A stretch of 64,000 nucleotides of DNA from assembly GCA_045401115.1 (NCBI GenBank), contig CP174359.1, positions 291,247-355,246 of the forward strand, in the 5' to 3' direction. Source of the DNA: Candidatus Phycocordibacter aenigmaticus. GTDB lineage: Bacteria > Patescibacteriota > Minisyncoccia > Phycocordibacterales > Phycocordibacteraceae. The notes under the pieces were generated by a model, which ran no database searches, had not been told where the DNA came from, and was given only the letters and a program-made list of their open reading frames with translations. Of the stretch, positions 1 to 64,000 are shown piece by piece (positions within the stretch are counted from its first letter, which is position 1; each line of letters starts with the position of its first letter). Both the position numbers and the translations under genes were made by a program.

Positions 1-258
1 GAGTAGCCCGCAACACATGTTATTCCCCGATACGAGAGTATCGGGGTTTCTACATGTGTCGGAGGCGTGGGATTCGAAAGACGGAGGCGGTATACAAGAC
101 GAGCGGAGCGAGTGCTTGTCGCCGAGTCCGGGCAGGAGCCACACACTAGAATTGGAGCGGAGCGAACAATTATAGTGCTGTGAGCTGACGCCGAATCCCT
201 CACTCTCCGCATCTAACAGCTATCACGAGACATTGTTGTTTCGTGATAGCTTTATTAT
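1..258. other. GC-rich, hairpin-dense non-coding segment (9-bp GC stem with GAGA loop at 25-46 followed by TTTC; long-range complementary arms about 61-76 and 196-212; 11-bp stem hairpin 222-251 just before the ORF at 259). Possible structured RNA, leader or riboswitch-like element; identity unknown
   Basis: No ORF of 60 aa or more in the track. The composition is visibly more GC-rich than its surroundings. The listed inverted repeats were read directly from the sequence. Confidence 0.3.
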
Positions 259-792
259 GTGAGAAATTTTCTAAGAAGATTTATTGGGTGGATTGATAAA
301 ATCATCATCTACCATTACCTAAGTAGTATTTTGGTAAAACTTAGTGAAATAGAAATTTGGATTTTTTCACCGCTCTGCCAAGATATATTTACTGGAGGTA
401 GTGCAGACATGCAGGATGATTTTAATAGAGGTTTATCTAGAGCACCTTGGGGTTTAAAAATAAAGTATTTGAGAGGTGAAAATCTAGACTCTGTTAAGCA
501 TTCAGATGAAAGCTTACAAAGATTAGATGCTGTCAGGCAATTCAATGAATTTGAGGTGCTATTTTCTATGCTTGAAGAGGTGCTGGAAGAAAGAAACCCA
601 TTTATTCATGGAAAATATTTTATGGGATATGGTAATGCAAATGGTATGCGCCTGACTTTTAAAAGTTCGTATCTAAGAGGTAACGGAGTGTGTGAAAATA
701 TTCAGCTTACCCCTAAGACAATAAGAGAACGATATTTAAATTTGAATGAAAATTACAAAGAAATGTTACGACTTTATTTAAGTATTACCTAA
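259..792 (+). CDS. hypothetical protein, AT-rich orphan ORF (177 aa)
   Basis: Intact ORF in the track. Its composition is markedly more AT-rich than neighbouring genes. I recognise no family. Confidence 0.4.
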   Translation: MRNFLRRFIGWIDKIIIYHYLSSILVKLSEIEIWIFSPLCQDIFTGGSADMQDDFNRGLSRAPWGLKIKYLRGENLDSVKHSDESLQRLDAVRQFNEFEVLFSMLEEVLEERNPFIHGKYFMGYGNANGMRLTFKSSYLRGNGVCENIQLTPKTIRERYLNLNENYKEMLRLYLSIT

Positions 793-938
793 CAGTGTTT
801 AATAGTACAAGAGAACCATCAGTTCCACCCTGAGATAGCCTGCACAAAACTCTATTGCGCAACACAATCAGTCTGCTAGTCTTAGAGAATATATAACAAA
901 AATAAACAGCACTTTAATCAAGTTGCACACATCAATAT

Positions 939-1610
939 ATGCAAAAAATAATATTTATTATTATCGGGGTAATCATAATCGCAGCGGGAGTGTGGTACTT
1001 CATGTCTTCGGACACGCCCAACATAACTAATCAGGAAGATGCAGGAAGCACAGTCGCTACCGTAAACGGAGAGGAGATATCGCGTGGTGAGTTTGAAGAA
1101 TTTAAAACACAGATAGCAGCGCAGCAAGGAATTGATTTCGCTTCATTAGATGCGGACACACGCGCTCAGTTTGAACAGCAAATTCTCAACGAACTCGTCA
1201 ACCAAACACTATTGCAACAAATTGTTGCGGAAGCAGAGGTTACAGCGTCATCAGATGACGTTGATGCGCAGATCACCGCGATTATAACCCAGGTAGGTGG
1301 CGAAGAGGCGTTTAGAGAGGCGCTCGCTGATCAAGAATTATCAGAAGAAGAATTCCGTACACAAATTAGTGGTGACCTTGCAGTTCAGGCGTACTTTGAA
1401 GAACAATTAAACCTTTCTACTTTCACCGCAACCGATGCAGAGATTGAGGAAACGTATACTCAGGTAGCTGCTCAGAACGAAGACCTCCCACCACTTGATG
1501 AGGTACGTGACCAGGTTGAACAAGCAGTCATTCAACAAAAACAACAAGCGGCACTTGCTGAATTTGTAGCAGAGTTACGTCAAGAAGCAGACGTAGAAAT
1601 CTTGTTATAA
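939..1610 (+). CDS. SurA N-terminal-domain-like periplasmic chaperone protein (N-terminal TM anchor, acidic and Q-rich)
   Basis: N-terminal hydrophobic helix, then an NGEEISRGEF...ELVNQTLLQQ segment typical of the SurA/PpiD N-terminal chaperone domain. No PPIase domain is present. Confidence 0.45.
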   Translation: MQKIIFIIIGVIIIAAGVWYFMSSDTPNITNQEDAGSTVATVNGEEISRGEFEEFKTQIAAQQGIDFASLDADTRAQFEQQILNELVNQTLLQQIVAEAEVTASSDDVDAQITAIITQVGGEEAFREALADQELSEEEFRTQISGDLAVQAYFEEQLNLSTFTATDAEIEETYTQVAAQNEDLPPLDEVRDQVEQAVIQQKQQAALAEFVAELRQEADVEILL

Positions 1611-1685
1611 AAAGAAGCATATTTTTTAAAAAAGCAGCGACCGAAAGCGGTACGCTGCTTTTTTAAATTAAAGAGAGTAGGGGAT

Positions 1686-2339
1686 CTACTGCGCCAGCGC
1701 GATACCGGCGACGTGGCGTACTCCCGCAGCTTTGAGTGCACGCATCGCGTCTTTCATGGTGGCGCCACTTTCAATCACGTCATCAATAAGGAGTACTGAA
1801 GCACCAGTGAGTTCTCCACTGCGCGCGATAGGGTTCGGTACGTAAAAACTATTTTTGATATTTTCTTTTCTTTCACGGCGTGTAAGCCAGGACTGACTTT
1901 CGCGATTGTCGCGTTTTAATATATCTGGTCGGTACGAACACTCCGCAAGAACATCAGGTGGTAGTGCCTGCATAATGTGAACCACTTGGTTATACCCACG
2001 CTCACGTTTGCGTTTTGGCGCGGCAGGTAGGGGAGTAATAATCGGATGATTCCACTGAAGGGTGAGTGCGTTCTCTTCAAAGAATATAAATAACGCTTCT
2101 TCAAGTACGGCGCCGAGTATAGTGGATGCGTGTATGCTCCCATAAAATTTATTTGCTCGGATAACCGCTTGAACACGTGCATCGTGGTAAGGAAGGCAGG
2201 TAAATGTAGTTTTCCCGACGGCTGTACGGTATTGCATCAGGTCAAGTAGTTGCGCGCGACTTACCTCATGGGCTTTTGCGACATCCGGATGAGGTGGAAA
2301 AATCAAGTTGAGAATACTATTTAAGAATTGCTTCCGCAT
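1686..2339 (-). CDS. comFC: ComF family competence protein (phosphoribosyltransferase domain)
   Basis: C-terminal PRTase motif VLLIDDVIESGATMKDAMRALKAAG, matching the ComFC/amidophosphoribosyltransferase-like family. It sits beside the pilus locus. Confidence 0.75.
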   Translation of the reverse strand: MRKQFLNSILNLIFPPHPDVAKAHEVSRAQLLDLMQYRTAVGKTTFTCLPYHDARVQAVIRANKFYGSIHASTILGAVLEEALFIFFEENALTLQWNHPIITPLPAAPKRKRERGYNQVVHIMQALPPDVLAECSYRPDILKRDNRESQSWLTRRERKENIKNSFYVPNPIARSGELTGASVLLIDDVIESGATMKDAMRALKAAGVRHVAGIALAQ

Positions 2340-2363
2340 GATATTCTAATAGTATTCTATATT

Positions 2364-3469
2364 ATGGCATCACCTCTGTCTGGCGCATCTCAAGCGCTCC
2401 AAAATTTTTTCCGCGATTTTCGTAAACAAGACGGCGAAAGTGTTATTGGTGTTGATATTGGCACCTCGAGTATTAAGATTGTGCAGCTTGCCGAAAAAAA
2501 GGCGCCGCTGTGCTTGAAACCTATGGCGAGATTGCTGTCGGTCCCTATGCAGAAGGTGAGGTAGGACAGTCGGTAAATCCACCGGCTGCCAAAGTAGCTG
2601 AAGCGCTTGTTGACCTTATGAGGGAAGCAAATGTTACATCAAAAGTGGGTGGTTTTTCAGTACCCCTGTCAGCGAGCCTTATTTCACTCATCTCACTACC
2701 AACTAAGAAAACCGCTGATTTGGCGGCAATGATTCCTATCGAAGCGCGGAAATATATTCCTGTGCCTATTAGTGAAGTAACACTCGACTGGTTTGTTATT
2801 CCCGAAGAGGAGGCAGAATTTCTCGGTGGCGCCAATCGTGAAAAGAATAAAAACAATACAGACGTGCTTTTAGTTGCTATTCATAACGCGACACTTAATC
2901 GGCTTAGTGCAGTCACTGAGGGAGCGTCAATCGCGCCACGTTTTTATGAAATCGAACCGTTCAGCATATCGCGCAGTGCATATGAACATGACACCGCACC
3001 AACAATGATAATTGACCTCGGCGCATCCGGTACCCGAGTCTATATTATTGAATTTGGCATCGTTGATGTGTCACACACCATTAACCGGGGAGGGCAGGAT
3101 ATTACACTTGCGCTTTCAAAGTCACAAGGACTTTCGTTTGCTGAAGCAGAGAAACTAAAACGTTCCGAAGGTCTTGAGGGAAGTGAGACAGGGAAAACCA
3201 GTATGCATTATATTTTTTCAGAAGCACGTCGTATTTTTCTTTCCTATCAACGCAAAGAAGGAAAAGCTATCTCTGGTGTTGTGTTAACTGGTGGTGGCGC
3301 ACAAATGAAAGGAATAGATGCTATTGCCGCTGAATATTTTGATGCGCCGATTAGTTTTGCTACTGCTTTTGATCGTGTAGCGGCACCCGCTTTTATTGGT
3401 GATGTATTACGCAGCGCCGGACCATCGTTTGCGTCAGCAGTCGGTCTTGCACTTCGCGCGATTAAATAA
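2364..3469 (+). CDS. pilM: type IV pilus assembly protein PilM, reading frame interrupted by a -1 shift in an A7 homopolymer (about 2494-2500)
   Basis: Track ORF 2328-2564 (VIGVDIGTSSIKIVQLAEKK, the PilM N-terminus) continues in ORF 2510-3469 in another frame (GAAVLETYGEIAVGPY... actin-like fold). The junction lies in the aaaaaaa run. Confidence 0.75.
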
Positions 3470-3566
3470 AATAAAAACGTATGACGCACACGTTTCGTGC
3501 CATGCATATTCAATTCACATGTTCACATAACAGAGTGCATGCAAGGGGGTTGCTGCATGCTATGCT

Positions 3567-4286
3567 TTGAGTATGCCTGAACGTGTGACCACGTCATTTA
3601 TACCGAAAGCGTCTCTTAAAACAGAGAAGCGTCGGCCACGAAGCCAATCATCATTGGGTATTATCAATGTGATTGCGAGTATTATCTTACTCGCTGCAAT
3701 TATTGCAGCAGGAGGTGTTTTTCTTTTTGAACAATACACCACACAAAACATCGCGCGCAAAGGAGAGTCACTGGACCGAGCGCGTGCTGCTTTTGAGCCT
3801 GCAACTATTAAAGAATTGTCACGTTTGGATACGCGCTTAGGTGCGGCAACTGCACTTCTTGATGGACATATTGCTCCGTCACGTTTGTTCAATGAAATTG
3901 AACGTGAGACATTAAACACCGTCCGATTTAATGATTTTACTATGGCAGAAAGTGGTCCTGGTCGGCTCATGATCACAATGGCAGGGGAGGCTGCAAGTTT
4001 CAACGCTCTTGCACTGCAATCTGATACGTTTGGCGCAAGTCCATTTTTTTCTGAACCTCTCTTTTCTGACTTTAATATCGATGAGCGTGGTAATGTAGTG
4101 TTTTCTTTCTCTGCGGTAGTTAACCTCGGAGAAATTGCGTACCAAGCAAATCGGTCACCGTCTTCTCAACCGTTAGATACCGCTCCGGAAAGCGCAGAAG
4201 TAAATACTGAATTAGAAACACTTCCTGGCGATGCTTCTGGTGGGGCACCAGACTCCGGTACGATTAATCAAGAACCAACACTATGA
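3567..4286 (+). CDS. pilN: type IV pilus assembly protein PilN
   Basis: Single N-terminal TM segment plus a periplasmic domain. Position between pilM and pilO fits the PilN family. Confidence 0.65.
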   Translation: MSMPERVTTSFIPKASLKTEKRRPRSQSSLGIINVIASIILLAAIIAAGGVFLFEQYTTQNIARKGESLDRARAAFEPATIKELSRLDTRLGAATALLDGHIAPSRLFNEIERETLNTVRFNDFTMAESGPGRLMITMAGEAASFNALALQSDTFGASPFFSEPLFSDFNIDERGNVVFSFSAVVNLGEIAYQANRSPSSQPLDTAPESAEVNTELETLPGDASGGAPDSGTINQEPTL

Positions 4287-4825
4287 GGTCATTACTCCCT
4301 GTTTTCTTTGTTCTAATAGCACTCGGTATCTTTTTCGGGTTTATTGACCCGGCGTATGATCGTATTAAAGAGTTACGTGTTGAAGAAGGTCGATTCAATG
4401 ATGCGTTGGATCGTTCAAAAGAACTACAACAAGCCCGCGATCAATTGTTGTCACAGTACAATACATTTTCACAAACGAATTTAACGCGGCTTGAGAAAAT
4501 GTTGCCGGACAATGTTGATAACGTACGACTCATCCTTGATTTCGATTCGATCGCTGCTCGTTACGGTATGCGTCTGCGCAATATTGCATTGGACACCAGC
4601 GATGATCGCGCGGCGCGCGGGCAAGTGGGGTTGAACGGCGACGACTATGAATCAATAGTGCTATCGTTTGCGGTCACAGGAGACTATAATTCATTCCGTT
4701 CCTTTTTGGAGGATCTTGAACAGAGTCTTCGTCTAGTAGATATTTCTGCTATTTCGTTCTCTGCTGACGAATCCGGAGTGTATGATTATTCAGTTTCAAT
4801 TAAAACCTATTGGCTAAAACCATGA
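4283..4825 (+). CDS. pilO: type IV pilus assembly protein PilO
   Basis: N-terminal TM segment and a coiled-coil region. The start overlaps the pilN stop. Position is canonical. Confidence 0.65.
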   Translation: MRSLLPVFFVLIALGIFFGFIDPAYDRIKELRVEEGRFNDALDRSKELQQARDQLLSQYNTFSQTNLTRLEKMLPDNVDNVRLILDFDSIAARYGMRLRNIALDTSDDRAARGQVGLNGDDYESIVLSFAVTGDYNSFRSFLEDLEQSLRLVDISAISFSADESGVYDYSVSIKTYWLKP

Positions 4826-5130
4826 GTGATTTTCTAAAACAATATCAAAATATTTTCATTATCGTGGCGCTTATCGTCATTGCGTTTATTGGCTACACAT
4901 TCTTTTTTGCTGGGGAAGATAATGATGCATCGCTCACAGTAGAACAAGCAGAAGAGGCGCCTACAGAAGTGGGTCAAGAGCTCATTGGTTTATTGCTTGA
5001 ACTTCGCTCTATTCAACTTGATACGTCACTTTTTTCAGATGAACGTTTCCAAAGCCTTCAAGATTTTGGTCAACAAATTATTTCTGAACCGGTTGGTCGT
5101 CCAAATCCGTTTGCACCACTCGGACAGTAA
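4810..5130 (+). CDS. small membrane-anchored protein in the pilus operon (PilP-like position)
   Basis: One TM helix followed by an acidic region. It overlaps the pilO end. The PilP assignment is by position only. Confidence 0.35.
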   Translation: MAKTMSDFLKQYQNIFIIVALIVIAFIGYTFFFAGEDNDASLTVEQAEEAPTEVGQELIGLLLELRSIQLDTSLFSDERFQSLQDFGQQIISEPVGRPNPFAPLGQ

Positions 5131-5158
5131 CAATTTTCAACTGAAATATATATCACAT

Positions 5159-5184
5159 AAACGGCTCACATAAGTGAGCCGTTT
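5159..5184 (+). terminator. rho-independent terminator hairpin AAACGGCTCA-N6-TGAGCCGTTT (member of a 3-copy hairpin family)
   Basis: Perfect 10-bp stem flanked by A-rich and T-rich sequence, read from the sequence. Confidence 0.6.
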
Positions 5185-5285
5185 AACAAAAAAGAATAGT
5201 CTATAAAAGTATTGTTATTTATACTCAATAATTTTTCTTTTCACACGGTATATAGAAAATTGTAGGTTACCATAAAGGAAGCGCG

Positions 5286-7055
5286 GTGCGCACTCGCATT
5301 TCTATGGAAGTACTCAATGTATTAAAAGAAAAAGGAATTATTGATGATGCTACTATTGCATCAATTCAAGAAGAAATAGATCGTGGCGGTAAGACTGTTG
5401 AGGCAGCATTATTGGAGCGTGGTGTTTCTTCTGGTGATTTACTTGAAGCGCAAGGAGACTATTATCAGGTACCCACACGCCGGCTAGGCCCTAACGAGAC
5501 CGTACCGTTTGAAGTACTTAACCATGTCCCTGAAGAGTCAGCAAAACATTATCACTTTGTGCCGTTAGGTGTGGTTGATGGTGTACTTGAAGTGGGGACG
5601 ACTGATCCGGACAATCTTGAAGCGATTGAGGCACTTAATTTTATTACCGGACGCACGAATATCCCTTATAAATTATTTTTAATCTCAGAAGAAGATTTTG
5701 CTCGTGTTATTGAGATGTATAAAGGGCTGACTGGTGAAGTAGGACAGGCATTAACAGAGTTGCAAACTACTATTTCACTCGATGACCAAGAAACTGGCGC
5801 TGCTGAAACAAATATTAAAGAGAAGAGTAATTCAACAGAGCCGGGTTTGATTAAAGAAGATGCTCCGGTTACTAAAATTGTGGCAACGGTACTCCGTTAT
5901 GCTGTTGACGGTAAAGCTTCCGATATTCATATAGAACCCACTCAAGACGGGTTACAAGTGCGTTTCCGTGTGGACGGAGTTATGCACACTTCGTTGAAGT
6001 TACCAAAAAAAGTTGAACGGGCAGTTGTGGCGCGTATTAAAGTGTTAGCGACGCTGAAACTTGACGAGCGCCGTAAACCGCAAGACGGCCGATTCTCAGC
6101 AACCGTTGATGAACGAGTAATTGATTTCCGTGTCTCTACATTTCCGACATACCATGGTGAAAAAGTGGTAATGCGTATTTTAGATAGAAGCCAAGAAAAC
6201 CTGACACTTGAAGCACTCGGTCTTTCACCGCAGAATATCAATACCTTACGCCAAGCACTACGTCGTCCATACGGCATCATCATCATTTCCGGTCCTACCG
6301 GATCTGGTAAGTCAACAACGCTGTACGGAATGTTGCAGGAAATTGACCGCGAAAAAAAGAATGTAGTTTCACTGGAAGACCCAGTTGAATATGACGTACA
6401 AGGTGTTGCGCAGTCTCAGGTGCGACCGGAAATCGGGTATACGTTTGCTAACGGTCTACGCTCTATTTTGCGTCAAGACCCGGACATTATCATGGTCGGT
6501 GAGATACGCGACAGGGAAACCGCACAGCTTGCTATTCAGGCGGCGCTCACTGGTCACTTAGTATTCACCACACTCCATACCAATAACGCTATCGGCGTGG
6601 TTCCTCGTCTTGTGGATATGGGTATCGACCCGTACCTTATCGCACCAACGCTTGCGCTTTCGGTTGCTCAGCGTTTGGTGCGCAAGCGTTGTGACGGAGC
6701 TGGTAAAAAGATGCCGTATGAAGGCGCGATAGAGCAGATGATCAAGAAAGAGTTTGAAGGAGTCCCTGAATCAATTATGAAACAAGTACCGCGCCCTGAC
6801 TCGGTGTACGGTATTGAGTCAACCCCCGATTGTCCAAACGGAACTCGTGGGCGTGTCGCTGTGTTCGAAATGCTCCCTACTTCTACAGAACTTGAAAAGG
6901 TTATTTTGGAAAATCCGACGGAAGATGCCATTTTTAATGTTGCCCGCACGCAAGGCATGTTAACTATGAAAGAGGATGCTATCATTAAAATGCTTGAAGG
7001 TACCGTACCGTTTGAGGAGGTGAACACACTTGGTACCGATATTATCGTTGAATAG
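5286..7055 (+). CDS. pilB: type IV pilus assembly ATPase PilB (GspE family)
   Basis: N-terminal T2SS-E N domain, Walker A GPTGSGKSTT, a His box and a tetracysteine-like C-terminal region. GTG start with AAAGGAAG six nt upstream. Confidence 0.9.
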   Translation: MRTRISMEVLNVLKEKGIIDDATIASIQEEIDRGGKTVEAALLERGVSSGDLLEAQGDYYQVPTRRLGPNETVPFEVLNHVPEESAKHYHFVPLGVVDGVLEVGTTDPDNLEAIEALNFITGRTNIPYKLFLISEEDFARVIEMYKGLTGEVGQALTELQTTISLDDQETGAAETNIKEKSNSTEPGLIKEDAPVTKIVATVLRYAVDGKASDIHIEPTQDGLQVRFRVDGVMHTSLKLPKKVERAVVARIKVLATLKLDERRKPQDGRFSATVDERVIDFRVSTFPTYHGEKVVMRILDRSQENLTLEALGLSPQNINTLRQALRRPYGIIIISGPTGSGKSTTLYGMLQEIDREKKNVVSLEDPVEYDVQGVAQSQVRPEIGYTFANGLRSILRQDPDIIMVGEIRDRETAQLAIQAALTGHLVFTTLHTNNAIGVVPRLVDMGIDPYLIAPTLALSVAQRLVRKRCDGAGKKMPYEGAIEQMIKKEFEGVPESIMKQVPRPDSVYGIESTPDCPNGTRGRVAVFEMLPTSTELEKVILENPTEDAIFNVARTQGMLTMKEDAIIKMLEGTVPFEEVNTLGTDIIVE

Positions 7056-7058
7056 ACT

Positions 7059-7463
7059 ATGACAGAAAACTCAAAAAATAACGGCACTATTTTTCTCGTT
7101 GACGACGATAGATTTTTACTCGACATATACTCAGTCAAGTTTAAGGAGTCGGGTTTTTCGGTCATTGCCAATGTTGACCCACAGGACGCGTTAAAGAAAT
7201 TACGCGAAGGCACAAAGCCGGATATTATATTACTTGACGTTATTATGCCGAACATGACCGGTTTTGAGTTGTTAGAGACCGCCCGAAATGAAAAATTAAT
7301 CGAAGACGCGACGGTAATTATTCTTTCAAACCAAGGTCATGACGATGATATACAAAAGGCAAACGAACTTGGTGCCGATGGGTACATCATCAAGGCGAGT
7401 GCCATACCTTCAGAGGTACTCACTAAAACACTCGAGTTCGTCAACCAAAAGAAAAGTGGGTAG
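7059..7463 (+). CDS. CheY-like response regulator receiver domain protein (PilH/PilG-like, no output domain)
   Basis: Receiver motifs (LVDDD, DxxxLDVxMP, K near the C-terminus). It lies between pilB and pilT. Confidence 0.8.
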   Translation: MTENSKNNGTIFLVDDDRFLLDIYSVKFKESGFSVIANVDPQDALKKLREGTKPDIILLDVIMPNMTGFELLETARNEKLIEDATVIILSNQGHDDDIQKANELGADGYIIKASAIPSEVLTKTLEFVNQKKSG

Positions 7464-7490
7464 TGTCGGTAACTTATTCACTACCCACTA
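7448..7490 (+). terminator. hairpin (GTGGGTAGTG...CACTACCCAC) after the response regulator gene
   Basis: Inverted repeat read from the sequence. Confidence 0.35.
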
Positions 7491-7528
7491 CTCGGTGGAT
7501 GTCTGGTAAGAGGGTATACTACATATAA

Positions 7529-8590
7529 ATGCAGTACGAACAAGAACTCACCACGCTTTTAGAAACAGTCATCACTGAAGGTGCTTCTGATTTACATCTC
7601 ACCGCAGATTCGCAGCCGATTATTCGTGTATCTGGTTCGTTACTTCCACTGGTAAAGCATGAAAAATATTCCGACGAAACAGTGCGAAAGTTTCTTGAGA
7701 TACTCGTTGAGCCAGAGAAAGCGCAAGCGTTTTATGACGAGCAAGAACTCGATTTTTCATATCAGTATAAAGATCAAGGTCGGTTCCGCGGTAACGCGTT
7801 TTTTGAACGAGGGAATATTTCTATCGCGCTGCGTCTCATCCCGCGCGAGGTAAAAACTTTCGATGAATTAAATTTACCGCCAGTGTTAGAAACATTTGCA
7901 CAACTTCAACAAGGTTTCTTTTTAGTGGTAGGTCCGGTTGGGCAGGGTAAGTCTACGACACTTGCCTCAATGATTGAATATATTAATCAAAATCGCACCG
8001 AACATATCGTCACTATTGAGAATCCGATTGAATATATTTACGAATCCAAACAGTCAATTATTAATCAACGTGAAGTGCGTATTGATACACAAAGTTTCCA
8101 TTCAGCCCTCAAATCAGCATTTCGTCAGGATATTGATGTGTTGATGGTCGGTGAGATGCGTGGCCCTGACACTATGGCGGCCGCGGTGACCGCTGCTGAA
8201 ACTGGCCATCTTGTACTCTCTACATTACATACCAATAATGCAGCACAAACCATTGACCGTATTATTGACTCTTTCCCAGCAGGACAACAAGATCAAATCC
8301 GCCTGCAGCTTGCATCCAGTCTTGCAGGTATATTTTCACAGCGTTTAGTCCCACGCATTTCCGGTGGTTTAATACCTGCGTATGAATTACTTATCAACAA
8401 TGAAGCGGTATCCAATTTGATCCGCGAGCGACGTACTCATGAAATTAATGCGGTAATCGAAACCGGACTTGAGTCCGGTATGGTTGATATGAACCGCTCT
8501 CTTGCCGACTTAGTACGCCGCGGGGAAGTGACACAAGAAAATGCCCGTTCACGCGCGCTTGATCCAAAAGCGTTCTCTCGATTAATGTAA
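7529..8590 (+). CDS. pilT: twitching motility ATPase PilT
   Basis: Walker A GPVGQGKSTT, a PilT-type Asp box and His box, about 350 aa. Confidence 0.9.
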   Translation: MQYEQELTTLLETVITEGASDLHLTADSQPIIRVSGSLLPLVKHEKYSDETVRKFLEILVEPEKAQAFYDEQELDFSYQYKDQGRFRGNAFFERGNISIALRLIPREVKTFDELNLPPVLETFAQLQQGFFLVVGPVGQGKSTTLASMIEYINQNRTEHIVTIENPIEYIYESKQSIINQREVRIDTQSFHSALKSAFRQDIDVLMVGEMRGPDTMAAAVTAAETGHLVLSTLHTNNAAQTIDRIIDSFPAGQQDQIRLQLASSLAGIFSQRLVPRISGGLIPAYELLINNEAVSNLIRERRTHEINAVIETGLESGMVDMNRSLADLVRRGEVTQENARSRALDPKAFSRLM

Positions 8591-8595
8591 CGCAT

Positions 8596-9798
8596 ATGAT
8601 TTTTGAATATAAAGCAGTTGATCAAAGTGGGGCAGAGCAAACAGGAACTATTGATGCGGTATCGCGCGAAGTCGCAATTAGCTCACTCCAGCGTCGTGGT
8701 CTTTCGATAACTTCAATAGAAGAAAAGAAGACTGAAGGGGGTGGTTTAAATATCACCTTGTTTGAAACAGTATCTATTAAGGATGTTGTATTGCTTTCAC
8801 GACAAATATCCACTCTATTTGAAGCTCAAGTTTCAGCACTTCGGGTGTTCCGCCTTCTTGCATCAGAGTCTGATAAACCTATTTTACAACGCACGCTCAC
8901 TGCGGTGGCTGACGACTTACAGGCAGGTACTCCTATCTCAAAAGCTTTAAGCAAGCATCCAAAGGTATTTGGCGATTTTTATGTAAACATGGTGAAAAGT
9001 GGTGAAGAATCTGGACGACTTGATGAAACATTTCTTTATCTTGCTGACTATCTTGATCGAAACTACGCTATTGTTTCAAAAGCACGTAATGCGTTAATTT
9101 ATCCGGCATTTGTTATCTCTACGTTTGTTATCGTGATGATTCTTATGATGACTATGGTCATCCCTCGTATCTCGACCATTCTTACTGATTCAGGGCAAGA
9201 AATTCCTGTATATACACAAGTGGTCATTGCACTTTCGAACTTCTTTGTTGACTACGGTATTCTTCTCTTGATTTTAGCGGTGGTCGGTGGTTTCTTTTTG
9301 GTTCGCTACGGTATTACCAAGGGAGGAAAGGCACAGTTCGATCGTCTACAAGTAAACACGCCATACATTGGTAATTTGTATCAAAAACTATATCTCTCAC
9401 GTATTGCTGATAACCTTGCAACTATGTTGGGAAGCGGTATCTCAGTGGTACAAGCAACAGAAGTGACCGCTTCGGTGGTAGGTAATTCTGTATATTCAGA
9501 AATTCTAAAAGATGTTACTACGTCAGTAAAAGGTGGGGGTTCAGTATCCGCCGCGCTTTCTCAGTATCGCGAGATACCGGGTATTATGACTGCCATGATT
9601 AAAGTGGGTGAGGAAACTGGTGAACTCGGAAATATCCTTAAAACCCTTGCTCGTTTCTATGAACGTGAGGTAAATAATGCCGTCGACACTTTGGTTGATT
9701 TAATTGAACCATTTATGATTGTGGTGCTCGGACTTGGTGTTGGTATTCTTCTTGCATCAGTATTGATTCCTATTTACAACATCTCCTCAGCTATCTAA
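8596..9798 (+). CDS. pilC: type IV pilus platform protein PilC (GspF family)
   Basis: Two GspF repeats with three or four TM helices, about 400 aa. Confidence 0.9.
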   Translation: MIFEYKAVDQSGAEQTGTIDAVSREVAISSLQRRGLSITSIEEKKTEGGGLNITLFETVSIKDVVLLSRQISTLFEAQVSALRVFRLLASESDKPILQRTLTAVADDLQAGTPISKALSKHPKVFGDFYVNMVKSGEESGRLDETFLYLADYLDRNYAIVSKARNALIYPAFVISTFVIVMILMMTMVIPRISTILTDSGQEIPVYTQVVIALSNFFVDYGILLLILAVVGGFFLVRYGITKGGKAQFDRLQVNTPYIGNLYQKLYLSRIADNLATMLGSGISVVQATEVTASVVGNSVYSEILKDVTTSVKGGGSVSAALSQYREIPGIMTAMIKVGEETGELGNILKTLARFYEREVNNAVDTLVDLIEPFMIVVLGLGVGILLASVLIPIYNISSAI

Positions 9799-9920
9799 CC
9801 GCGCAGAGTTTGTGGTGTGTTATCCACACCACACTGTACTCTTTATCTTAGTCTTAGCTACAATGAAAGGGACCACTTCAAACTTAGGTCTTTATTACTT
9901 ATTCAATAGATAGAAACATT

Positions 9921-10361
<441 letters not shown>

Positions 10362-10392
10362 CTCTTTCTTAAGAGAAACGCAGTACGCATAT

Positions 10393-10417
10393 AAAAACTC
10401 CCCTCAGGGGAGTTTTT
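10393..10417 (+). terminator. rho-independent terminator AAAAACTCCCCTCAGGGGAGTTTTT
   Basis: Perfect GC-rich stem followed by a T-run, read from the sequence. Confidence 0.7.
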
Positions 10418-10435
10418 ATATGCGATACTTGAGTA

Positions 10436-11302
10436 ATGGAAGCGATTGGTATCATTTTTTTCTTTATATTTGGTCTTTTGATTGGCAGTTTTATAAATGT
10501 TCTTATACTTCGTTTTGGTTTTAAAGAAACGCCACGTCACCGATCTGCCTGTCAGGCATGCCAGAGTAGTTTGGCATGGTATGAGCTATTCCCCGTACTT
10601 TCTTATGTATTACTGCGAGGGAAGTGCCGCGCGTGTGGTAGCCGTATCGCGCTACAATACCCAGCGGTTGAACTCAGCACAGGAGTTCTGTTTGCGTTCT
10701 CTTTTAGCGTAGCTTTTCCTATCATTACCTTTGGTGGAGTGGTATCGTTCATCGCTCTGCTTATTTTTTGGGCGAGTTTTGTTGCGTTGGTGATATACGA
10801 CTTACGTCATACATTAGTCCCCACCATATTTGTATTTCCACTTTTAGGTGCAGCACTGCTTCTTCGTGTCGGAGAAATATTGTTTCTTGGAAGTATAACG
10901 CCAATATATGATGCTTTTTTAGGCGCAGCACTACTTGGCGGAATTATTGGCGTGCTGGTACTGGTAACACGCGGCAGAGGAATGGGCGTTGGTGATATTT
11001 ATATTGCACTTGCGTTAGGGCTTATGTTTGGCGTCGCACGGGGTATTGAAGTACTAACCATGGCATTTTGGATAGGTGCAGTAGTAGGACTTACTCTGAT
11101 TACTGTAGGGGCACTACGACGCCATATACGCTTATCCTCACTCCGTCTTGCTCATCAAGCTCAGACCGATCAAAAACAGTTTAGAATGAAGAGTGAAGTG
11201 CCTTTCATTCCGTTTCTTTTTGCTGCGGCATTGATTGGTGCCTATACGTGGTTCTCTCCATTTATGTGGATTGGTACATTCACAAATTTACTATTGCCAT
11301 GA
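10436..11302 (+). CDS. pilD: prepilin peptidase PilD (A24 family)
   Basis: N-terminal CxxC...CxxC zinc-binding segment, multiple TM helices and a conserved Asp-containing GVGDIY-like motif. Confidence 0.85.
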   Translation: MEAIGIIFFFIFGLLIGSFINVLILRFGFKETPRHRSACQACQSSLAWYELFPVLSYVLLRGKCRACGSRIALQYPAVELSTGVLFAFSFSVAFPIITFGGVVSFIALLIFWASFVALVIYDLRHTLVPTIFVFPLLGAALLLRVGEILFLGSITPIYDAFLGAALLGGIIGVLVLVTRGRGMGVGDIYIALALGLMFGVARGIEVLTMAFWIGAVVGLTLITVGALRRHIRLSSLRLAHQAQTDQKQFRMKSEVPFIPFLFAAALIGAYTWFSPFMWIGTFTNLLLP

Positions 11303-11901
11303 TGATAAAAAAACATATTAAACACTCGTTTTTCGTCTCCACTACGAAAGGGTTTACCATTATTGAATTATTGGTTTCTGTAGGGATTCTTGCGGTTATT
11401 TCAAGCGTGGTGCTCGCGAACCATACGCGTTTCAATGGTTCTGTGCTCCTTGAGTCACTTGCGTATGACATTGGTCTTTCAATCCGCGAAGCACAAGTGT
11501 TTGGGGTTTCAGTACGTCAATATAATAGTCAGTTTCAAATCGGGTACGGGGTACGTTTTGCTGATAGTCAGTCATATAGCTTGTTTGCAGACGTCAACCA
11601 AAACAAAAGGTATGACGATGAAGATGAGATTATCCAAAACTATGCGCTGCAAAATGGATTCCGTATTCAAAAATTTTGTGGGGTGTTAGCAAATGGTCAT
11701 GTCGATTGCTCTACTGATACTTCGTCACCAATAACGCATTTATCAGTGGTGTTCCTGCGTCCCGATCCGGATGCGTCTATGACCTCAAACGAACTTGGAG
11801 TATCGTACTCACAAGGGAAGGTAACAGTTATTTCGCCAGGCGGTGATACACGTGAAGTTGAAATTGCCTCTACAGGACAAATATCGATAAAAAATCAATG
11901 A
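11299..11901 (+). CDS. minor pilin/pseudopilin with prepilin-type N-terminal cleavage/methylation domain
   Basis: TKGFTIIELLVSVGILAV leader. ATGA overlap with the pilD stop. Confidence 0.6.
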   Translation: MMIKKHIKHSFFVSTTKGFTIIELLVSVGILAVISSVVLANHTRFNGSVLLESLAYDIGLSIREAQVFGVSVRQYNSQFQIGYGVRFADSQSYSLFADVNQNKRYDDEDEIIQNYALQNGFRIQKFCGVLANGHVDCSTDTSSPITHLSVVFLRPDPDASMTSNELGVSYSQGKVTVISPGGDTREVEIASTGQISIKNQ

Positions 11902-12503
11902 ATACTCAACGACAACATAGTATGAAAAAAAATAATCGTGCATTCACGCTTATTGAAATGATGGTTGCAGTGAGTATTTTTGCAATGGTCATGATGATTG
12001 GCGTCGGTGCACTTCTCTCGCTTGTTGAAGCAAATCGTCGTGCACAAGCTATTAACTCGGTTATGAATAACTTGAACGCGGCACTTGAAAGTATGACGCG
12101 TTCCACGCGCGTTGGTACCACATACTACTGTCAGTCTTCTGCAGTGCCACCATCTAAGGGGACATTAAGTCAACCAAGAGGGTGTACTGCCGGGGCTCTC
12201 CTCGCATTTGAATCTTCTCAAGGTAATCATAACGATAACAATGATCAAGTTGTGTATCGGCTCAATGGTACTCAAATTGAACGCTCTCTTGATTCAGGTG
12301 ACACGTGGGTTGCGCTCACCGCACCGGAAGTAACCATTGAAACACTGCAGTTTTATGTCGTGGGAGCTGAGTCGTTTTCAGATGCCGGAGACCGTATACA
12401 ACCACGCGTGCTTATGCGTATAAAAGGGTCAGCACCAATACCTGGCGGTACGACACAGTTTAATGTGCAGGCAAGTGTGGTGCAGCGAATCTTAGATATA
12501 TGA
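11898..12503 (+). CDS. minor pilin/pseudopilin (prepilin-type N-terminal domain)
   Basis: NRAFTLIEMMVAVSIFAMV leader. ATGA overlap with the upstream gene. Confidence 0.65.
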   Translation: MNTQRQHSMKKNNRAFTLIEMMVAVSIFAMVMMIGVGALLSLVEANRRAQAINSVMNNLNAALESMTRSTRVGTTYYCQSSAVPPSKGTLSQPRGCTAGALLAFESSQGNHNDNNDQVVYRLNGTQIERSLDSGDTWVALTAPEVTIETLQFYVVGAESFSDAGDRIQPRVLMRIKGSAPIPGGTTQFNVQASVVQRILDI

Positions 12504-13013
12504 GTATAGAAAAAACAAACACATCGAAGAAGGTGAGGGGATTCACATTGATTGAAACGCTTGTTGCTGTTTCTGTGCTTCTTATTTCACTTACTGGTCC
12601 ACTGTCTATTGCTACACAGTCGCTTAATTCAGCATATTATGCGCGTGATCAAATTACCGCTTTTTATCTTGCGCAAGAAGCGGTTGAATATGTCCGCGCG
12701 GTGCGTGATGAAAACTATTTACGTAATCGAGGATGGCTGACCGGGTTGAATAATTGTGTTGATACAAAATGTACTATCAATTTCCCTGATTTTAATCACA
12801 ATCCATGTGGAAGTACCTGTGGTCCGGTGCTCATTAACAGAAATAATGAATTATTTGGAGACAATGTCGGCGACCCAACTATATATACTCGCTCTATGCT
12901 ACTTGAAACTATTCCAGGGTATCCTGATGAGATAACGATTCGGGTTGTTGTGTCATGGAAAACAGGTGGATTAAACCGACAATTTACTATTTCCGAGCAA
13001 CTGTTAAATTGGC

Positions 13014-13024
<11 letters not shown>
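12500..13024 (+). CDS. minor pilin/pseudopilin (prepilin-type N-terminal domain)
   Basis: VRGFTLIETLVAVSVLLI leader. ATGA overlap. Confidence 0.65.
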
Positions 13025-15541
<2,517 letters not shown>

Positions 15542-15589
15542 GGTAGTGCTCACTTTTTAGTTTTTCACTAATACTGGTATTATTACTTC

Positions 15590-15886
15590 ATGTCAGTCTC
15601 AAAAGACGAAGTTATCAAATATGCTGAATTGTCTCGCATCGCGCTTTCCGATGAAGAGGTTTCCAATTTACAAAAAGATCTTGATGCAATCGTTGACTAT
15701 ATTGATGTAATTAAAAATATTGATATTCCTGATGGTGTTGCTGCTTCACCTCATCTCGATGTGGAGAATGCGATGCGCGCTGATGATGAACCTTATGAAG
15801 AGGGAATCTTTACTGAAAAAATACTCAACCAGGTGCCACAGAAGGAGGGTGAATACGTTAAAGTAAAAAATATCTTAGACAGATAA
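15590..15886 (+). CDS. gatC: Asp-tRNA(Asn)/Glu-tRNA(Gln) amidotransferase subunit C
   Basis: About 98 aa with a GatC-like pattern. It is immediately upstream of gatA. Confidence 0.8.
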   Translation: MSVSKDEVIKYAELSRIALSDEEVSNLQKDLDAIVDYIDVIKNIDIPDGVAASPHLDVENAMRADDEPYEEGIFTEKILNQVPQKEGEYVKVKNILDR

Positions 15887-15887
15887 T

Positions 15888-17303
15888 ATGGATGTAACCA
15901 CACTCAATGCTGTTGAATTAGCAAAAGGATACCGGAAAGGTGATTTCACTGTGCGTTCTGTGGTGCAAGCGTATCTTGATAAAATCGAAAAAGAAAATCA
16001 TAAATTCAATGTATATCTCGAAGTATTTAATGATGTCCTGGAAGCTGCTGACCGTGCAGATGCAATACTGCAAAAAGAAGGAGCAAATGCTCACGTGCTT
16101 TGTGGTGTCCCTATTGCAGTTAAAGACAATATTCTAATCGAAGGAAAAATTGCTTCAGCGGCTTCAAAAATGCTTGAAAATCATGTTGCAACGTACGATG
16201 CGACAGCGATAGACCGTTTAAAAAAAACAGGCGCTGTTTTTCTTGGGAGGACTAATATGGATGAATTTGCTATGGGTACTTCTACTGAGCATTCTGCGTT
16301 TGGTCCCACTAAGAACCCTATTGACCCAACTCGTGTCCCTGGCGGCAGTTCAGGTGGTTCAGCAGCGGCAGTCAGCGCATTATTGGCACCGATCGCACTC
16401 GGTACTGATACTGGTGGATCAGTGCGTCAGCCGGCGAGCCTCTGTGGGGTATATGGGTTCAAACCTACGTATGGCGGTATCTCTCGTTTCGGTTTAATTG
16501 CTATGGGGTCTTCACTTGATCAACTTGGTGTTATTACACGTAACGTGAGTGATATTGAGGAAGTGTTCTCAGTCGTCAAAGGTCATGATAAAAATGATGC
16601 CACCAGCTTGCCATCAGTAGGCGATATGCCGGTAAAAAATAAAAAAATAGGCGTACCGAGAGCATTTATTGCCGATGCTGAACCTGATGTAGTGGAAGAG
16701 TTTGAAAAGAGTCTTGAAGTGCTCAAAGAAAAAGGGTATGAAATTGTAGATATCGAGCTACCTATTATTGGTCATGCGTTGGCAGCGTACTACATTATTA
16801 TGCCTGCTGAAGTTTCCACCAACCTCACTCGTTTTGATGGTGTACGTTATGGTCTGCATCTTGAAGGAGATAACTTACTTGATGAATATAAGAAAACTCG
16901 TGCTGCGGGGTTTGGTGCAGAGACACGTCGACGTATCGTGCTTGGTACATACCTGCTTTCTTCAGGATATGCTGAAGCGTACTATCACCGTGCAACAGCA
17001 TTGCGCAGTACACTCGTAAAAGATTTAGACGCTATTTTTGAAGATGTTGCATATATTGCCACTCCTACTGCGCCTCGTCCCGCGTTTAAGGTTGGTGAAA
17101 AACAAGACCCCGTATCACTTTATTTAGAAGATGTGTTTACTGTATCGGCAAATTTAGCGGGAATACCTGCCATCTCAGTTCCACACGCTCAGGTTGCGCG
17201 CGACGGTGTACAACTACCGGTTGGTATACAGTTCATGAGTCAAAAACGAACTGAACAAGCACTTTTTTCTATCGCCCGTGACCTAATGGGAGAGGAGGCA
17301 TAA
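15888..17303 (+). CDS. gatA: Asp-tRNA(Asn)/Glu-tRNA(Gln) amidotransferase subunit A (amidase)
   Basis: Amidase signature GGSSGGSAAAV and a Ser-cisSer-Lys triad context. Confidence 0.9.
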   Translation: MDVTTLNAVELAKGYRKGDFTVRSVVQAYLDKIEKENHKFNVYLEVFNDVLEAADRADAILQKEGANAHVLCGVPIAVKDNILIEGKIASAASKMLENHVATYDATAIDRLKKTGAVFLGRTNMDEFAMGTSTEHSAFGPTKNPIDPTRVPGGSSGGSAAAVSALLAPIALGTDTGGSVRQPASLCGVYGFKPTYGGISRFGLIAMGSSLDQLGVITRNVSDIEEVFSVVKGHDKNDATSLPSVGDMPVKNKKIGVPRAFIADAEPDVVEEFEKSLEVLKEKGYEIVDIELPIIGHALAAYYIIMPAEVSTNLTRFDGVRYGLHLEGDNLLDEYKKTRAAGFGAETRRRIVLGTYLLSSGYAEAYYHRATALRSTLVKDLDAIFEDVAYIATPTAPRPAFKVGEKQDPVSLYLEDVFTVSANLAGIPAISVPHAQVARDGVQLPVGIQFMSQKRTEQALFSIARDLMGEEA

Positions 17304-17325
17304 GTTTCCCTGATATTATAGGAGT

Positions 17326-18024
17326 ATGGATTGGCTCCATTTTTTAAACCTTCAGTATATCTATTGCGTTATATACTCGTTCTTTGGTAACGAGTGTAAC
17401 GATGTGGGCGGTTTTGGTAATGACGGCAGTTTCGGCAATGGTGGTAGTATCGCATCTACAACACCAAGCGCCGGTGGAGGTGTGTTGGACCAAATAGGCG
17501 AGGTATTTTTTTCAGTATTTAGTACGTTAGGAAATTTCTTCTCGCCATTGATAAAGTCGATCTGGGGTTTTTACAGTGGTCTGGCGTGGGGTATTTCTTT
17601 CTTTCTTTTTTTAGTGATGATATTTGCACTCGGGAGTCTGTTGTTTATTCGGCTGCGTGAAATTAACAAATATGGCACCTTACCGCCTGAAACCGAAAAG
17701 GAATCAATCCGCACGGCGCGGTGGGAAGAGTTGCTTGAAGAAACAATGGTCACCGATCCAAAGCGATGGCGCCACGCTATTCTTGAAGCCGACAGCATGT
17801 TGGGTGAATTATTAGAGCGTCTTGGGTATGCTGGCGCGACCACTACGGATAAAATGCGCTCTCTACCGGAAGACGCGTTCGTGACGGTACCGGTTGCTTG
17901 GGAAGCACATCGTATTCGAAACTTTATTTCCGCAGGTTCCAGCGATTTTATTTTGACCCAACGCGAGGCGTTCCGCGTGATGAAACTGTACGAACAAGTA
18001 TTTGAAGAATTTCACTTTATATAG
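17326..18024 (+). CDS. hypothetical membrane protein (Gly-rich N-terminus, one TM, conserved C-terminal helical domain)
   Basis: Intact ORF. The hydrophobic segment is followed by a charged domain. No family recognised. Confidence 0.35.
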   Translation: MDWLHFLNLQYIYCVIYSFFGNECNDVGGFGNDGSFGNGGSIASTTPSAGGGVLDQIGEVFFSVFSTLGNFFSPLIKSIWGFYSGLAWGISFFLFLVMIFALGSLLFIRLREINKYGTLPPETEKESIRTARWEELLEETMVTDPKRWRHAILEADSMLGELLERLGYAGATTTDKMRSLPEDAFVTVPVAWEAHRIRNFISAGSSDFILTQREAFRVMKLYEQVFEEFHFI

Positions 18025-18108
18025 GTCTTATAAAAATTGCGCGGAGGTGAGGTAAGAAGGGTGGTTATTGAAATTGATTAAAAACCGCGATATGATACTG
18101 TCTACCGT

Positions 18109-18182
18109 AGCGGGGTGGAGGAGAGGTACCTCGGGAGGCTCATAACCTCCAGGCCCTGGTTCGATTCCAGGCCCCGCAACCA
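18109..18182 (+). tRNA. tRNA-Met/Ile2 (anticodon CAT), CCA encoded, 1:72 mismatch (A:A), short D-loop
   Basis: Manual fold: acceptor GCGGGG/CCCCGC, D-stem GAGG/CCTC, anticodon stem GGAGG/CCTCC with loop CTCATAA, T-arm CCTGG-TTCGATT-CCAGG, then A-CCA. Confidence 0.6.
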
Positions 18183-18664
18183 CGAAAAGAAATTACATAG
18201 TAATTTCCTCGTGGCGAGCCATTGGGCGAGCTACGAGTAAAAATCCCTGCTGTGCAGGGATTTTTATATTTTTGTGAGCCCCGTGATTCGCTTAGCGAAT
18301 TCTACGAGGCACATAGTTCGTATACAATAAAACTATGTCTTTTTATTATGTATATGTTTTAGAAAATGAAAATGATAAAAGTTGGTATATTGGATACACA
18401 CCAGACTTAAAGCGTAGAGTAAAAGAACATCAAAATGGGAAAGGTGGACGAACCACAAGCCTTAAAAGTGGTTGGCAACTTATGTACTATGAGTCCTATC
18501 GCAACAAGAAAGATGCGGTAGGACGTGAACAGTTTCTCAAAAGTGGTTCAGGTAGGCGATTTTTGAAAAAGCAATTAGCGCACTATCTTGGTTCACAAAA
18601 GTAACAGAGTTCTCCTGTAACAGGAGAATTTTTGTGGCGCTTCCAAAAAGTGAGATAGCGAAGC
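18183..18664 (+). mobile_element. about 480-bp insertion at the 3-prime end of tRNA-Met carrying a GIY-YIG nuclease gene, bounded by a 19-bp direct repeat of the tRNA 3-prime end (TCCAGGCCCCGCAACCACG)
   Basis: The tRNA 3-prime end plus 2 nt is duplicated at 18665-18684. A terminator hairpin follows immediately, as expected for the original tRNA terminator. Internal hairpins are at about 18240-18268 and 18609-18633. Confidence 0.45.
18335..18604 (+). CDS. GIY-YIG nuclease family protein (small, YhbQ/UPF0213-like)
   Basis: YVYVLE...WYIGYT (GIY-YIG), a conserved Arg (KRRVKEH), Glu (REQF) and Asn. 89 aa. Confidence 0.7.
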   Translation: MSFYYVYVLENENDKSWYIGYTPDLKRRVKEHQNGKGGRTTSLKSGWQLMYYESYRNKKDAVGREQFLKSGSGRRFLKKQLAHYLGSQK

Positions 18665-18684
18665 GTCCAGGCCCCGCAACCACG
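18665..18684 (+). repeat. direct repeat of tRNA-Met 3-prime end (attR-like copy)
   Basis: Exact 19-20 nt match to 18164-18184. Confidence 0.6.
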
Positions 18685-18688
18685 TTAT

Positions 18689-18720
18689 AAAAACACCGGA
18701 CATATATCCGGTGTTTTTTA
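18689..18720 (+). terminator. rho-independent terminator AAAAACACCGGA-CATATAT-CCGGTGTTTTTT
   Basis: Perfect stem followed by a T6 run, read from the sequence. Confidence 0.7.
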
Positions 18721-18744
18721 AATAACGAAGTCGAGTGAATATCT

Positions 18745-19131
18745 CTACGCAATAAACCCTACATACGTTAAGAACGCTCCCAGAACAATAGCGAGCACAC
18801 TCCATCCCATAGTCACTTCTCGTGAGGAGAATATTTTTGCGAAACCAACAATAGTGTTATGAGGAAGAAGGAATAGTGCAGCGCCTTCTATGATGGCGAT
18901 CCATCCTATAAGAGAGATTATTATCTCTGTGAATGTGCCCCATACGTTGTGGCTGATTACTATCAAAAGTCCGATAATCAGCGCCAATGCGCCGTCAAAA
19001 TAAGGGAGAAGGTAACTTCGTGTCGCCTCAGAAAGCGCCTTTTGCATACGTGCCGGGTAGAGTAGGCCGGACAGGCCACCAACAAGCGCATAAACGCCAA
19101 ATATTTTAGCGATAAGTAGTGTTATATCCAT
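18745..19131 (-). CDS. hypothetical small membrane protein (4 TM)
   Basis: Hydrophobic 128-aa ORF with no overlapping alternative. Confidence 0.4.
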   Translation of the reverse strand: MDITLLIAKIFGVYALVGGLSGLLYPARMQKALSEATRSYLLPYFDGALALIIGLLIVISHNVWGTFTEIIISLIGWIAIIEGAALFLLPHNTIVGFAKIFSSREVTMGWSVLAIVLGAFLTYVGFIA

Positions 19132-19280
19132 AGAATTATGTTAAAGGTAGTTACAATAATACCTTTCTATTCATGGTAGCAGGAAAATATGTATGCACGT
19201 GTGGGGGTGTTAGTAGTGATGGCTGTGTCGAATGTTTATTATTTTATTTCTATACCAGTGATATAATGATATTAATACTT

Positions 19281-19973
19281 ATGTCTAAACCCAGCGAAAA
19301 AAAACATGCAATTGCATTGCGGAGGAAAGGTTTCAGTATTAAGGATATTGCTGAAAAAGTTGGTGTTTCTCGAGGGTCGGTAAGTGTTTGGGTCCGTGAT
19401 ATTTCACTGTCAGGAAAACAACGCGCGCGTTTAAAACAAAAAATGATTGATGGCGGTCATGCGGGGAGACTTGCTGGAGCTGCTTGGAATAAACAGCAGC
19501 GCCTTATTAGGCTCGCAAAACATAAAGAAAATGCTCTACAGAAAATTAAAAAAGTTTCCACTCAAGATTTATTTTTTCTTGGTCTCGGTCTTTATTGGGG
19601 CGAAGGTTTTAAGTCCGAAAAGGCTTCGGCAGGCTTTTCGAATTCAGACCCGCGAGTTATTAATGTGATGGTTGTATGGCTTGAGCAATGTATGAATATT
19701 CCACGTGATAGATTGCGGATGCAAATATTCATTAGTGATACTCACCGAGGGCGAGCTCAGGTGATTGAAAGGTATTGGTTAGAGGTTACAGGTCTCCCAA
19801 AGAGTCAATGTGCTAAAATTATTTTTTTACCTAAAACTAAGAAATTTTATGAAAATAAGGATTCATACTATGGTGTGTGTACAATACGAATTCTCAAAGG
19901 GACTGAAATTAGGGATAGAATTAATAGCTTAATTCAACGCACTTTTGATGTGCATGGACAATATAGGAGGTAA
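19281..19973 (+). CDS. HTH domain protein with a LAGLIDADG-like motif (LGLGLYWGEGFK); possible homing-endonuclease-derived protein
   Basis: N-terminal HTH (GFSIKDIAEKVGVSRGSVSVWVR). About 60 aa later GLGLYWGEG aligns to LAGLIDADG, with Glu at the catalytic acidic position. It sits directly upstream of a tRNA-Met gene. Confidence 0.4.
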   Translation: MSKPSEKKHAIALRRKGFSIKDIAEKVGVSRGSVSVWVRDISLSGKQRARLKQKMIDGGHAGRLAGAAWNKQQRLIRLAKHKENALQKIKKVSTQDLFFLGLGLYWGEGFKSEKASAGFSNSDPRVINVMVVWLEQCMNIPRDRLRMQIFISDTHRGRAQVIERYWLEVTGLPKSQCAKIIFLPKTKKFYENKDSYYGVCTIRILKGTEIRDRINSLIQRTFDVHGQYRR

Positions 19974-19996
19974 TGTAGTACTCTCTACAATATATT

Positions 19997-20069
19997 GCCG
20001 GTGTAGTTCAACGGTTAGAACGAGGGACTCATAAACCCTAGACGGAAGTTCGACTCTTCCCATCGGCAC
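19997..20069 (+). tRNA. tRNA-Met-type (anticodon CAT; could be initiator, elongator or Ile2-lysidine), CCA not encoded
   Basis: Acceptor GCCGGTG/CATCGGC, D-arm GTTC-AACGGTTA-GAAC, anticodon loop CTCATAA, T-arm GGAAG-TTCGACT-CTTCC. Confidence 0.6.
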
Positions 20070-20076
20070 AGATCAT

Positions 20077-20259
20077 ATGTCAGAGAAATATAATAGAGAA
20101 AAGGACTCAACTGTTTGTACTGAGTGTGGTGGTACCGGTGAAAAAGATGTAAATGATCACACATTCGTTGGTGGTTTTTTTGGAATGATAAAAAGAGGGG
20201 TTGAAAAATGTGAAGGCTGCCGCGGTCACGGCACCACAAAAGGGCCGAGACAAAAGTGA
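20077..20259 (+). CDS. small zinc-ribbon protein (two CxxCxGxG motifs, DnaJ-type zinc-finger-like)
   Basis: CTECGGTGE...CEGCRGHG in a 60-aa ORF. Confidence 0.3.
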   Translation: MSEKYNREKDSTVCTECGGTGEKDVNDHTFVGGFFGMIKRGVEKCEGCRGHGTTKGPRQK

Positions 20260-20274
20260 TACACTAAGTAGTAT

Positions 20275-20538
20275 ATGGATCCCATAACGATACTTGGTGT
20301 ATGTGGTGCGAGTATTATTTTAATCTTCTTTCTACTCAATCAACTCAAAGTGCTTTCTGTTGAAAGTATTTGGTACGATAGTGCAAATCTCCTTGGTTCC
20401 GGCATGCTCATTATTTATGCATACCTTATTGGGTCATTACCGTTTATTATTTTAAATGTCGTATGGTTTCTTTTTTCATTCAAAGATGTGGTTGCTTATT
20501 GGACACGAAAAGAGTCCCCACTGAGTGTTGATAAATAA
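20275..20538 (+). CDS. hypothetical small membrane protein
   Basis: Two predicted TM helices. 87 aa. Confidence 0.3.
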   Translation: MDPITILGVCGASIILIFFLLNQLKVLSVESIWYDSANLLGSGMLIIYAYLIGSLPFIILNVVWFLFSFKDVVAYWTRKESPLSVDK

Positions 20539-20557
20539 ATGCTAAACTGACCGTTAT

Positions 20558-21514
20558 ATGGAAATTTTGATTTGGGGAGGGGTTTTTGTGGTTTCTCTTG
20601 TCGCTCTTGTTAAAGGAGCAGACTGGGTTCTTGATAATTCAAAGAAAATTGGACTCGCGCTCGGCCTCTCTCCGTTTATTATTGGTGTGGTAATTCTTGG
20701 TTTTGGTACATCCGCTCCAGAATTAGTCTCTTCTATTTTCGCGGTGTTACAAAAGGCGACAGAAATTCCAGTTGCGAACGCAATTGGCTCTAATATCGCC
20801 AATATCCTCTTAGTCGTCGGTTTATCGGCAGTAGTGGCACGAGGAAGGTTTGAAGCCACTAAGAGCCTCATTGATCTTGAGATCCCGTTACTAATACTCG
20901 CCACCTCCTATTTCTTTGGTGTTGCTTATGATGGTGTGGTAACTCCTGTAGAAGGTATATTTTTATTGGCTGGTTTCGTAGTATATATTCTCTATACATT
21001 GCTTTCAGGAAATGGGGAGTCAGCGGTTGCTGCACTTGAAACTGAAGAAGAAAAAGCAGGTAAACGAATTACGCTTTCTGATATTTTCTTTCTTGTTGTC
21101 GGTTTTGCACTGTTAATCTTTGGTGCTCAATACCTTGTTGAATCAGTATTAGTACTTTCTCAATCACTTGGCATTTCAGTCGGCGTTATTACATTATTAG
21201 CGGTAGCACTTGGTACATCACTCCCGGAATTGGTGGTGTCAATTAAAGCAGCGCTCAGTGGTAACGCCGAAGTATCTATTGGAAACATCTTTGGCTCCAA
21301 CATTTTCAACCTCCTTTTGGTAGTAGGTGTTCCGGCGTTGATTACACCGCTTGCGATTGATACAGTAACGCTTACTGTGGCGTTGCCAGCGATGCTAGTA
21401 GCAACTATCCTCTTTGTTATCTCAGGCCTCTCTCAACGTATTCATTCCTGGGAAGGCATGTTCTACCTCCTCCTCTATGCGTTGTTTGTCGCTAAGATAT
21501 TTGGTTGGGCGTAG
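20558..21514 (+). CDS. CaCA family sodium/calcium exchanger (YrbG-like)
   Basis: Two alpha-repeat signatures, GTSAPEL and GTSLPEL, and about ten TM helices. Confidence 0.85.
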   Translation: MEILIWGGVFVVSLVALVKGADWVLDNSKKIGLALGLSPFIIGVVILGFGTSAPELVSSIFAVLQKATEIPVANAIGSNIANILLVVGLSAVVARGRFEATKSLIDLEIPLLILATSYFFGVAYDGVVTPVEGIFLLAGFVVYILYTLLSGNGESAVAALETEEEKAGKRITLSDIFFLVVGFALLIFGAQYLVESVLVLSQSLGISVGVITLLAVALGTSLPELVVSIKAALSGNAEVSIGNIFGSNIFNLLLVVGVPALITPLAIDTVTLTVALPAMLVATILFVISGLSQRIHSWEGMFYLLLYALFVAKIFGWA

Positions 21515-21638
21515 ATTGTTCTCAATTCGGTATATATTGAAAAGAAGTCGTTTTTAGGGTATCTTTTGGGAACTGCCGAAAGGTGGTAGTGACTGTTTGT
21601 GGGTGTAAGCGTTGGTTTGCACCTACAGGTATTTATTT

Positions 21639-21665
21639 GCGGGTGTAAGGAAACCTTGCGCCCGC
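21639..21665 (+). repeat. hairpin GCGGGTG-N14-GCCCGC that mimics the tRNA-Asp 5-prime end (copy 1)
   Basis: TTGCGGGTGTAAG recurs at 21637, 21783 and, as GGGTGTAAGCG, at 21601. The true tRNA begins TTGCGGGTGTAGCTC at 21847. Confidence 0.4.
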
Positions 21666-21784
21666 GGCGAGTTGAGAGAATACACTTCCTTTTTTCCGGC
21701 GCGGCAGTGAGAATGTAAACAAGCTTCCATTCTCACTTTGCTTGGAAAAACCGCGTATTCTCGTTAAACACTTGCGGGTGTAAG

Positions 21785-21810
21785 TAAATCTTTCACCCGC
21801 TGCATTCGGA
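21785..21810 (+). repeat. hairpin GCGGGTG-N12-CACCCGC that mimics the tRNA-Asp 5-prime end (copy 2)
   Basis: Perfect 7-bp inverted repeat, read from the sequence. Confidence 0.4.
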
Positions 21811-21849
21811 AATAATGTGAAAACAAGTTTTCCCGTTATATTCCTCATT

Positions 21850-21923
21850 TGCGGGTGTAGCTCAGATGGTTAGAGCGTCCGCCTGTCACGCGGAAGGTCG
21901 TGGGTTCAAGTCCCATCACTCGC
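21850..21923 (+). tRNA. tRNA-Asp (anticodon GTC)
   Basis: Acceptor GCGGGTG/CACTCGC (with a G-U pair), D-arm GCTCAGATGGTTAGAGC, anticodon stem TCCGC/GCGGA with loop CTGTCAC, T-arm GTGGG-TTCAAGT-CCCAT. Confidence 0.8.
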
Positions 21924-21927
21924 GCAT

Positions 21928-21954
21928 AGAAAAAACCGCCGTTATGGCGGTTTT
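21928..21954 (+). terminator. rho-independent terminator AAAAAACCGCCGTTATGGCGGTTTTT
   Basis: Read from the sequence. Confidence 0.7.
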
Positions 21955-21955
21955 T

Positions 21956-22099
21956 GTGCGAGTGATGGGACTTGAACCAGAAAGGGGGTCGGGGGAACTG
22001 GGTGTTCCCCCGTGGAGGAGTTAGGCCGCAGGCCGTCATAGAACCGTGGGTTCTATGAGCGCAGCGAAGCAAGCAGTGAAACTCCCATCACTCGCGCAT
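21956..22099. repeat. about 145-bp palindromic element bounded by inverted copies of the tRNA-Asp 3-prime end (GCGAGTGATGGGA...TCCCATCACTCGC), with internal hairpins; MITE-like or att-scar
   Basis: The left arm is the reverse complement of the last about 22 nt of tRNA-Asp. The right arm is a direct copy of the last 16 nt. Internal hairpins GGGGGAACTGGGTGTTCCCCC and ATAGAACCGTGGGTTCTAT. Confidence 0.45.
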
Positions 22100-22101
22100 T
22101 A

Positions 22102-22143
22102 AATAATACAACCCGGATACGAAAGTATTCGGGTTGTATTATT
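22102..22143. repeat. exceptionally long perfect hairpin (19-bp stem, GAAA loop)
   Basis: AATAATACAACCCGGATAC-GAAA-GTATTCGGGTTGTATTATT, read from the sequence. A further inverted, diverged copy of the tRNA-Asp 3-prime end follows at 22147-22175. Confidence 0.6.
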
Positions 22144-22215
22144 TAACAGTGATGGGGGACTTGAACCCGTAGGGGATACAAAACGGTTTTATGTGTAGTG
22201 TGTAGACGACGGCAC

Positions 22216-22806
22216 TCAAAAAGTGTAATTATGTTTTTCAGTTGGTAAAACAGGTGGGGTAGGGCTATGAATATTCTCCATAGCACCAAAAGGTACACGG
22301 AACACAATACGTGCGGTCTCGAACATTGCAACAAGGCCGGTCGTATAAAGCACGTCTCCAATTAACATATTACGAAAAAATGGAAGACCAAGTTCATATG
22401 CGTAAAAAAGACCAGTGACACTTTTTTCATACCACGGCGAGAGTGCCCACACTGCGCCGTTAGTCACTATGAAGAAAATCACTGACGAGGCAAAAAGTGA
22501 AAGTCCAACTGGGACAACATTGCGATGCGTCCGTGTTATCCAACTTATACACGCAATGAGTGCGAATGATCCATACACCGATGCCATTATTTTCCAATCA
22601 TAAAAACCAATAAGTAAATCTGAGGCAAGTAGCGCGAGAAGAGGGAGCGCTATTGCCCAGCGTCGCCCAAGATACATAGCGCCAACAAACGCAATCGCCG
22701 TTATAGGTGTCATGTTTGGCATATGTGGCGCGAGGCGTAACAAGACGCCTAAGATAAGAAGCGTGCCGGCGATGAGTATAATGTGTTTTTGTGTAAGGTG
22801 TGGCAT
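22216..22806 (-). CDS. hypothetical integral membrane protein (5-6 TM, about 196 aa), possible small-substrate transporter component
   Basis: Hydrophobic ORF. It lies beside the DUF4430, PduO and NrdJ cobalamin module. Functional link is inference only. Confidence 0.35.
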   Translation of the reverse strand: MPHLTQKHIILIAGTLLILGVLLRLAPHMPNMTPITAIAFVGAMYLGRRWAIALPLLALLASDLLIGFYDWKIMASVYGSFALIACISWITRTHRNVVPVGLSLFASSVIFFIVTNGAVWALSPWYEKSVTGLFYAYELGLPFFRNMLIGDVLYTTGLVAMFETARIVFRVPFGAMENIHSPTPPVLPTEKHNYTF

Positions 22807-22820
22807 AGATATATTGGTGT

Positions 22821-23258
22821 TTAGAATTCGGACAGTTTAAATTCCCACTGAATATGATCACCTTCAGTAACGATGAGTGCATCAGCTCCTATTTGAGGCA
22901 TGATTCCGTTCACGGTGTACTGCCAATATCTCTTTCTGTCTCCATTTTTTTTATCACCTATCTGGGTAACAAGTGTACCGAGTCCATCGTATGTCTCAGT
23001 AGTAACCTTTAGTTGGTCGTTCTCTTTATCAAGTGTGAGGAGTACGTCGAGTATAGTCGCATCACCTTTAACACGTATTGATTCATCTTGATACATACCT
23101 TCAATAGAGATAGAGATGGTCTGCTGTTCTGTGGTTATTTCCTGTTGTTCCGTGTCACGAGGTAACTCTATCCATCCTGCGAAGAGCCAGATACCCAGTA
23201 GAGCAACAGCGAATGCAAGGGTGATGTTACGTAATAGTGTTTTTTGTTTCTTTTTCAT
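22821..23258 (-). CDS. DUF4430 domain protein (transcobalamin beta-domain-like, putative corrinoid-binding), N-terminal signal/TM
   Basis: C-terminal ...RYWQYTVNG...GADALIVTEGDHIQWEF pattern characteristic of DUF4430. The likely start is MKKKQ (upstream in-frame residues look non-coding). Confidence 0.5.
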   Translation of the reverse strand: MKKKQKTLLRNITLAFAVALLGIWLFAGWIELPRDTEQQEITTEQQTISISIEGMYQDESIRVKGDATILDVLLTLDKENDQLKVTTETYDGLGTLVTQIGDKKNGDRKRYWQYTVNGIMPQIGADALIVTEGDHIQWEFKLSEF

Positions 23259-23268
23259 ATATGTATTG

Positions 23269-23808
23269 TTATGAGTATGTCGGTGATGACTCTTGTACGT
23301 CATCTTTATGTGCGGTATATCGCGCAAGTGCATAGAGTAGACTAGAAAGTCTGTTGAGATATATTTTCGATGTTTGGTTGATATCGCATTGCATACGTGC
23401 TCGTAATACATTACGCTCCACACGTCTTGCTACAGCACGCGCGTAGTCAAGAAACGCTGATGATGCAGTTGAGCCAGGTATGACAAAGGAGTTTGGGTTT
23501 TTCACAATACCCTCTACTGTCTCAATAACATATTCTATGTAGGTCACATGTTCATGAGTCACTTCTTTGTACGCCCCGGCAATCTCAGCTTGGATGATGA
23601 ATAAGTGTTCTTGGACATTTTTTAGTACGTCTGCGGTGTTAATAGGTGTTTCAGTACTCTCGCCGTGAGATGCGCGGTACAATCCCAAAAGTGAATTTAA
23701 TTCATCAACACTGCCAAGTGCTTCGTACAGCACATCATCTTTAGCGAGACGTTTTTTAACCCCAAAGAGTCCTGATGTGCCATTGTCTCCAGTCTTGGTG
23801 TAAAACAT
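23269..23808 (-). CDS. PduO-type ATP:cob(I)alamin adenosyltransferase
   Basis: N-terminal MFYTKTGDNGTSGLF, about 180 aa, helical-bundle family. Confidence 0.75.
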   Translation of the reverse strand: MFYTKTGDNGTSGLFGVKKRLAKDDVLYEALGSVDELNSLLGLYRASHGESTETPINTADVLKNVQEHLFIIQAEIAGAYKEVTHEHVTYIEYVIETVEGIVKNPNSFVIPGSTASSAFLDYARAVARRVERNVLRARMQCDINQTSKIYLNRLSSLLYALARYTAHKDDVQESSPTYS

Positions 23809-23813
23809 ACTAG

Positions 23814-26132
23814 TTATTTTTCTTGAGGAATAACATCATCGATATCACAAGTACCACCGGCACAGGCGAGCTCTTGTTTTTGCTCTGTCTCATCAGTATG
23901 TTCGTATAAGACAAGTTTTGAGTAATCAATTGTTGGGAATGTTTTCATACGTTGTTCATACTCCTCTTTCGTTATCGCTTCATATGGCGCGAGTTGATAC
24001 ACGTGATCGAAGCGGGGGAGGAACGAGAGTCCGCCAACGATTCCCCAATTTTTTTGTATCCAATCAACAACGCTGACCCATTCATGCGCACTTATCGAAA
24101 CAGTCGCTGAGGGGTTATGTTCCGTATAATGTTCTTTTACTCGTTTCCAATACTCAAGCTGTTCAAGTGCGGTGAAGTCGTCTTTACACCGTGCCCCTTC
24201 CGGCGCACGTACGGGAAATTCAAGAACATACGTGTGTGCAGTATCTTTCGATTGCCCAACTTCTGGGTGGTAGGGCACTCCCTGTGCTTTAAGCATTTTA
24301 AAGAGTGAGTCTGTTGCAGATATTCTCACGCGCCGTACGTAGTACGGTGCGTGTCGTGGGTGAATACCGGAAGAACAGTCGAATGTTTGTGAGACGGTTC
24401 CTGAGGGTTTCACTGCAGTAACTGCCATAGATGGTTGTATACCGAATCGTTGCGCGTATTCAGCATTTGTCTTGACCGCAACATCACGTATCGCACGCAT
24501 CGTCTCTGGTTCGCGTGCTACCGGACTATCCCACTGGCCGGTCACCGATACGCCTAGAAGTCGCTCCTCCGTACAGTGTGTTTCCCATTCTTTTGAGATG
24601 TACTTGAATGTAGTGAGTGTTGATTGGTATGTGCCGAGCAGGGCCGCAATACGTGCTTTGCGAATTAGGTCTTCCTGTGAGTCGTGAGCGCGCGCAATAA
24701 CTTCTGATAGGTTACAAAATTGTTTTGATTGCAAGATTATTTCACCACATGGGTTTGTGCCAATAGGTCCTCGCACCACTCCGTCTGTGCCGATAAAGCC
24801 GACCCGAGAGAAATATTGTTTACGTCGCTCAGGGAGGCTGTTATTGAGGGATCCGCGGTTGAAAATACCGCGCTCACCAGATCCAGATTTCATCAGCGCA
24901 ATCCACTCTTCTAATAACTCTTCATTTGTTGGTGTTGTTTCATACACCGCAGAGTTATTTGCCACAGTTCGCTGTGGCTCATTGAGATAAAATTGCCCCT
25001 TCTTGGCGTCACGCATATCAGTGTCATCTAAATCTGAAAGACTTATCATTGCCGTACGCCGTACTCCACCGGAGACAACACATTCACCGATTTTGCAGAT
25101 AATGTCGTGTACATCAATTGATCGAAGTCGACGTCCTTGGCGTTTGAGTATGTGGTCACGCGCAAAGGAGAGTAGGGCGCGCAAGGGTTCTGGACCTGAC
25201 GCCTTACCTCCCATTGTTTTTAATCGTGCCCCCGCAGGGCGAATGAGTGAATAATCAAAAGAAATATCAGCACCGTTGTACCATGCAGTGAGTCCTGCGG
25301 TGAGTGCATCACACCATCCTTCTTTTGAATCGGCGACTGTATGCACGGAAGGTTTGTGTCCGGTCTGTTTTTTTATTTGAGGGAGACGCTCAACATTGTC
25401 ACTTTCAACTGAAAATCCAACCCCGCACCCTTGCATCGAGAGATACATTATCTCAGCGAAGTCAGTGAGCGCAGCGGGGGCAATAAACGTGCAGTTGTAT
25501 GCGCATGTATTACATCGGCGCGCAGGATCACCGGCAAATTGCATAAGGCGCATTGACGGCATGACTTCTTGGGTAAGAATGGCTTCTTGAACCTCAGTGT
25601 ACTCTTTGTTTGTTAACAGTGTGCCGAGGTTTTCATGCATAAAGTCCATATAGCGTGCAACCGTTTCAACCCACGTTTCGCGACGACCTTCTGACTCAAT
25701 CCACCGAGCATAGGTGCGCAGATAAATAAATTCTCCGAGTGGATTATGGGCAAAGTGTTTTTTGCTCTCTTTATGTAGAGCGCGCACATGTTCAGGGACG
25801 GTGCCATTTTTTTCTCGCGTTTCAGCGCGTTCAGACCGATAGAGAATATACGCTTTTGCTGTTTTAAGGGCCCCTGCTTTCATAAGTTCAAGCTCTACGG
25901 CGTCTTGTATATCTTCGACGGTGGGGATGGCACGCTTTGTTCTTGTGTAACGAGCGCATAGCCGTGCTTCCACTGCAGTGGCAATTTGTGTTGCGTTGGC
26001 AATAGCCTGTTCACCGGACGCCTCCATAGCTCGCTGTATAGCAGAGATAATTTTTTCTTGTTGGAAAGGTGCTTTTGCACCACTTCGCTTAATAATGGTG
26101 GTGAGTGAAGCTGTGGATTGTATTGATGACAT
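23814..26132 (-). CDS. nrdJ: adenosylcobalamin-dependent (class II) ribonucleoside-diphosphate/triphosphate reductase
   Basis: 772 aa. Active-site NPCGEI loop, multiple conserved Cys, a C-terminal Cys pair (CAGGTCDID). No adjacent nrdB. B12 enzymes are adjacent. Confidence 0.85.
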   Translation of the reverse strand: MSSIQSTASLTTIIKRSGAKAPFQQEKIISAIQRAMEASGEQAIANATQIATAVEARLCARYTRTKRAIPTVEDIQDAVELELMKAGALKTAKAYILYRSERAETREKNGTVPEHVRALHKESKKHFAHNPLGEFIYLRTYARWIESEGRRETWVETVARYMDFMHENLGTLLTNKEYTEVQEAILTQEVMPSMRLMQFAGDPARRCNTCAYNCTFIAPAALTDFAEIMYLSMQGCGVGFSVESDNVERLPQIKKQTGHKPSVHTVADSKEGWCDALTAGLTAWYNGADISFDYSLIRPAGARLKTMGGKASGPEPLRALLSFARDHILKRQGRRLRSIDVHDIICKIGECVVSGGVRRTAMISLSDLDDTDMRDAKKGQFYLNEPQRTVANNSAVYETTPTNEELLEEWIALMKSGSGERGIFNRGSLNNSLPERRKQYFSRVGFIGTDGVVRGPIGTNPCGEIILQSKQFCNLSEVIARAHDSQEDLIRKARIAALLGTYQSTLTTFKYISKEWETHCTEERLLGVSVTGQWDSPVAREPETMRAIRDVAVKTNAEYAQRFGIQPSMAVTAVKPSGTVSQTFDCSSGIHPRHAPYYVRRVRISATDSLFKMLKAQGVPYHPEVGQSKDTAHTYVLEFPVRAPEGARCKDDFTALEQLEYWKRVKEHYTEHNPSATVSISAHEWVSVVDWIQKNWGIVGGLSFLPRFDHVYQLAPYEAITKEEYEQRMKTFPTIDYSKLVLYEHTDETEQKQELACAGGTCDIDDVIPQEK

Positions 26133-26161
26133 AGTGTGGGAATGGGTTATATTGACAATGG

Positions 26162-26181
26162 TCTATATATCGTAATATAGA
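26162..26181. promoter_or_regulatory. AT-rich palindrome TCTATATATCGTAATATAGA in the divergent nrdJ/arsR intergenic region (candidate operator, NrdR-box-like character)
   Basis: 7-bp perfect arms, read from the sequence. The NrdR assignment is speculative. Confidence 0.3.
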
Positions 26182-26214
26182 TGGGTATCTATAAAACAAA
26201 AAAATCAATATACT

Positions 26215-26577
26215 ATGGGGACAACTAATCGTCGGAACACAAAAAAAACGTCATCGCAACCAATATTTAAACGTCCAAAGTGGGTGCCTAAAAGCGTGAC
26301 CACAGAAGAGGATCTTTGTCCGGATTGTTTTAAGGTAGTGGGTGACCGAAGTCGCTACACACTTGTGGGACTCCTCGGAAAAACGTCTTCAGGAATGACC
26401 GTTGGACAGCTCACTGATGTGTTGCAATTACGGCAACCAACAGTGACTCATCACCTAAAAATACTTGCCTCAGTTGATGCGGTAACGAGTGAAGCACGAG
26501 GACGTGAGCGTGTATATCGATTAAATCGTGATGCTCATTGTTTTGAAGAATGCCAGATTCCATACTCAACTAAATAA
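26215..26577 (+). CDS. ArsR/SmtB family metalloregulatory transcription factor
   Basis: Winged-HTH pattern LTDVLQLRQPTVTHHLKILASVDAV...RERVYRL with Cys residues at both ends. Confidence 0.7.
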   Translation: MGTTNRRNTKKTSSQPIFKRPKWVPKSVTTEEDLCPDCFKVVGDRSRYTLVGLLGKTSSGMTVGQLTDVLQLRQPTVTHHLKILASVDAVTSEARGRERVYRLNRDAHCFEECQIPYSTK

Positions 26578-26585
26578 TTATCTCT

Positions 26586-27818
26586 ATGATTGAAACATTT
26601 CTTCTCATACGCTACTTCTTTTTTGATTGGATTGCGTGGTTCCTTGCGCTACTCGCACTCGGTATTATTCTTTTTATTAGTGCACGTAAGGTGTGTTCGA
26701 CAAAAATGGAACTCTTTTTGCTCGGGTTATTTGCAGCAAGTTCTTTGTTTTGGCTTGCCTCAGTTGGACTTCCGTCGTCTTTAACATATCCATGGAACCT
26801 GCACACCTTTGGTCCGTCTGCAGGACCTGAGTTACCTCTAAAAAACGCACTTACCTTTTTTAAGCATTTTGAAACTATAGAACGTACTGATGAAATCGCA
26901 CGTGATCCACGTAATCTACCACAACCACTAGAACGAGAGGAGGTTGCGGACGTATCAGTAACATTGGAAGCGGTTGAAGTTATTGGTGAAATGGCGCCTG
27001 AGGTAACGTTTAATTACTGGACGTTTGATGGTCAAGTGCCTGGCCCATTTTTACGGGTACGGGAAGGCGACACTGTGCACCTTACGCTTAAAAATCGCGC
27101 ATCAAATATTCACCAACATTCTATTGATCTGCACGCGGTCACTGGTCCTGGTGGTGGTCACGCAGTCACACGGGTAAACCCAGGAGAAGAGAAAACTATG
27201 ACTTTTAAGGCGTTGAATCCTGGTCTTTTTGTGTATCACTGCGCAACACCAAATGTTGCCAACCACATGGCACACGGTATGTATGGACTTATTCTTGTTG
27301 AGCCGGAAAATGGACTCTCAGAAGTTGATCACGAGTTCTACATCATGCAAGGTGAATTCTACAGTCTTGGTCGGCTTGGTCGAAAAGGGCTTCAACTTTT
27401 TGATGGGCAGGCAATGCTCGATAGTCGACCATCTTATGTTGTATTTAATGGTCGCACTGGCGCGCTTACCGATCAGATGACCGTAGGAACAGGGGAGTCG
27501 GTTCGTTTGTATGTGGGTAATGGTGGAGTAAACCTTGTGTCTTCATTCCACCTCATTGGTGAGATATTTAACCGTGTGTATCCTGAAGCGGCAATGGGAC
27601 CAAATACACCAGTGCACGAAAATGTGCAAACAACATTAATACCCGCCGGTGGCGCCACCATTGTTGAATTTAAAACAGAAGTACCAGGCACTTATATTCT
27701 TGTTGATCATGCGTTGGCGCGACTTGACCGTGGTGCATGGGGGACACTTATTGTTGAGGGAGAGGAAGATCCCACAATATTCCATGGAGACTCTTCAGCG
27801 AGTGAGCATAGTCACTAA
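26586..27818 (+). CDS. nirK: copper-containing nitrite reductase (NirK-type two-domain multicopper oxidase) with N-terminal membrane anchor
   Basis: Type-1/type-2 copper ligand motifs: HxH (HQHSIDLHAVTGPGGG), C-x-H-x4-M (HCATPNVANHMAHGMYG). About 340-aa cupredoxin core after two TM helices. Confidence 0.75.
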   Translation: MIETFLLIRYFFFDWIAWFLALLALGIILFISARKVCSTKMELFLLGLFAASSLFWLASVGLPSSLTYPWNLHTFGPSAGPELPLKNALTFFKHFETIERTDEIARDPRNLPQPLEREEVADVSVTLEAVEVIGEMAPEVTFNYWTFDGQVPGPFLRVREGDTVHLTLKNRASNIHQHSIDLHAVTGPGGGHAVTRVNPGEEKTMTFKALNPGLFVYHCATPNVANHMAHGMYGLILVEPENGLSEVDHEFYIMQGEFYSLGRLGRKGLQLFDGQAMLDSRPSYVVFNGRTGALTDQMTVGTGESVRLYVGNGGVNLVSSFHLIGEIFNRVYPEAAMGPNTPVHENVQTTLIPAGGATIVEFKTEVPGTYILVDHALARLDRGAWGTLIVEGEEDPTIFHGDSSASEHSH

Positions 27819-27842
27819 TCAGTAAATGTGGTGCATGTACAT

Positions 27843-27868
27843 AAACGGCTCACTCAGGTGAGCCGTTT
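27843..27868 (+). terminator. terminator hairpin AAACGGCTCA-N6-TGAGCCGTTT (family copy 2)
   Basis: Read from the sequence. Confidence 0.6.
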
Positions 27869-27892
27869 ATGTACATGCTATGCTTTTTGTAT

Positions 27893-28426
27893 ATGAAAAT
27901 CCTCGCAGAACTCACAGAAAAAAGCCTAGGTATTGAACCAGCAGAAGAGATATTGGAAAAAGAATACCGCCTACGGAAATCAGCACGCGCGGTACTGGTA
28001 AACGATAAAGGAGAAGTGTCACTTCAAAATGTCAGCCGTCTTGGTTTTTATAAACTACCCGGCGGCGGTGTCGAGTTGGGAGAGACCGAAGAAGATGCAT
28101 TACGTCGCGAGGTACATGAAGAAGTCGGGTGCGCTATTACCGATATTCACGAGCTTGGTGTGGTGATGCAATATTTTACCCGCCCACGACTTTTGCATAT
28201 TGCCTATGGATATCTAGCGCAGGTAGATGGTGCAGTGGGAGAGCCATCTTTTGAAGAAGGAGAAATTGCCGACGGCATGAAGCCGCTGTGGTGTTCTTTT
28301 GAAGAAGCACGCACTTATATTGATCCTACACAACCACTCGACCACTATGAAGGACAGTTTATTCGAAAACGCGAGCGAATATTTCTTGATGAAGCTGCGC
28401 GACAGCTTGGGATGGGATTAGTTTAG
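27893..28426 (+). CDS. NUDIX hydrolase
   Basis: Nudix box GGVELGETEEDALRREVHEEVG. The start is uncertain, with several in-frame ATGs at 27869-27893. Confidence 0.7.
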   Translation: MKILAELTEKSLGIEPAEEILEKEYRLRKSARAVLVNDKGEVSLQNVSRLGFYKLPGGGVELGETEEDALRREVHEEVGCAITDIHELGVVMQYFTRPRLLHIAYGYLAQVDGAVGEPSFEEGEIADGMKPLWCSFEEARTYIDPTQPLDHYEGQFIRKRERIFLDEAARQLGMGLV

Positions 28427-28435
28427 GGATTTAAA

Positions 28436-28466
28436 AATCACTCGCAATTGCGAGTGATTTTTTGGA
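28436..28466. terminator. bidirectional terminator hairpin AAAAATCACTCGCAATTGCGAGTGATTTTTT
   Basis: Perfect palindrome flanked by A-runs and T-runs on both sides. Confidence 0.6.
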
Positions 28467-28538
28467 GCCACCTCCCGGGATTGAACCGGGGACCTTGTCG
28501 TTACGAGTGACACGCTCTACCAACTGAGCTAAGGTGGC
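28463..28538 (-). tRNA. tRNA-Thr (anticodon CGT), CCA encoded
   Basis: Reverse complement folds as GCCACCT/AGGTGGC acceptor, D-arm GCTCAGTTGGTAGAGC, loop CTCGTAA, T-arm CCCGG-TTCAATC-CCGGG, T-CCA. Confidence 0.75.
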
Positions 28539-28550
28539 AGGTCCTCTGAG

Positions 28551-28830
28551 TGAGGAAACCTGGAGCCGTTGCCCGGGCTTGAACCGGGGACCTCATCCTT
28601 CGCTTACACCTCTCCTTTATGTATACGAGAGGGCTAGACTGTATCTTCATCCAATCTAAGGATTGGATGCCCTTGTCAGTCGTTCGGGCCTGAAAGTAAA
28701 ATTTCATGCCACGGTCTGAGCCCCTCAAGGCCTTTAACCGTTATTCGGGATTCATCTCAACATTACTATTGAGATGGGCAGGGGTGTGCGACCCACCATG
28801 GATGCGCTCTACCGACTGAGCTACAACGGC
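28551..28830 (-). tRNA. tRNA-Thr (anticodon GGT) interrupted by a 204-nt intron between anticodon-loop positions 36 and 37; exons 28795-28830 and 28551-28590
   Basis: Exon 1 is GCCGTTG-TA-GCTCAGTCGGTAGAGC-G-CATCC-ATGGT. Exon 2 is AA-GGATG-AGGTC-CCCGG-TTCAAGC-CCGGG-CAACGGC-T-CCA. Acceptor and anticodon stems pair perfectly and the loop reconstitutes as AUGGUAA. Confidence 0.6.
28591..28794 (-). ncRNA. putative self-splicing group I intron within tRNA-Thr(GGT)
   Basis: Follows exon U36 and ends in G (omega-G). Contains the S-element-like AAGAUACAGUCU (consensus AAGAUAUAGUCY). Size is comparable to the about 205-nt Azoarcus tRNA-Ile intron. No ORF inside. Confidence 0.45.
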
Positions 28831-28940
28831 GAGAGACTAATGAGCATACGCGACTTTTGCAAGCAAGATGAAAATGGAAGCTCGCTTACATTTTCATTGC
28901 TGCGTAGCAAAAGAATGAGTGTATGCTCTCGGCTTGAAGA

Positions 28941-29073
28941 CGTTGCAAGACGACCAAGAGGGAGTCTTACAACGGCTTTCTCTCAGTTCGATGCCGTTGC
29001 AAGGCGACGTTTAGGAGCCTTACAACGAGCAGCATTTTCAACAGGACGGCGTTGCAAGCTTTGCTTACAACAG
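28941..29073 (+). repeat. three tandem imperfect palindromes GTTGCAAG-N(7-19)-CTTACAAC in the prfB leader
   Basis: Units at 28941-28975, 28994-29029 and 29049-29073, read from the sequence. A separate hairpin GATGAAAATG...CATTTTCATTGC lies at 28876-28910. Confidence 0.5.
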
Positions 29074-29165
29074 TCTCTACTCACTGCTACTCTTATTTTT
29101 TAAAGCAGCTCTGCTATAGTACCGAAAAACTCCCATTTTGCCAAAGGTGCGATACACTAGTACCA

Positions 29166-30044
29166 ATGAACAAAGACGAAGCACAACGAAGAATTCAAGA
29201 AATCGAAGCGGCTATGGTCCAGCCTGATTTTTGGAATGACTCAGCAAAAGCACAGGAACTCATTAAAGAAATGAAAAATCTCCAGGCAGTTGCTGAGGGC
29301 GGTTCAAAGTATGACGGCGGTGGCGCCACACTGACCATCCTTGGCGGCGCCGGCGGTACCGATGCAGAAGACTTCGCAGCGATATTGTTTCGTATGTACC
29401 AAAGCTATGCCGAAAACAAAGGGTGGGATGTTATGGTGCTTCACGAAAACGCAAATGAGCACGGTGGTTATCGCAACATTACATTTGATGTATTAGGAAA
29501 GAAGGTATATGGCAATTTAAAATATGAATCTGGCGTGCATCGTTTGGTGCGTATCTCTCCGTTTAATTCGAATGCAAAACGACACACGGCGTTCGCGATG
29601 GTTGAAGTGCTTCCAAAAATTGTAGGTGATGAAGAAATTGAACTTAAAGAAGATGAACTTGATGTGCAATTTAGTAAGTCGGGTGGGGCTGGTGGGCAGA
29701 ATGTGAACAAACGCGAAACAGCAGTTCGTGTCGTACATATCCCCACCAATATGTCCGTCAGTGTTTCAAGTGAACGCAGTCAACAAGCAAACCGTGAACA
29801 AGCTATGGAGCTCCTTAAAGCAAAGTTGGTAGCGCGTGAAGAAGAAAAACAAGAAAAAGAAATGCGTGGACACTCGGTGGCCGCCACAACGTCCGCAGAG
29901 TGGGGTAGTCAGATTCGCTCATACGTACTACATCCATATAAGATGGTAAAAGATCATCGCACTGGTGTTGAAGAACGCGATATTGACTCTGTATTAGAAG
30001 GGGACTTGGATAGCTTTATAGACGCAATGCGTTCAGTAGAGTAA
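29166..30044 (+). CDS. prfB: peptide chain release factor 2, no programmed +1 frameshift site detected, domain 1 about 45-50 aa shorter than E. coli RF2
   Basis: SPF tripeptide (RISPFNSNAKRHT), GGQ (SGGAGGQNVNK) and the C-terminal WGSQIRSYV motif. The N-terminus aligns to E. coli RF2 from about residue 27 onward. No upstream CUU-UGA-C in the correct frame. Confidence 0.8.
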   Translation: MNKDEAQRRIQEIEAAMVQPDFWNDSAKAQELIKEMKNLQAVAEGGSKYDGGGATLTILGGAGGTDAEDFAAILFRMYQSYAENKGWDVMVLHENANEHGGYRNITFDVLGKKVYGNLKYESGVHRLVRISPFNSNAKRHTAFAMVEVLPKIVGDEEIELKEDELDVQFSKSGGAGGQNVNKRETAVRVVHIPTNMSVSVSSERSQQANREQAMELLKAKLVAREEEKQEKEMRGHSVAATTSAEWGSQIRSYVLHPYKMVKDHRTGVEERDIDSVLEGDLDSFIDAMRSVE

Positions 30045-30049
30045 CATTA

Positions 30050-30745
30050 GTGTACATAACACATATGATTTATTTCGATGACATCTGCAAGAAGTACACT
30101 GACAACTCTGTTGCTCTTGAAAACGTAACACTCTCTATTGAACCGGAAGAGTTTGTCTCTATTGTCGGTCACGCCGGTGCGGGGAAAACTACAATTCTTA
30201 AAATGATTCTTGCGGAAGAGAAACCTTCATCAGGAGCGGTATTTTTTGAATCAGTAAACATTCATAATATTCCTCGTTCCAAACTCCACACCCTTCGCCG
30301 GAAGATGGGTACAGTGTTTCAGGATTTCAGACTCATACCGCACATGACCGCATATGAGAATATTGCTTTTGCTATGGAGGCAGCCGGTCGTTCTGATGAA
30401 GAGATTGCCGCAGATGTGCCACACGTACTCGACCTTGTTGATCTTTCTAATAAAGCGTGGAATTTTCCGTATGAACTCTCCGGAGGTGAACGCCAGCGTG
30501 TTGCTATTGGTCGCGCTATCGTGAATCAGCCCGATGTGCTCTTAGCTGATGAGCCAACTGGTAATTTAGATCCAATAAACACCTATCAAGTTGTAGAGAT
30601 TCTTAAACGCATTAACGAACTCGGTACTACCGTGATTCTCACAAGTCATAACAAAGGAGTCATCGATTCCCTTGGGCATCGTGTTATTACTATGGATAAT
30701 GGTCGTGTAGTACGTGACGATAAAGAAGGACGATACGTCTTATAA
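30050..30745 (+). CDS. ftsE: cell division ATP-binding protein FtsE
   Basis: ABC ATPase with Walker A GHAGAGKTT, signature LSGGERQRVAIGRA and Walker B LLADEPTGNLD. About 225 aa. Followed by ftsX. Confidence 0.85.
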   Translation: MYITHMIYFDDICKKYTDNSVALENVTLSIEPEEFVSIVGHAGAGKTTILKMILAEEKPSSGAVFFESVNIHNIPRSKLHTLRRKMGTVFQDFRLIPHMTAYENIAFAMEAAGRSDEEIAADVPHVLDLVDLSNKAWNFPYELSGGERQRVAIGRAIVNQPDVLLADEPTGNLDPINTYQVVEILKRINELGTTVILTSHNKGVIDSLGHRVITMDNGRVVRDDKEGRYVL

Positions 30746-30763
30746 GGTATAATCAAATCAACT

Positions 30764-31681
30764 ATGTGGGTGAGTATTAAAAGAATATTGCGAAGCGGGT
30801 TTGTCAGTTTCTGGCGCAACGGGTTTGTTTCACTTGCAAGTGTCTTTGTTATGACTATGACATTGACCATTATCGGTTCACTCATGTTCCTCAACGGGAT
30901 TGTCGGTCAGTTTGTTGTATATGTGCAAGACAAAGTTGATATTAATGTCTATTTTGTTCCCGCAGCTGAAGAAGAGGCTATTAGCGGTATTACTGAGACG
31001 ATACGTAACTTACCGGAAGTCTCATATGTCGAATATACAACTCGTGATGAGGTGTTAGAGAATTTCCGTGAACGGCATCGTGACGATCAACTCACATTAC
31101 AGGCGATCGATGAGCTGGGAGATAACCCATTTGGTGCCACGCTTTCTATTAAAGCAAAAGACCCTTCACAATATGCTGGGATTGCTCAATTTCTGGAGGA
31201 GCGCATGGAAAGTTCCGAGAGCGAAACATTTATCGATACGATCAATTACGCTCAAAATAAAGTAGTTATTGACCAACTTCAGGCACTCACTAATTATGTC
31301 GAACGTTTTGGGTACGTCATTATTATTTTATTCTCTTTAGCGTCAATATTAATTACATTTAACACGCTTCGTCTTGCTATTTATACAGCGAGAGAAGAAA
31401 TCAGCGTCATGCGTCTTATGGGTGCCTCAAACGGATATATTCGCGGTCCGTTCCTTGTTGAAGGAACACTCTATGGGGTAATTTCTGGGTTGGTATCTCT
31501 TATATTATTTGTACCAATTACACTCTTTTTACGTGACGCCACCATTGCGGCATTTGGTACGGATATATTCAATTACTACGTGATGAACCTTCCGGTATTC
31601 ATTGTCACGCTTATTGGTATTGGTGTGGTATTAGGTGCGCTTTCAAGTTTCTTAGCGGTACGAAAATACCTCTCAGTATAA
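30764..31681 (+). CDS. ftsX: cell division permease-like protein FtsX
   Basis: TM1, a large periplasmic domain and three C-terminal TM helices. Position is canonical after ftsE. Confidence 0.8.
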   Translation: MWVSIKRILRSGFVSFWRNGFVSLASVFVMTMTLTIIGSLMFLNGIVGQFVVYVQDKVDINVYFVPAAEEEAISGITETIRNLPEVSYVEYTTRDEVLENFRERHRDDQLTLQAIDELGDNPFGATLSIKAKDPSQYAGIAQFLEERMESSESETFIDTINYAQNKVVIDQLQALTNYVERFGYVIIILFSLASILITFNTLRLAIYTAREEISVMRLMGASNGYIRGPFLVEGTLYGVISGLVSLILFVPITLFLRDATIAAFGTDIFNYYVMNLPVFIVTLIGIGVVLGALSSFLAVRKYLSV

Positions 31682-31746
31682 AAAGGCGGCAGTCATCGTG
31701 TTGAGATGATTTTCATACTGCGTCTGATGCGGTATACTAATGCGAT

Positions 31747-33483
31747 ATGACAGACTCCCGATCACGAAAAAAACGGTCGGGCACTGCTCCCTCTAAAAAA
31801 CAATCTCCTGGCAAAAAACCGCATAAATACCTTTTTGTTATTGGCGGTGTCATGAGTGGTGTGGGGAAGGGTATCGCTACCTCTTCTATAGCGCTGATCC
31901 TGCAATCAAAAGGATACCGTGTGAACACGGTGAAAGTAGACCCCTACTTAAATGTTGACGCCGGTACGATGAACCCAACCGAACACGGTGAAGTGTTTGT
32001 ATTGGAAAGTGGTCTTGAGACCGATCAAGACATGGGGAATTATGAGCGTTTCCTCAATAAACCACTTGGCGCACACGACTACATGACTAGTGGCATGGTG
32101 TACAGCTCAGTTATCGAACGAGAGCGTAACCTTGAGTACGGCGGCAAGTGTGTTGAAGCTATTCCCCATGTGCGCGATGAGATTATGGAGCGGTATCGCG
32201 CAGCAGGTGAAAAAAACGGTTCAGATATTTCAGTTATTGAAGTGGGTGGTACTGTAGGGGATTTTCAAAATGAATTATTTATTGAAGCCGCACGTGCGTT
32301 GAAAGTTGCGCATCCAGAAGATGTGGGCTTTATGCTCGTCTCATATTTACCGATACCAGGCACACTCGGCGAGATGAAAACGCGTCCTACACAAAACGCC
32401 GTGCACCAACTCAACTCATACGGCGTACAAGCAGATGCAATCATCGCGCGTTCAAATTTGCCCCTTGATGCACGACGTAAACAAAAAATTGCCGCAAGTT
32501 CAAATGTGCCGGTAGATCACATCATCTCTGCTCCAGATATCAAAAGTATTTACGAGGTGCCAGTTAATTTTGAAAAAGAAAAAGTAGGTTCTGTAGTGCT
32601 CGATATTTTAAATCTCAAAAGTCGGAAACCTGCAGATCTTACTGAGTGGAAGAAATTTGTTCGTAAGGTAAAAGAGGCTCCTACTGAAGTACGTATTGGT
32701 ATTATTGGTAAATATTTTGATACTGGTGACTTTGTATTATCTGACGCGTACCTCTCAGTTATTGAAGCGTTAAAATTTTCTGCTGCAGCAACAGGCGCAA
32801 AACTCACTATTGATTGGTTGAATGCCAAAGAGTTTGAACAAAAGGGGAAACGACTAACCTCATTAAACCGTTACGATGGATTGTTAGTGCCTGGTGGTTT
32901 TGGTAAGACAGGTATTGAAGGAAAACTGCGTGCCATTAAATATGCGCGCGAAAACAATATTCCATACTTCGGTCTCTGCTACGGTATGCAATTATTAGTT
33001 ATTGAGTATGCACGTAACGTGCTTGGTTTACGCGACGCACATTCCGTCGAGGTAGATCCAAAAACACCACATCCTGTGGTGGATGTCATGCCTGAACAGA
33101 AAGAATTGCTCCAGAAAAAGCATTACGGCGGCACCATGCGCCTCGGTTCATACCCGGCAAAGATAAAGGAAAACACCATCGCGTCGAACGCCTACTTTGA
33201 AAAATCAAAAACTAAAAATAAGAAATCAGAAATTACCGAGCGTCACCGTCACCGCTATGAAGTAAACCCAGAATATGTGACGCAGCTTGAAAAAGCAGGG
33301 TTGGTTTTCTCGGGGACTTCACCCGACGGGGTACTGATGGAAATTGCTGAACTTTCAAAAAAAGATCATCCATTTATGCTTGGTGCCCAGTTCCACCCCG
33401 AGTTTCAGGCGCGTCCGCTTAGCCCACATCCACTGTTTACCGCGTTTCTCAAAGCGGCACTCACACAAAAGAAAGGTACATAG
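31747..33483 (+). CDS. pyrG: CTP synthase (Lys-rich N-terminal extension)
   Basis: Synthetase domain GGVMSGVGKGI. Glutamine amidotransferase GLCYGMQ and H...E. Confidence 0.9.
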   Translation: MTDSRSRKKRSGTAPSKKQSPGKKPHKYLFVIGGVMSGVGKGIATSSIALILQSKGYRVNTVKVDPYLNVDAGTMNPTEHGEVFVLESGLETDQDMGNYERFLNKPLGAHDYMTSGMVYSSVIERERNLEYGGKCVEAIPHVRDEIMERYRAAGEKNGSDISVIEVGGTVGDFQNELFIEAARALKVAHPEDVGFMLVSYLPIPGTLGEMKTRPTQNAVHQLNSYGVQADAIIARSNLPLDARRKQKIAASSNVPVDHIISAPDIKSIYEVPVNFEKEKVGSVVLDILNLKSRKPADLTEWKKFVRKVKEAPTEVRIGIIGKYFDTGDFVLSDAYLSVIEALKFSAAATGAKLTIDWLNAKEFEQKGKRLTSLNRYDGLLVPGGFGKTGIEGKLRAIKYARENNIPYFGLCYGMQLLVIEYARNVLGLRDAHSVEVDPKTPHPVVDVMPEQKELLQKKHYGGTMRLGSYPAKIKENTIASNAYFEKSKTKNKKSEITERHRHRYEVNPEYVTQLEKAGLVFSGTSPDGVLMEIAELSKKDHPFMLGAQFHPEFQARPLSPHPLFTAFLKAALTQKKGT

Positions 33484-33513
33484 GTTACATAGAGGCGGTG
33501 GTATCATAAAGAC

Positions 33514-33963
33514 ATGATTTTTATACACCTCGGTGCTCTACTTGTCTTATTCGTCACCGTACTTGTTGCTGATCACTATGTGTTTTCATGGATTCGTGGC
33601 AAGAAGGAAACGCTTTCAGAGAAAAAACTACACATATTGCACACACTTGTGTGGGTAGGGCTTGTCAGCATGATGGTTTCAGGTGTTTGGATGGCGTGGC
33701 CGTTAAAAGATTACTTTGCCACCTCGCTCGCGTTTTACATTAAAATGGCGTTTGTTCTTGCTCTCGTTATAAACGGGTTGGTTATTGGTAAGTTGTTGTC
33801 TGTCACCACGCGCACCCCATTTGCCGAACTGACACCAAAAGAACGACTTCCTATTTTAATCAGTGGTGCTGTATCGACCACTAGTTGGGTTGGGGCGTTT
33901 ATCGCCGCATTGTTTATGACCACATCCGGCTGGTTAGTTTACTTCTTTTCACTCATCTTTTAA
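33514..33963 (+). CDS. hypothetical membrane protein (4 TM)
   Basis: Hydrophobic ORF with no recognised family. Confidence 0.35.
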   Translation: MIFIHLGALLVLFVTVLVADHYVFSWIRGKKETLSEKKLHILHTLVWVGLVSMMVSGVWMAWPLKDYFATSLAFYIKMAFVLALVINGLVIGKLLSVTTRTPFAELTPKERLPILISGAVSTTSWVGAFIAALFMTTSGWLVYFFSLIF

Positions 33964-34037
33964 TTTTAAATATTTTGCTACTATCAACAAAAAACACCCC
34001 GTAAATCGGGGTGTTTTTAAAAGAACAAGCGTTCTTA

Positions 34038-34526
34038 CTATTCAGAGATAGTAATAGTACCCACCATGCCTTGTTCTCGGTGATTACCCACTGAACAGTA
34101 GTAGGTAAACTCACCAGCTTCAGAAGCGGTAAATTGTATAACAGTTTGACCGCCAGCCTCAATGCGTTCACTTGCTACCCCAAGCTCGTCGATAACAAAG
34201 TCATGGGTTCCTTCACTACTCGTCAAAACAAGACGCACCACATCACCGCGGCTTACGTTCATGTCCTTCACTGAGTACGCAAAGTTAGTGCCGTCAATGG
34301 CAAACTCTTGCAGTTGGCCACCTTCAGGAATTTCAAGATTAGCCTCACCATTCACTGCAGCATCGCCGCCAATGAGTCCATTGTCAGGTTGTTCGCTTCC
34401 CTCAGGCATAGTACCTGCCGGAGAACCGTTATTATTTCCTTCTGGGTTCATAGTTTCAGGAGCGAAATAGTAATACGCGGCACCGAGCACCACTACCGCA
34501 ATAATAATTCCAATAAATGCTTTCAT
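34038..34526 (-). CDS. secreted/anchored type-1 copper cupredoxin (plastocyanin/azurin family)
   Basis: C-terminal ligand set H...YYCSVGNHREQGM (Cys-x2-His-x4-Met) after an N-terminal TM/signal and a Gly/Pro-rich linker. Confidence 0.65.
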   Translation of the reverse strand: MKAFIGIIIAVVVLGAAYYYFAPETMNPEGNNNGSPAGTMPEGSEQPDNGLIGGDAAVNGEANLEIPEGGQLQEFAIDGTNFAYSVKDMNVSRGDVVRLVLTSSEGTHDFVIDELGVASERIEAGGQTVIQFTASEAGEFTYYCSVGNHREQGMVGTITISE

Positions 34527-34625
34527 ATAATCTATATTATTAATCTGTAATAGTTACAGTATACCGTACACCTTTAGTATGCCTGTAGTTGAAATAAACC
34601 CTTTTTTCAGCTACTCTGCCTTTAT

Positions 34626-34651
34626 TGCCGGATTGTCTAATGGTGGGAATG
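34626..34651 (+). repeat. truncated 5-prime pseudo-copy of tRNA-Gln (first about 25 nt) running into a hairpin
   Basis: TGCCGGATTGTCTAATGGTGGGAATG versus the intact gene TGCCGGATCGTCTAATGGCAGGACG. Confidence 0.5.
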
Positions 34652-34716
34652 AAAAAGAATCTGCTTTCTTTTTCATCCGGTTCCATTAGGAAATCGCGGT
34701 TGTTTGTGAGTTTAGT

Positions 34717-34787
34717 TGCCGGATCGTCTAATGGCAGGACGCTTGGTTCTGGTCCAAGAAATCGGGGTTCGAGTCCCTGTCCGGCAA
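34717..34787 (+). tRNA. tRNA-Gln (anticodon CTG), U1:A72, 3-bp D-stem
   Basis: TGCCGGA-TC-GTC-TAATGGCAG-GAC-G-CTTGG-TTCTGGT-CCAAG-AAAT-CGGGG-TTCGAGT-CCCTG-TCCGGCA-A. Confidence 0.75.
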
Positions 34788-34811
34788 CTAAGGCCACAAA
34801 CCCGCGATAGG

Positions 34812-34856
34812 GGTTCTGGTCCAAGAAATCGGGGTTCGAGTCCCTGTCCGGCAACT
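34812..34856 (+). repeat. direct duplicate of the 3-prime 45 nt of tRNA-Gln (anticodon loop to acceptor end), att-like
   Basis: GGTTCTGGTCCAAGAAATCGGGGTTCGAGTCCCTGTCCGGCAACT is repeated 22 nt downstream of the intact gene. Confidence 0.6.
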
Positions 34857-34860
34857 AGAG

Positions 34861-34886
34861 AAAAAGCCGCTTTAGCGGCTTTTTTG
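34861..34886 (+). terminator. rho-independent terminator AAAAAGCCGCTTTAGCGGCTTTTTT
   Basis: Read from the sequence. Confidence 0.7.
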
Positions 34887-35201
34887 TTGCCGTACAAGAA
34901 CAGTGCCTGCGCACTGTTCGAGGGACTCGAACCGCCGGAGGCATGTCGCGCGCAGCGGAGCGAGCACGAAGCCGAGGCGTGGCCCGCGGTCGTTATGAAT
35001 TTTCTTACCTTTAGGTAATAAAATGAATTACGAACCGTCAGGCTCTAGCCCTGTCCGGCAGCATCTTAGGGCACCGTGACCGAAGAGGGTCATTGCCCAA
35101 GAACCTATTCTGAAATTGCATACCTGTTGAGTGCAGTAACCAGACAAAAAACCACCCAAATGGGTGGTTTTTTGTTTTTGTCTCTTAAGTTAATTAGCGC
35201 T

Positions 35202-36524
35202 TCACTTAATGTACTTGTTCCTCGACAAAAACAGTTTCTCACCCAAGAAGATTAGAACTATCGCAATGACTGACACATAAATAACCAATATGTCCGTGCG
35301 AGCTTTTATAATCAAAAACGCTCCAAGTACAACAACGTCAAGAACAATGGCAGTAAGTACGATAAAAGCGTTTGCTTTAATTTTGTGTCGCAGGTGACGG
35401 AATACACCCCAGTGCACTGCGATATCCATGATGAGATAGAAAATTGCGCCTAATGAAGCTATCCTACTCAAATCAAAGAAAACGGTAAGAAGCATGGCGA
35501 GCACGATAGTGTAGACCAGTGTGTGTTTTTGAATATCGCCAGGCATGCCAAAGTGTTTGTGCGGCACAAGCTTCATGTCGGTGAGCATGGCAAGCATTCT
35601 TGAAACAGCAAATGCACTCGCAATAACACCAGAGACGGTTGCAATTATTGCCAACACAACGGTAAACCAAACTCCAAAATTCCCAAGCACAGGCCGTGCG
35701 GTTTCAGCGAGGACAAAGTCTTTATATTGGATTATTTCAGAAGGTGTAAGGTTGAGGGCAACTGCAAGCGCTACGAGAAAATAGACAAACACACAGATGC
35801 CTATAGAAATTATGATGGCACGACCCACATTACGATGTGGTTCTCGTATTTCGGAGCCACTATTGGTAATGGTTGTAAAACCCTTGTATGCAAGTATTGC
35901 AAGCGCAACACCAGCTAAAAAGCCAATAGCATCTGTATTGCTCGCGGTGTTTGTACTGAAAATTTCAAAAGAAAAACCAGAAAGCCATAACCCAACCAGA
36001 CCAAAAAGGGCAATACCACTGATTTTTAGAAACGACATAATGATCGAAAACTTTCCGATCACTCGATTCCCGGAGATGTTTATGATGAACGCGAAAAGAA
36101 GCAGTCCAACACCAAGTGCTGGCACCAACAAGGAGTGTGGATCCACATCAAACAGTCGAAGGACGTACGTTCCAAATGTGCGCGCTACCAAACTTTCATT
36201 GATAACCATAGAAAAGTACATGAGAAGCGCGCCGACTGCTGTGACTGTACCAAGGCCGTATGCTTCTTTGAGAAACATAGCAATACCACCTGCGCTTGGA
36301 AACGCGTTCGACAACTTTATATATGAATACGCACTGAAGGCTGTTACAAATGCGGCAACAATAAACGCAAGCGGGAATAAAGGTCCCGCTAATTCTGCAA
36401 TTTGGCCGGTGAGAGCAAAAATACCAGCACCGATAATTACTGCCGTGCCCATTGAAACCGCACCGATGAGCGACAGGCTGCCCGCCCTATAGTTTGTTTT
36501 TCGTTCACTATGTTCTGGGTGCAT
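35202..36524 (-). CDS. APC superfamily amino acid permease
   Basis: 440 aa, about 12 TM, APC-family glycine-rich TM1 and consensus features. Confidence 0.8.
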   Translation of the reverse strand: MHPEHSERKTNYRAGSLSLIGAVSMGTAVIIGAGIFALTGQIAELAGPLFPLAFIVAAFVTAFSAYSYIKLSNAFPSAGGIAMFLKEAYGLGTVTAVGALLMYFSMVINESLVARTFGTYVLRLFDVDPHSLLVPALGVGLLLFAFIINISGNRVIGKFSIIMSFLKISGIALFGLVGLWLSGFSFEIFSTNTASNTDAIGFLAGVALAILAYKGFTTITNSGSEIREPHRNVGRAIIISIGICVFVYFLVALAVALNLTPSEIIQYKDFVLAETARPVLGNFGVWFTVVLAIIATVSGVIASAFAVSRMLAMLTDMKLVPHKHFGMPGDIQKHTLVYTIVLAMLLTVFFDLSRIASLGAIFYLIMDIAVHWGVFRHLRHKIKANAFIVLTAIVLDVVVLGAFLIIKARTDILVIYVSVIAIVLIFLGEKLFLSRNKYIK

Positions 36525-36580
36525 GAGGTAAAGTATACCCCTTTTGGCGTTGCTTTCTATTTTCCGTTATAATTAGGTTC

Positions 36581-37012
36581 ATGAAATTTTTTGCGTTAGC
36601 AAAAAACAATTTACGACTCTTCGGAATTTTTGTGTTCGGACTGTTTTTGTTAATTGGTTGTGTTGGTCTTCCACATTCAGTGCTCAGTGAGCATGTAAAC
36701 GGAGAAATGGCGCCAGGTTGCCCAGTGATGCCTGGAGCACACTCGCTGTGTCAGATGGATGCTCTTGAACATATTGCTGCTTGGCAAGATACGGTGACCG
36801 CACTCCCATCGCAGTTCGCGAGTGTACTATTAACATTGCTACTTGCTCTCGCTTCAGTTTTTGTTGCCCGTTCATTGGCACTCAATATATATTCGTTCTT
36901 CGAACCCTTTAATGCATCACCCCCGCCTCTTTATGCAGGTATCTTTATACCCATAGCAAATCCTCTCCAGGAAGCATTTTCAAACGGTATTCTTCACCCA
37001 AAGATTTTCTAA
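36581..37012 (+). CDS. hypothetical membrane protein with conserved Cys/His (first gene of the copper/redox cluster)
   Basis: N-terminal TM, then GCPVMPGAHSLCQMD, then a C-terminal TM. Confidence 0.3.
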   Translation: MKFFALAKNNLRLFGIFVFGLFLLIGCVGLPHSVLSEHVNGEMAPGCPVMPGAHSLCQMDALEHIAAWQDTVTALPSQFASVLLTLLLALASVFVARSLALNIYSFFEPFNASPPPLYAGIFIPIANPLQEAFSNGILHPKIF

Positions 37013-37090
37013 TTTTTTGTATATCCACCTCTTGAATCCAGATATTGGTGGTTTTTTTATTTACCCTTAACAGAAAAGTAATACTTAATT

Positions 37091-37822
37091 ATGGAACAAT
37101 TAAAAACAACAAATAGCTTAGCAATCCCCATAGCCATTGTCATAGCAGGAGTTTTGGTTGCAGCGGCTCTATTCTTTAGTGGTGGACAAAGCGCTGCACC
37201 AACAGCAGGAAACCAACAAGTGGACCAACAACCACAACAGCAAACTGGGTCAACCGATCAAGTTAGTCCAGTGACATCAGAAGACCACATTCGTGGGAAT
37301 CCTGATGCTCCCGTTAAAATTGTTGAATACTCTGATTTTGAGTGTCCGTTCTGTAAGCGATTTCACGAGACCATGAATCAGGTCATGGATGAGTACGGTG
37401 CAAGCGGTGAGGTTGCATGGATATATCGGCATTTCCCCTTGGAACAACTTCACCCAGTAAAAGCGGTGCGTGAAGCAGTGGTTTCTGAGTGTGTTGCTGA
37501 ACTTGGCGGAAATGATGCGTTCTGGAAATTTACCGATCGTTTCTTTGAGCTCACGCCATCGAACAATCAAACTAATCTCGAAACAGTTCTTCCGCAAATT
37601 ATTGGAGAGCTCGGACTTTCTCAATCAGCGGTGGACGAATGTGTCGCAAGCGGTAGGTATGATCAGCATGTACAGGATGACTTCACTAACGCAGTTGCAA
37701 CTGGCGGTCAGGGAACACCCTGGAGCATTATTGTCACTCAAAATGGTGATACCTTTCCGCTCTCTGGCGCACAACCATACAGTGCGATAAAACAGCTTAT
37801 TGACCTAGCACTTCAGAATTAA
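37091..37822 (+). CDS. DsbA-family thiol:disulfide oxidoreductase (thioredoxin fold, CPFC)
   Basis: Signal/TM segment, a Gln-rich linker and the FECPFCKRFH active site. Confidence 0.7.
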   Translation: MEQLKTTNSLAIPIAIVIAGVLVAAALFFSGGQSAAPTAGNQQVDQQPQQQTGSTDQVSPVTSEDHIRGNPDAPVKIVEYSDFECPFCKRFHETMNQVMDEYGASGEVAWIYRHFPLEQLHPVKAVREAVVSECVAELGGNDAFWKFTDRFFELTPSNNQTNLETVLPQIIGELGLSQSAVDECVASGRYDQHVQDDFTNAVATGGQGTPWSIIVTQNGDTFPLSGAQPYSAIKQLIDLALQN

Positions 37823-37832
37823 CCAACCTTCT

Positions 37833-38366
37833 ATGGTGCTGTTACAAACCTTCACAAGAAAACCACTCCTTGCGTTGCTCGCAATCTTTGTGGCATGGGT
37901 CGTGTTCACTATTGCTGTGTGGCTTCCTAACTGGCGTTTGGTATTCCAAATGCTCTCAGCTGAAAACATTGCAGTTGCAGACAAAGTCGGTGTTCTCCTC
38001 AGTCTCTACGGCTCTATTGGGACAAACTTCACCGCACTTTCTGCAAGCTACACGGTCGCTATCGCACTCTTGTTCGGTGTGAACGTGGCACTTCTCTACC
38101 ATTACATAAAAACGCGGAAGGGAAGTATGTCAAACAACGCCGCAATGAGTGTGGGTGGTTTTGTGAGCGGTATCTTTGGGGTTGGCTGTGCAGCATGCGG
38201 AACATTTATCCTGAGTTCTATTCTCGGACTCGTGGGAGGGGCTGGAGTTATTGCATTTCTCCCACTCGGTGGAGAGGAGTTTGGCCTCCTTGGTGTTGCA
38301 CTGCTCGGGTACTCCGTGTATAGCATCTCAAAGAAGATCGGAGAGCCGCTTGTTTGTGAGACTTAG
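37833..38366 (+). CDS. membrane protein with CAAC motif (possible DsbA redox partner)
   Basis: Four TM. GCAACGTF lies within a TM helix. Partner role is inference. Confidence 0.3.
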   Translation: MVLLQTFTRKPLLALLAIFVAWVVFTIAVWLPNWRLVFQMLSAENIAVADKVGVLLSLYGSIGTNFTALSASYTVAIALLFGVNVALLYHYIKTRKGSMSNNAAMSVGGFVSGIFGVGCAACGTFILSSILGLVGGAGVIAFLPLGGEEFGLLGVALLGYSVYSISKKIGEPLVCET

Positions 38367-38388
38367 TAATTAATTGTAGAAGAAACAT

Positions 38389-38781
38389 ATGAACAACAAT
38401 ACACAACTGACTGTCGCAGCATCGATTATCGCAGGAGGTCTTATTGTCGCAGCAGTGTTGTTTACCGGAAGCGATGGTCCAAGCACAAAAACATTCAACA
38501 TCGTGATGGAAAATAATCGTTACAATCCATCAGAAATCGTTGCTAGTGTTGGCGATCGAGTAGTCATTAACTTCACTAATCGTGATCCAGTAAGTCACGG
38601 CGTTGCGCTACCTCAGTTCAATGCAACAGTTCCTGGTGGGCATATCCCTGCAGGTGGTAAAGCGCGTATGGAATTTGTTGCTGATAGGAAAGTGAACACT
38701 GACGCTGCGGTGTGTGGTGGTCCGAATCCGAGTGACAAGACTGATAATCACGGTGAAGAGCTTATCGTAAAAGTGATATGA
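38389..38781 (+). CDS. cupredoxin-like domain protein
   Basis: Beta-rich 130-aa protein with His...Cys...His spacing unlike classic T1 copper. Assignment is by fold-like pattern only. Confidence 0.3.
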   Translation: MNNNTQLTVAASIIAGGLIVAAVLFTGSDGPSTKTFNIVMENNRYNPSEIVASVGDRVVINFTNRDPVSHGVALPQFNATVPGGHIPAGGKARMEFVADRKVNTDAAVCGGPNPSDKTDNHGEELIVKVI

Positions 38782-39563
38782 AAAAAGTTCTTGCAGTCAT
38801 TCTTATGGTAGTCATTGGTGGCGCACTGGCTACACTACTGAACAACGGAGCAGAACAACAGAACGTATCAGTGCGTAGCATTGATGAGGTGTTTTTCCTT
38901 TCAGAGCAGGTTGGCACTGAAGACACTATCCTGATTGACCGGGTGATTATGGAACAACCAGGGTTTGTGGTACTTCGCGAGGTAGTGAACGAAAAACCAG
39001 GACAAGTTATTGAAGCGAGCCGGTATCTTGAAAGAGGAGAACACGCCAATATCCTCATTGAACTCACGAAGCCACTTCCTGCCGTGGGTGTTGACATCAG
39101 CGGTGAGTTTCCACTCACACGAAATGCTGTTGCTGTTGTGTACACAGATGATGGCGACAAAGGCTTTAATCCGTTTCTTGATTCGCCAGCGTACTACAAC
39201 GGGGCAGTGCTTGCACGCTTTGTCAGAACAGGAGCTGTTGCACCAGAGCACGTAGCAGTGCCGAACACAGGAATTGGTACAAACGTTATCGCACAAACAG
39301 TGACATACACCGATAGTGGATTCTCGCCACAAACTGTTGAAGTGCGTCGCGGCGACACTGTTCAGTTCGTAAACAAAAGTAGTCGCCCAATGTGGGTTGC
39401 TTCAAATGAACATCCTGCGCATACTGTTTTGCCAACATTCGATCAATTCAGTGTGTCGGCGTTTGGTGAGAGTTATGAGTACACGTTCGAACAAGAAGGT
39501 ACATGGGAGTATCATGATCACGTAAACGCAAGTGAACTTGGAACTGTTATTGTTCGTAATTAG
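38778..39563 (+). CDS. secreted protein with C-terminal cupredoxin-like domain
   Basis: C-terminal RGDTVQFVNKSSRPMWVASNEHPAH...EYHDHVN...GTVIV resembles the plastocyanin-like fold but lacks Cys. Confidence 0.3.
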   Translation: MKKVLAVILMVVIGGALATLLNNGAEQQNVSVRSIDEVFFLSEQVGTEDTILIDRVIMEQPGFVVLREVVNEKPGQVIEASRYLERGEHANILIELTKPLPAVGVDISGEFPLTRNAVAVVYTDDGDKGFNPFLDSPAYYNGAVLARFVRTGAVAPEHVAVPNTGIGTNVIAQTVTYTDSGFSPQTVEVRRGDTVQFVNKSSRPMWVASNEHPAHTVLPTFDQFSVSAFGESYEYTFEQEGTWEYHDHVNASELGTVIVRN

Positions 39564-39592
39564 TAATAAACTAAAATTGTTATAGGAATTAT

Positions 39593-40381
39593 ATGAAAAA
39601 TAAAAAGATAGTTTGGTGGCTTATTGGAATTATTGCAGTCCTAGGACTTCTATTTTGGGCTGGTTCTGCAACCCGCACACCATCAGGAGGAGGGGACATT
39701 GTAGCAACAAACGGCATTCACTGGCATCCAGAATTAACCATTTATGTCGACGGTGATAAACAAGAAATACCAGCCAATATTGGCTTGGCAGGTGGGCACC
39801 AGCCGATGCACACGCACGTTGAAGATGCTCCTCAAGGAGTTCTTCACTTTGAGTTTGGCGGCGCGGTTCGCACTGGCGACCTTCGCCTTGGCAATTTCTT
39901 TAGAATTTGGGGGAATAAAGATATTCAAACCGCTTTTGGTACGTTAGAGCGTATGACGGTGAATGGAGAAGAGAACATGGAGTACGGTGATTATGAGGTT
40001 CAAAGTGAGGATAAAATTGAACTTTACTACACAACTTCTCTCACGAATGAAACTCACACCGCAAGGTATCAAACAATATCAGTAAATGAACTGAAAGAGT
40101 CTCTAGCAAGTAAAGACTTTACGTTGGTGAACGTCCATATTCCGTACACAGCTGAAATTGAAGGAACTGATGCGTTTGTTCCGTACAACGAGATTGCACA
40201 AAATCTCGATCAACTACCAACAGATAAAAATGAAAAGATAGTGTTGTATTGTCAGAGCGGCAACATGAGCGCTATTGCAGCACAAACACTTGTTGATCTT
40301 GGATACACTAACGTCATTGATGTGCCTGGCGGTATGATTGAATGGGACAGGGAAGGGTTTCCACTCATCAGTTCACAGTAG
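39593..40381 (+). CDS. membrane-anchored protein with His-rich N-domain and C-terminal rhodanese domain
   Basis: Rhodanese active-site loop LYCQSGNMS. The N-domain is rich in His (HWHP, HQPMHTH). Confidence 0.6.
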   Translation: MKNKKIVWWLIGIIAVLGLLFWAGSATRTPSGGGDIVATNGIHWHPELTIYVDGDKQEIPANIGLAGGHQPMHTHVEDAPQGVLHFEFGGAVRTGDLRLGNFFRIWGNKDIQTAFGTLERMTVNGEENMEYGDYEVQSEDKIELYYTTSLTNETHTARYQTISVNELKESLASKDFTLVNVHIPYTAEIEGTDAFVPYNEIAQNLDQLPTDKNEKIVLYCQSGNMSAIAAQTLVDLGYTNVIDVPGGMIEWDREGFPLISSQ

Positions 40382-40421
40382 AGAGTTTTTACACAAAAAT
40401 CTCTACATACTCTTGACTCAG

Positions 40422-40441
40422 TATACCCCCGGGGGGTATAC
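40422..40441. promoter_or_regulatory. CsoR-type operator palindrome TATACCCCCCGGGGGGTATA overlapping a TTGACT-N17-TATACT-like promoter
   Basis: Perfect 20-bp palindrome 4 nt upstream of the CsoR-family gene. GC-tract palindromes of this form are known CsoR operators. Confidence 0.65.
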
Positions 40442-40444
40442 TGG

Positions 40445-40720
40445 TTGTACATGAGAGGCGACATACAAAAGCAGGTGCAGAACAGACTAAAACGTATCGA
40501 GGGACAAGTACGTGGCTTGCAGAAGATGGTGGAAGAGGAAAAATATTGTGTCGACATTATTACTCAAACATCTGCAGTGCGGAAAGCACTCTCTGCCGTG
40601 GAGGACTCCATGCTTGAGAACCATCTCTCGACGCATGTTGTGGAGCAGATGAAATCAGGAAATTCTAAGAAGGCGATTGAAGAAATTCTTTCTGTGTATA
40701 AGCTTTCAAAAAGAAAATAA
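40445..40720 (+). CDS. CsoR/RcnR family metal-sensing transcriptional repressor (one Cys, two His: x-C-H-H fingerprint)
   Basis: RLKRIEGQVRGLQKM... helix-bundle pattern of DUF156. Cys35, His60 and His64. Confidence 0.75.
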   Translation: MYMRGDIQKQVQNRLKRIEGQVRGLQKMVEEEKYCVDIITQTSAVRKALSAVEDSMLENHLSTHVVEQMKSGNSKKAIEEILSVYKLSKRK

Positions 40721-40724
40721 CACT

Positions 40725-41111
40725 ATGAACTACGGATATAAAAAGCAAGTCGCATTACCTTTCAGTGAAGCTGTGCAAAAGGTACGAGATGAACTTGAAA
40801 AAGGAGGATTTGGCGTGCTTACTGAGATTGACGTTAAGGTGACTATGAAAAAGAAACTTGCCGTTGAGTACGACAACTACGTTATTCTGGGCGCATGCAA
40901 TCCTCCCTTTGCGCACGAAGCTCTGCAGGCGGAGAAAGACGTCGGACTTCTCTTGCCGTGCAATGTCATTGTCTATGAAGACGGCAGCACCGTATTTGTG
41001 TCCGCCATTCTTCCTACAGTAGCCATGAATATGGTTGAAAATCAAACACTCGGCGCAATCGCACAAAGGATTGAAGAAAAATTAAAAAAAGTCATTAATC
41101 AAATAACATAA
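40725..41111 (+). CDS. DUF302 domain protein
   Basis: About 128 aa with pattern VTMKKKLAVEYDNYVILGACNP...LLLPCNVIVYE. Confidence 0.55.
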   Translation: MNYGYKKQVALPFSEAVQKVRDELEKGGFGVLTEIDVKVTMKKKLAVEYDNYVILGACNPPFAHEALQAEKDVGLLLPCNVIVYEDGSTVFVSAILPTVAMNMVENQTLGAIAQRIEEKLKKVINQIT

Positions 41112-41121
41112 CCAAAAATAT

Positions 41122-41373
41122 ATGAATCATCTACGTATTACGCAAACAGGAACCATTGTAGGCATTTTGTCAGTAGTATTTTTCTTCCTTTGTATGGCAT
41201 GGGGGCTTATGCTCACTGATCCTATTTTGAAAGAACTTCACGTTAACTTACTTCGCATCGCGCTGCCCGGCTTTAGCATGAGCCTTGTAGGATTTATCAT
41301 TGGTGCAATTGAGTCGTTCATTTATGGTTGGGTTTTCGGTGCACTATTCTCTTTCCTCCACAAGAAAATGTAA
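41122..41373 (+). CDS. small membrane protein
   Basis: Two TM. 83 aa. Confidence 0.3.
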   Translation: MNHLRITQTGTIVGILSVVFFFLCMAWGLMLTDPILKELHVNLLRIALPGFSMSLVGFIIGAIESFIYGWVFGALFSFLHKKM

Positions 41374-41395
41374 CATCCGTAATTAAATTGAACGT

Positions 41396-43396
41396 ATGGA
41401 TCATTCACATAATCACAATACCCATGCGCCGGGCATGAGCCATGGCTCGGCACAAGATTTCTTACGCAGGTTTTGGATTGTCACATTCCTCTTAATTCCT
41501 CTCATCTTTACCAATGAGATGCTTACCGGACTTTTTGGTATTGGCACGCTTCCGTTTGCTAAATGGGTAGGGCTTGGCATCGCGACTGTAATCTTTAGTT
41601 TCTCACTCGTATTTTTCCAGCACGCGTGGCATGAAATAAAGGCGCGAAAGTACGGAATGATGACGCTCGTTGCTATTGCGGTGGGGAGCGGGTATCTTTT
41701 TTCGGTTGCCTCAACCTTTATATCCGCGCTTGAAGTAGAGTTTTATTTAGAAATCTCAACTTTGATTTGGGTACTCTTGTTCGGTCATTACCTTGAGGCA
41801 CGCTCAAGCTCAGCAGCAGGGAATGCATTACAGGAAGTAGCGAAGCTCTTGCCGAAACAAGCACATAAGTTAGTGAATGGAGTAGAAGAAGATGTAGACG
41901 TTGCCGAACTGAAAGAAAACGATGTGGTGTTGGTAAAGCCAGGAGAGAAAATACCCGCAGACGGCATAGTACAGAGTGGCTCGGCCAACGTGGATGAGTC
42001 GCTCATCTCCGGTGAGTCAAAGCCAATTGAGAAAAATGAGGGAGATGAAGTGGTTGCTGGTTCAATCTGCTTGGATGGTTCGCTTACGATCACGCTCTCG
42101 CGGGTCGGTGAACACTCAACCATCGGCCAGATTCAAAAACTCATTGCTGAAGCCCAAGGTACTAAGCCGCGTTCGCAAAGAATTGCAGATAAAGCATCTG
42201 CCGTGCTCACGTTTGTGGCGGGAATTACTGCGCTTCTCACCATTCTCATATGGTCAGTGTTTTTGGGTGAGTCATTTGTATTTGCGATAACACTTGCCAT
42301 TACCGTCTTAGTGATTGCGTGTCCGCATGCACTTGGGCTCGCGATTCCTACCGTTACCACAATTACTACATCGCTTGCAGTAAAAAATGGTGTGTTCATT
42401 AAAAATCTTGCCAAAATTGAAGTTATCAAGAAAGCAGACTATGTCGTATTTGATAAAACAGGAACACTTACTCTCGGGGAGTTCGGAGTAACCGATGTCG
42501 TTCCATTTGGCAGTCACTCTGAAGAACAGGTACTTGCAATCGCTGCGTCACTTGAACAACACTCGTCCCACATTATTGGACAATCAATTGTCCGTTTTGC
42601 AAAAGAAAAGAAATTAACACTTAAAGAGCCAGAGCAATTCAAAAATGTTGCTGGAAAGGGAATTAGTGGACTGGTCGATGGTCTTCAATACTCCATTGGA
42701 AATGAGGCGTTCCTGAAAGAATTGGGTGTGTTAAACACCCATGCTCACAACCGCTTTGCCAATCTTTCTTCCCAAGGAAAGACGACTATCTTTATAGTAT
42801 TGGAAAAAGAAATTATAGGGCTCATTGCACTTTCGGATGCTATCAAAGAGGAATCATACACGGCAATTGAAAAGCTCCATGATATGGGAGTAAAAGTTGC
42901 CATGCTCACTGGGGATAATGAGAAAGTTTCGCATGGTGTGGCACAGGAGCTTGGTATCGACACGTACTTTGCAGAAGTTTTGCCAGAAGATAAGTACACC
43001 CATATCAAGAAACTGCAGGAAGACGGCAATGTCGTTATTATGGTGGGTGATGGCGTAAATGATGCACCGGCACTTACCCAAGCAGATGCAGGCATTGCTA
43101 TTGGTGCGGGAACTGATGTAGCGGTTGAAGCAGGGGACGTGGTTCTCACACGAAATAATCCGCTCGATGTTGTGCGGCTCTTAAAACTGTCACGCGCTGT
43201 ATACACTAAAATGATTCAGAATCTTGTGTGGGCACTTGGGTACAACATCATTGCCATACCTGCGGCGGCTGGCGCGTTTGCGGTGTGGGGATTCTTCTTA
43301 CGCCCGGAAATTGGCGCTTTACTCATGAGTCTCTCGACAGTCATTGTGGTGGTAAACGCAATGACGCTGAAGAGAGTTAACTTAGAAATTGTGTAA
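41396..43396 (+). CDS. copB: copper-translocating P1B-type ATPase (CPH motif, His-rich N-terminus; CopB-like)
   Basis: N-terminal MDHSHNHNTHAPGMSHGS, TM6 CPH (IACPHALGLA), DKTGTLT, GDGVNDAPAL and the TGES actuator equivalent. Confidence 0.85.
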   Translation: MDHSHNHNTHAPGMSHGSAQDFLRRFWIVTFLLIPLIFTNEMLTGLFGIGTLPFAKWVGLGIATVIFSFSLVFFQHAWHEIKARKYGMMTLVAIAVGSGYLFSVASTFISALEVEFYLEISTLIWVLLFGHYLEARSSSAAGNALQEVAKLLPKQAHKLVNGVEEDVDVAELKENDVVLVKPGEKIPADGIVQSGSANVDESLISGESKPIEKNEGDEVVAGSICLDGSLTITLSRVGEHSTIGQIQKLIAEAQGTKPRSQRIADKASAVLTFVAGITALLTILIWSVFLGESFVFAITLAITVLVIACPHALGLAIPTVTTITTSLAVKNGVFIKNLAKIEVIKKADYVVFDKTGTLTLGEFGVTDVVPFGSHSEEQVLAIAASLEQHSSHIIGQSIVRFAKEKKLTLKEPEQFKNVAGKGISGLVDGLQYSIGNEAFLKELGVLNTHAHNRFANLSSQGKTTIFIVLEKEIIGLIALSDAIKEESYTAIEKLHDMGVKVAMLTGDNEKVSHGVAQELGIDTYFAEVLPEDKYTHIKKLQEDGNVVIMVGDGVNDAPALTQADAGIAIGAGTDVAVEAGDVVLTRNNPLDVVRLLKLSRAVYTKMIQNLVWALGYNIIAIPAAAGAFAVWGFFLRPEIGALLMSLSTVIVVVNAMTLKRVNLEIV

Positions 43397-43405
43397 TAAA
43401 AATAT

Positions 43406-44014
43406 ATGAATAACAACATACTTTACGGTGTAATACTTCTTCTCGCAGGGATCATTATTGGTGTATTTATCGCACCATCAGTAAATCCTCAAGGGCCTGG
43501 TTACATGGGAATGATGCAAGGAAATGGAGGAGGGTTTATGTCGAGCGAGATAGATGAACATTTTATCGAACAAATGATTCCTCACCATGAAGGGGCAATT
43601 GCAATGGCAGAGCTTGCGCTTGAGCGCTCTAGTCGTTCAGAGATTCGTTCACTTGCAGAGGACATCATTGCTGCTCAAACCAGGGAGATTGTACAAATGA
43701 AAACTTGGTACAAGGATTGGTTTGGCTCTGATGTGCCTGAATATAGTGAATTCGGTATGGGTATGATGATGGGTGGCGATCATATGATGGCATTCGAAGG
43801 TGATCTTGATGAGCTTGCAGCCGCAGAGGACTTTGATCTTGAATTTATTCGTCAAATGATTCCGCATCATGAAATGGCAATCATGATGGCTTCTATGCTC
43901 GCATTTTCAAGTGAGCGCAAAGAAATGCAAGAACTCGCTAACCAAATTATTACCTCACAATCAGGTGAGATTGATATGATGCGAAGCTGGTATGCCGCTT
44001 GGTCTAGTCGTTAA
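43406..44014 (+). CDS. DUF305 domain protein (duplicated MIPHHE motif; copper-resistance associated)
   Basis: Two repeats of FIxQMIPHHExAI. Confidence 0.7.
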   Translation: MNNNILYGVILLLAGIIIGVFIAPSVNPQGPGYMGMMQGNGGGFMSSEIDEHFIEQMIPHHEGAIAMAELALERSSRSEIRSLAEDIIAAQTREIVQMKTWYKDWFGSDVPEYSEFGMGMMMGGDHMMAFEGDLDELAAAEDFDLEFIRQMIPHHEMAIMMASMLAFSSERKEMQELANQIITSQSGEIDMMRSWYAAWSSR

Positions 44015-44201
44015 CGATACTGATTATTTTCTTTTAAGACAAAATCACTAAATTCTCTAACAACTCTCTTTTCTCAACAATAGTCCCTTCTCCAAGTAGA
44101 TACTTTGCATAATTTTTGATATCCATCTCTTCTTTTTTATCTATCTTTTACACCCCAAAACACCCCCACACAACTCCAACCCAAATATTTTTTCAACCTT
44201 G

Positions 44202-44219
44202 TATACCCCCTGGGGTATA
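44202..44219. promoter_or_regulatory. second CsoR-family operator TATACCCCCTGGGGTATA
   Basis: Near-identical GC-tract palindrome 15 nt upstream of the second CsoR-family gene. Confidence 0.6.
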
Positions 44220-44234
44220 TGATAGGATGTACCT

Positions 44235-44501
44235 ATGGCGAAAAAAACAAAAGAGTATCAAGATATTACTAACCACATTAGTCGTCTTGAGGGACAGATT
44301 GCTTCTGTAAAACGTGAATTAGGAAAGACGGACCCTGATTGCGCGAAGGCGAGTCGAACACTTGCCGCCGCGTCACGTTCGTTCGCTTCGTTGCGACGTT
44401 CGTTCGTTGAGTGCTTTCTCGGTAAAAAATATATAAAACCTGTTTCCTCTAAAAAACAGGTGAGCGAATACGAAACACTCCTTAATATTATAAATAGCTA
44501 A
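44235..44501 (+). CDS. CsoR-family repressor, two-Cys (CstR-like persulfide-sensor type)
   Basis: ISRLEGQIASVKREL pattern. Cys in DPDC and VEC. No His at the Y/Z positions. Followed by rhodanese and MBL genes. Confidence 0.55.
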   Translation: MAKKTKEYQDITNHISRLEGQIASVKRELGKTDPDCAKASRTLAAASRSFASLRRSFVECFLGKKYIKPVSSKKQVSEYETLLNIINS

Positions 44502-44512
44502 TAAAAAACACT

Positions 44513-44842
44513 ATGAAACATATAACTGTCGAAGAATTTAAACACTTAGTCGAAACAGAACATGGTAATACTGCGTTTGATTTTATAAATGTCTGTACCC
44601 CTGAAGAATATGCAGCGCAACACGTTGAGGGAGTGCGCAGTGTACCGCTTGATGAAATTGACACCCATATTGATGAATTCAAAGGAAAACAAGCGGTCTA
44701 CATTCATTGCCGTTCCGGCAACCGGGGTCGTATTGCTATGGCACGCCTCAAAGAATTGGGTGTAGAGGCAGAACTTATTAATGTTGAAGGAGGGCTTTTA
44801 GCGTGGGATCAGGCAGGTTATAAAACTAATTCGCATAAGTAG
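44513..44842 (+). CDS. single-domain rhodanese (sulfurtransferase)
   Basis: Active-site loop HCRSGNRG. Confidence 0.75.
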   Translation: MKHITVEEFKHLVETEHGNTAFDFINVCTPEEYAAQHVEGVRSVPLDEIDTHIDEFKGKQAVYIHCRSGNRGRIAMARLKELGVEAELINVEGGLLAWDQAGYKTNSHK

Positions 44843-44846
44843 GTTT

Positions 44847-45779
44847 ATGGGTTCTAAAGATATACAACACGTTGATTTTACTGACTATGTGGCACACCTG
44901 CCTGAGGTTAAAGGGTTTTTTGACGGTGCAACACACACTATCAGCTACGTTGTTGCTGATGTGGAAAGCAAAAAATGCGCCATCGTTGATAGTGTGATGG
45001 ATTACGAACCGGCGAGCGGAACGATTTCGTTTGAAAACGCGGATGCAATTATTTCATACGTACGCGAGAAGGGGTGCACCGTGGAGTGGATTCTTGAAAC
45101 ACATGTGCATGCGGACCACCTTTCTGCGGCGCCATATATAAAAGAAAAACTTGGCGGAAAGATGGCAATCGGTGAATATATTACCGATGTGCAAGAGCAG
45201 TTTGGTAAAGTCTTCAATGCTGGCACAGAATTTGAGCGCGATGGCAGCCAGTTCGACCATTTATTTATCGACGGCGAAGAATTCTCTGTAGGGAATATCC
45301 CAGCGCGTGCATTGCACACACCAGGTCACACGCCGGCAGACATGACGCTTGTTATTGGTGATGCGGCGTTTGTAGGCGATACACTTTTTATGCCCGATTA
45401 TGGAACGGCCCGTGTTGATTTTCCTGGTGGAAGCGCAACAACACTGTTTGAATCAGTACAGAAACTGTTCGTGCTTCCCGACGAAATGCGTATGTTCATG
45501 TGTCACGACTATTTACCCGAAGGGCGCACTGAATACCAATGGGAAACAACGGTGGGCGAGGAGAAAAAACATAACGTGCACCTCAACAAAAAGACAGCGC
45601 TTGGCACTTTCACAGAAGCACGAGAAGAAAAAGATAAAACACTTGGCATGCCACGCCTTATTATTCCTTCCTTGCAAGTGAATATGCGAGCAGGTCACCT
45701 ACCGCAGGCTGAGGACGATGAGAACATCTTTCTAAGGATTCCAGTGAATAGTGTTTTCTCAAAACGAAAAGGGGTATAA
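44847..45779 (+). CDS. MBL-fold metallo-hydrolase, persulfide dioxygenase (ETHE1/CstB)-like
   Basis: THVHADH metal-binding motif and additional His/Asp ligands. Genomic context with rhodanese and the CstR-like repressor. Confidence 0.6.
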   Translation: MGSKDIQHVDFTDYVAHLPEVKGFFDGATHTISYVVADVESKKCAIVDSVMDYEPASGTISFENADAIISYVREKGCTVEWILETHVHADHLSAAPYIKEKLGGKMAIGEYITDVQEQFGKVFNAGTEFERDGSQFDHLFIDGEEFSVGNIPARALHTPGHTPADMTLVIGDAAFVGDTLFMPDYGTARVDFPGGSATTLFESVQKLFVLPDEMRMFMCHDYLPEGRTEYQWETTVGEEKKHNVHLNKKTALGTFTEAREEKDKTLGMPRLIIPSLQVNMRAGHLPQAEDDENIFLRIPVNSVFSKRKGV

Positions 45780-45851
45780 CAAAGTTTTAACATTACTTGT
45801 CTATAGGCAGATCCCCGGCAGTCAGCCAGAAAAATTTGGTATGATTAACAT

Positions 45852-45977
45852 ATGAATACATTAGGATTTTTAGGTCTTTTTGGTTTATTAGGTTTTCTTG
45901 GATATTTTACGGAAAACGTTGGTCTCTATGGTCTGTTCGGATTGTTTGCGCTCTTTGCTTTGTTTCGTCAGAAATAG
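45852..45977 (+). CDS. possible small hydrophobic peptide (41 aa, GLF-repeat)
   Basis: MNTLGFLGLFGLLGFLGYFTENVGLYGLFGLFALFALFRQK. Below the ORF-track cut-off. Highly speculative. Confidence 0.15.
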   Translation: MNTLGFLGLFGLLGFLGYFTENVGLYGLFGLFALFALFRQK

Positions 45978-45987
45978 TGTGTAATAA

Positions 45988-46419
45988 ATGCATGTCACAA
46001 TGAACTCTCATAATTTTTACACACGACATGCAATAGGGTTCGTAGTACTCTTCGCTATTGTTGGGCTATTTGCCGTTTTTCAATTATTGGGTAATTTCAT
46101 GTATCAAGAAAAACAAAACGATAGTTTTGAGCCATATCGCGCATCGCTATCGGGTGAGTATATATGTCTTCCATATAAAGATGCATCAGAAACTCAAACA
46201 TCCGAATGTGTGTTCGGTATTAAAACAAACACAGGGGAGTACTATGCCATAAATTTTTTCTTGATGTCACAAACACATGATCCAGTTGACATTGGACAGA
46301 GAATTTCAGCTAACGGTTCTGTAGTTCCGGTGGAGCGATTAAGTGCCGCACATTGGCAACAGTATCCTATAGAAGGTATTTTCTCTGTCACTGATTCATT
46401 AAAGATTGAAAAGGAATAA
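45988..46419 (+). CDS. hypothetical protein (N-terminal TM)
   Basis: ORF only. Confidence 0.3.
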   Translation: MHVTMNSHNFYTRHAIGFVVLFAIVGLFAVFQLLGNFMYQEKQNDSFEPYRASLSGEYICLPYKDASETQTSECVFGIKTNTGEYYAINFFLMSQTHDPVDIGQRISANGSVVPVERLSAAHWQQYPIEGIFSVTDSLKIEKE

Positions 46420-46422
46420 TAT

Positions 46423-47487
46423 ATGAAAGTATTAATTGTAGGGGCAGGACCCACTGGACTTACCACCGCACTCGAGTTGGCGCGGCAAGGTATCGTACCG
46501 GAAATTGTTGATGCAAAAGACGAACCGTCGTGGAAATCACGAGCGGTTGTTGTACTCCCACGAAGTATTGAGATTCTCGACAGAACTGGCGTCGGTGAAC
46601 GCCTCATTTCCGAAGGAATTCGTATGAAGAAAGTACACATTTATCGGGGGCAGAAACAGCTTATTGATATAACACTACCAAGTGACGAGATCACTATTAT
46701 TGGAATTGCGCAGGATAGGACAGAGAGTCTTATGATTGAGCAGTTAGAACACATGGGTGTGTCGGTGCGTTTTGGCACAAAAGTGGATTTGGTCACTACA
46801 TCTGATACGTCTGCGGAGGTTACATTTGAAAGTGGAGAAAAGAAAACATACGACTGGGTTGTTGGCGCTGATGGTGTTGGATCAGCTGTTCGAAGCTCTT
46901 TAAAGATTCCTTATGAAGGATACGAACTTGAAGAGGAGTGGTCGATAGCTGATGTTGAGCTTACCGCTGAACATGAATACGATTCTCTAAACGCCTGGCT
47001 TCTAAAAGGAGAACATAAAGAAAGAGATGGAATGGTGATGGTGCCAATTGAGCGAAATCGTGTACGCCTTATTTCTTCTACACCCGATAGCCTGGAAACG
47101 TCACCGGTTACACTTGATGTAAAAAAAGTACGTCGTACGGGCACGTTTAAAATAACAGTGCGACAAGCGCAAGAGTATGTGCGCGGTAGAGTAGTGTTGG
47201 CAGGTGACGCGGCACATGCGCATTCACCAATTGGGGGTCGTGGTATGAATCTTGGCATTGAAGATGGTCAAGCTCTCGCGTCCGCATTAATACACAATAC
47301 GGTTCAAGAGTACGCACGAGAAAGAAAACAAAAAGCAACCCGTACTATTCGAATCACCGAACACATACGTACATTTATTGCTTCAAACAATCCTTTTGTT
47401 GTTATGGGGATTTATATAGTGACATGGTGTATTCAAAATATTGGTTTTGTTCAGAAAAAATTTATTAAAAACGTTTCATCGTTGTGA
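46423..47487 (+). CDS. FAD-dependent monooxygenase (UbiH/salicylate hydroxylase-type)
   Basis: N-terminal GxGxxG (VGAGPTGLTTA). GD fingerprint GDAAHAHSPIGGRGMNLGIEDG. Confidence 0.75.
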   Translation: MKVLIVGAGPTGLTTALELARQGIVPEIVDAKDEPSWKSRAVVVLPRSIEILDRTGVGERLISEGIRMKKVHIYRGQKQLIDITLPSDEITIIGIAQDRTESLMIEQLEHMGVSVRFGTKVDLVTTSDTSAEVTFESGEKKTYDWVVGADGVGSAVRSSLKIPYEGYELEEEWSIADVELTAEHEYDSLNAWLLKGEHKERDGMVMVPIERNRVRLISSTPDSLETSPVTLDVKKVRRTGTFKITVRQAQEYVRGRVVLAGDAAHAHSPIGGRGMNLGIEDGQALASALIHNTVQEYARERKQKATRTIRITEHIRTFIASNNPFVVMGIYIVTWCIQNIGFVQKKFIKNVSSL

Positions 47488-47763
47488 TGTATTTAGTTGT
47501 CCATCATCTTTTTTGAAATCGCCGGTTTAATATTTTAGATGGTCTCTAGAATGTTTGCATCCAGATTTTTATTATATACTTAGTTACGTACCGTTATTCA
47601 TAATGTAATTTTATATGGACACACTATTATATGTTGTTAATTGGGGTTCACCACTTGGATTAGGATTGTTTTTCTTTTTGTCAGCAGCTGGCGTCGGTGT
47701 CTTGTTTTGGGGAATCTCTTGTTTTAATAAAAAATAGAGATAGAAGTTAATTTTTTGTAAAAG

Positions 47764-48387
47764 ATGAATCAAAGAACACTTTCTATTATTGCCGGAGTTA
47801 GTTATCTTGTTATTTTCTTTTTAGCTATATACGCAAACTTTTTCGTGCTCGATGCTATTCTCCAGGATCCATTAGGAACGATTGAACAAAATAGTATGCA
47901 CGTGCGCTTTGGTGCACTCGCGTTTCTTGTTGCAGCGGTTTTTGATGTAATTGTTGCGTGGGCTTTATATGAATTATATAAAGGGAATATTCTCTCACGG
48001 CTCAGTACTTATTTTAGAATCATACATGCAGTGATTATGGGAGTCGCTGTGTTTGCACTTCCTCTTACACTTACGTTGACTGCCGATGAGGCAATCCTCA
48101 ACCAGGTGACCATTTTCAATACAATGTGGCTTATTGGACTTTTCTTTTTCGGTGTCCACCTCATTTTATTAGGACGTATCGTAAAGCATATTCGGATTAT
48201 TCCATGGATATTAATGCTTGCTGGGGTTATGTATATTGTTGATACTGGTGCGCATTTCCTCCTTCCGCATTATGAGACGTATGCTGACTTATTTTTAATG
48301 GCAGTAGCAATACCTGCCATATTTGGCGAAATGTCATTCTCACTTTGGTTGTTATTTAAAGGAGAAAAATCAACTGCATCTAATTAA
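47764..48387 (+). CDS. hypothetical membrane protein (5-6 TM)
   Basis: ORF only. Confidence 0.35.
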   Translation: MNQRTLSIIAGVSYLVIFFLAIYANFFVLDAILQDPLGTIEQNSMHVRFGALAFLVAAVFDVIVAWALYELYKGNILSRLSTYFRIIHAVIMGVAVFALPLTLTLTADEAILNQVTIFNTMWLIGLFFFGVHLILLGRIVKHIRIIPWILMLAGVMYIVDTGAHFLLPHYETYADLFLMAVAIPAIFGEMSFSLWLLFKGEKSTASN

Positions 48388-48457
48388 AAAACGAGTGCCA
48401 TAAATGGTTTTTTATCAGCACCTTCCTTAAGAGGGTGTGTTAATGATGAATATTTAT

Positions 48458-48481
48458 CCACTAAGAGAAATGTAAAGTATT
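48458..48481. promoter_or_regulatory. palindrome AAATGTAAAG-TATT-CTTTACATTT upstream of the thioredoxin/msrAB genes
   Basis: Perfect 10-bp inverted repeat, read from the sequence. Confidence 0.35.
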
Positions 48482-48542
48482 CTTTACATTTCGTGAGTAT
48501 CCATTACACTTACCGTATATAGAAAACTTAAAAAATATTTTT

Positions 48543-49064
48543 ATGAACAACATCACAGGAATTATTATTGGAATCATTGTTATTGGAGTGGTTGGTATTA
48601 CCTATGTGTCTCTGAACCAAAATACTAATGACACGGGAAATTCTCAGATAAACGAATCTTCATCTGAAACAGATACAGATATGAACGGGGAAGACGATCT
48701 TGCTACCCACGATGATATGACTGACATGGATGATATGGCTGATATGGATAAAGGGTCAGGAGTGTACGAAGAATATGCACCGGAAAAACTCGCATATGCT
48801 GAAATAGGCGATGTTGTTTTGTTTTTCCATGCGTCATGGTGCCCGTCGTGTCGTGGTCTAAATGCTGATATTGAGAAAAACCTAGACGCCATCCCGTCTG
48901 AGGTGAGTATCTTAAAACTTGATTATGACAAGGAATCAGAATTAAGAAAGAAATACTCCGTGACATACCAACATACACTTGTGCAGGTTGATGCAGACGG
49001 CACTCTGATTAAAAAATGGAGCGGTAGTCCCACGCTAAACGCGCTCGTGTCGGAGATTAATTAA
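48543..49064 (+). CDS. membrane-anchored thioredoxin-family protein (WCPSC)
   Basis: TM helix, an acidic linker, then a thioredoxin fold with active site WCPSCRG. Confidence 0.65.
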   Translation: MNNITGIIIGIIVIGVVGITYVSLNQNTNDTGNSQINESSSETDTDMNGEDDLATHDDMTDMDDMADMDKGSGVYEEYAPEKLAYAEIGDVVLFFHASWCPSCRGLNADIEKNLDAIPSEVSILKLDYDKESELRKKYSVTYQHTLVQVDADGTLIKKWSGSPTLNALVSEIN

Positions 49065-49066
49065 TT

Positions 49067-50872
49067 ATGATTTTTCTCGGCATTTCGATTTTGGCTGGGG
49101 TACTCACTGTTCTTGCGCCATGTATACTCCCGTTACTTCCTGTGGTGATTGGCGCGTCAGAAAGTGATAAGCGGTATATCTCAAAGCGTGCATTGGTGGT
49201 GATTGGTTCGCTTTCAGTATCGGTCATACTCTTTACGTTGCTTTTAAAAGCGACAACACTGTTTATTGATATACCGCAGGTATTTTGGAATTGGTTTTCA
49301 GGCGTCGTCATTATTGTTGTTGGGCTTGCCATAGTGTTCCCATCTTTCTGGGCACGAGTTCCGTATATTAATAAAATTAGTGTCGCAAGTAATAAAGCAG
49401 TGGGGGCTGGATATCAGAAAAAAAGTTATATCGGCGATATGTTGGTTGGCTTTGCGCTTGGTCCGGTTTTCACTACCTGTTCGCCAACATACCTCTTTAT
49501 TATCGCCACCGTACTACCGGCGGCGTTTGCACCGGGCATTCTCTACCTTCTCGGGTTTACATTTGGTCTCGCGCTCTCGCTGCTTCTTATTGCGTATTTC
49601 GGACAACGTATTATTACTGCAATAAGTAACCGTATGGGTACTGCCGGACGAGTAAAACAAATTTTGGGCGTACTTATTATTCTGGTTGGAGTTGCTATCC
49701 TGACTGGTTTTGATAAGAAACTTGAAACATTTATTCTTGACTCAGGATATGGCGCCACTATTCAATTAGAAAATAATCTCATCGAGCGCTTTGCGCCAGA
49801 CACATCTATGAACGATAACGTTAATCAGCAAAATCATAAAACAATTATTTTAGCAGGGGGATGTTTCTGGTGTACTGAGGCATATTTTCAAGAGCAACCG
49901 GGTGTTGTGGATGCGGTTTCAGGTTATGTTGGAGGAAGTGAAGAAAATGCGTCGTATGTAAAAGTTGCAGACGGAAAAACAAAACACCGCGAAGCAGTAC
50001 GCATCACATATGATCCTCAAATTATTTCCACTGAAGAGATACTTGATATCTATTGGTCGCATATTGACCCAACTGATACAGAAGGACAATTTGCCGATAA
50101 AGGGTTCCAGTATACATCCGCTATTTTTTATCAAGACGATGAACAAAAAGAGGTGGCGCTTGACTCAAAGACACGTTTAGAACAGAGCAATCTTTTTGAC
50201 AAACCAATCGCAACTGAAATTTTACCGGCTACTGATTTCTTTAAAGCGGAAGAGTACCATCAAGATTATTATAAGAAAGCAGCAAATCACTATGAGCGCT
50301 ATAAGAAAGCGTCAGGCAGGGAAGGGTTCGTAGAGGAAACGTGGGCGAAAGATGCCGCTATTCAGTTTCTTGAATCTCAACAAGAGAATACTACAAATTC
50401 AAGCAATGAATCTCAGAAAGAGAGTTATCGGTACACTGATGAAGAGATTGCAGAGAAACTAAAAAATCTCGATCCGTTGGCATACCATGTGGTTGCCGAA
50501 AATGGCACTGAATCACCCTTTAACAATGCGTATTGGGATAATAAAGCGGACGGTATTTATGTTGATGTGGTGACGGGAAAACCTCTTTTTTCAAGCACGC
50601 ATAAATATGACTCGGGAACCGGCTGGCCTAGTTTTTGGAGAACTATTGATGATGAGTCGGTAACGATGCATGAAGATAATTCACTCTCAACCACACGTAC
50701 GGAAATACGAAGTGATGCGGGCCATGTCGGGCATGTATTTGATGATGGTCCCCAAGAACAAGGAGGGAGGCGATTCTGCACCAATTCAGCATCGCTCCGG
50801 TTTGTTCCAAAAGAAGAGATGGCTAACGAAGGGTATGGTGACTACCTCTATTTGTTTGAGGAGTCCATATAA
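49067..50872 (+). CDS. msrAB: CcdA/DsbD-like membrane domain fused to methionine sulfoxide reductases MsrA and MsrB
   Basis: N-terminal 6-TM domain with Cys pairs. MsrA GGCFWC motif. MsrB RFCxNS and HxGHVF with CxxC zinc site. Confidence 0.8.
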   Translation: MIFLGISILAGVLTVLAPCILPLLPVVIGASESDKRYISKRALVVIGSLSVSVILFTLLLKATTLFIDIPQVFWNWFSGVVIIVVGLAIVFPSFWARVPYINKISVASNKAVGAGYQKKSYIGDMLVGFALGPVFTTCSPTYLFIIATVLPAAFAPGILYLLGFTFGLALSLLLIAYFGQRIITAISNRMGTAGRVKQILGVLIILVGVAILTGFDKKLETFILDSGYGATIQLENNLIERFAPDTSMNDNVNQQNHKTIILAGGCFWCTEAYFQEQPGVVDAVSGYVGGSEENASYVKVADGKTKHREAVRITYDPQIISTEEILDIYWSHIDPTDTEGQFADKGFQYTSAIFYQDDEQKEVALDSKTRLEQSNLFDKPIATEILPATDFFKAEEYHQDYYKKAANHYERYKKASGREGFVEETWAKDAAIQFLESQQENTTNSSNESQKESYRYTDEEIAEKLKNLDPLAYHVVAENGTESPFNNAYWDNKADGIYVDVVTGKPLFSSTHKYDSGTGWPSFWRTIDDESVTMHEDNSLSTTRTEIRSDAGHVGHVFDDGPQEQGGRRFCTNSASLRFVPKEEMANEGYGDYLYLFEESI

Positions 50873-50976
50873 CACAATTGAAAAGATATATAGACGCATC
50901 GGCCCATGGTCTGTATAACTATCTTTTTTAAAAGAGTCATTCTATAATTTATAGAGTTATATACTAAAAATGCTCT

Positions 50977-51396
50977 ATGGAAATTGAAATCAACTATCTC
51001 GCTATAGCCCTTGCTACGTTAGCTTCGCTTATTATCGGCGCTTTTTGGTACTCAAAAATTGCATTCGGTGAGCGCTGGATGAGCCTTGTTGGACTTACTG
51101 AAGAAAAAGCTAAACCAAAAATGGCTTCAGCAACCGCTGGTATGCTGGTGTTGTCATTAGTAATGGCGTACATGCTTTCTCACGTTACGTATATGTCAAT
51201 ACATACATTTGGTTACGGCGCACAACTCGCCGGCATTACCAGCGGGTTTATGATGTGGTTAGGCTTCGTTCTCCCAGTAGTACTTGGGACGGGGCTTTTT
51301 GAGCAACGGTCGAAATATCTCCTCCTTATTAATTTAGGAAATTGGCTCGTCACACTTGTAGTGATGGGAACAATTATCGGCTTCTTTGGTTTTTAA
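50977..51396 (+). CDS. hypothetical membrane protein (4 TM)
   Basis: ORF only. Confidence 0.3.
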   Translation: MEIEINYLAIALATLASLIIGAFWYSKIAFGERWMSLVGLTEEKAKPKMASATAGMLVLSLVMAYMLSHVTYMSIHTFGYGAQLAGITSGFMMWLGFVLPVVLGTGLFEQRSKYLLLINLGNWLVTLVVMGTIIGFFGF

Positions 51397-51426
51397 TATC
51401 TATAAAAATTAAACATAAAATCTAGT

Positions 51427-52167
51427 ATGAAAAACAAATTGATAATCATTGTCGTTCTGCTTGCGGTACTTGCGTTGATGCTTATCTTCTTTACGCCGTA
51501 CGTTAAAGAAGATACTCCTACAGATGGTGGCGCAGTGTTCTGTACTATGGACGCTCTGGTCTGTCCGAACGGAGACGGGGTTGGTCGTTCCGGTCCGGAG
51601 TGTACATTTGAATCGTGCGCCGGCTCTACGTTTACCGGTGTATTCCAGCAGGTTGGTGAAGGGTATCAATTAGTGGTCGCTACGCCCGAAGAGATTGTCG
51701 GTGGGGTAACGTATACAATACCTCTTGAACTCACTGACTCTATTTCTGTTGAAGCATTGCTTGGTGAGCAGGTACACGCAAATGGTTCGTTCCTTGAAGG
51801 CAACCTGTTTCGTGTAGAGAGTATGGAAAAGGTAAACCCTCAGTACGACGCGCCGGTGGCACAGATTGGCGTGGGCGAGTCGGCGCTTGTCGGGTATGTG
51901 CGCGTAACACTTAACAGCGTTGTACAGGACAGTCGCTGTCCGGTGGATGTGCAGTGTATCCAAGCCGGAAACATTGTGGTAAATGTCACACTTGAAAGCG
52001 ATACTGATACACTCACCACTACTATCGCGTCTGACGCGGCACCGATCACTTTTGACGCATTCCGCATTTCTATCGCTGATGTCGCTCCGGAGTCGCACTC
52101 AACCAAAGAGATAGAGGAGAGTCAGTACCGTATTGTATTTAAAGTAGAGTCTATTGATACCAATTAG
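51427..52167 (+). CDS. hypothetical secreted protein (Cys-rich N-terminal region)
   Basis: Signal/TM, then CTMDALVCPNGDG...CTFESC. Confidence 0.3.
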   Translation: MKNKLIIIVVLLAVLALMLIFFTPYVKEDTPTDGGAVFCTMDALVCPNGDGVGRSGPECTFESCAGSTFTGVFQQVGEGYQLVVATPEEIVGGVTYTIPLELTDSISVEALLGEQVHANGSFLEGNLFRVESMEKVNPQYDAPVAQIGVGESALVGYVRVTLNSVVQDSRCPVDVQCIQAGNIVVNVTLESDTDTLTTTIASDAAPITFDAFRISIADVAPESHSTKEIEESQYRIVFKVESIDTN

Positions 52168-52194
52168 ATTTCTATAGCCTGGATCGTATACATT

Positions 52195-52220
52195 AAACGG
52201 CTCAATGCATTGAGCCGTTT
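52195..52220 (+). terminator. terminator hairpin AAACGGCTCA-N6-TGAGCCGTTT (family copy 3)
   Basis: Read from the sequence. Confidence 0.6.
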
Positions 52221-52251
52221 AATGTATAGATGTGTGGCGTATAATAAAAGT

Positions 52252-53016
52252 ATGAATAGTCCGTTAAAAAATAAACCACTTCATTTACCGGGGCAATCTC
52301 TTGATGAAGAGTTGAATAATCTCATTGATGAAAAGATTATGACTTTTATCACGATTATCATGGTAGCCATTGCTTTTATTATTTACGAGTGGGTGAGATT
52401 TTATTGGAGTATTGATCCTCGTCCAGTCACTGTCACTGTGGCTTGTAGTGTGGCTATTTTTTTTAGTTTGTATAGGATAAAAAAAGATTTAAAAAAAGTA
52501 CACAATCTAAAACAGGGGAGAGAGGGTGAACGAATAGTTGGACAAATGCTTGAGGAACTACGGTCAAGTAAATGCTCAATTTTTCACGATATCCCAGCAC
52601 AAGGTTTTAATATCGACCACGTAATAGTTTCATCACATGGAATATTTACAATTGAAACAAAAACGTGGAGTAAACGAAGCGGTAAAGAGGTGGTGAGGTT
52701 TAATGGAGACCATCTTTTTGTTAACAGTAAAAAACCAACTAAAGATGTTGTAACTCAGAGCTTAGCGGGAGCTGATTGGATGAGGAGTGTACTTAAAGAG
52801 AGCACAGGAAAAGATTTTCCTGTATGGCCAGTTCTTGTATTCCCAGGTTGGTTTATCGAGCCAGAGAGCACTAAGCAAGCTGAGAAGAAAGGATTTTGGT
52901 TACTTAATCCCAAAGCTTTGTCGTCATATATAAATAATCAACCTGAACTTATTAACAATGAAGACCTAAATTTAGTCCGTTTCCATTTGTCTAGATATAT
53001 ACAGACCACTCCATAA
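52252..53016 (+). CDS. NERD (nuclease-related domain) protein with N-terminal TM helices
   Basis: GREGERIVGQML...DHVIVSSHGIFTIETKTW pattern of the NERD domain. The start is set after the terminator hairpin. Confidence 0.55.
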   Translation: MNSPLKNKPLHLPGQSLDEELNNLIDEKIMTFITIIMVAIAFIIYEWVRFYWSIDPRPVTVTVACSVAIFFSLYRIKKDLKKVHNLKQGREGERIVGQMLEELRSSKCSIFHDIPAQGFNIDHVIVSSHGIFTIETKTWSKRSGKEVVRFNGDHLFVNSKKPTKDVVTQSLAGADWMRSVLKESTGKDFPVWPVLVFPGWFIEPESTKQAEKKGFWLLNPKALSSYINNQPELINNEDLNLVRFHLSRYIQTTP

Positions 53017-53186
53017 CAAATTCTTTTTAACTCAAGCGAAAGTGAATTAAATAAAATTATCCTCACCCACACTGCTGAGAATAATCATTTCAAAGCCGGT
53101 CTTTCAGACTTAAAGAAGAAATATCCAGTCACTTAGTAAATATTAAACAGCTTTCACAAAGTACTCTTTGGTAGTAGTGTGGGGGC

Positions 53187-54434
53187 GTGAAAGGAGTAAA
53201 ACAGACATATGACGTTATTGTGATTGGCGGCGGTGCTGCTGGGATGATGGCTGCAGCCATCGCTGGCGCGCGAGGAAAGCGGGTGCTGCTTTTGGAAAAA
53301 AACAAAAAGCTGGGCGAAAAGCTTCGTATCACCGGCGGCGGACGATGCAATATTTTAAATACTGAAGCAGATACGCGAAAGCTTCTCTCTCACTTTGGGG
53401 ATGCGGCGAAGTTTCTTTTCTCACCATTCTCTCAATTTGGTGTAAAAGAAACACGAGCATTCTTTGAGTCACACGGGCTTGAAATAAAAGAAGAAGCAAA
53501 CAACCGGGCATTCCCCGTATCAGAGAACGCGGAGGACGTGTGTATATTTTTTGAGCGACTACTCCACGAATACAAAGTAGATGTGCGGACCAACATGCCG
53601 ATTACTGAGATGGTGAAGCGAGGTGAGAAGATAGAATATATCATTGCTGGCAATGAAACATTTAAAGCAGAAGCATATATCCTTGCGACAGGGGGAGTCT
53701 CGCACCCTGAGACCGGCTCAAACGGAGACGGCTTTACGTGGCTTGCTCAATTGGGACACGAAGTACTTCCACCAAAACCAACTATTGTGCCGTTGCGGGT
53801 AGAGGAGACATGGATACGAGATCTCTCCGGCACCACACTCCCTGATACCAAGATAACGTTTGCACTGCAAAATGAACGTAAGTTTTCGGTACGGGGGAAT
53901 ATATTAGTGACACACTTTGGGCTTTCCGGGCCGATTATTTTAAATAATGCGGCCAAGGTGGATGACTTACTGCACGAGGGTGTCGTATCCGCCTATATCG
54001 ACCTTTTCCCAGATCTTGATGACGGTGCCTTCGATGCACTACTTCGGCAAACATTTGATACACACAAAAACAAGGCTATACGTAATGCATGTAAAGAAAT
54101 TCTCCCGCCGGGTACCGGCAATATACTTGCGAGTCGGTTTCCAGGCATTGATCCTGAAACTCCTGTGCATTCAGTTACCAAGGAGCAACGAAAGAACTTG
54201 GTGGTGTTTCTTAAAAATATCCCTCTTACCATCTCTGGGCTCATGGGAATGGAGCGCGCGGTGGTGGCCGACGGTGGTGTTTCTCTTTCCGAAATTGATA
54301 CAAAGACCATGCGTTCACTCGTCTGCAGGAATTTGTTTGTCGTAGGAGACCTACTTAACATTACCCGTCCATCCGGAGGGTATTCACTTCAATTATGTTG
54401 GACGACGGGCTATGTCGCCGGGTCGAGTGTGTAA
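53187..54434 (+). CDS. HI0933-family NAD(P)/FAD-dependent flavoprotein (BaiN/aminoacetone oxidase family)
   Basis: YDVIVIGGGAAGMMAA...LLLEKNKKLGEKLRITGGGRCN and a C-terminal GGxxxxE. Confidence 0.8.
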   Translation: MKGVKQTYDVIVIGGGAAGMMAAAIAGARGKRVLLLEKNKKLGEKLRITGGGRCNILNTEADTRKLLSHFGDAAKFLFSPFSQFGVKETRAFFESHGLEIKEEANNRAFPVSENAEDVCIFFERLLHEYKVDVRTNMPITEMVKRGEKIEYIIAGNETFKAEAYILATGGVSHPETGSNGDGFTWLAQLGHEVLPPKPTIVPLRVEETWIRDLSGTTLPDTKITFALQNERKFSVRGNILVTHFGLSGPIILNNAAKVDDLLHEGVVSAYIDLFPDLDDGAFDALLRQTFDTHKNKAIRNACKEILPPGTGNILASRFPGIDPETPVHSVTKEQRKNLVVFLKNIPLTISGLMGMERAVVADGGVSLSEIDTKTMRSLVCRNLFVVGDLLNITRPSGGYSLQLCWTTGYVAGSSV

Positions 54435-54543
54435 ATGGGTTCCATCAAGTTTTTTGTCGCTGGTAAACGAAAGAATGAATTTTTACTCTGGCAGGAGAAC
54501 GCTCATTGATAGGAACGCCTAGGTAGTGTAGGCTTCAGTACTT

Positions 54544-56025
54544 ATGGCAAAAAACGCGGGGATACTCTCGTTCAACAATGTTTCATACGAGCACAGCGCA
54601 AATAAACCGATACTTATCGATGCCTCTTTTTCGTTGCGCACAGGAGCAAAGTTTACTTTGATGGGACAGAATGGCGCCGGGAAAACCACACTCTTCGGTC
54701 TTATTGCCGGCGAGCATCAACCTGAAGAAGGAAAAATAAATATCACACCACGCACAAGTATTGCGGTATCTCGACAAGTAATTCCTCGAAACGAACTTAA
54801 CCATACGGTGCGAGAATTCTTTCAGAAGTGTTTTGATGAGAAAGTGTACGATATCGACCCGCGCATTGATGCAGTGCTTGAAGTGGTGAACCTTTCTCCA
54901 AAAAGCACAGCGGTGGCTGAAACATTTAAAGAAAGAACTATTGGGAGCTTCTCTGGAGGGCAGCAGGCGCGACTTTTACTTGCTTCAGCGCTTATTCAAA
55001 ACCCCGATATACTCCTCCTTGATGAACCGACAAACAATCTAGATACGGAGGGTATTGAACACCTTACCGATTTTCTTAAATCGTACAAAAAGACGGTTAT
55101 CGTTATTTCCCATGACGCAGAATTCCTCAACGCATTTACGGAAGGGGTGTTGTATTTAAATACACAAACGCGGAATATCGAACAGTACACCGGTGACTAT
55201 AACGATGTAGTGGAAGAAATCGCTGTTCGCGTAGAGAAAGAGAAGCGAAAGAACGCACAACTTGCCAAAGAGATACAGGCAAACAAAGATAAAGCAAACT
55301 TCTTTGCTCATAAAGGAGGCAACATGCGTATGGTGGCAAAGCGGATGCGCGACAAAGTGGAAGAGGCAGAAGAAAATAAAGTAGACGTACGCAAAGAAGA
55401 CAAAACGATCCGGAATTTTACGATAGAACCACAGAAGGATATTCCTCTTGAGATAATGAAGCTTACATCCTACACCGTGGTGCGCGACCATAAACCCACT
55501 AATGTATCTTGTGAAGTTGAATTAAAACGGGGGAGCCATCTTCAGATTGTCGGCCCAAACGGCATTGGCAAAACCACACTTCTTGAGTCACTTGCGTCAG
55601 GACATGCCGAAGGAGAACAGGTGGCAGAGGGAGTAAAGATTGGTTACTATCGTCAGGATTTTTCGAACCTAGATTTTGATCAAACGGTATTCGACTGCCT
55701 TATGGATGCTATGGGAAAGAAAGTGCAAGAAGAGATGCGGTCAATCGCTGCGGGCTTTCTACTGGACGGAGAAATTATGAAAACAAAAATCGGCGTACTT
55801 TCAGAAGGACAGAAAGGGTTAGTGGCTTTCGCTCGTTTGAAAATTATGGAACCGGGACTACTTATTCTAGATGAGCCGACGAATCATATTAACTTCCGAC
55901 ATATCCCCGTCATTGCCGCAGCGCTTGATCAATACAAAGGAGCGATGATTCTCGTGTCACATGTTCCGGAGTTTGTTTCTCAAATTCGTATTGATGACAT
56001 TCTTGATCTCAATAAGAAGAAATAG
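54544..56025 (+). CDS. ABC-F family ATPase (tandem ABC domains; EttA-like translation factor type)
   Basis: Two Walker A sites (GQNGAGKTT, GPNGIGKTT), two signature motifs and an inter-domain linker. Confidence 0.8.
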   Translation: MAKNAGILSFNNVSYEHSANKPILIDASFSLRTGAKFTLMGQNGAGKTTLFGLIAGEHQPEEGKINITPRTSIAVSRQVIPRNELNHTVREFFQKCFDEKVYDIDPRIDAVLEVVNLSPKSTAVAETFKERTIGSFSGGQQARLLLASALIQNPDILLLDEPTNNLDTEGIEHLTDFLKSYKKTVIVISHDAEFLNAFTEGVLYLNTQTRNIEQYTGDYNDVVEEIAVRVEKEKRKNAQLAKEIQANKDKANFFAHKGGNMRMVAKRMRDKVEEAEENKVDVRKEDKTIRNFTIEPQKDIPLEIMKLTSYTVVRDHKPTNVSCEVELKRGSHLQIVGPNGIGKTTLLESLASGHAEGEQVAEGVKIGYYRQDFSNLDFDQTVFDCLMDAMGKKVQEEMRSIAAGFLLDGEIMKTKIGVLSEGQKGLVAFARLKIMEPGLLILDEPTNHINFRHIPVIAAALDQYKGAMILVSHVPEFVSQIRIDDILDLNKKK

Positions 56026-56052
56026 CATAAAACTCAGGTAGAATGTTTTGTA

Positions 56053-56298
56053 ATGAGCACCTACGCCGTATATATAGTGTCGTGTAAAGACAATACACTC
56101 TATACCGGATATACAAATAATCTCGAACAGCGAATTAAAGCGCATAACGAAGGCGTGGGTGCAAAATACACACGCGGTAGAGCTCCGGTGACACTCGTGT
56201 ATAGTGAGACTTTTACAAAAAAAGGCGATGCCATGCGTAGAGAAATAGAAATTAAAAATCTCTCTCGACAAGAAAAACTTTTACTTATGCGTCCTTAG
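56053..56298 (+). CDS. GIY-YIG nuclease family protein (second small copy)
   Basis: YAVYIV...LYTGYT, Arg and Glu motifs. 81 aa. Confidence 0.7.
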   Translation: MSTYAVYIVSCKDNTLYTGYTNNLEQRIKAHNEGVGAKYTRGRAPVTLVYSETFTKKGDAMRREIEIKNLSRQEKLLLMRP

Positions 56299-56326
56299 TT
56301 TTTTCTTGGTACGATAGAATAAAATT

Positions 56327-57106
56327 ATGAAAATAATATCTCTTAATACATGGGGCGGTCGCGCGGGGAAAGAAAAACTGCTTGGATTTTTTAGGAAACA
56401 TGCCGATAAAGTCGATGTATTTTGTTTGCAGGAAATTTGGTCAGCACCATACGAAGACTTAGATGGACAGAATGCCGGAAGTTTAAAAATTGACCATGAA
56501 AAGATTATGGTACACGGACTGCAAGAAATAGCAGCAGTATTGCCTCAGTATGATGTGTATTTTCATCCGCACCATCAAGATAATTATGGACTCATGATGG
56601 CGGTGAAGAAGAGTTTAGATGTATTTGATGTGGGTGATATATTTGTCCATAAACATAGAGGCTATATACCAGAAGGTAATATAGGTGAACATGCGCGCAA
56701 TATTCAATACGTATCTTTCAATAGTGACCATGGACCACTCACAGTTATTAATTTTCATGGCTTATGGACGAGTAATCCGCAAGGGACAGGGAAGCAGGAT
56801 ATTCCCGACCGGCTTGAACAGTCTGATAATATAGTGAAATTTATACGCACTATCGAACACCCGATCGTTTTTTGTGGTGATTTTAATTTATTACCAACCA
56901 CTGAGAGTATAAAGAAATTTGAAGACGCGGGCCTGAAGAATCTTATTAAAGAGTATGGTATAACCTCAACACGAACGAGTTACTACCCAAGATCAGAACA
57001 ATATGCTGATTATGCATTTGTTTCTCCTGAACTTGAGGTAAACGATTTCAACGTATTACCGGACGAAGTATCAGATCACGCACCACTCCTTATTGATATT
57101 GCTTAA
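56327..57106 (+). CDS. endonuclease/exonuclease/phosphatase (EEP) family protein
   Basis: LNTWGG, FCLQE, and a C-terminal SDHAPL catalytic His. Confidence 0.75.
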   Translation: MKIISLNTWGGRAGKEKLLGFFRKHADKVDVFCLQEIWSAPYEDLDGQNAGSLKIDHEKIMVHGLQEIAAVLPQYDVYFHPHHQDNYGLMMAVKKSLDVFDVGDIFVHKHRGYIPEGNIGEHARNIQYVSFNSDHGPLTVINFHGLWTSNPQGTGKQDIPDRLEQSDNIVKFIRTIEHPIVFCGDFNLLPTTESIKKFEDAGLKNLIKEYGITSTRTSYYPRSEQYADYAFVSPELEVNDFNVLPDEVSDHAPLLIDIA

Positions 57107-57135
57107 ATAAGTCACTCAGTTATTTTTATAGCTTT

Positions 57136-57939
57136 TTAATGTTCGTTATGGATTTCTTCTTCGTAATGGTCATCGTCGTGTTCATGTGAGTGGGCAGGTG
57201 CGGTGAGTGTAAGTACTAAGAACATAATCAGCACACCAGCAGCTATAGCAAGCATATGGTTTGGTCCGCAACCTTTTTTAGCTGCCCATTTAATTGAGTG
57301 GGGAATGAGGTCTTGTGTGAGAAGAGCAAATAATGCACCAGTTGCAAGACCAAGTGCCGGTATTTCAAATGCACTGAAACTCTCTAAGAAAAAGTATCCT
57401 CCAATAGAACCAATAAGTAGGGTGGAGGAAGTAAGAAAGTTAATTTGAAGTGCGCCGCGAGTAGTATAACCAGATTTTTTCAGTACAAAAAATTCTGCAA
57501 TTTCTTGTATGACTTCATGAAATAAAATACTTACTGCGGTAATGAATCCAAGGAATGGACTTGTGGTAAAAGCAATAGCAAGGAGGATGCCGTCACCAAT
57601 ATTATGGAATGAGTCACCAATAATTAATCGTTGCGCTGCGTGTGTATCACCCTTTACGCTTGCGTGATGGCTGTGTCCTTCCGGAAACATTTTCACTAAT
57701 ATAAACGCAAGAATAAAGCCGCCAATGATCCATAAAGCGCCCTGGAGAAGTGTTGACGCTTCCATAAGCACCTCCTCGGTCAGTTTAAGGAATAGTATTA
57801 AAAATACACCCGCTGCAAAGCTTACAAAGTAATTAAGGTTTCTTTCTAAAAAAGCGCCCGCCTGTGTCCATACAGTGATAATCCCTATAAGTGAGACGGC
57901 CATTATAGAGAGTGACGCAAATAAAATTTGAAGTATCAT
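57136..57939 (-). CDS. ZIP family zinc/metal transporter (ZupT-like) with His-rich C-terminus
   Basis: HNIGDGILLA and HEVIQEIAEF motifs, 8 TM, and a C-terminal HSHEHDDDHYEEEIHNEH. Confidence 0.8.
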   Translation of the reverse strand: MILQILFASLSIMAVSLIGIITVWTQAGAFLERNLNYFVSFAAGVFLILFLKLTEEVLMEASTLLQGALWIIGGFILAFILVKMFPEGHSHHASVKGDTHAAQRLIIGDSFHNIGDGILLAIAFTTSPFLGFITAVSILFHEVIQEIAEFFVLKKSGYTTRGALQINFLTSSTLLIGSIGGYFFLESFSAFEIPALGLATGALFALLTQDLIPHSIKWAAKKGCGPNHMLAIAAGVLIMFLVLTLTAPAHSHEHDDDHYEEEIHNEH

Positions 57940-57988
57940 GGAATATAAAGGGATTAGCTTGCGGAATACATATACGGTATACTATAAA

Positions 57989-58003
57989 TGCAAATGATTT
58001 GCA
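57989..58003. promoter_or_regulatory. candidate Zur/Fur box TGCAAAT-G-ATTTGCA in the divergent zupT/fur intergenic region
   Basis: 7-1-7 perfect palindrome immediately upstream of the Fur-family gene start. Confidence 0.5.
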
Positions 58004-58006
58004 AAT

Positions 58007-58354
58007 ATGCGATTAACACAAAAACGAAAACAAGTACTTAAGGCGCTCACACAAAAAGGCGGTATGTTTACTGCGCAGGAGATTAGCGCGCGTATCCCTG
58101 ACATTGATCTTACAACGGTGTATAGGAGTTTAGAGTTGTTTCAACAAGAAGGGATTGTGCGAGAAGTTATTCTTCCTTCAAAAGAATCTGCATATGAATA
58201 CATATCGGACAAACATCATCACGTGGTGTGTAACACATGTGATCAAGTGCAGCACATTAAATTAAAAGAAGAGGAGTTGCAACGCATTCCGGCGCTTAAA
58301 CACCTTGATCCAAACTCCATAGAAATTACCGTTCGAGGTAACTGTAAGACATAG
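58007..58354 (+). CDS. Fur family transcriptional regulator (likely Zur, from context)
   Basis: DNA-binding helix TVYRSLELF. C-terminal HHHVVCNTCDQV metal site. Confidence 0.8.
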   Translation: MRLTQKRKQVLKALTQKGGMFTAQEISARIPDIDLTTVYRSLELFQQEGIVREVILPSKESAYEYISDKHHHVVCNTCDQVQHIKLKEEELQRIPALKHLDPNSIEITVRGNCKT

Positions 58355-58357
58355 TGT

Positions 58358-59473
58358 ATGCGTTTTATTTTTTCTATCGTATTAGTCGGACTCTCTTTAT
58401 TAAGCGGAAGTAGTGTTCTTGCCGCAGAAACAGAAAACGATTTTAAAGAACGTATCCTGCATGGAAAGGTCCTCGAAGTACTCAAAGAGGATGTAAGAGA
58501 AGTTCCTGGAACGCAAACAGAGTATCTCTATCAAGAAATCAATGCAGAAATTTTAGAGGGTCCTCGGAAAGGGGAACAGATCCTTATTGAAAATGATTAT
58601 TTTGAGTTACAAAAAGGCGATAAATTTTATTTCAATAATTTTATTGACATCAACGGGCAAGAAGTCTCAGGAGTCATTAGTATCGATAGAAAAGATTCTC
58701 TCATATTATTGGTGTTAATTTTTGTAGCAGTAGTGGTAGCGTTCGGGGGATGGCAAGGTGTTCGGTCACTTGTTGCGCTTGCTGCAAGTTTCATTGCTAT
58801 TTTTTATATTCTTATGCCGGGGATACTTGAAGGGTGGAATCCTCTCTTCGCGAGTATTGCTGTTGCCACTGGTATCCTGTTCGCGGCGATTTTCTTTACA
58901 CATGGCTTTAACCGCGAGTCAGTGGTGGCATACACTGGAACTATGATTTCGGTGGTATTAACCGGTTTTTTTGCTGTTTTTGCGGTAGGACTTACCAGCC
59001 TATCGGGATTTGCTGCCGAAGAATCAGTATATTTAAACTTTGGCACTCAAGGCACGCTTGATTTCACGGCACTTTTGCTCGGCGCAATTATTATCGGTGC
59101 GTTAGGAGTGCTTGATGATATTGCGGTTACACAAGCAGCAGTAGTAACAGAGCTTTTTAATAGTAATGATAGTTTAACTAGAAGGGAAGTGTATATGAAA
59201 GCAATTCGTGTAGGGCGTGAACATGTAGGAGCGCTTGTTAATACGTTGGTGCTTGCCTACACCGGTGCGGCGCTTCCACTGCTTTTGTATTTCTACCTTT
59301 CTCCCGCCGGGTTTGGCGCATCAATAAATTCAGAACTGTTCGCTACCGAGATCGTGCGCACCATCGTCGGCAGTATCGGCCTTATTCTGGCGGTGCCTAT
59401 TGTGACCTTACTCGCGGTGTTCTTTTTGAAGGGGTATACAAAAAACCAATCTCATACACATTCTCATATATAA
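58358..59473 (+). CDS. polytopic membrane protein, YibE/F-like
   Basis: Signal, a periplasmic domain and seven or eight TM with a Gly-rich pattern. Family call is tentative. Confidence 0.35.
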   Translation: MRFIFSIVLVGLSLLSGSSVLAAETENDFKERILHGKVLEVLKEDVREVPGTQTEYLYQEINAEILEGPRKGEQILIENDYFELQKGDKFYFNNFIDINGQEVSGVISIDRKDSLILLVLIFVAVVVAFGGWQGVRSLVALAASFIAIFYILMPGILEGWNPLFASIAVATGILFAAIFFTHGFNRESVVAYTGTMISVVLTGFFAVFAVGLTSLSGFAAEESVYLNFGTQGTLDFTALLLGAIIIGALGVLDDIAVTQAAVVTELFNSNDSLTRREVYMKAIRVGREHVGALVNTLVLAYTGAALPLLLYFYLSPAGFGASINSELFATEIVRTIVGSIGLILAVPIVTLLAVFFLKGYTKNQSHTHSHI

Positions 59474-59537
59474 AAATATAGTACGGTAACTACAGTGGGT
59501 TTTTGAGTAGCATATCTATTGTTATAATAATGTATAT

Positions 59538-60479
59538 ATGAATAAAAATGTATTGAGCGCCCTTGTTGTGCTTTTAGTTGTTTTAATTGGAGGTTTTTTC
59601 CTTTTTAACCATTATGTATATACCGAAAAACAAGCAAGCGGAAACGAAGCTCTTGCTGTTTATTTTTCTGAAGAAATTTTTGAAAGAGCAACGAGTGACG
59701 GGATGATACCGATTGAAGGCTACGATGCTGGGTTGTTATTGGCGGAATTCCCCAGTCTTGTTGTAGAAGACTTCGATGGCGTGGAAACATTTGAAGGGGT
59801 ATATCATATTGAAAACGGTGAACTCGTTTTCAATCGTCAGTTCGAACAACCTGTTTCAAGCGCCGAACGTACTATTTCTCAAGATGGATATAGTATGTTA
59901 CTGACAAATGTGTCTGAGCGATTGAATATGCCGATACAAACACAAGAGGAAATTAATACTGTTATTGATGTTCTGGAAAAGGCTACCTTTCAAAAAAAGA
60001 CAGACGAAGAGGTGGCTATCGCTTTTTCATATCGGACCAATCCAAACGGTTACCGACTTGAAGAATTAGAATTTGATGCTGCGCCTTCATTACCGGACCC
60101 CGGTTTTGTAAAAGGATGGAACCTTATCTTAGAACAAGATTATCAAGAGCTACAAGAAAGTGATGTTCCACGAGAAGGACCACCAACAATAAACGTTATC
60201 GTTTTTAAAAATCCACAACAACAATCGCCTCAAGTCTGGGTACAAGAACATGCATCATTCTCTAATATAGGAATTATAAATGGGGAACTGGAAGAGTTTA
60301 CTCTCAATGGACAGGAAGCGGTACGTTATATGTATGACGGTCTTTATATGAATGATACAATCGTGGTTACCTATGGGGAGTATGTCTATATGATCTCAGG
60401 TGCGTATGTTAATCCACAACAAACGATTCGTCAGGATTTCCACCCGTTTATCGATTCTATTGAATTCCTTTCGGAATAA
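59538..60479 (+). CDS. hypothetical secreted/anchored protein
   Basis: N-terminal TM. No family recognised. Confidence 0.3.
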   Translation: MNKNVLSALVVLLVVLIGGFFLFNHYVYTEKQASGNEALAVYFSEEIFERATSDGMIPIEGYDAGLLLAEFPSLVVEDFDGVETFEGVYHIENGELVFNRQFEQPVSSAERTISQDGYSMLLTNVSERLNMPIQTQEEINTVIDVLEKATFQKKTDEEVAIAFSYRTNPNGYRLEELEFDAAPSLPDPGFVKGWNLILEQDYQELQESDVPREGPPTINVIVFKNPQQQSPQVWVQEHASFSNIGIINGELEEFTLNGQEAVRYMYDGLYMNDTIVVTYGEYVYMISGAYVNPQQTIRQDFHPFIDSIEFLSE

Positions 60480-60499
60480 GAAATATTAAGAGTAATACT

Positions 60500-60805
60500 A
60501 TGAAAATTAAAGATGAATTTATAACGTTTCTCAGCGATTACAATATCGTGGCGCTTTCCGTAGCATTTGTGATGGGGGTTGCCAGTACATCGTTAGTGCA
60601 ATCGTTGGTGAAAGATATTTTTATGCCTCTGTTTAGTCTACTTCTTCCAAGTGACTCTTGGCGTGAAGCTGCTATTGCGATTGGCCCGGCATCGGTGCGT
60701 TACGGTGCGTTTATTGCTGAATTAATCAATTTCCTGCTCCTTTCGTTCGTTGTATTCATTATTATAAAAAAACTCATTCGGTTTAATAAAGAACCTAAAA
60801 ATTAA
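60500..60805 (+). CDS. mscL: large-conductance mechanosensitive channel MscL
   Basis: 101 aa, two TM. FLSDYNIVALSVAFVMGVA...FIAELINFLLLSFVVFIIIKKL matches MscL architecture. Confidence 0.65.
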   Translation: MKIKDEFITFLSDYNIVALSVAFVMGVASTSLVQSLVKDIFMPLFSLLLPSDSWREAAIAIGPASVRYGAFIAELINFLLLSFVVFIIIKKLIRFNKEPKN

Positions 60806-60815
60806 TTATTGTTAT

Positions 60816-61382
60816 ATGAAAAAAATCTGGATATTTATCGTTGTAGCACTGATTGCAGCCGCAGTAGCGTGGCTGGGATTTTCTCGTGATACGGAACCCA
60901 CACCAACAACAGCTGAGTCATTTGAAGAGTGTGTTGCACAGGGGAATCCTGTTATGGAAAGCTATCCTCGTCAATGTAGAGATCAAGCAGGGGCTCTTTT
61001 TGTTGAAGATGTCACTCGCGACTGGGAAGCGGCGTATACCAATGCGTCTGAAGATCTTATCGTAGTTAATTCTCCCGAAGTTGGCGACTCTGTCTCTTCT
61101 CCACTTACTATTTCCGGCGAGGCTCGCGGTTACTGGTTCTTTGAGGCTACGTTCCCAATAGTTATCGTTGATTGGGACGGACGTATTATTGCTGAGCATT
61201 ACGCAGAAGCTGAAGGCGACTGGATGACAGAAGAATTCGTACCGTTTACGGCTACACTTGAGTTTGATACCCCTACAGCAGGTGCACTTATAAATAGAGG
61301 CGCAATCATTCTACAGCGATCCAATGCTTCAGGGTTACCTGAAAATGATGCGGCACTTGAAATTCCAATCGTGTTCGAATAA
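60816..61382 (+). CDS. hypothetical secreted protein (Gmad2-like Ig domain possible)
   Basis: Signal/TM. The C-terminal half is beta-rich. Confidence 0.3.
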   Translation: MKKIWIFIVVALIAAAVAWLGFSRDTEPTPTTAESFEECVAQGNPVMESYPRQCRDQAGALFVEDVTRDWEAAYTNASEDLIVVNSPEVGDSVSSPLTISGEARGYWFFEATFPIVIVDWDGRIIAEHYAEAEGDWMTEEFVPFTATLEFDTPTAGALINRGAIILQRSNASGLPENDAALEIPIVFE

Positions 61383-61417
61383 TCTCTATTCCTCTATATG
61401 TAATACATATTGAGTTT

Positions 61418-63076
61418 CTACAACTCGCAGGATTTTGTGGTGCTTCTATCAGTAAACTGAAATAGTGTTTTACATAATGTTTCGAAACTCATCGGCTTTT
61501 TAAAAACATGGTCTTCGCCCGGCATAGTCACTAGGTTAACTGGAACACCGGTGTAGGAGAGGAAGGTAGCGAGCCCCCGAGATTGTTCATAAGGAATTGT
61601 AGTGTCATTTTCACCGTGTACCAGCACTACTTTTTGGTCGGTGATATTGTCTGCATAATTGTATATCGAGGCGGTTCGATACAGTTCACGATTAGTGTCA
61701 TTTGCTGTGCCGTGGAATTGCACATTAAAAATAGAATTCCCTAGATTTTCAAGAAGTGTCATCCAGTCCATGACACCGTTTATGGAAAGCGCTCCGTCAA
61801 TAAGGTTAGGGTTATCAACTAATAGTTTAAGTGATAAGTAACCACCATAACTGTTTCCTACGACATACACTTTTTCGTAGTTGTTTCGTGCAGCAAAGTT
61901 GGCAATCGCAGCCGCACTTTTTTCAGCGTCGATAGTACCAATACCACCAGTTATCGATTCAGCAAAGAGTCGTCCAAAACCAAATGAGCCGGGGTAGTCG
62001 AGTTTCAGTATTCCCACATCTGCTCTACGTAACTTTTCAAGCATCCAGTCATACCCGCCGTAACTCCAATACGGGTGGTATTCTTCAGCGGCTTGTCGAT
62101 AGGGTCCACCGTGAAGCCAGATGACTAACGTATCTGATTGTCCGCTTTCTTCAAGTAAGAATATTCCCGTGAGTCCTTCGGTAAGTGTTTCAACCACCTG
62201 TCCCTGCGTGGTTACCGTATCCCACTTAGGTAATTGAAAGTACTCAAGTGTTTCTGTTCGAGTATTGTACAGCGCCGGTCTAAGTCCTTGTGCATCGTTC
62301 TGTGCGAACAAGAGTTTTTCTCCTTTCAGCCAGAGATTATCGGCGTACGAAACGTTATCTGCTATTTTCCGCAGATTGTATGTTGAGAGAGTAAGTTCAT
62401 AAAGTGCCCACGCATATGGATTGTCGCGGTTGGCGATATAAAAAATAGTATCGTTATCTTTCCATACAAGATCAACAACTGAGTATTCACGAGAGAATAG
62501 TCTTGTGCTTGGCAGTTCAGTTCCTTTTAACCCAAGCTGTGTCATATTTACTTCGTAGAGTGTTGAGTGATCTTTTGTGTCGCTTAAATAGAGAAGTGTT
62601 TTCGAGTCAGGTGAAAAGTGATAATAACGCAGTAAACCTTCTGAGAGTAAGTCCCAATACGCAACAGGTTCAGTCTTAGTATAGATAGACAAATCAGTCG
62701 TATCCATTACTCCAAACGTGTGCGCTCCGCGTGCTTGTGTTGCTGGGATATAAAAAGCAATGTATCGCCCATCTGGGGAGCGGTGCAAACTTGACGCGCC
62801 GCGCGGTAGCAATGCGCGATACGCGTTCATAAATATCGGTGTTTCTTTCGCTCCAGGCGAGAGAATGGACGTACCCTCATCAGTTTCATTGCACTTCAGG
62901 GTTATAAAAGAACACCGATAGGAAGTTTCTTTAGTGAAGGCAGTTCGCTGTATTAACACTTCAGTTTCCGAGTGTTGCTGCACTCGCGCATAGTCGATCT
63001 CGAGAGCGGCATACGTAGACATCGGGTTTACGAGAACTAAAAACGTCACGATAGGTATATAGAAAAGGAGGTGCAT
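61418..63076 (-). CDS. S9 family serine peptidase (prolyl oligopeptidase/acylaminoacyl-peptidase type) with N-terminal beta-propeller
   Basis: Nucleophile elbow GNSYGGY. Catalytic Asp/His in the C-terminal alpha/beta hydrolase domain. Signal peptide. Confidence 0.75.
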   Translation of the reverse strand: MHLLFYIPIVTFLVLVNPMSTYAALEIDYARVQQHSETEVLIQRTAFTKETSYRCSFITLKCNETDEGTSILSPGAKETPIFMNAYRALLPRGASSLHRSPDGRYIAFYIPATQARGAHTFGVMDTTDLSIYTKTEPVAYWDLLSEGLLRYYHFSPDSKTLLYLSDTKDHSTLYEVNMTQLGLKGTELPSTRLFSREYSVVDLVWKDNDTIFYIANRDNPYAWALYELTLSTYNLRKIADNVSYADNLWLKGEKLLFAQNDAQGLRPALYNTRTETLEYFQLPKWDTVTTQGQVVETLTEGLTGIFLLEESGQSDTLVIWLHGGPYRQAAEEYHPYWSYGGYDWMLEKLRRADVGILKLDYPGSFGFGRLFAESITGGIGTIDAEKSAAAIANFAARNNYEKVYVVGNSYGGYLSLKLLVDNPNLIDGALSINGVMDWMTLLENLGNSIFNVQFHGTANDTNRELYRTASIYNYADNITDQKVVLVHGENDTTIPYEQSRGLATFLSYTGVPVNLVTMPGEDHVFKKPMSFETLCKTLFQFTDRSTTKSCEL

Positions 63077-63164
63077 ATAAAGAATGAAGATGCTCTCTCA
63101 ATAGTATCATCGCTTTGAGTCGCTTTTGCCATTATAATGAACGTATTATAGAATAACGAGTATT

Positions 63165-63716
63165 ATGCAACACACATCACTTTTCCATCGAATTCAACAA
63201 GCAGAAGCCCCCGACACACTCTCACTGGTCGTAGAAATTAGTGAAGGTGACTATACCAAATATGAGTACAATCACGAGCTTGACGTACTTGAAGTCGATC
63301 GCGTTCTCTATGGTCCTATGTTTTATCCGGTTAATTATTGTGACGTTCCTGGTACATGGAACGAACACGATAAAGACCCGCTTGATGCGATGGTATTTAG
63401 TAGTACCCCAATTATTCCTGGCGCCATGGTTACCGGTCGCGTTATTGGTGGTATGGAAATGATTGATAATGGAGAGATTGATCACAAAATTATTTGTGTG
63501 AATGCTAAAGATCCACGTTTTGATCACGTACAAAAAATAGAAAACCTCACTCCATACCAGCGAAAAGATATCGTCACTTTTTTTGAACTCTACAAGATTC
63601 CACAAACAGGGAAGGATACAACAGAAGTCGGTAAGTTTATGGATAAAAAAGAGGCGGGAGTATTTATTAATGAGTGCATTGAGATGTATAAGAAAAAGTT
63701 CGCGGACATACTCTAA
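63165..63716 (+). CDS. ppa: inorganic pyrophosphatase (family I)
   Basis: DxDPxD-type motif DKDPLDAMV, about 180 aa, conserved Lys/Arg/Tyr pattern. Confidence 0.85.
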   Translation: MQHTSLFHRIQQAEAPDTLSLVVEISEGDYTKYEYNHELDVLEVDRVLYGPMFYPVNYCDVPGTWNEHDKDPLDAMVFSSTPIIPGAMVTGRVIGGMEMIDNGEIDHKIICVNAKDPRFDHVQKIENLTPYQRKDIVTFFELYKIPQTGKDTTEVGKFMDKKEAGVFINECIEMYKKKFADIL

Positions 63717-63735
63717 CTCCTTTGAAGTTCTTTTG

Positions 63736-64000
63736 ATGAATCAAGAATTCGACTCCCCTATCTCGATTTATTTTGAAAAACGTGTTCATGAATATGAAGA
63801 CGTTTTTTCATATTATTTCAGTGTTGCAGATGATTTCACTTTTAAGGCGGGACAGAATGTGCGCGTCGTAGTACCTCAGCTTGAGGGTGATGCGGCACGG
63901 AGAAGTCTCTCCATTGCTTCGTCGCCGACTGAATCACTATTGCAGTTCACACTTCATGTTGGTTCACACAGCGCATATAAAAAAGCGTTTATGAATCTAC
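63736..64000 (+). CDS. FNR-like FAD-binding oxidoreductase, N-terminal fragment (runs off window end)
   Basis: RxxS FAD-binding motif RSLSIASSP. No stop codon before the window end. Confidence 0.45.
   Translation, partial: MNQEFDSPISIYFEKRVHEYEDVFSYYFSVADDFTFKAGQNVRVVVPQLEGDAARRSLSIASSPTESLLQFTLHVGSHSAYKKAFMNL

Follow-up and report, generated by a model that had tools for sequence, protein, structure and literature searches.

The window, by which we mean the entire stretch of 64 kb analysed in this study, starts with a compact series of elements. The end of an X-type module is followed by an S unit (13-211), a junction together with the hairpin H2 (207-251), an AT-rich gene and what is probably the decayed remnant of a second X module (Table 1). 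The initial annotation had described bases 1-258 as a densely structured segment, and this is borne out by folding: the + strand of bases 1-260 has a minimum free energy (MFE) of -118.1 kcal/mol compared to -78.1 +/- 4.7 kcal/mol in 200 dinucleotide shuffles, none of which folded as well (0/200; z = -8.47). The - strand folds less strongly (-106.7), and the core comprising bases 59-211 alone reaches an MFE of -65.9 (z = -4.47). Every hairpin and repeat named in the earlier description was found. The 9-bp GC stem with its GAGA loop is perfect and is directly followed by TTTC, the arms CGGAGGCGTGGGATTC and GAATCCC..TCTCCG proposed to close a larger domain pair with each other in the MFE structure of 59-211, and the repeat GAGCGGAGCGA is present in two copies (101-111 and 155-165). 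The 10-mer AGCGGAGCGA occurs three times in the 64 kb as compared to 0.03 expected occurrences, with the third copy located inside a related element at position 34954. A hairpin with a tail at 222-256 is likewise present, but its stem comprises 15 bp (218-232/237-251) and not the 11 bp originally assigned. Similarly, the statement that bases 1-258 contain no ORF is correct in so far as there is no real gene, but a mechanical ORF of 52 amino acids can be read at 17-175.

Table 1 Positions of the features described in this study
Feature	Position	Strand	Evidence and remarks
X-type module end	1-12	+	GAGTAGCCCGCA, compared with the consensus ...GAGACAGCCCGCA (consensus derived from an alignment of 41 X copies of 91 nt)
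Hairpin h	13-58	+	outer arms ACACATGT/ACATGTGT; inner 9-bp stem 25-33/38-46, GAGA loop, UUUC tail
S module, divergent S2 subtype	59-211	+	covariance-model match; fold z = -4.47; loop-motif enrichment; subtype alignment
Direct copy of tRNA-Ser 3' end with junction CCGCA/TC	193-213	+	GAATCCCTCACTCTCCGCATC; 30-nt identity to the tRNA-Ser end of L043
H2 hairpin	218-251	+	15-bp stem, 4-nt loop, tail TTTATTAT; conserved junction element, terminator-like
Cassette gene	259-792	+	177 aa, GTG start, 32.8% GC; tiny family with RNxF[IV]H motif
Degenerate, shortened X module, right end of the cassette (probable, tentative)	808-844	+	weak remnant
Second S module, same subtype	34886-35063	+	R2 match 35.0 bits, E = 2.6e-7; fold z = -3.55

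It had also been suspected that the element continues upstream, which proved right: a preceding X-type module has its last bases at 1-12, and therefore the array extends beyond the start of the window. Hairpin h has a terminator-like form and is the first element of each S unit; in six other loci (L005, L007, L008, L011, L013 and L015), equivalent hairpins that differ in strength and have U tracts occupy the same position. The order of X end, hairpin, S module and H2 recurs in L007 and L044.

NCBI lists the encoded protein, with an identical sequence, as hypothetical protein ACJKTH_01565. Its GC content is well below that of bases 59-211 (58.8%) and of the whole window (43.3%), in agreement with the AT-richness noted initially. 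Searches of Pfam, PADLOC, NCBIfam, PHROGs and PDB sequences gave no match (for Pfam and PADLOC, not one family at E up to 1), and to this extent the claim that it resembles no family is correct, but a few homologues do exist and share 49-53% identity over the full length, including the N-terminus. No relative with an established function was detected. An AF2 model of the 177-aa protein (pLDDT 85, pTM 0.80) had no fold match in a Foldseek search against the PDB. The sequence R-N-x-F-[IV]-H, which corresponds to the Rx4-6H motif of HEPN RNases, is conserved in the window ORF and in P0002, P0003 and P0005; a HEPN-like RNase identity of the protein is only a lead. A homologue in L001 is preceded by an S module and H2 and followed by an X module. 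ORF 259-792 is a genuine cassette gene whose family travels with the junction, and the description of a foreign-looking accessory gene applies to it; it is AT-rich and belongs to a tiny family of patchy distribution.

Downstream of the gene, CAAGAGAACCATC resembles the X start CTCGAGACACTATC, and AGTTCCACCCTGAGATAGCCTGCA agrees with the X end in 17 of 24 positions. On both strands of the 64 kb, only two positions have at least 16/24 such matches, and the other one lies inside a P-type ATPase gene. A full-length X module at this site is less well supported: the gapped alignment of the whole spacer behind the ORF to X was no better than alignments of shuffles, and the match to the 24-nt end alone stands out.

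The CCGCA junction and the organisation of the arrays

The direct copy GAATCCCTCACTCTCCGCATC covers a part of the T loop, the 3' strands of the T-stem and of the acceptor stem, and the discriminator G of a tRNA-Ser. A stretch of 30 nt (GAATCCCTCACTCTCCGCATCTAACAGCTA) is identical to the end and the trailer of the tRNA-Ser(GCT) gene in L043. GAATCCCTCACTCTCCGCATC in combination with the hairpin at 218-251 constitutes a junction that is present in 77 other loci, nearly all of which are labelled Patescibacteria; 18 genome stretches and 59 metagenome stretches contained the exact pattern CCGCATC-N5-GCTANCACGAGRCA, and a locus set obtained by such an exact-pattern scan is biased to conserved copies. 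Several labels of metagenome-assembled genomes are not patescibacterial, which mis-binning may explain. Neither the junction nor X combined with H2 was present in the viral contigs and phage genomes searched. According to ARAGORN and Rfam models, the conserved string forms the end of tRNA-Ser genes (anticodons GCT, ACT, GGA and TGA) in 14 of the 18 genome loci, and the same holds for further metagenome loci. The tRNA-Ser that would head the array of the window itself is located outside the window.

An array starts with the tRNA-Ser gene, the 3' end of which reads ...CTCTCCG-CA, and all units that follow terminate in CCGCA. ORF units consist of TC-N5 and the H2 hairpin (GCTAGCACGAGACAC TAT GTTTCGTGCTAGC), one or a few mutually unrelated AT-rich genes and the 91-nt X module, and a TGnTATAAT-like box is usually placed 6-7 nt ahead of the start codon. 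According to the module maps, H2-ORF-X is repeated one to four times with S units interspersed, and the cassettes are co-oriented, mostly single-gene and unrelated in function. Their cargo includes a shikimate kinase, an isochorismatase, an Mrr nuclease, a PCC domain, an LD-carboxypeptidase, a trypsin-like protease, a Cache-HAMP protein and many orphans. Cassette genes have a mean GC content of 35.7% as compared to 42.5% in the flanks, and they were below the flank in 14 of 16 loci. The genes flanking the tRNAs appear to be housekeeping-like (PilM-, HtpX-, malic-enzyme- and sugar-nucleotidyltransferase-like), as read from their translations and not from Pfam.

H2 is the sole terminator-like site found in bases 1-1200 of the window, and a scan for the terminator consensus called it (218-256) with 15 pairs, six of them G-C, and the tail TTATTATGTG; the hairpin postulated at the start of the ORF is terminator-like. 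The 3' arm of H2, TGATAGCTT, resembles by sequence an extended -10 box located 7 nt before the GTG start. In the loci, 99 unique H2 junctions were counted, which were preceded by an S module (at least 29), an X module (26) or a tRNA (20), the remaining ones following other modules that likewise terminate in CCGCATC. Hairpin-TTTTGTTATAAT-N6-7-ATG is the commonest layout. Of 44 unique copies of the X module, which has the termini GCTCGAGACACTATC...GGTTCTAACTCGAGACAGCCCGCA, 41 have a length of 91 nt, and the module is highly conserved across Patescibacteria classes. RNAalifold gave no consensus structure for the X copies, and the idea of X as a folded analogue of attC was dropped. An in-frame C-terminal tail encoded by X (ARDTIKPESENN) is present in just 12 of the 44 unique copies, and we do not regard it as a functional tag.

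Comparison of the loci suggests how the units behave. A cargo of 2.8 kb with 96.8% identity is located behind tRNA-Ser(ACT) in L039 and behind tRNA-Ser(GCT) and an S module in L068, with the homology beginning at the tRNA end. L018 and L041 have an S-cassette-X-S series in common (94%), and this homology ends exactly at CCGCA. An empty unit, in which the left arm of H2 is fused to X, is present in L047 at position 2315. Since the same cargo sits behind different tRNA-Ser genes, we infer from these comparisons that the units move. No integrase was detected by Pfam among 17 cassette proteins, nor were recombinase motifs found by crude regular expressions in the window and 78 loci; the immediate flanks likewise yielded no recombinase.

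Structure of the S modules and their relation to the adjacent tRNA

S units contain no ORF and consist of a terminator-like hairpin and a folded module of approximately 135-180 nt. The terminal helix of the module is formed by an inverted copy of the last ≈19 nt of the tRNA that pairs with a direct copy. In the S module of the window, bases 60-75 pair with 193-209 in this way, and the two inner hairpins expose GAGCGGAGCGA as a loop motif. The covariance model R2, which was built from L044, L050 and L052 only and without the window sequence, matched bases 31-211 with 34.6 bits (E = 3.4e-7), whereas the canonical model R1 gave only 15.4 bits for this divergent copy. Across 45 canonical S modules, 94.8% of the cells are paired, compared to 69.5% after shuffling and ≈45% with the partners slid, and double changes are present in 32 of 38 pairs. 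G-U pairs outnumber A-C combinations (68 versus 21), and for this reason folding of the + strand is favoured. Unpaired nucleotides are conserved, too, namely a UGUAA loop, a GUAUACUG junction and a GAGC-N3-GCGAA loop. In L050 and L061, S copies follow one another in tandem, separated by short spacers.

The second S module of the window follows a different tRNA. It is preceded by tRNA-Gln (34717-34788), a 44-nt partial copy of tRNA-Gln (34813-34856) and a terminator hairpin, and its closing helix copies the 3' end of tRNA-Gln (CCCTGTCCGGCA). The loop motif is found in it at 34954, and no gene comes after it on this strand. Three such 3' copies of this tRNA-Gln exist in the window.

Rfam 15 assigned no relevant family to bases 1-1000 at E up to 10 and gave no relevant match for the whole window at gathering scores, nor for canonical S copies in L018. 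Permissive Rfam searches returned sub-threshold snoRNA and miRNA models, which we consider as noise. Neither ARAGORN nor the Rfam tRNA and tmRNA models called an S module in the window, in L001 or in other scanned loci. It is well supported that the S modules are a family of structured elements that is absent from Rfam and has a closing helix copied from the adjacent tRNA end.

Several known RNAs were considered and rejected. A GGAUUCGA-like 5' motif pointed to a tmRNA or permuted tmRNA, but the ARAGORN and Rfam searches were negative, a tag ORF is absent, the modules are multi-copy and the helix fits tRNA-Ser or tRNA-Gln and not tRNA-Ala. RNase P RNA, suggested by the string GAGUCCGGGC, had no model match. 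For a retron, the omega RNA of TnpB/IscB or an IS110 bridge RNA, there is no partner gene alongside, and the complementary segments form pairs among themselves instead of lying in open loops.

Proposed mechanistic model, alternative readings and comparison with known systems

We consider it probable that an array of mobile gene cassettes, seeded at a tRNA and of a type that occurs in Patescibacteria, has its distal end in bases 1-845 of the window. Units would be gained and lost via site-specific recombination or via recombination aided by short homology, with the CCGCA junction and the CGAGACACTAT repeat common to H2 and X as presumable exchange sites and with an enzyme that would act in trans. 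H2 may serve as an insulator that combines a terminator for upstream transcription with a promoter for a leaderless cassette mRNA. In integration, the S module could be a folded attachment partner by which the tRNA end is restored; alternatively, it could be transcribed and mimic the top half of a tRNA. Both S and H2 would act either as RNA or as single-stranded DNA. A more far-reaching proposal, which we put forward tentatively and as a possibility, is that Patescibacteria have an undescribed exchange system that resembles integrons but is seeded at tRNAs, in which the genes are insulated by H2 and X and self-expressed, and in which tRNA-templated S elements (RNA or single-stranded DNA) act in integration. 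In this process S might, for instance, fold into an attachment site or determine specificity as a nucleic acid. A literature search on the module sequences, on integron-like or tRNA-linked cassettes in Patescibacteria and on tRNA-like elements did not find a description of such a system.

Alternatively, S could be the gene of a stable small RNA that mimics the top half of a tRNA (acceptor and T arm), is transcribed together with the tRNA, is excised by tRNA-processing enzymes and acts in trans as a decoy, a scaffold or a charged molecule. The arrays would then resemble tRNA gene clusters with the cassettes as incidental neighbours. The strong covariation of S, its conserved unpaired nucleotides, the G-U bias towards the + strand and the tandem copies in L050 and L061 speak for this reading. 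An acceptor-like helix and a discriminator G that match the resident tRNA, with CCA unencoded as in tRNA genes, are in line with this assumption, but the helix runs past the discriminator into CCGC so that no free NCCA-type end results, and the tRNA and tmRNA searches did not recognise S. Two terminator-like hairpins flank the module, yet the interval from hairpin h to the 5' end of S shows no promoter, and the boundaries of S coincide exactly with the recombination junction CCGCA. We regard this alternative as rather unlikely; it can coexist with the cassette array.

It is improbable that the arrays are decayed integrase-bearing islands of a prophage- or tycheposon-like kind, with the repeats as old att sites and a functionless S fold. 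Serial integration at a tRNA is recognised by a full tRNA at the head and by direct repeats that consist of partial 3' copies, tRNA-Gln of the window with its three copies shows this pattern, and so do the tRNA-seeded islands of Prochlorococcus (bioRxiv 10.1101/2020.12.28.424599). However, the units of 0.2-2 kb show no integrase remnants, the length of X is preserved in nearly all unique copies and its sequence is conserved across classes, and simple integration yields no inverted copy of a tRNA end. Compensatory changes in 32 of the 38 interior pairs of S would not be maintained during decay.

A toxin-antitoxin or defence module, with the ORF as a HEPN-like RNase toxin and the upstream RNA as a type III-like antitoxin, is very improbable. 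The RNxF[IV]H motif in all full-length homologues, an R..H motif in the second cassette ORF of L001 and the small size, AT-richness and patchy distribution of the gene would suit a toxin, but PADLOC, Pfam and Foldseek against the PDB were all without a match. ToxIN also has a terminator between RNA and gene, but a tandem-repeat RNA is absent here, the sole repeat being an 11-nt motif that occurs twice in hairpin loops. Moreover, S modules are not restricted to the family of ORF 259-792, and their closing helix is set by the adjacent tRNA and not by the downstream gene, contrary to the defence or addiction module with an RNA partner that had been envisaged. The riboswitch or ncRNA control proposed in the initial annotation, in which bases 1-258 would regulate ORF 259-792 via the terminator hairpin, can hardly be upheld: a structured RNA is followed by a terminator-like hairpin right at the start codon and the inverted tRNA-end copy could pair upstream or downstream to give alternative folds, but Rfam had no match even at E up to 10, S-type modules precede many unrelated genes or none (in tandem copies, at array ends and behind tRNA-Gln), the S module of the L001 homologue has a different interior, and H2 is common to about 100 junctions irrespective of the gene. 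Neither a riboswitch nor a toxin-antitoxin RNA is supported, because the distribution of S is gene-independent, its helix is dictated by the tRNA and the Rfam searches were negative.

A tRNA-seeded cassette array has several features in common with integrons: mainly single, unrelated and co-oriented accessory genes, a recurrent element of about 60-140 nt that separates them, ORF-less units and a folded, strand-specific element at unit boundaries. In contrast to integrons, which are seeded at attI beside intI, the present arrays are seeded at the 3' end of a tRNA, and IntI was not found. X has a conserved sequence and no consensus hairpin, the reverse of attC, in which the structure but not the sequence is conserved; RYYYAAC/GTTRRRY cores are absent, and the units have their own -10-like box while integron cassettes rely on Pc. 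In tycheposons (bioRxiv 10.1101/2020.12.28.424599) a full tRNA, tRNA-Ser among them, is likewise found at the proximal end, partial tRNA 3' copies separate successive insertions, the cargo is diverse and AT-rich, and several seed tRNAs are used per genome. Tycheposons are, however, multi-kb elements that encode a tyrosine recombinase and replication genes of their own, whereas the much smaller units described here show no recombinase, are bounded by the dedicated and conserved H2 and X elements and include a structured module with an inverted tRNA-end copy.

Similar to tRNA-like structures (the tRNA-like domain of tmRNA, viral 3' TLS and mascRNA), the terminal helix of S mimics the 3' strand of the acceptor stem and T-stem, with the same discriminator base next to it and CCA unencoded. 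S differs from them by the lack of a T loop and a D loop, by a continuous duplex of 16-19 bp that extends beyond the discriminator, by being missed by ARAGORN and the Rfam tRNA and tmRNA models, and by being multi-copy and fitting whichever tRNA adjoins.

The pdif/Xer-dependent modules of Acinetobacter plasmids are small, free of a recombinase and equipped with short inverted-repeat sites, with a housekeeping recombinase presumably provided in trans. The units of the present arrays are also small gene modules without their own recombinase and are bounded by short inverted-repeat sites, but H2 is unlike dif, and the units are co-oriented, linked to a tRNA and furnished with the long X and S modules.

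For the annotation of Patescibacteria genomes, the cassette organisation accounts for loci in which an orphan AT-rich ORF follows a GC-rich hairpin cluster. The S modules would add to the known RNAs and DNA elements a family of structured elements, absent from Rfam, with the unusual feature that a part of the structure is a copy of the adjacent tRNA. A large part of bacterial diversity belongs to the Patescibacteria, whose genomes are tiny and whose cells rely on hosts, and little is understood of how they obtain and exchange accessory genes. If the proposed model is true, a tRNA-anchored modular cassette array common to Patescibacteria classes would be a concrete vehicle for this exchange and a new point of comparison for integrons and tRNA-seeded islands.

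A junction derived from tRNA-Ser and the layout of the window

We read bases 1-845 of the window as the distal end of a tRNA-seeded gene-cassette array in Patescibacteria. Upstream of the single ORF homologue with genomic context (locus L001) we found the same string as in the window, GAATCCCTCAC[C/T]CTCCGCATC, and a similar hairpin; the following ORF of that locus, AT-rich and unrelated, has its own CCGCATC and hairpin ahead of it. The junction pattern CCGCATC-N5-GCTANCACGAGRCA occurs in 18 stretches of the genome collection, almost all from Saccharibacteria, Paceibacteria, Kaiserbacteria or Nomurabacteria MAGs, and in 59 further stretches of the metagenome collection (matching stretches bear L numbers), and in none of the viral contigs and phage genomes. 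One stretch, L017 (Verrucomicrobia), is devoid of modules and probably matches the pattern by chance, within a coding sequence. L002, L009, L013 and L016 lie in bins assigned to Flavobacteriaceae, Azotimanducaceae or Patiriisocius but bear typical arrays; contigs with non-Patescibacteria bins may be mis-binned.

ARAGORN and Rfam identify the conserved string as the 3′ end of tRNA-Ser genes, which carry four different anticodons and do not encode CCA; the window copy shares 30 nt, without a mismatch, with the terminus and trailer of a genuine tRNA-Ser(GCT) gene in L043. A tRNA-Ser with the anticodon ACT (A34), unusual for bacterial tRNA-Ser, stands at the head of several arrays (L004 186-273, L005 1962-2049, L011 55-142, L039 2868-2955). 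Partial tRNA-Ser 5′ halves (GGAGAGTTGGCTGAGTGG...), followed by other hairpins, lie ~100-170 nt upstream of an intact tRNA-Ser in L010, L012, L021 and L043, and a conserved leader, GAATTAGTGTTTAGTACACCAACGC...CAGACGAA.GTGCAG, stands before the tRNA in several loci (L004, L005, L012).

Since the window opens with the end of an X module, the 91-nt conserved module that closes an ORF unit, the array continues upstream, as the initial annotation had suspected. The dense structure it had noted ahead of the ORF is borne out by a minimum free energy of -118.1 kcal/mol for the + strand of bases 1-260, compared with -78.1 ± 4.7 kcal/mol in dinucleotide shuffles (z = -8.5); the - strand folds more weakly. 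The 9-bp stem with a GAGA loop is present and perfect, the complementary arms close a domain of ~150 nt as proposed, and the repeated GAGCGGAGCGA was found at 101 and 155. A terminator-like hairpin does precede the ORF and is the only such site in bases 1-1200, with a longer stem than had been described. The ORF (32.8% GC; structured core 58.8%) is indeed more AT-rich than the entire window (43.3%), and this contrast is a general property of cassettes, as cargo has 35.7% GC versus 42.5% in the flanks and lies below the flanks in 14 of 16 loci. The two functions then suggested, control by a riboswitch or ncRNA and a toxin-antitoxin or defence module with an RNA component, are unsupported, and a search of the region against Rfam returned no family.

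Right of the ORF probably lies a shortened, decayed X, judged from its 24-nt end match, one of just two that good in 128 kb searched; alignment of the whole spacer to X is not significant. The other 17/24 match (43141-43164) is due to chance; the coding region around it is P-type ATPase-like (GDGVNDAP motif). The genes beyond are ordinary ones: SurA-like and ComF-like phosphoribosyltransferase (Pfam) and, from reading the translation, PilM-like.

Coordinates of array features in the window and of the IS30-like transposase genes
Feature	Stretch	Coordinates	Remarks
X module end	window	1-12	
Hairpin h	window	13-58	perfect 9-bp stem, GAGA loop at 25-46
S module	window	59-211	arms 60-75 and 193-209
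Junction and H2	window	207-251	H2: 15-bp stem at 218-251, terminator-like
Cassette gene	window	259-792	177 aa, GTG start at 259
Probable shortened, decayed X	window	808-844	X-end match 17/24
tRNA-Gln(CTG) region	window	34717-35110	
Partial copy of tRNA-Gln(CTG) 3′ half	window	34813-34856	44 nt; then terminator hairpin and S2-type module
IS30-like transposase	L032	9303-10301 (-)	oriented coordinates
IS30-like transposase	L034	1471-2376 (-)	oriented coordinates

The folded S modules

Every unit behind the tRNA ends in CCGCA. ORF-less units are frequent, placed between units or immediately after the tRNA. Each comprises the terminator-like hairpin h and a folded module, S, in which the last ~19 nt of the tRNA occur twice, as their reverse complement in the 5′ strand and as a direct copy in the 3′ strand. 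Canonical modules (subtype S1) have a small hairpin inserted into the 5′ strand, and their interior is a three-way junction from which a long hairpin and a short UGUAA-loop hairpin extend. Seven S1 copies show compensatory changes in 24 of 38 pairs, and a covariance model built from them gave more than 50 strong matches; canonical copies have no match in Rfam. For 45 S matches (E ≤ 1e-8), aligned by fitting to the model, the share of paired cells is 94.8%; shuffles reach 69.5%, a large margin, and slid partners ~45%, and double changes affect 32 of the 38 pairs. G-U pairs (68) outnumber A-C pairs (21), which indicates that the + strand of S is the folded strand.

Scored with the S1 model, the window copy reaches just 15 bits; it belongs to a second subtype, S2, also present in L044, L050, L052 and L005. 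A model restricted to L044, L050 and L052 has hits at window 31-211 (E = 3.4e-7) and, in addition, at 34886-35063 (E = 2.6e-7), behind a tRNA-Gln. The closing helix of this latter copy reproduces the tRNA-Gln end CCCTGTCCGGCA and not the tRNA-Ser end; the system hence extends beyond tRNA-Ser. Downstream follows GCATCTTAGGGCACCGTGAC, like a degenerate linker with the left arm of H2 (the junction hairpin before a cassette gene), and no gene or cassette on the same strand. All three GAGCGGAGCGA copies in the 64 kb sit in S hairpin loops (0.03 expected), corresponding to the GAGC-N3-GCGAA loop of the S1 long hairpin. As this loop motif is shared and the tRNA-Gln helix differs, the interior of S is a family trait, whereas it is the adjacent tRNA that determines the terminal helix.

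ORF units and their cargo

An ORF unit consists of TC-N5 and H2, one or a few genes, X and the closing CCGCA. The commonest form of H2, GCTAGCACGAGACACTATGTTTCGTGCTAG-TTTTGTTATAAT-N6-7-ATG, contains what reads as an extended -10-like box, spaced from the start codon as for a leaderless mRNA; in many copies the left arm alone is left. X measures 91 nt in 41 of 44 unique copies and is highly conserved in sequence, without a consensus fold. It starts with GC[T/A]CGAGACACTATC, which repeats the H2 left arm in direct orientation, and ends with GGTTCTAACTCGAGACAGCCCGCA, loosely resembling a tRNA 3′ end. In 12 of the 44 the upstream ORF runs on, in one frame, into X and stops inside it, giving a C-terminal tail such as ARDTIKPESENN (X starts at L018 4203, L047 1518, L050 1113 and L060 928, among others); two are entered in another frame, and in 30 the ORF stops before X. 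The 99 unique H2 junctions are preceded by a tRNA (20), X (26), S (at least 29) or, for the remainder, other module types ending in CCGCATC. Two more recurrent types with this ending, ...GGGTTCGAGCAAAGGTTAGTAGTTCACCGCATC and ...GGGTACTTAACCC.AGTGGCCCGCATC, stand just before H2 (L030/L040/L045/L066/L071 and L037/L056/L059), so that X and S do not exhaust the boundary modules.

Cargo comprises shikimate kinase, isochorismatase, Mrr-type nuclease, a PCC domain, LD-carboxypeptidase, a trypsin-like protease, a Cache-HAMP protein, a 602-aa ORF that looks by eye like an ABC transporter, and many orphans. The window's own cassette gene is real but nearly orphan. Its amino-acid sequence is found unchanged as a hypothetical protein at NCBI, on a 721-kb contig of a MAG that bears the label 'Patescibacteria group bacterium UBA2163', and only seven of 1.8 billion cluster representatives match at E ≤ 0.001. 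Five of these were aligned, three full-length homologues (29-52% identity) and two fragments; the homologues align from the first residues, which fixes the start at the GTG at 259. That the ORF resembles no known family, as stated initially, agrees with empty searches of Pfam, PADLOC, NCBIfam, PHROGs and PDB sequences. AlphaFold confidently predicts a helical bundle with a three-stranded insertion (pLDDT 85, pTM 0.80), for which Foldseek found nothing in the PDB. All full-length homologues keep R-N-x-F-[IV]-H, an Rx4H motif that gives at most a lead towards a putative HEPN-type RNase.

Exchange of units and comparison with known systems

Modular architecture, structural conservation and strand bias are directly observed in these arrays and, judged from comparisons between loci, cargo has been exchanged with breakpoints at module boundaries. 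L039 and L068 have 2.8 kb of cargo in common (96.8% identity) behind tRNA-Ser(ACT) in the former and tRNA-Ser(GCT) plus S in the latter, with homology starting at the tRNA end. L018 and L041 have S-cassette-X-S in common (94%), and homology ends exactly at the S-terminal CCGCA, past which one enters the chromosomal flank and the other a further unit. The tRNA of L012 is directly followed by H2, and in the related L015 and L018 an S unit lies between. L050 carries six tandem S units within 2.75 kb. In an 'empty' unit (L047 2287-2400, = L072) the H2 left arm GCTAGCACGAGACACTAT runs straight into an X-like body and the gene is absent, which is what recombination between CGAGACACTAT repeats would leave.

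We propose that units recombine at CCGCA and the CGAGACACTAT repeat through an enzyme acting in trans; H2 would combine terminator and promoter, and the role of S would be that of a folded attachment partner or a transcribed mimic of the tRNA top half. Crude detection revealed no recombinase in cassettes, flanks or window. The sole transposase found, IS30-family-like (PWERGTNE motif), directly follows the last H2 of the array in L032 and L034 and may belong to an IS targeting the palindrome or be a candidate mobiliser. A live alternative for the exchange step is homologous exchange after natural transformation, for which the conserved modules would provide portable homology.

Like integrons, the array combines unrelated, co-oriented cassettes with recurrent boundary elements, but no adjacent intI was seen by the crude recombinase detection and X lacks attC-type structure. 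It resembles tRNA-seeded islands and tycheposons in its full tRNA and partial tRNA repeats, but has, by the same crude detection, no element-borne integrase. The array thus fails defining features of both. The searchable literature yielded no description of such a cassette system, and we rate the S modules, without a match in Rfam, as a new family of structured elements that comes with the array.

Follow-up and report, generated by a model that had tools for sequence, protein, structure and literature searches.

By comparison with related genomes, the 481 bp that lie behind the tRNA-Met gene studied here are an insertion, and the reading we favour, with a probability of roughly 60%, is that they form a selfish cassette of CPR bacteria that is specific for tRNA 3′ ends, driven by its own nuclease of the SLX1/UPF0213 type, and homing-like in its spread. 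The insertion comes with a duplication of the tRNA end; across genomes, we find linkage to tRNA genes, a covarying hairpin at the left junction, presence/absence polymorphism, one recent transfer, and derivatives devoid of an ORF. Coordinates refer to the window, i.e., the whole stretch of 64,000 nucleotides that was analysed, and the features are collected in Table 1.

Results

The tRNA-Met Locus and Its Direct Repeat

The tRNA-Met gene, which has an initiator-like A1:A72 mismatch, starts 12 nt behind its promoter-like site; the Rfam tRNA model matched 18109–18179 with 56 bits, and the 3′ end consists of N73 at 18179 followed by CCA at 18180–18182. Copies of a 19-nt direct repeat of this tRNA end, TCCAGGCCCCGCAACCACG, stand at both borders of the cassette and are identical at 19/19 nt. 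The repeat occurs exactly twice in the 64-kb window, even with three mismatches permitted, and had no match in 100 dinucleotide shuffles (chance expectation 0); nor does the window hold a second cassette. An earlier interpretation made from the letters of the DNA, hereafter the sequence-only reading, had described a tRNA-Met with a 19-nt duplication (tRNA positions 60–76 plus CG), a distance of 480 bp, and the original tRNA terminator after the second copy: both copies are confirmed, the distance is right to within 1 bp (481 bp measured between the copies), and a terminator hairpin indeed begins 4 nt behind the distal one. This native terminator is apparently bidirectional and common to the convergent gene 18745–19131. 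Judging by comparison across the family described below, the cassette-specific left end lies already at C74/C75 (CCACG, 18180–18184). An empty site would read here as the tRNA-Met gene followed by TTATAAAAACACCGG, precise loss of the cassette would bring ...CCCCGCAACCACG next to TTATAAAAAC, and a circle or tandem would have right end and left end joined as GCGAAGCG-TCCAGGCCCCGCAACCACG-AAAAGAAATT.

The orthologue of this gene is the first tRNA-Met in 36 syntenic relatives, and the GIY-YIG gene is found behind it in none of the 36. In the syntenic relative L106, the tRNA is immediately followed by the AAGTTAAAAAC-hairpin terminator and then by the same minus-strand membrane-protein gene, with nothing between. 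Because L106 keeps this order of tRNA, terminator, and downstream gene, we read the 481 bp as inserted at the tRNA 3′ end, in agreement with the sequence-only reading, and the same architecture recurs at many tRNAs of other genomes. The native terminator lies directly behind the tRNA in L111 and L120, as in L106. This presence/absence polymorphism at an otherwise conserved site is one between distant relatives, the flanking protein of those with an empty site being 36–81% identical in its best segment (51% in L106); within the strain itself, no empty site was found, as the cassette is present on every contig whose flanking proteins are identical. The sequence-only reading had named two situations that would speak against it, and neither is what we see: the relatives do not share the arrangement, and an unrelated pseudo-tRNA does not account for the repeat, given that homologous cassettes behind tRNA-Asp, -Gln, -Asn, and -Met likewise have distal tRNA copies at their right ends.

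Table 1. Features of the tRNA-Met locus, its cassette, and the ORF-less inserts of the window.
Feature	Position	Strand	Remarks
Promoter-like site of the tRNA-Met gene	18068..18096	+	TTGAAA-17-TATGAT; 10/12 matches, consensus match only
tRNA-Met(CAT), intact	18109..18182	+	ARAGORN
Proximal copy of the 19-nt direct repeat TCCAGGCCCCGCAACCACG	18166..18184	+	tRNA positions 60-76 + CG
Hairpin P1	18180..18214	+	Base CCACGA / TCGTGG, AAA internal loop; starts at tRNA position 74
Inserted cassette between the repeat copies	18185..18665	+	481 bp; 500 start to start
Alternative hairpin	18208-18237	–	Inside cassette leader
Terminator-like hairpin, 14 bp, then T-run	18237..18267	+	Inside cassette
Hairpin before the ORF	18274..18312	+	GTGAGCCCCGTG..ACGAGGCAC around ATTCGC-TTA-GCGAAT
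89-aa single-domain GIY-YIG nuclease gene (UPF0213/SLX1-like)	18335..18604	+	No Shine-Dalgarno-like sequence
Terminator-like hairpin after the ORF	18610..18633	+	TTCTCCTG-TAA-CAGGAGAA + T-run; hairpin 18610-18628; self-complementary match
Right-end hairpin	18639..18665	+	CGCTTC..GAAGCG; contains GTGAGAT and GCGAAGC
Distal copy of the 19-nt direct repeat TCCAGGCCCCGCAACCACG	18666..18684	+	Displaced original tRNA 3′ end
Native terminator hairpin	18689..18718	.	A-tract + T-tract; 4 nt after distal repeat copy
ORF-less insert behind tRNA-Asp (21851-21925)	21927..22098	+	Terminator, then inverted copy
ORF-less inserts behind tRNA-Gln (34717-34788)	34789..35062	+	44-nt copy of 3′ half at 34812-34855

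Architecture of the Cassette

The nuclease gene is the only ORF in the 481-bp cassette, and the whole leader before it folds with z = −9.35. P1 has the upper stem GAAATTAC-ATA-GTAATTTC, the 14-bp terminator-like hairpin likely ends the tRNA transcript, and the hairpin before the ORF is the counterpart of the P3 hairpin of the family, that is, the P1 motif in inverted orientation. Hairpins between the repeat copies had been seen by the sequence-only reading, but its count of two is too low, as the upstream part has more; its 89-aa GIY-YIG gene with a terminator of its own stands, with a Pfam match given below and a terminator-like hairpin behind the ORF. The words GTGAGAT and GCGAAGC of the right-end hairpin are found again at the right ends of related elements, and GCGAAGC, a very stable DNA mini-hairpin, is 24-fold enriched. 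This enrichment is compatible with hairpins acting as DNA or as RNA, and so is the observation that, over the leader, folding is better on the sense than on the antisense strand. The CCACG..CGTGG hairpin has no further copy in the 64-kb window, and a search with Rfam, at gathering and at permissive thresholds, returned only tRNAs and generic long-hairpin (miRNA-like) noise. A group I intron was considered and rejected: there was no Rfam match except tRNA even at E ≤ 5, and the insert follows the tRNA instead of interrupting it.

The GIY-YIG Nuclease

The 89-aa ORF matches the Pfam family GIY-YIG (PF01541; E = 5e-17, 62.4 bits for a cutoff of 22.6). An alignment of 30 homologues has 25 invariant columns, among them Y7, Y18, G20, R28, H32, and E65, which we take, from what is known of the family, to be the catalytic residues (GIY Tyr, YIG Tyr/Gly, Arg, His/Tyr, and Glu). 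The AF2 model (pLDDT 90.8) has the GIY-YIG alpha/beta fold, and Foldseek retrieved 1zg2, SLX1, the UvrC N-terminal domain, and I-TevI with it, UPF0213 1zg2 and SLX1 being the best structural matches (TM 0.61–0.65). The protein is similar to UPF0213 proteins (1zg2, E = 5.7e-11; 1ywl, E = 4.5e-5), is BH0048/EF2693-like with its 89 aa, and has the size and composition of the UPF0213/YhbQ type (about 80–110 aa, catalytic domain only): the single domain covers the whole protein, with no DNA-binding module. To our knowledge, bacterial UPF0213 proteins have neither a known function nor a known tRNA linkage. Searches of the ORF with Pfam and NCBIfam gave GIY-YIG only and no transposase (DDE, HUH, Ser/Tyr). 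A phage origin was rejected, as PHROGs had no match, PADLOC had only partial ones without meaning (E about 0.006), and in a collection of viral contigs the GIY-YIG relatives were all distant (no more than 40% identical), apart from one 33-residue fragment. Elsewhere in the window (56053–56298), there is a second UPF0213-like GIY-YIG gene, which is distant and not tRNA-linked.

A Shine-Dalgarno-like sequence is lacking in 66/73 loci of the family. The idea of a leaderless mRNA was dropped: the Asp lineage and, weakly, the window have a −10 box 6 nt upstream of the ATG, but nothing resembling a −10 hexamer stands within 14 nt in 42/73 loci. We also discarded the neighbouring 266-aa HTH protein as a candidate LAGLIDADG enzyme of the kind that L006 encodes at the corresponding place, for want of any similarity or PDB relative.

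A tRNA-Linked Family in CPR Genomes

Homologues of the nuclease were found in 229 stretches among 185,579 species genomes. The 83 non-redundant loci that we compiled, with homologues 58–76% identical, are nearly all labelled CPR/Patescibacteria, and the nuclease is the only constant gene across them. Widespread in these ultra-small bacteria, the family is nearly always placed at tRNA 3′ ends: a same-strand tRNA lies upstream in 63/83 loci and ends 41–432 nt before the ATG (Met in 21 loci, Gln in 22, Asp in 6, Asn in 6, Tyr in 3, Gly in 3, Glu in 1, and Leu in 1). A left junction of the form N73-CC(A/G)CG-HAAA was found in 73 loci. It is present at 55/66 tRNAs with the gene behind them versus 6/129 other tRNAs, and five of these six matches were judged spurious, as the pattern falls there on the acceptor end of tRNA-Asp itself.

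The reverse complement of the junction 5-mer follows 19–48 nt downstream in 67/73 loci, against 3.7 (maximum 10) in shuffles. The P1 hairpin, which begins at tRNA position 74 family-wide, covaries: CCACG is matched by CGTGG in 47/49 cases and CCGCG by CGCGG in 16/19; with CCCCG and CACCG as further variants of the word, it is the pairing and not the sequence that is conserved. The interior of P1 also pairs (median z −5.2). P3-type hairpins were found in 43/67 loci against 0.01 in shuffles; P1 and P3, inverted copies of one hairpin motif, bound the leader, and the ORF lies outside. L015 and L028 have tandem multiples of hairpins. The right end is ill-defined and coincides with the end of the ORF, which runs into the next tRNA in six loci. 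Nearest neighbours among the cassettes share their tRNA type in 38/63 cases (15.5 expected), and a switch of target is seen in L023 (Gln) and L040 (Asn), two loci of one genome with proteins 91% identical.

tRNA-End Duplications, a Transfer, and ORF-Less Relatives

A recognisable distal copy is present in about 10 of the ~65 tRNA-linked cassettes, where it is identical to the tRNA of the same locus. In the window and in L006, L026, L030, L058, L064, and L081, this copy is the genome's own tRNA end, even though acceptor stems differ between genomes, and the rule holds even for L006/L058, which are orthologous loci with flanks at 83% identity. The duplications are 12, 16, 19, or 33 nt long and start at positions 56 to 63, and no target-site duplication of fixed length accompanies every copy: most copies are without any, and, because only about 10 of ~65 have a distal copy, the duplication is either not obligatory or quickly lost. 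Across the loci examined, 18/197 tRNAs (9%) have a 3′-end duplication.

One pair of loci, L028 and L035, has promoter, tRNA-Asn, and cassette 99% identical, next to a neighbouring gene at 79.6% identity and unrelated downstream DNA; gene and flank are more alike than their surroundings, as in co-conversion. No right-hand homology is visible just beyond the cassette in this pair, which counts against simple two-sided homing.

Two ORF-less relatives lie in the window. The insert behind tRNA-Asp has its inverted copy of the tRNA 3′ end at 21957–21978, a conserved hairpin at 21986–22018, and a direct copy of that end, 16 nt long, at 22083–22098; those behind tRNA-Gln have a terminator, an interrupted inverted copy (34886–34933), the GCCGGAGGCATG motif, and a partial third copy (35049–35062). 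Such derivatives share the right-end words and the tRNA-end direct repeat; a hammerhead-like reading of their right ends found no support in Rfam. A solitary 29-nt hairpin lies inside the distal tRNA copy of L058, and L081, L019, and L046 have nested or tandem insertions into a mere tRNA-end fragment.

Discussion

A Proposed Nuclease-Driven, Homing-Like Cassette

In the reading that we favour, a cassette is made up of P1, with its 5′ arm CC(A/G)CG at position 74, of variable hairpins and terminators, of P3 as an inverted copy of the P1 motif just before the start codon, and of the gene for a single-domain GIY-YIG nuclease of 85–90 aa. One has to keep in mind that RNase Z cuts after N73 and that CCA is added enzymatically; as the insert begins right after the discriminator base, the tRNA would still be matured with the cassette in place, presumably leaving the host unharmed. 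The nuclease would break cassette-free tRNA genes near the T-loop (positions 55–60) and at 74/75, and the break would be repaired by copying the cassette-bearing allele (homing), with the highly conserved tRNA as the left homology arm and, as the right anchor, either the tRNA gene that follows or the displaced fragment from T-loop to C74. If a staggered break were repaired from its two 3′ ends, each side would keep the host's own tRNA end, 12–33 nt long and 19 nt here. The cutting enzyme, its cut sites, and the way in which the copy arises are what we infer; since the left end is constant and covarying and the catalytic residues are intact, the sequences point to the nuclease as the mobility factor. 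It also counts against homing that the nuclease consists of the catalytic domain only, without the DNA-binding domain of known GIY-YIG homing enzymes, and that proteins of different CPR lineages are 58–76% identical, a high value for a gene that is purely selfish and one that may reflect a function in the host.

Alternative Explanations

The left end that is sharp at position 74 in 73 loci, the leader with an inverted pair of one hairpin motif at its borders, and the repeat copies that are both host-derived in every genome would also suit a nuclease-only, hairpin-ended transposon, which we nonetheless find doubtful. The GIY-YIG enzyme would then act on extruded or single-stranded P1 and P3, the element would be cut out or copied as single-stranded DNA and inserted at position 74, a cut staggered between T-loop and position 74 would give a true target-site duplication, and the ORF-less elements and solitary hairpins would be non-autonomous, MITE-like passengers. 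The hairpin inside the distal copy of L058, the tandem hairpins of L015 and L028, the insertions into tRNA-end fragments (L081, L019, and L046), and the enrichment of GCGAAGC all fit, and SLX1, the closest characterised fold, is a structure-specific nuclease. However, duplication length varies, with no duplication in most copies, the ORF lies outside the inverted P1–P3 pair, the ill-defined right end coincides with that of the ORF, which may run into the next tRNA, and the tRNA and promoter co-converted in L028/L035 fit recombination better; GIY-YIG enzymes are, moreover, hydrolytic, and we know of no strand-transfer activity among them. The repeat itself recalls another explanation, as an insert between direct copies of a tRNA 3′ end is what integrases classically leave behind: a tyrosine or serine integrase encoded elsewhere would act in trans on a minimal integrative cassette, with the 19 nt as att core and the GIY-YIG gene as cargo, and the original terminator is indeed displaced behind the distal copy. 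This explanation is already weakened and, to our mind, very unlikely. No integrase lies beside the cassette in the annotated neighbourhoods, nor are there recombinase domains near L001–L008 and L089–L092; the nuclease is the one gene constant across the 83 loci; an att crossover should leave donor sequence, yet both copies are the host's own tRNA; the start and length of the repeat vary; and the conserved, covarying left-end hairpin would have no role. Mobilisation by an integrase in trans, which the sequence-only reading had allowed for, is unneeded and unsupported.

The strong conservation of the protein (including its 25 invariant columns), the highly structured leader with its better-folding sense strand, the loci without a Shine-Dalgarno-like sequence (66/73), which suggest special expression, and a hairpin that includes the CCA position of the tRNA would agree with a resident CPR gene that is functionally coupled to tRNA genes and not actively mobile; it might, for example, be transcribed together with them, or act at tRNA 3′ ends or on the DNA of tRNA genes. 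Its hairpins would be RNA signals for regulation or processing, and the repeat a by-product of local rearrangement in tRNA clusters, which are generally unstable (18/197 tRNAs with 3′-end duplications). We consider such a gene quite improbable: it is absent from all 36 syntenic relatives of the locus and occurs in only 229 stretches among the 185,579 species genomes, it sits at about eight tRNA types, with close copies at different tRNAs of a single genome, one copy reaches 99% identity between two genomes whose neighbouring gene is at 80%, and ORF-less derivatives exist. Active mobility is favoured because patchiness, switching of tRNA type, recent transfer, and ORF-less derivatives are signatures of mobile elements; the nuclease may still have a domesticated side function.

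Comparison with Known Systems

SegB is described in PMC2330249 as a GIY-YIG homing endonuclease inside the tRNA gene cluster of phage T4 that spreads with co-conversion of the neighbouring tRNA region. The cassette is like the T4 Seg genes in being a GIY-YIG gene alone, outside any intron, between or behind tRNA genes, in being present or absent between relatives, and in the co-conversion seen in L028/L035. It differs in its host, a cellular CPR genome and not a phage, in its left junction, which never departs from position 74 of the tRNA and has a covarying hairpin that takes in this position, and in its enzyme of 85–90 aa from the UPF0213/SLX1 branch, with the catalytic domain only. Seg proteins exceed 200 aa and have DNA-binding modules; for Seg genes, we know of no description of tRNA-end duplications, ORF-less derivatives, or a fixed hairpin junction. 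With integrase islands and prophages, the cassette shares the insertion at a tRNA 3′ end, the intact tRNA, the direct repeat, and the displaced terminator, but it has no integrase, measures only 0.45 kb, has repeat copies that are both host-type and of variable length, and starts exactly after position 73/74, not inside an att core. IS200/IS605 and REP/RAYT elements are likewise tiny, with a very small protein, hairpins at or near their ends, insertion just 3′ of a short specific sequence, and hairpin-only relatives; in contrast to them, the cassette has GIY-YIG and not HUH/Y1, its target is a tRNA gene and is duplicated, and the base of its hairpin pairs with the target-adjacent positions 74–78.

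As for the enzyme, SLX1 and UPF0213/YhbQ proteins (PDB 1zg2, 1ywl, 7cq2, and 6seh) agree with it in fold and catalytic core. The structure-specific nuclease activity of SLX1 on branched and stem-loop DNA suits an element rich in hairpins, but SLX1 works with SLX4 and has an extra zinc-finger domain. The restriction enzymes Eco29kI/Cfr42I (CCGCGG) may be seen as an analogy, being GIY-YIG nucleases tied to a CCGCG/CGCGG-type word; they are larger, oligomeric, and sequence-specific, with a methylase partner, whereas the word of the cassette varies and its pairing, not its sequence, is conserved.

Tentatively, the cassettes, their ORF-less relatives, and the solitary hairpins might together be a new class of mobile DNA in which a structure-specific GIY-YIG nuclease of 85 aa is the only mobility protein. 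The hairpin of the element would pair with tRNA positions 74–78 and set the insertion point, tRNA genes of every type would be open to insertion by way of the universal T-arm/acceptor end, the host's own sequence between T-loop and position 74 being duplicated, and such elements would be neither classical homing endonuclease genes nor based on a transposase or integrase. Our full-text literature searches found no published description of tRNA-linked GIY-YIG cassettes in CPR; a GIY-YIG protein is only listed among transferred Patescibacteria genes (PMC12455944).

Significance

If our reading is true, the smallest GIY-YIG proteins (UPF0213/YhbQ-like) would gain a concrete role in at least one branch, that of driving a 0.45-kb selfish cassette aimed at the ends of tRNA genes; structures of such proteins have been solved since 2005, and we know of no function assigned to them. 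The covarying hairpin that incorporates the CCA position is a natural example of a marked insertion point, and a domain-minimal nuclease that would find its site by nucleic-acid structure, and not by means of a DNA-binding domain, is of interest to mobile-DNA research and enzyme engineering. For the CPR bacteria themselves, such a cassette would explain the expanded tRNA clusters littered with tRNA-end fragments.

The Insertion behind tRNA-Met and Its Empty Counterpart

The element studied here, referred to below as the cassette, is a 481-bp insert that carries an 89-aa GIY-YIG nuclease ORF and separates two copies of the 19-mer TCCAGGCCCCGCAACCACG behind tRNA-Met(CAT). The sequence-only reading had proposed an insertion at the 3′ end of this tRNA with a 19-bp target duplication, and its description of the site is correct in all essentials, as the tRNA, the 19-mer pair, the ORF, the hairpins, and the terminator were all confirmed. 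A third copy of the 19-mer was not found in the 64-kb window when up to three mismatches were allowed, with 0 matches across 100 shuffles. The cassette leader is strongly structured (−68.5 kcal/mol, z = −9.35 against dinucleotide shuffles), and two further hairpins lie 3′ of the ORF.

Coordinates of features at tRNA-Met, tRNA-Asp, and tRNA-Gln in the window
Feature	Position	Source or remark
tRNA-Met(CAT)	18109-18182	ARAGORN
Rfam tRNA match	18109-18179	Rfam
19-mer, first copy	18166-18184	word search
89-aa ORF, GIY-YIG domain	18335-18604	PF01541, E=5e-17
19-mer, second copy	18666-18684	word search
A-tract/T-tract hairpin behind second 19-mer copy	18689-18718	faces end of convergent gene
ORF-less insert behind tRNA-Asp (~157 nt)	21927-22082	within 21851-22146
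Inverted 22-nt tRNA-Asp 3′-end copy in insert	21957-21978	
Conserved hairpin GGGTCGGGGGAAC..GTTCCCCCGTGGAGG in insert	21986-22018	
Direct 16-nt tRNA-Asp 3′-end copy bounding insert	22083-22098	second terminator after copy
Copy of first 19 nt of tRNA-Gln	34626-34644	91 nt upstream
tRNA-Gln	34717-34788	copies of own parts across 34626-35062
44-nt copy of tRNA-Gln 3′ half	34812-34855	after 23-nt spacer
Inverted T-arm/acceptor copy of tRNA-Gln	34886-34933	split by hairpin
Third partial tRNA-Gln 3′ copy	35049-35062	

Using the 232-aa protein encoded just upstream of tRNA-Met as a query, we searched metagenome contigs and obtained 36 syntenic loci, in which the flanking protein is 36–81% identical over its best segment (fetched loci are designated by L numbers). 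tRNA-Met lies 3′ of the flanking gene in most of the loci having sequence there, and a GIY-YIG gene was found in none of the 36 when the whole fetched locus was examined. The native tRNA-Met trailer reads ...CCCCGCAAC/AAG... (...AAC/ACGTTTTG in L094, the closest relative) and often leads directly into AAGTTAAAAAC-hairpin-TTTT. The empty site that the sequence-only reading had suggested looking for in related genomes does exist: in L106, tRNA-Met stands directly before that terminator, followed by the same minus-strand membrane-protein gene as in the window. All contigs of the same strain carry the cassette, and its flanking 19-nt repeat is still perfect.

The gene between the two tRNA-Met genes of the window (19173–19973) encodes 266 aa, with HTH_23 as the N-terminal domain; relatives have other genes there (a LAGLIDADG_3 ORF in L006), and these genes share no detectable similarity. 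The Met-Met-Asp tRNA cluster of relatives is either compact (L128) or enlarged by differing inserts.

A Family of tRNA-Linked Cassettes

Homologues of the nuclease (58–76% identical, 84–95 aa) are common in sequence data from Patescibacteria (CPR), which are ultra-small bacteria. A family scan covering one genome per species gave 229 relatives, the best 80 of which come almost all from genomes labelled as CPR lineages. A same-strand tRNA ends 41–432 nt 5′ of the start codon in 63 of 83 non-redundant loci (Gln 22, Met 21, Asp 6, Asn 6, Tyr 3, Gly 3, Glu 1, Leu 1), several tRNAs missed by ARAGORN being intron-bearing or fragments; 73 of the 83 qualify when the junction motif is the criterion. 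This junction is stereotyped, with the discriminator base followed by CC(A/G)CG and H-A-A-A, and is seen in 55/66 gene-followed tRNAs versus 6/129 other tRNAs of the same loci; we judge five of the latter six spurious because the pattern coincides with the tRNA-Asp acceptor end itself. The link of the motif to gene-followed tRNAs, together with its absence from cassette-free orthologues of the window tRNA-Met, shows that CC(A/G)CG is part of the cassette, which starts at tRNA position 74 or 75. The insert sits exactly behind the discriminator/C74 and leaves the tRNA intact.

In six loci (L062, L067, L049, L069, L083, and L088), the GIY-YIG ORF extends into the following tRNA gene and overlaps its 5′ end by 10–23 nt, the whole gap between the two tRNA genes being filled by the cassette; in several of them, the TAG of the conserved GTAGCTCAG of that tRNA is the ORF stop codon. 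One cassette stands outside any tRNA context (L036, 2380–2400), and its left border keeps ~10 nt from the 3′ end of a tRNA-Asp (AAGTCGCGCCACG), suggesting a rare ectopic insertion in which part of the former target came along.

Among 30 homologues, the GIY-YIG core residues Y7, Y18, G20, R28, H32, and E65 belong to 25 invariant columns. AlphaFold gave a high-confidence model (pLDDT 90.8) of the 89-aa nuclease, which has no second domain. Its closest solved proteins by sequence are UPF0213 BH0048 (1zg2, E=5.7e-11) and EF2693, both of unknown function; by fold, the nearest are again these UPF0213 proteins, along with SLX1, a structure-specific nuclease (TM 0.61–0.65, 26–35% identity), the catalytic domains of UvrC and I-TevI scoring far lower. 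A second small GIY-YIG gene of the window (56053–56298) encodes 81 aa with 37% identity to the cassette nuclease. It is flanked by an ABC-F ATPase gene on one side and an endonuclease/exonuclease/phosphatase-like gene on the other, and has neither a tRNA nor a hairpin leader.

Conserved Hairpins

In 67 of 73 loci, the junction 5-mer is followed 19–48 nt downstream by its exact reverse complement; shuffled sequences give 3.7, with a maximum of 10. The arms of P1, the hairpin starting at tRNA position 74, covary (CCACG/CGTGG in 47/49, CCGCG/CGCGG in 16/19, CCCCG in 2/3, CACCG in 2/2), and since the variants are scattered among tRNA types, the change occurred repeatedly. P1 keeps one shape throughout: its base has 6 bp, AAA bulges out on the 5′ side, and the upper stem pairs despite unrelated sequence (interior median z = −5.2). 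Its inverted counterpart P3 (arm, upper stem, TTT, complementary arm) lies just 5′ of the ATG in 43 of 67 loci versus 0.01 in shuffles. Shine-Dalgarno-like sequences are rare (7 of 73 loci). GCGAAGC, a very stable DNA mini-hairpin, is enriched 24-fold in cassette leaders, which hints at, but does not prove, a role for the hairpins in single-stranded DNA. An Rfam search returned no family matching the cassette hairpins.

The 99%-identical cassettes of L028 and L035 differ at the junction (CTGCG..CGCAG and CCACG..CGTGG, respectively). L028 has an extra 104-nt hairpin module (2246–2350) on a background otherwise 99% identical, and its changed junction dinucleotide (CTGCG for CCACG) pairs with an arm of that module (CGCAGC), which suggests a templated or concerted change between hairpin arms. 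In L058 (2765–2818), the T-loop/T-stem border of the distal tRNA-Asp copy is interrupted by a lone 29-nt P3-type hairpin (TTACCACGTGTTCTTTAGATTTTACGTGG), which suggests that the hairpin module can insert by itself.

Signs of Mobility and the Distal tRNA Copy

L028 and L035 have promoter, tRNA-Asn, and cassette in common at 99% (99% over 97/97 nt, then 98.9% over 469 nt); identity is 79.6% in the neighbouring gene, and downstream the DNA is unrelated. A single genome has copies at tRNA-Gln and tRNA-Asn (L023, L040) with proteins 91% identical. Nearest-neighbour proteins go with the same tRNA type in 38/63 cases versus 15.5 expected (maximum 28 in 2000 permutations); cassette lineages, as read from these comparisons, are partly target-faithful yet switch tRNA. 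Nested arrays also occur: L019 and L046 run from tRNA through an ORF-less insert and a tRNA-end copy to a GIY-YIG cassette, and L081 from tRNA-Asp through ~600 nt with an ORF-less element at its end, then a copy and a GIY-YIG cassette, to another copy, with a 33-nt repeat. Thus, either insertion needs no more than a bare tRNA-end fragment, or the arrays arise by unequal recombination between copies.

Significant distal copies of the upstream tRNA 3′ end are present in about ten loci (Asp: L006, L026, L030, L058, L081, L025; Met: the window, L013; Gln: L064; Asn: L015); most cassettes have none. The copy (12–33 nt) spans the T-loop to position 74, starting at 55/56 in most and at 59–63 in a few, and begins 1–6 nt past the stop codon in the Asp lineage and 61 nt past it in the window. 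It matches the tRNA of its own genome in each case, though acceptor stems vary between genomes, and does so even in the orthologous loci L006 and L058, whose flanks are 83% identical. This means that the copy originates from the host target, or is reset again and again, and does not come in from a donor. Decayed copies are seen in L013 (16/19) and L025.

ORF-Less Relatives

Across all fetched DNA, 18 of 197 tRNAs have a near-exact 3′-end copy within 900 nt downstream (17 direct, 1 inverted only), and about ten of these duplications flank 120–290-nt inserts without an ORF. These hold a terminator and an inverted T-arm/acceptor-end copy, sometimes interrupted by a hairpin, and have a core of either GGGTCGG-hairpin-CCCGTGGAGG, with compensatory stem changes, or GCCGGAGC-ATG-hairpin; their right ends are identical to those of GIY-YIG cassettes (e.g., CTTAGAAACTTGAC or GACTCCTGAC). 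In the window, such ORF-less inserts lie behind tRNA-Asp and tRNA-Gln. The tRNA-Asp insert has its own terminator, and its core recurs, with compensatory stem changes, behind tRNAs in L019, L029, L046, L097, and L116; the GCCGGAGGCATG core at tRNA-Gln recurs in L100, L101, L110, L119, L126, and L079. Counting the tRNA-Met cassette, three of the five window tRNAs thus bear the mark of such events. Upstream of both tRNA-Asp and tRNA-Gln there are also copies of 5′ ends. The stretch 21598–21860 holds three tRNA-Asp 5′-end copies with 2–3 preceding bases (TTGCGGGTGTAAG; about 21598, 21636, and 21782), which suggests that tRNA 5′ ends, too, are sites of insertion or duplication.

Mechanism and Classification

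We, thus, read the window element as a mobile insertion of a tRNA-bound GIY-YIG cassette family (probability about 0.9); in the loci compared, the cassette is polymorphic, can be transferred, and can switch to another tRNA. About a quarter of cassettes encode CCG, not CCA, so the encoded triplet cannot be the one used by the cell; as tRNA 3′ ends arise by cleavage after N73 and CCA addition, the insertion site is presumably harmless. The hairpin takes in positions 74–78, and the duplications come from the host's sequence. The movement is probably homing-like: the small nuclease would break cassette-free tRNA genes, and the break would be healed by copying the occupied allele. The tRNA would supply a portable left arm of homology, and anchoring on the right would come from either the following tRNA or the displaced tRNA end. 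If the break is staggered, with the sense strand cut at 74/75 and the other in the T-loop, both resulting 3′ overhangs would bear the tRNA end of the host; priming from both on a donor with a distal copy would then yield host-type repeats as observed. We infer both the cutting and the copying steps.

The main rival, nuclease-only, hairpin-ended transposition via single-stranded DNA, would better explain why the left end is sharp, why hairpins occur singly and in tandem, and why ORF-less passengers exist, but it comes without known strand-joining chemistry, and we consider it unlikely. A resident tRNA-linked host gene fits the data less well and seems improbable, and an integrase acting in trans, likewise a poorer fit, is very improbable.

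The nearest analogue is SegB, which PMC2330249 presents as a free-standing GIY-YIG homing endonuclease in the tRNA cluster of phage T4. The cassette nuclease, however, lacks the DNA-binding module that defines homing endonuclease genes. The cassette resembles tRNA-targeting integrative elements in outline, but has no integrase; it is like IS200/IS605 or REP-type elements in size and hairpins, but has no transposase; and it lacks the fixed-length duplication of transposons. A literature search, in which subscription journals were incompletely covered, found no description of tRNA-linked GIY-YIG cassettes in CPR. We classify the cassette as a variant, not found described, of free-standing homing-type nuclease cassettes; that it forms a separate class of mobile DNA is doubtful.

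Many cassette-adjoining CPR tRNA genes also have 200–560-nt anticodon-loop introns (L035, 1706–2265; also L004, L006, L096, L100, L110, L116, and others). The L035 intron encodes an HNH-like zinc-finger ORF and is missing from the 99%-identical tRNA of L028. With introns and cassettes at the same tRNA genes, at least two kinds of selfish element therefore hit them.

Follow-up and report, generated by a model that had tools for sequence, protein, structure and literature searches.

Structured elements on both flanks of a tRNA-Asp gene of Candidatus Phycocordibacter aenigmaticus and the copies of tRNA ends that they carry

The tRNA-Asp locus raises the question of why a single gene should be surrounded by so many copies of its own two ends. 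It lies in a stretch of 64,000 nucleotides of contig CP174359.1, which was analyzed as a whole and is called here the window. The initial annotation had described the locus as full of copies of tRNA ends, and this description was correct: the copies are real and far exceed chance expectation. Folding of the locus region was also much stronger than that of shuffled sequence (z-scores from −8 to −10). Two independent Logan assemblies matched the window exactly at 17558–22003 and 22009–25806; both contigs end in the loop of the hairpin 21990–22012, and the independent confirmation thus excludes positions 22004–22008. The best explanation is probably an intact, ordinary tRNA-Asp gene bearing on both flanks small, ORF-less structured elements of a kind typical for this Patescibacteria lineage, the repeated ends being target-templated junctions.

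The tRNA-Asp gene and its leader

The gene for tRNA-Asp(GTC) was called by ARAGORN at 21851–21925 on the + strand and obtained an Rfam score of 71 bits. Features of the locus (positions in the window, strand, description):

21537–21565, +: promoter-like site TTGAAA-17-TATCTT of the tRNA-Asp transcription unit (consensus scan)
21594–21631, +: hairpin A, with the 5′ arm TTGTGGGTGTAAG, a copy of the tRNA 5′ end with one mismatch
21635–21665, +: hairpin B, consisting of ATTT, GCGGGTGTA (tRNA positions −4 to +9), AGG-AAA-CCT, and TGCGCCCGC
21672–21773, +: conserved leader module of about 100 nt (profile search, compensatory changes)
21774–21800, +: hairpin C, GCGGGTGTAAG-TAAAT-CTTTCACCCGC
21801–21850, +: short degenerate second module and ATTT leader; hairpin with GAAAACAAGTTTTC and direct repeat TGTAAACAAGCTT/TGAAAACAAGTTT (fold)
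21851–21925, +: intact tRNA-Asp(GTC) gene, its 3′ part being repeat copy X1
21931–21955, no strand assigned: bidirectional intrinsic-terminator hairpin Y1, around which the tRNA 3′ end and the inverted copy form a palindrome of about 75 nt
21955–21978, +: X′, inverted copy of tRNA positions ~52–75 (24 nt at 96%)
21981–22058, +: core of the downstream element family; hairpin 1 (21990–22012), GTGGAGGAG, GGCC-GCA-GGCC, and hairpin 2 (22036–22058) with the loop CCGTGGG
22059–22079, +: linker GCGCAGCGAAGCAAGCAGTGA with a GCGAAGC mini-hairpin motif at 22064–22070
22080–22098, +: X2, which repeats the tRNA 3′ end directly, beginning at position 57 in the T loop and including the discriminator and CA; its pairing with X′ closes the element
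22099–22146, no strand assigned: second hairpin Y2 (22-nt arms, 95% complementary, GAAA loop), which begins a second, truncated unit
22147–22215, +: diverged inverted copy (22147–22175) and remnant up to the stop of the DUF6580 gene (repeat comparison)

The block TTGAAA...GGTATCTTTTGG was also found before tRNA-Asp in three related loci (L003, L004, and L005). The site at 21537–21565 probably acts as the promoter of the tRNA-Asp unit, and all sequence up to 21850 would therefore be transcribed leader.

The sequence TTGYGGGTGTAAG occurs upstream of the gene at 21597, 21637, and 21772, as well as within the tRNA at 21849. Six matches were found in the 64 kb against 1.4 expected, a number that 0 of 100 shuffles attained. 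The first 11 nt of the tRNA had been reported as repeated upstream; the copies are real, three of them beyond the tRNA, but each consists of 2–4 leader bases followed by tRNA bases 1–9, and past base 9 they read AAG where the tRNA has AGC. In 15 of 19 cases, upstream copies stop at tRNA position 9. Two of the copies had been placed in hairpins, whereas all three form the 5′ arm of one. The additional hairpins noted between them, GAGAATAC/GTATTCTC and GTGAGAATG/CATTCTCAC, were both verified.

The stem of hairpin B has 12 bp and mimics the acceptor stem. The same design with the locus-specific acceptor sequence was present upstream of tRNA-Thr(GGT) in the window, tRNA-Met in L003, tRNA-Asp and tRNA-Met in L004, and tRNA-Met, tRNA-Asp, and tRNA-Thr in L006. 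Among orthologues these mimic hairpins follow the changes of the acceptor stem (GCGGGTG, GCGATCG, GCGGTCG), and hairpin interiors are conserved (TGACG...GTTCA in L003 and L004).

The leader module folds into an outer stem (21676–21683/21756–21763), a U/A middle stem, and an inner hairpin (21706–21737) with the loop GTAAACAAGCTTCC. A profile built from the copies at tRNA-Asp and tRNA-Thr of the window, Met2 and Asp of L003, and Asp of L004 recovered two copies outside its seed, at tRNA-Thr (E = 5e-17) and tRNA-Asp (E = 1.4e-5) of L006. Compensatory changes were found in 20 of the 30 pairs, and all three helices covary. The module precedes tRNA-Thr and tRNA-Met genes as well. Its end lies 2–11 nt before tRNA +1 at other loci, in four genomes; at tRNA-Asp of the window the end is formed by the third copy, and hairpin C occupies the usual position of the tRNA start. 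The fixed distance of the module from tRNA +1 across genera suggests a function. A promoter within the module was considered and rejected, the conserved −10 and −35 elements being absent.

Downstream units and the core family

Behind the terminator, an exact inverted copy of the tRNA 3′ end had been proposed at 21956–21978. The copy is real, with a chance expectation of 0; its exact part is 21 nt long, at 21958–21978. The direct 16-nt copy assigned to 22083–22099 likewise exists, CCCATCACTCGCGCA being exact (3 matches against 0.07 expected), although it spans 22084–22098 and extends to 19 nt with one mismatch if counted from 22080. The diverged inverted copy at 22147–22175 was verified as described. 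No core was detected in 22147–22215 by profile search, and we read this part as an older, decayed unit. As part of the best explanation as a whole, the downstream region would probably comprise one complete unit (21927–22098) and one decayed unit (22099 to about 22215) of a dispersed family.

A 145-bp palindromic element had been noted here, to be checked for further copies, and such copies exist: 21955–22098 belongs to a sequence family with a core of about 80 nt and two covarying hairpins. The core was found at 32 places in other Patescibacteria and metagenomes. In 17 of the 32 it follows a tRNA or tmRNA of the same orientation at a distance of 38–80 nt, and about ten copies are located elsewhere; in 911 kb of sequence chosen without regard to the core, four of four cores were behind tRNAs. 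All tRNA-linked copies are co-oriented with their tRNA. The same core adjoins at least seven tRNA/tmRNA species (tRNA-Met, Arg, Phe, Gly, Glu, Asp, and tmRNA) and about 10 non-tRNA sites, including the 3′ ends of ORFs and a gene whose 5′ end is duplicated and which, judged from its translated N-terminus alone, appears to encode RNase H. Positions 76–142 of the window were 97% identical to a contig of another metagenome. Two tandem units of L106 were 100% identical. At L026, each of five tRNAs out of five is followed by 1–3 co-oriented units, and at least 10 units of a sister family occur within 13 kb of this locus.

Core alignments were obtained by motif-anchored extraction; MAFFT applied to four whole downstream regions was uninformative. 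The best independent support for the core of the window comes from the compensation in hairpin 2 (TCATAGAACC/GGTTCTATGA versus TTGGAAAACC/GGTTTCCAA), while the nhmmer values of this core (E = 3.6e-28 and E = 1.5e-8) are not independent because the profiles include that sequence. Across the family, 99.2% of cells are paired, which 0 of 500 shuffles attained. The single-stranded CGTGGAGGAAGGCAGTGAG and the loop ACCGTGG are nearly invariant, and GCGNAGC motifs stand at the place equivalent to the linker mini-hairpin in other members.

The units are 130–180 bp long and do not contain an ORF; a small ORF starting from GGAGG...ATG/GTG was rejected, since frame and peptide are not kept between copies. 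The core had 0 matches in the viral contigs scanned. An autonomous element carrying it was not found in the examined sequence (the window, which makes up 9% of the genome, and the relatives' loci). At gathering and permissive thresholds, Rfam 15 returned for the locus and for L003 only the tRNA itself and, far below threshold, generic long-hairpin (miRNA) models. No description of these element families was found in Rfam or the literature, and the repeat families flanking tRNA-Asp are apparently undescribed.

Several other identities were rejected as well. ARAGORN found no tmRNA or tRNA-like gene in the repeats on either strand, and the T stem is lost in the inverted copies. A primer-binding site for tRNA-primed reverse transcription does not fit: the complement is without CCA, and no reverse transcriptase gene was nearby in the loci examined. 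For a group IIC intron (>600 nt) the unit of about 145 nt is too short, Rfam gave no intron match in 21500–22300, and GTGCG, which follows the terminator, simply complements the end of the tRNA.

Origin of the repeats

In every copy, the core is flanked by copies of its local target, arranged as X, hairpin, inverted X, core, X. The inverted copy X′ mirrors X1; X itself always corresponds to the first 8–27 nt of the direct repeat. In 25 of 26 cases, this repeat begins within the T arm, its left edge lying at tRNA positions 52–61; the repeats are 10–62 nt long, up to a whole unit, and at tRNA-Gln a 46-nt direct copy begins in the anticodon loop. X1, Y, and X′ together form one long, near-perfect palindrome of 20–39 Watson–Crick pairs centered on the terminator loop, and the closing stems of the units have 12–13 bp, equal to the acceptor plus T stem. 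The architecture is not peculiar to tRNA-Asp: it was found in the window at tRNA-Gln, tRNA-Met (the Met1 gene), the intron-containing tRNA-Thr, and, for the downstream layout, the left edge, as well as at many tRNAs of related genomes. The saturated appearance of the locus is explained by the presence, in each element, of two copies of the adjoining tRNA end, one direct and one inverted. Since the flanks of one and the same core match each local target, the repeats are either produced from the insertion site or fitted to it. By these comparisons, the terminal repeats appear to derive from the target and to be neither intrinsic element ends nor integrase att scars. The proposal of a MITE-like element with tRNA-derived terminal inverted repeats thus stands as regards a dispersed, ORF-less, structured repeat family, but its repeats come from each local target.

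Orthologous sites are polymorphic. At L005 these sites are empty, the tRNA-Met spacer being 31 nt and the tRNA-Asp leader about 45 nt long; those of L003, L004, and the window contain elements. At the tRNA-Met1 site, the window has a GIY-YIG cassette and both L003 and L004 an ORF-less element, whereas the site of L005 is vacant. The gene order 3′ of tRNA-Asp differs in every relative. Hence the initial annotation's own ground for rejection, no other copies and an ordinary spacer in orthologues, does not apply.

The cassette ORF at 18335–18604 encodes a GIY-YIG protein (PF01541, E = 5e-17), whereas the tRNA-Asp units are without an ORF. The right end of this cassette has 24 nt in common with the ORF-less family, the only such link to a gene-bearing element in the loci read. 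GIY-YIG genes of six out of six independent protein clusters lie 84–177 nt downstream of a co-oriented tRNA and have a conserved palindromic left end, and in two of the six an exact 18–19-nt repeat from the T loop to the 3′ end brackets the gene. The proteins have 85–89 aa and are of the single-domain UPF0213/YhbQ type, without a DNA-binding domain; no PHROG match was found for them. The occurrence of these genes with the same duplication from the T loop to the 3′ end suggests insertion by nuclease-initiated copy repair. Another ORF, of 266 aa (19173–19973), was considered as a possible LAGLIDADG endonuclease, which Pfam and PHROGs did not support, showing only an HTH.

Under the preferred explanation, the most likely course of insertion would be as follows. 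A nuclease, the small GIY-YIG protein being the candidate, would cut or nick the tRNA T arm. Repair synthesis would re-copy the tRNA end, yielding the direct repeat; the new strand would then fold back at the hairpin and copy the displaced strand to the break, yielding the inverted copy; finally, the core would be copied in from another site. Duplication of its end would preserve the tRNA, the palindrome thus formed would serve as a bidirectional terminator, and leader insertions would be removed together with the leader by RNase P. Against this explanation, no one derived pathway covers every junction, e.g., the unique X1–X′ sequence at non-tRNA sites, and the difference between the terminators Y1 and Y2 in old copies is unaccounted for by the derived pathways.

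With clearly lower probability, the elements may instead serve the tRNA transcription unit as functional RNAs. In that case, 5′ processing would be guided or regulated by the leader module and mimic hairpins, for example as substrates or decoys of RNase P or through a pairing switch with the tRNA 5′ strand. The downstream units could be read-through or independent small RNAs, excised or tagged by tRNA-processing enzymes since their closing stem copies the acceptor-plus-T-stem minihelix; the active part would be the purine-rich GGAGGAAGG strand or its CCUUCCUCC complement. Covariation of both core hairpins and of the three module helices, the near-invariant single strand and loop, the co-orientation of tRNA-linked copies together with the occupancy of all five tRNAs of L026, the fixed end of the module, the tracking of acceptor-stem changes by the mimic hairpins, and the length of the closing stems are all in favor of this reading. 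So is the near-identity of orthologous cores of L003 and L004 despite deep genome divergence. The tRNA-Met elements of these two loci look orthologous, with antiporters beside them each ~72–76% identical to the protein of the window; their cores are nearly unchanged, while X1, X′, and X2 all follow the change of the tRNA T stem. This combination points to selection on the resident copy, for a host or RNA function, as opposed to purely selfish insertion. On the other hand, L005 dispenses with the elements at orthologous sites, about one third of the cores adjoin no tRNA yet carry copies of the local target, and identical tandem copies and truncated remnants occur. The ratio of G·U to A·C mismatches (31 versus 19) gives no clear strand preference, and no Rfam family matches. 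Functional RNAs would be compatible with a mobile origin followed by exaptation.

Stacked att scars, left as attL/attR remnants (CIME-like) by tyrosine- or serine-recombinase elements that repeatedly integrated into the tRNA gene and were lost, are an improbable source. Identity blocks of tRNA att sites classically start in the T loop or anticodon loop and run just beyond the 3′ end; the direct repeats of the 3′ part of the tRNA that bound the elements have this shape, including the 46-nt tRNA-Gln copy, and the variable gene order after tRNA-Asp also fits. However, neither the few annotated ORFs close to the locus nor the genes called in the relatives' loci included an integrase, and no tyrosine or serine recombinase domain was found in the few Pfam-scanned ORFs of the window or the precomputed Pfam hits of those loci. 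The units measure merely 130–180 bp, att recombination does not yield an inverted copy directly beside the core, and copies are present at tRNA 5′ ends and protein-gene ends. A near-identical core stands at seven or more tRNA/tmRNA species with matching flanks, and an attP cannot retarget so quickly. Att scars, which the initial annotation had offered as its second reading, would thus account for the direct repeats and their stacking but not for the inverted copies, the core common to different tRNAs, the non-tRNA copies, or the absence of an integrase in the loci read.

Spontaneous template switching at the terminator palindrome and the T-loop palindrome TTCGAA, giving direct–inverted–direct triplications that then drifted and involving no dedicated element, is very improbable. 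Direct–inverted–direct structures are a known outcome of template switching at forks and match those seen here; the near-perfect palindrome of X1, Y, and X′ and inverted copies of just 5–8 nt flanking the terminators at tRNA-Asp of L003 and L004 and at tRNA-Met1 of the window are likewise in agreement. Yet the conserved core of ~80 nt is common to unrelated loci and organisms, with up to 97% identity between an element of the window and another metagenome, and neither the covarying hairpins nor the conserved upstream hairpin interiors are accounted for. A classical MITE, with fixed tRNA-derived terminal inverted repeats, an IS transposase, and a short target-site duplication, can practically be set aside: the units are small, ORF-less, dispersed in many copies with a conserved interior, strongly structured, and bounded by inverted repeats, but the terminal repeats differ at each site and equal the local target, the direct repeats measure 10–62 nt or more and not 2–10 nt, a third, upstream target copy is always present, and no related transposase or parent IS was found in the loci read.

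Genomes of Patescibacteria (CPR) are among the smallest and most streamlined known. Despite this streamlining, a large share of their tRNA genes appear to bear structured units (five of five tRNAs in one 13-kb locus). If the units are mobile, they would offer a case of harmless insertion beside essential genes, by means of a duplicated gene end and a newly built terminator, and the tiny GIY-YIG proteins, a widespread family, would gain a role open to testing. Should the units instead be functional RNAs, they would represent two or three novel, clearly covarying motifs associated with tRNAs. It is possible, and we propose it tentatively, that the units form a new class of miniature elements with insertion chemistry of their own, ends rebuilt from the target, entry through the T arm, and a UPF0213/YhbQ GIY-YIG nuclease, and/or that the cores and the leader module are new tRNA-linked RNAs, which, by mimicking the minihelix of the neighboring tRNA, would become accessible to processing by RNase P, RNase Z, or the CCA-adding enzyme. 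In practice, such repeats break short-read assemblies (both Logan contigs end inside the element), produce pseudo-tRNA fragments, and mark synteny breakpoints in metagenome-assembled genomes.

Comparison with known systems

Insertion at the 3′ part of the gene, restoration of the gene by a direct repeat from the T loop or anticodon loop, and tandem stacking are shared with integrative elements of tRNA and tmRNA genes (attL/attR, CIMEs). These differ from the present units, for which no recombinase was seen in the loci read and which are 130–180 bp long, have an extra inverted copy, use one core for many tRNAs, and also occur at tRNA 5′ ends and protein-gene ends. MITEs, Correia elements, REP/REPIN, RUP, and ERIC resemble the units in that they are short intergenic sequences, often placed at gene ends, which occur in many copies, lack ORFs, and fold strongly, some of them serving as terminators; they have fixed ends and short or no duplications, whereas here the ends are copied from each target and three target copies are present.

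With IS200/IS605 elements and their PATE derivatives, the units share two similar direct subterminal hairpins, a sequence next to the left hairpin with complementarity to both target and right end, and a fixed orientation. Guide–target pairing in IS608 involves 4–5 nt without duplication, in contrast to the pairing of 8–27 nt and long direct repeats found here; no Y1 transposase was seen, and the likeness is architectural only. The long duplications argue against membership in the IS200/IS605 PATE group. Template-switching and fold-back rearrangements share with the units the order X, X′, X and an inverted segment delimited by palindromes (here the terminator and TTCGAA), but they are sporadic and have no conserved cargo, while here a structured core always stands at the second junction.

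The tRNA-Met1 cassette corresponds to homing cassettes in its GIY-YIG domain and in its sporadic presence at a conserved site among relatives. In T-even phages, the free-standing GIY-YIG homing endonuclease SegB cleaves within tRNA genes, shows statistical co-localization with tRNAs, and drives local tandem duplications via breaks and recombination at microhomologies (PMC13096335). In both systems, GIY-YIG genes are situated among or behind tRNA genes. SegB is a two-domain Seg protein of phages, whereas the protein found here is a cellular, single-domain protein of the UPF0213/YhbQ type for which cleavage is only predicted; ORF-less structured cores and inverted target copies are features of the present system that are not described for SegB.

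Repeats around the tRNA-Asp gene and its leader

The repeats at tRNA-Asp are genuine and can be traced to a cause. Small structured elements lie on both sides of the gene, and these elements copy their target's ends; they belong to Patescibacteria-wide, apparently undescribed families. The downstream families had no match in Rfam, and no description of them was found in the literature.

Features of the tRNA-Asp locus (window positions)
20558-21514: antiporter gene, neighbour of tRNA-Asp; product 100% identical to a protein of the MAG 'Patescibacteria group bacterium UBA2163'
21537-21565: conserved promoter-like site, upstream of all leader features
21597, 21637, 21772: TTGYGGGTGTAAG, upstream copies A, B and C; again at the tRNA start, 21849
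21672-21773: conserved leader module of ~100 nt, upstream of tRNA-Asp
21851-21925: tRNA-Asp(GTC), intact
21931-21955: terminator hairpin, first feature 3' of the tRNA
21955-21978: inverted copy of the tRNA 3' end, 24 nt
From there to the direct copy at 22080: GC-rich structured stretch of ~100 nt
22080-22098: direct copy of the tRNA 3' end, 19 nt
22099-22146: hairpin with 22-nt arms
22147-22175: diverged inverted copy of the tRNA 3' end

The initial annotation described these flanks as loaded with copies of the tRNA's own ends, which was borne out: TTGYGGGTGTAAG occurred 6 times in 64 kb against 1.4 expected, a count reached by none of 100 shuffles, and 21 nt of the first inverted copy were exact against a chance expectation of 0. 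Each upstream copy consisted of 2–4 leader bases plus tRNA bases 1–9 and folded as the 5' arm of its own hairpin, with nested stems (GAGAATAC/GTATTCTC and GTGAGAATG/CATTCTCAC) between copies B and C. Folding z-scores for the locus were −8 to −10. Two independent Logan assemblies were identical to the window as far as 22003 and again from 22009. Their contigs (L001 and L002, from two samples) both ended in the loop of a G/C-rich hairpin (21990-22012), with 5 nt missing in between; the gap is probably technical, due to poor coverage or sequencing of this hairpin, a population variant being a possible alternative.

Homologues of the leader module were found directly 5' of tRNA-Thr(GGT) in the window, of tRNA-Met2 and tRNA-Asp in L003, and of tRNA-Asp in the related locus L004, as well as of tRNA-Thr and tRNA-Asp in a Kaiserbacteria genome (L006). 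Compensatory changes affected 20 of its 30 pairs. In these homologous loci, the module ends 2–11 nt ahead of tRNA position +1. In the window, copy C occupies the expected tRNA position and the real tRNA-Asp lies 77 nt further, behind a short degenerate module; thus, the upstream units are stacked. Of 19 upstream 5'-end copies, 15 stopped precisely at tRNA base 9, a fixed boundary, and 9 were followed by the complement of the acceptor 5' strand; the copies varied in sequence with the adjacent tRNA (window, GCGGGTG; L004, GCGATCG; L006, GCGGTCG). The tRNA-Asp leader of the related locus L005 measured only ~45 nt and contained neither the copies nor the module. Since the promoter-like site lies upstream of everything, the insertions would belong to the pre-tRNA leader.

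The pattern was not confined to tRNA-Asp but recurred at other tRNAs of the window and in related genomes. When 74 tRNAs from the window, relatives and GTDB Patescibacteria loci were scanned systematically, an upstream copy of bases 1–9 turned up at 12, a downstream direct copy of bases 61–72 at 9, and an inverted copy at 6; reversed-sequence controls gave 4 and 1 matches. The geometry was recurrent: the inverted copy followed closely on the terminator (+33 to +52), and the direct copy lay further out (+154 to +198). tRNA-Gln (34717-34788) was preceded by a 24-nt 5' copy and accompanied by an exact 46-nt duplicate of its 3' half, a bidirectional terminator, a T-arm copy in inverted orientation, a GC-rich stretch and, at 35049-35060, one more direct copy of the 3' end. 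Within this locus (34625-35062), the 46-nt copy (34812-34857) begins in the anticodon arm, leader and trailer are complementary over 22 nt (34702-34723/34780-34801), lengthening the acceptor stem, and a hairpin is inserted within the inverted tRNA copy of the downstream unit. tRNA-Thr(GGT) (28560-28830, minus strand) escaped both ARAGORN and Rfam at its gathering thresholds because of a 194-nt group I intron (28601-28794) in its anticodon loop; the spliced sequence was called as tRNA-Thr(GGT), and the Rfam Intron_gpI match scored 19.5 bits (E=0.007). Upstream of it were the same leader module and three hairpins with GCCGTTGTAAG-like 5' arms, corresponding to its own 5' end. The left edge of the window (1-210) was another downstream-type element, behind a tRNA that must sit directly to the left of the window.

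The downstream core family and its target-copied flanks

Alignment of the window unit with units behind tRNA-Met (L003, L004) and tRNA-Arg (L026) revealed a common core: GGGGTCGGG(G)AAAC–loop–GTTT(C)CCCGTKGAGGAAGGCAGTGAG–variable part–GAGCGTYGGAAAACCGTGGGTTTCCRA. The window core is a diverged member, its second hairpin altered by compensation (TCATAGAACC/GGTTCTATGA). Additional copies of the downstream element, which the initial annotation proposed to look for, were indeed found: 32 family cores elsewhere in Patescibacteria and metagenomes. An invariant 21-mer of the core matched 27 metagenome contigs and no viral contig in a 21-mer scan. Both hairpins covary across 23 aligned cores (99.2% of cells paired, six pairs with double changes), a pairing value reached by none of 500 shuffles. 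Seventeen of the 32 cores followed a tRNA (Met, Arg, Phe, Gly, Glu, Asp) or tmRNA of the same orientation at a distance of 38–80 nt, about three more adjoined truncated tRNA or tmRNA ends, and about ten were elsewhere; in 911 kb not selected for the core, all four cores followed tRNAs. A sister family in L026 comprised at least 10 units in 13 kb, with all five tRNAs followed by 1–3 co-oriented units. Window 76-142, from another sister family, was 97% identical to L110, a contig from a different metagenome, and 93% to L026; these matches point to a third dispersed family.

At every core site, an inverted target copy (X') stood 4–11 nt ahead of the core and a direct copy (X2) 3–20 nt behind it, and the two pair. 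A third copy of the target (X1) lay upstream, and X' mirrors X1, not X2. The copied segment (X) was always the first 8–27 nt of a longer direct repeat (10–62 nt), which in L106 covers the whole unit. X1, the terminator hairpin and X' together form one long palindrome of 20–39 Watson–Crick pairs. For tRNA and tmRNA targets, 25 of 26 repeats had their left edge within the T arm, at positions 52–61. Non-tRNA copies followed the same rule: L089 (CCCCAATTCGA / TCGAATTGGGG / CCCCAATTAC), L098 (34-nt repeat), L091 and L092 (3' ends of ORFs), and L103 (duplicated 5' end of a putative RNase H gene, read from the translated N-terminus only). Occupancy of orthologous sites was polymorphic: the tRNA-Met1/tRNA-Met2 spacer was 31 nt in L005 and carried a 174-nt insertion in L003, bounded by CTGGGCCCCGCAACAAG, with the second copy keeping the L005-like trailer.

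In L106 (1349-1661), downstream of a tRNA-Asp whose 3' end is similar to that in the window, the whole unit of 3' end, terminator, inverted copy and core was repeated in tandem with 100% identity to the contig end. In the metagenome contig L100 (Ga0055476_10064952), the core was circularly permuted, the arms of hairpin 1 forming a closing stem from opposite ends, which could reflect a circular or tandem intermediate. GCGNAGC motifs (GCGAAGC, GCGGAGC, GCGCAGC, GCGTAGC) recurred in cores of L003, L004, L108, the window (22064-22070) and others—in the variable part, in the linker ahead of X2, and within copies of the T loop. As a DNA mini-hairpin, d(GCGAAGC) is exceptionally stable, which hints at a single-stranded DNA stage.

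GIY-YIG genes in the same niche

GIY-YIG genes co-reside with the elements. An 89-aa single-domain GIY-YIG protein of the UPF0213/YhbQ type (PDB 1zg2) was encoded behind tRNA-Met1 (18335-18604; Pfam E=5e-17). It had more than 200 homologues, and the sources naming an organism were Patescibacteria. In all six independent clusters inspected, the gene followed a tRNA of the same orientation at 84–177 nt: Met (twice), Gln-UUG, Gln-CUG, Asn, and the 3' exon of an intron-containing tRNA. Each cassette begins directly after the discriminator base with a conserved palindromic left end, CCNCGTAAAA-hairpin-CACGNGG. The window cassette (18183-18684) is bounded by an exact 19-nt tRNA 3'-end repeat (TCCAGGCCCCGCAACCACG), the second copy lying 500 bp downstream; its final 24 nt (TTCCAAAAAGTGAGATAGCGAAGCGT) are shared with the ends of the ORF-less elements at the orthologous site of L003 and L004. 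In L123, an exact 18-nt repeat, AAGTCCCGTCGACTGCGC, follows the GIY-YIG stop codon.

The tRNA-Met genes of the window are separated by ~1.8 kb (18183-19996), against 31 nt in L005. This interval is a local insertion hot spot, which contains the GIY-YIG ORF, a 128-aa membrane ORF (minus strand), and a 266-aa HTH protein (19173-19973) of unassigned function. In L123 (94-744), a LAGLIDADG_3 ORF lies inside an apparent tRNA intron, and the 3' exon is followed by the GIY-YIG cassette, placing two nuclease-type genes at one tRNA.

Phage offers a precedent for this co-residence of GIY-YIG and tRNA genes: SegB, a free-standing GIY-YIG endonuclease, cleaves within tRNA genes, resides alongside them, and causes local duplications via breaks and recombination (PMC13096335).

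Possible origin of the elements

A break or nick at the T arm would initiate strand-displacing repair synthesis, re-copying the gene end and leaving the direct repeat. The new strand would then fold back at a hairpin and copy the displaced strand up to the break, giving the inverted copy, whose outer edge would coincide with the repeat start, as observed. The core would be copied in from another site before synthesis resumed at X. Such a route would explain why X' and X2 share a boundary, why the tRNA is preserved, and how long palindromes and tandem arrays arise, though it leaves some junctions unexplained.

The chief alternative is a present-day role of the units as RNA. In its favour, the apparently orthologous L003 and L004 cores are near-identical, X1, X' and X2 all track a tRNA T-stem change, and the leader module is kept across genera. 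Later exaptation of mobile elements would reconcile the two views.

The MITE-like element with tRNA-derived terminal inverted repeats that was initially suggested held as to a small, dispersed, structured family; fixed terminal repeats are ruled out, because the flanks are copied from the local target at each site and orthologous sites are polymorphic. Stacked att scars, the other initial suggestion, fail because one core serves many tRNAs, inverted copies are present, and no recombinase was found among the Pfam-scanned ORFs near the locus or the called genes of the fetched loci. Among known kinds, the elements resemble tRNA-targeted insertion, MITE-like repeats, and nuclease-driven duplication.
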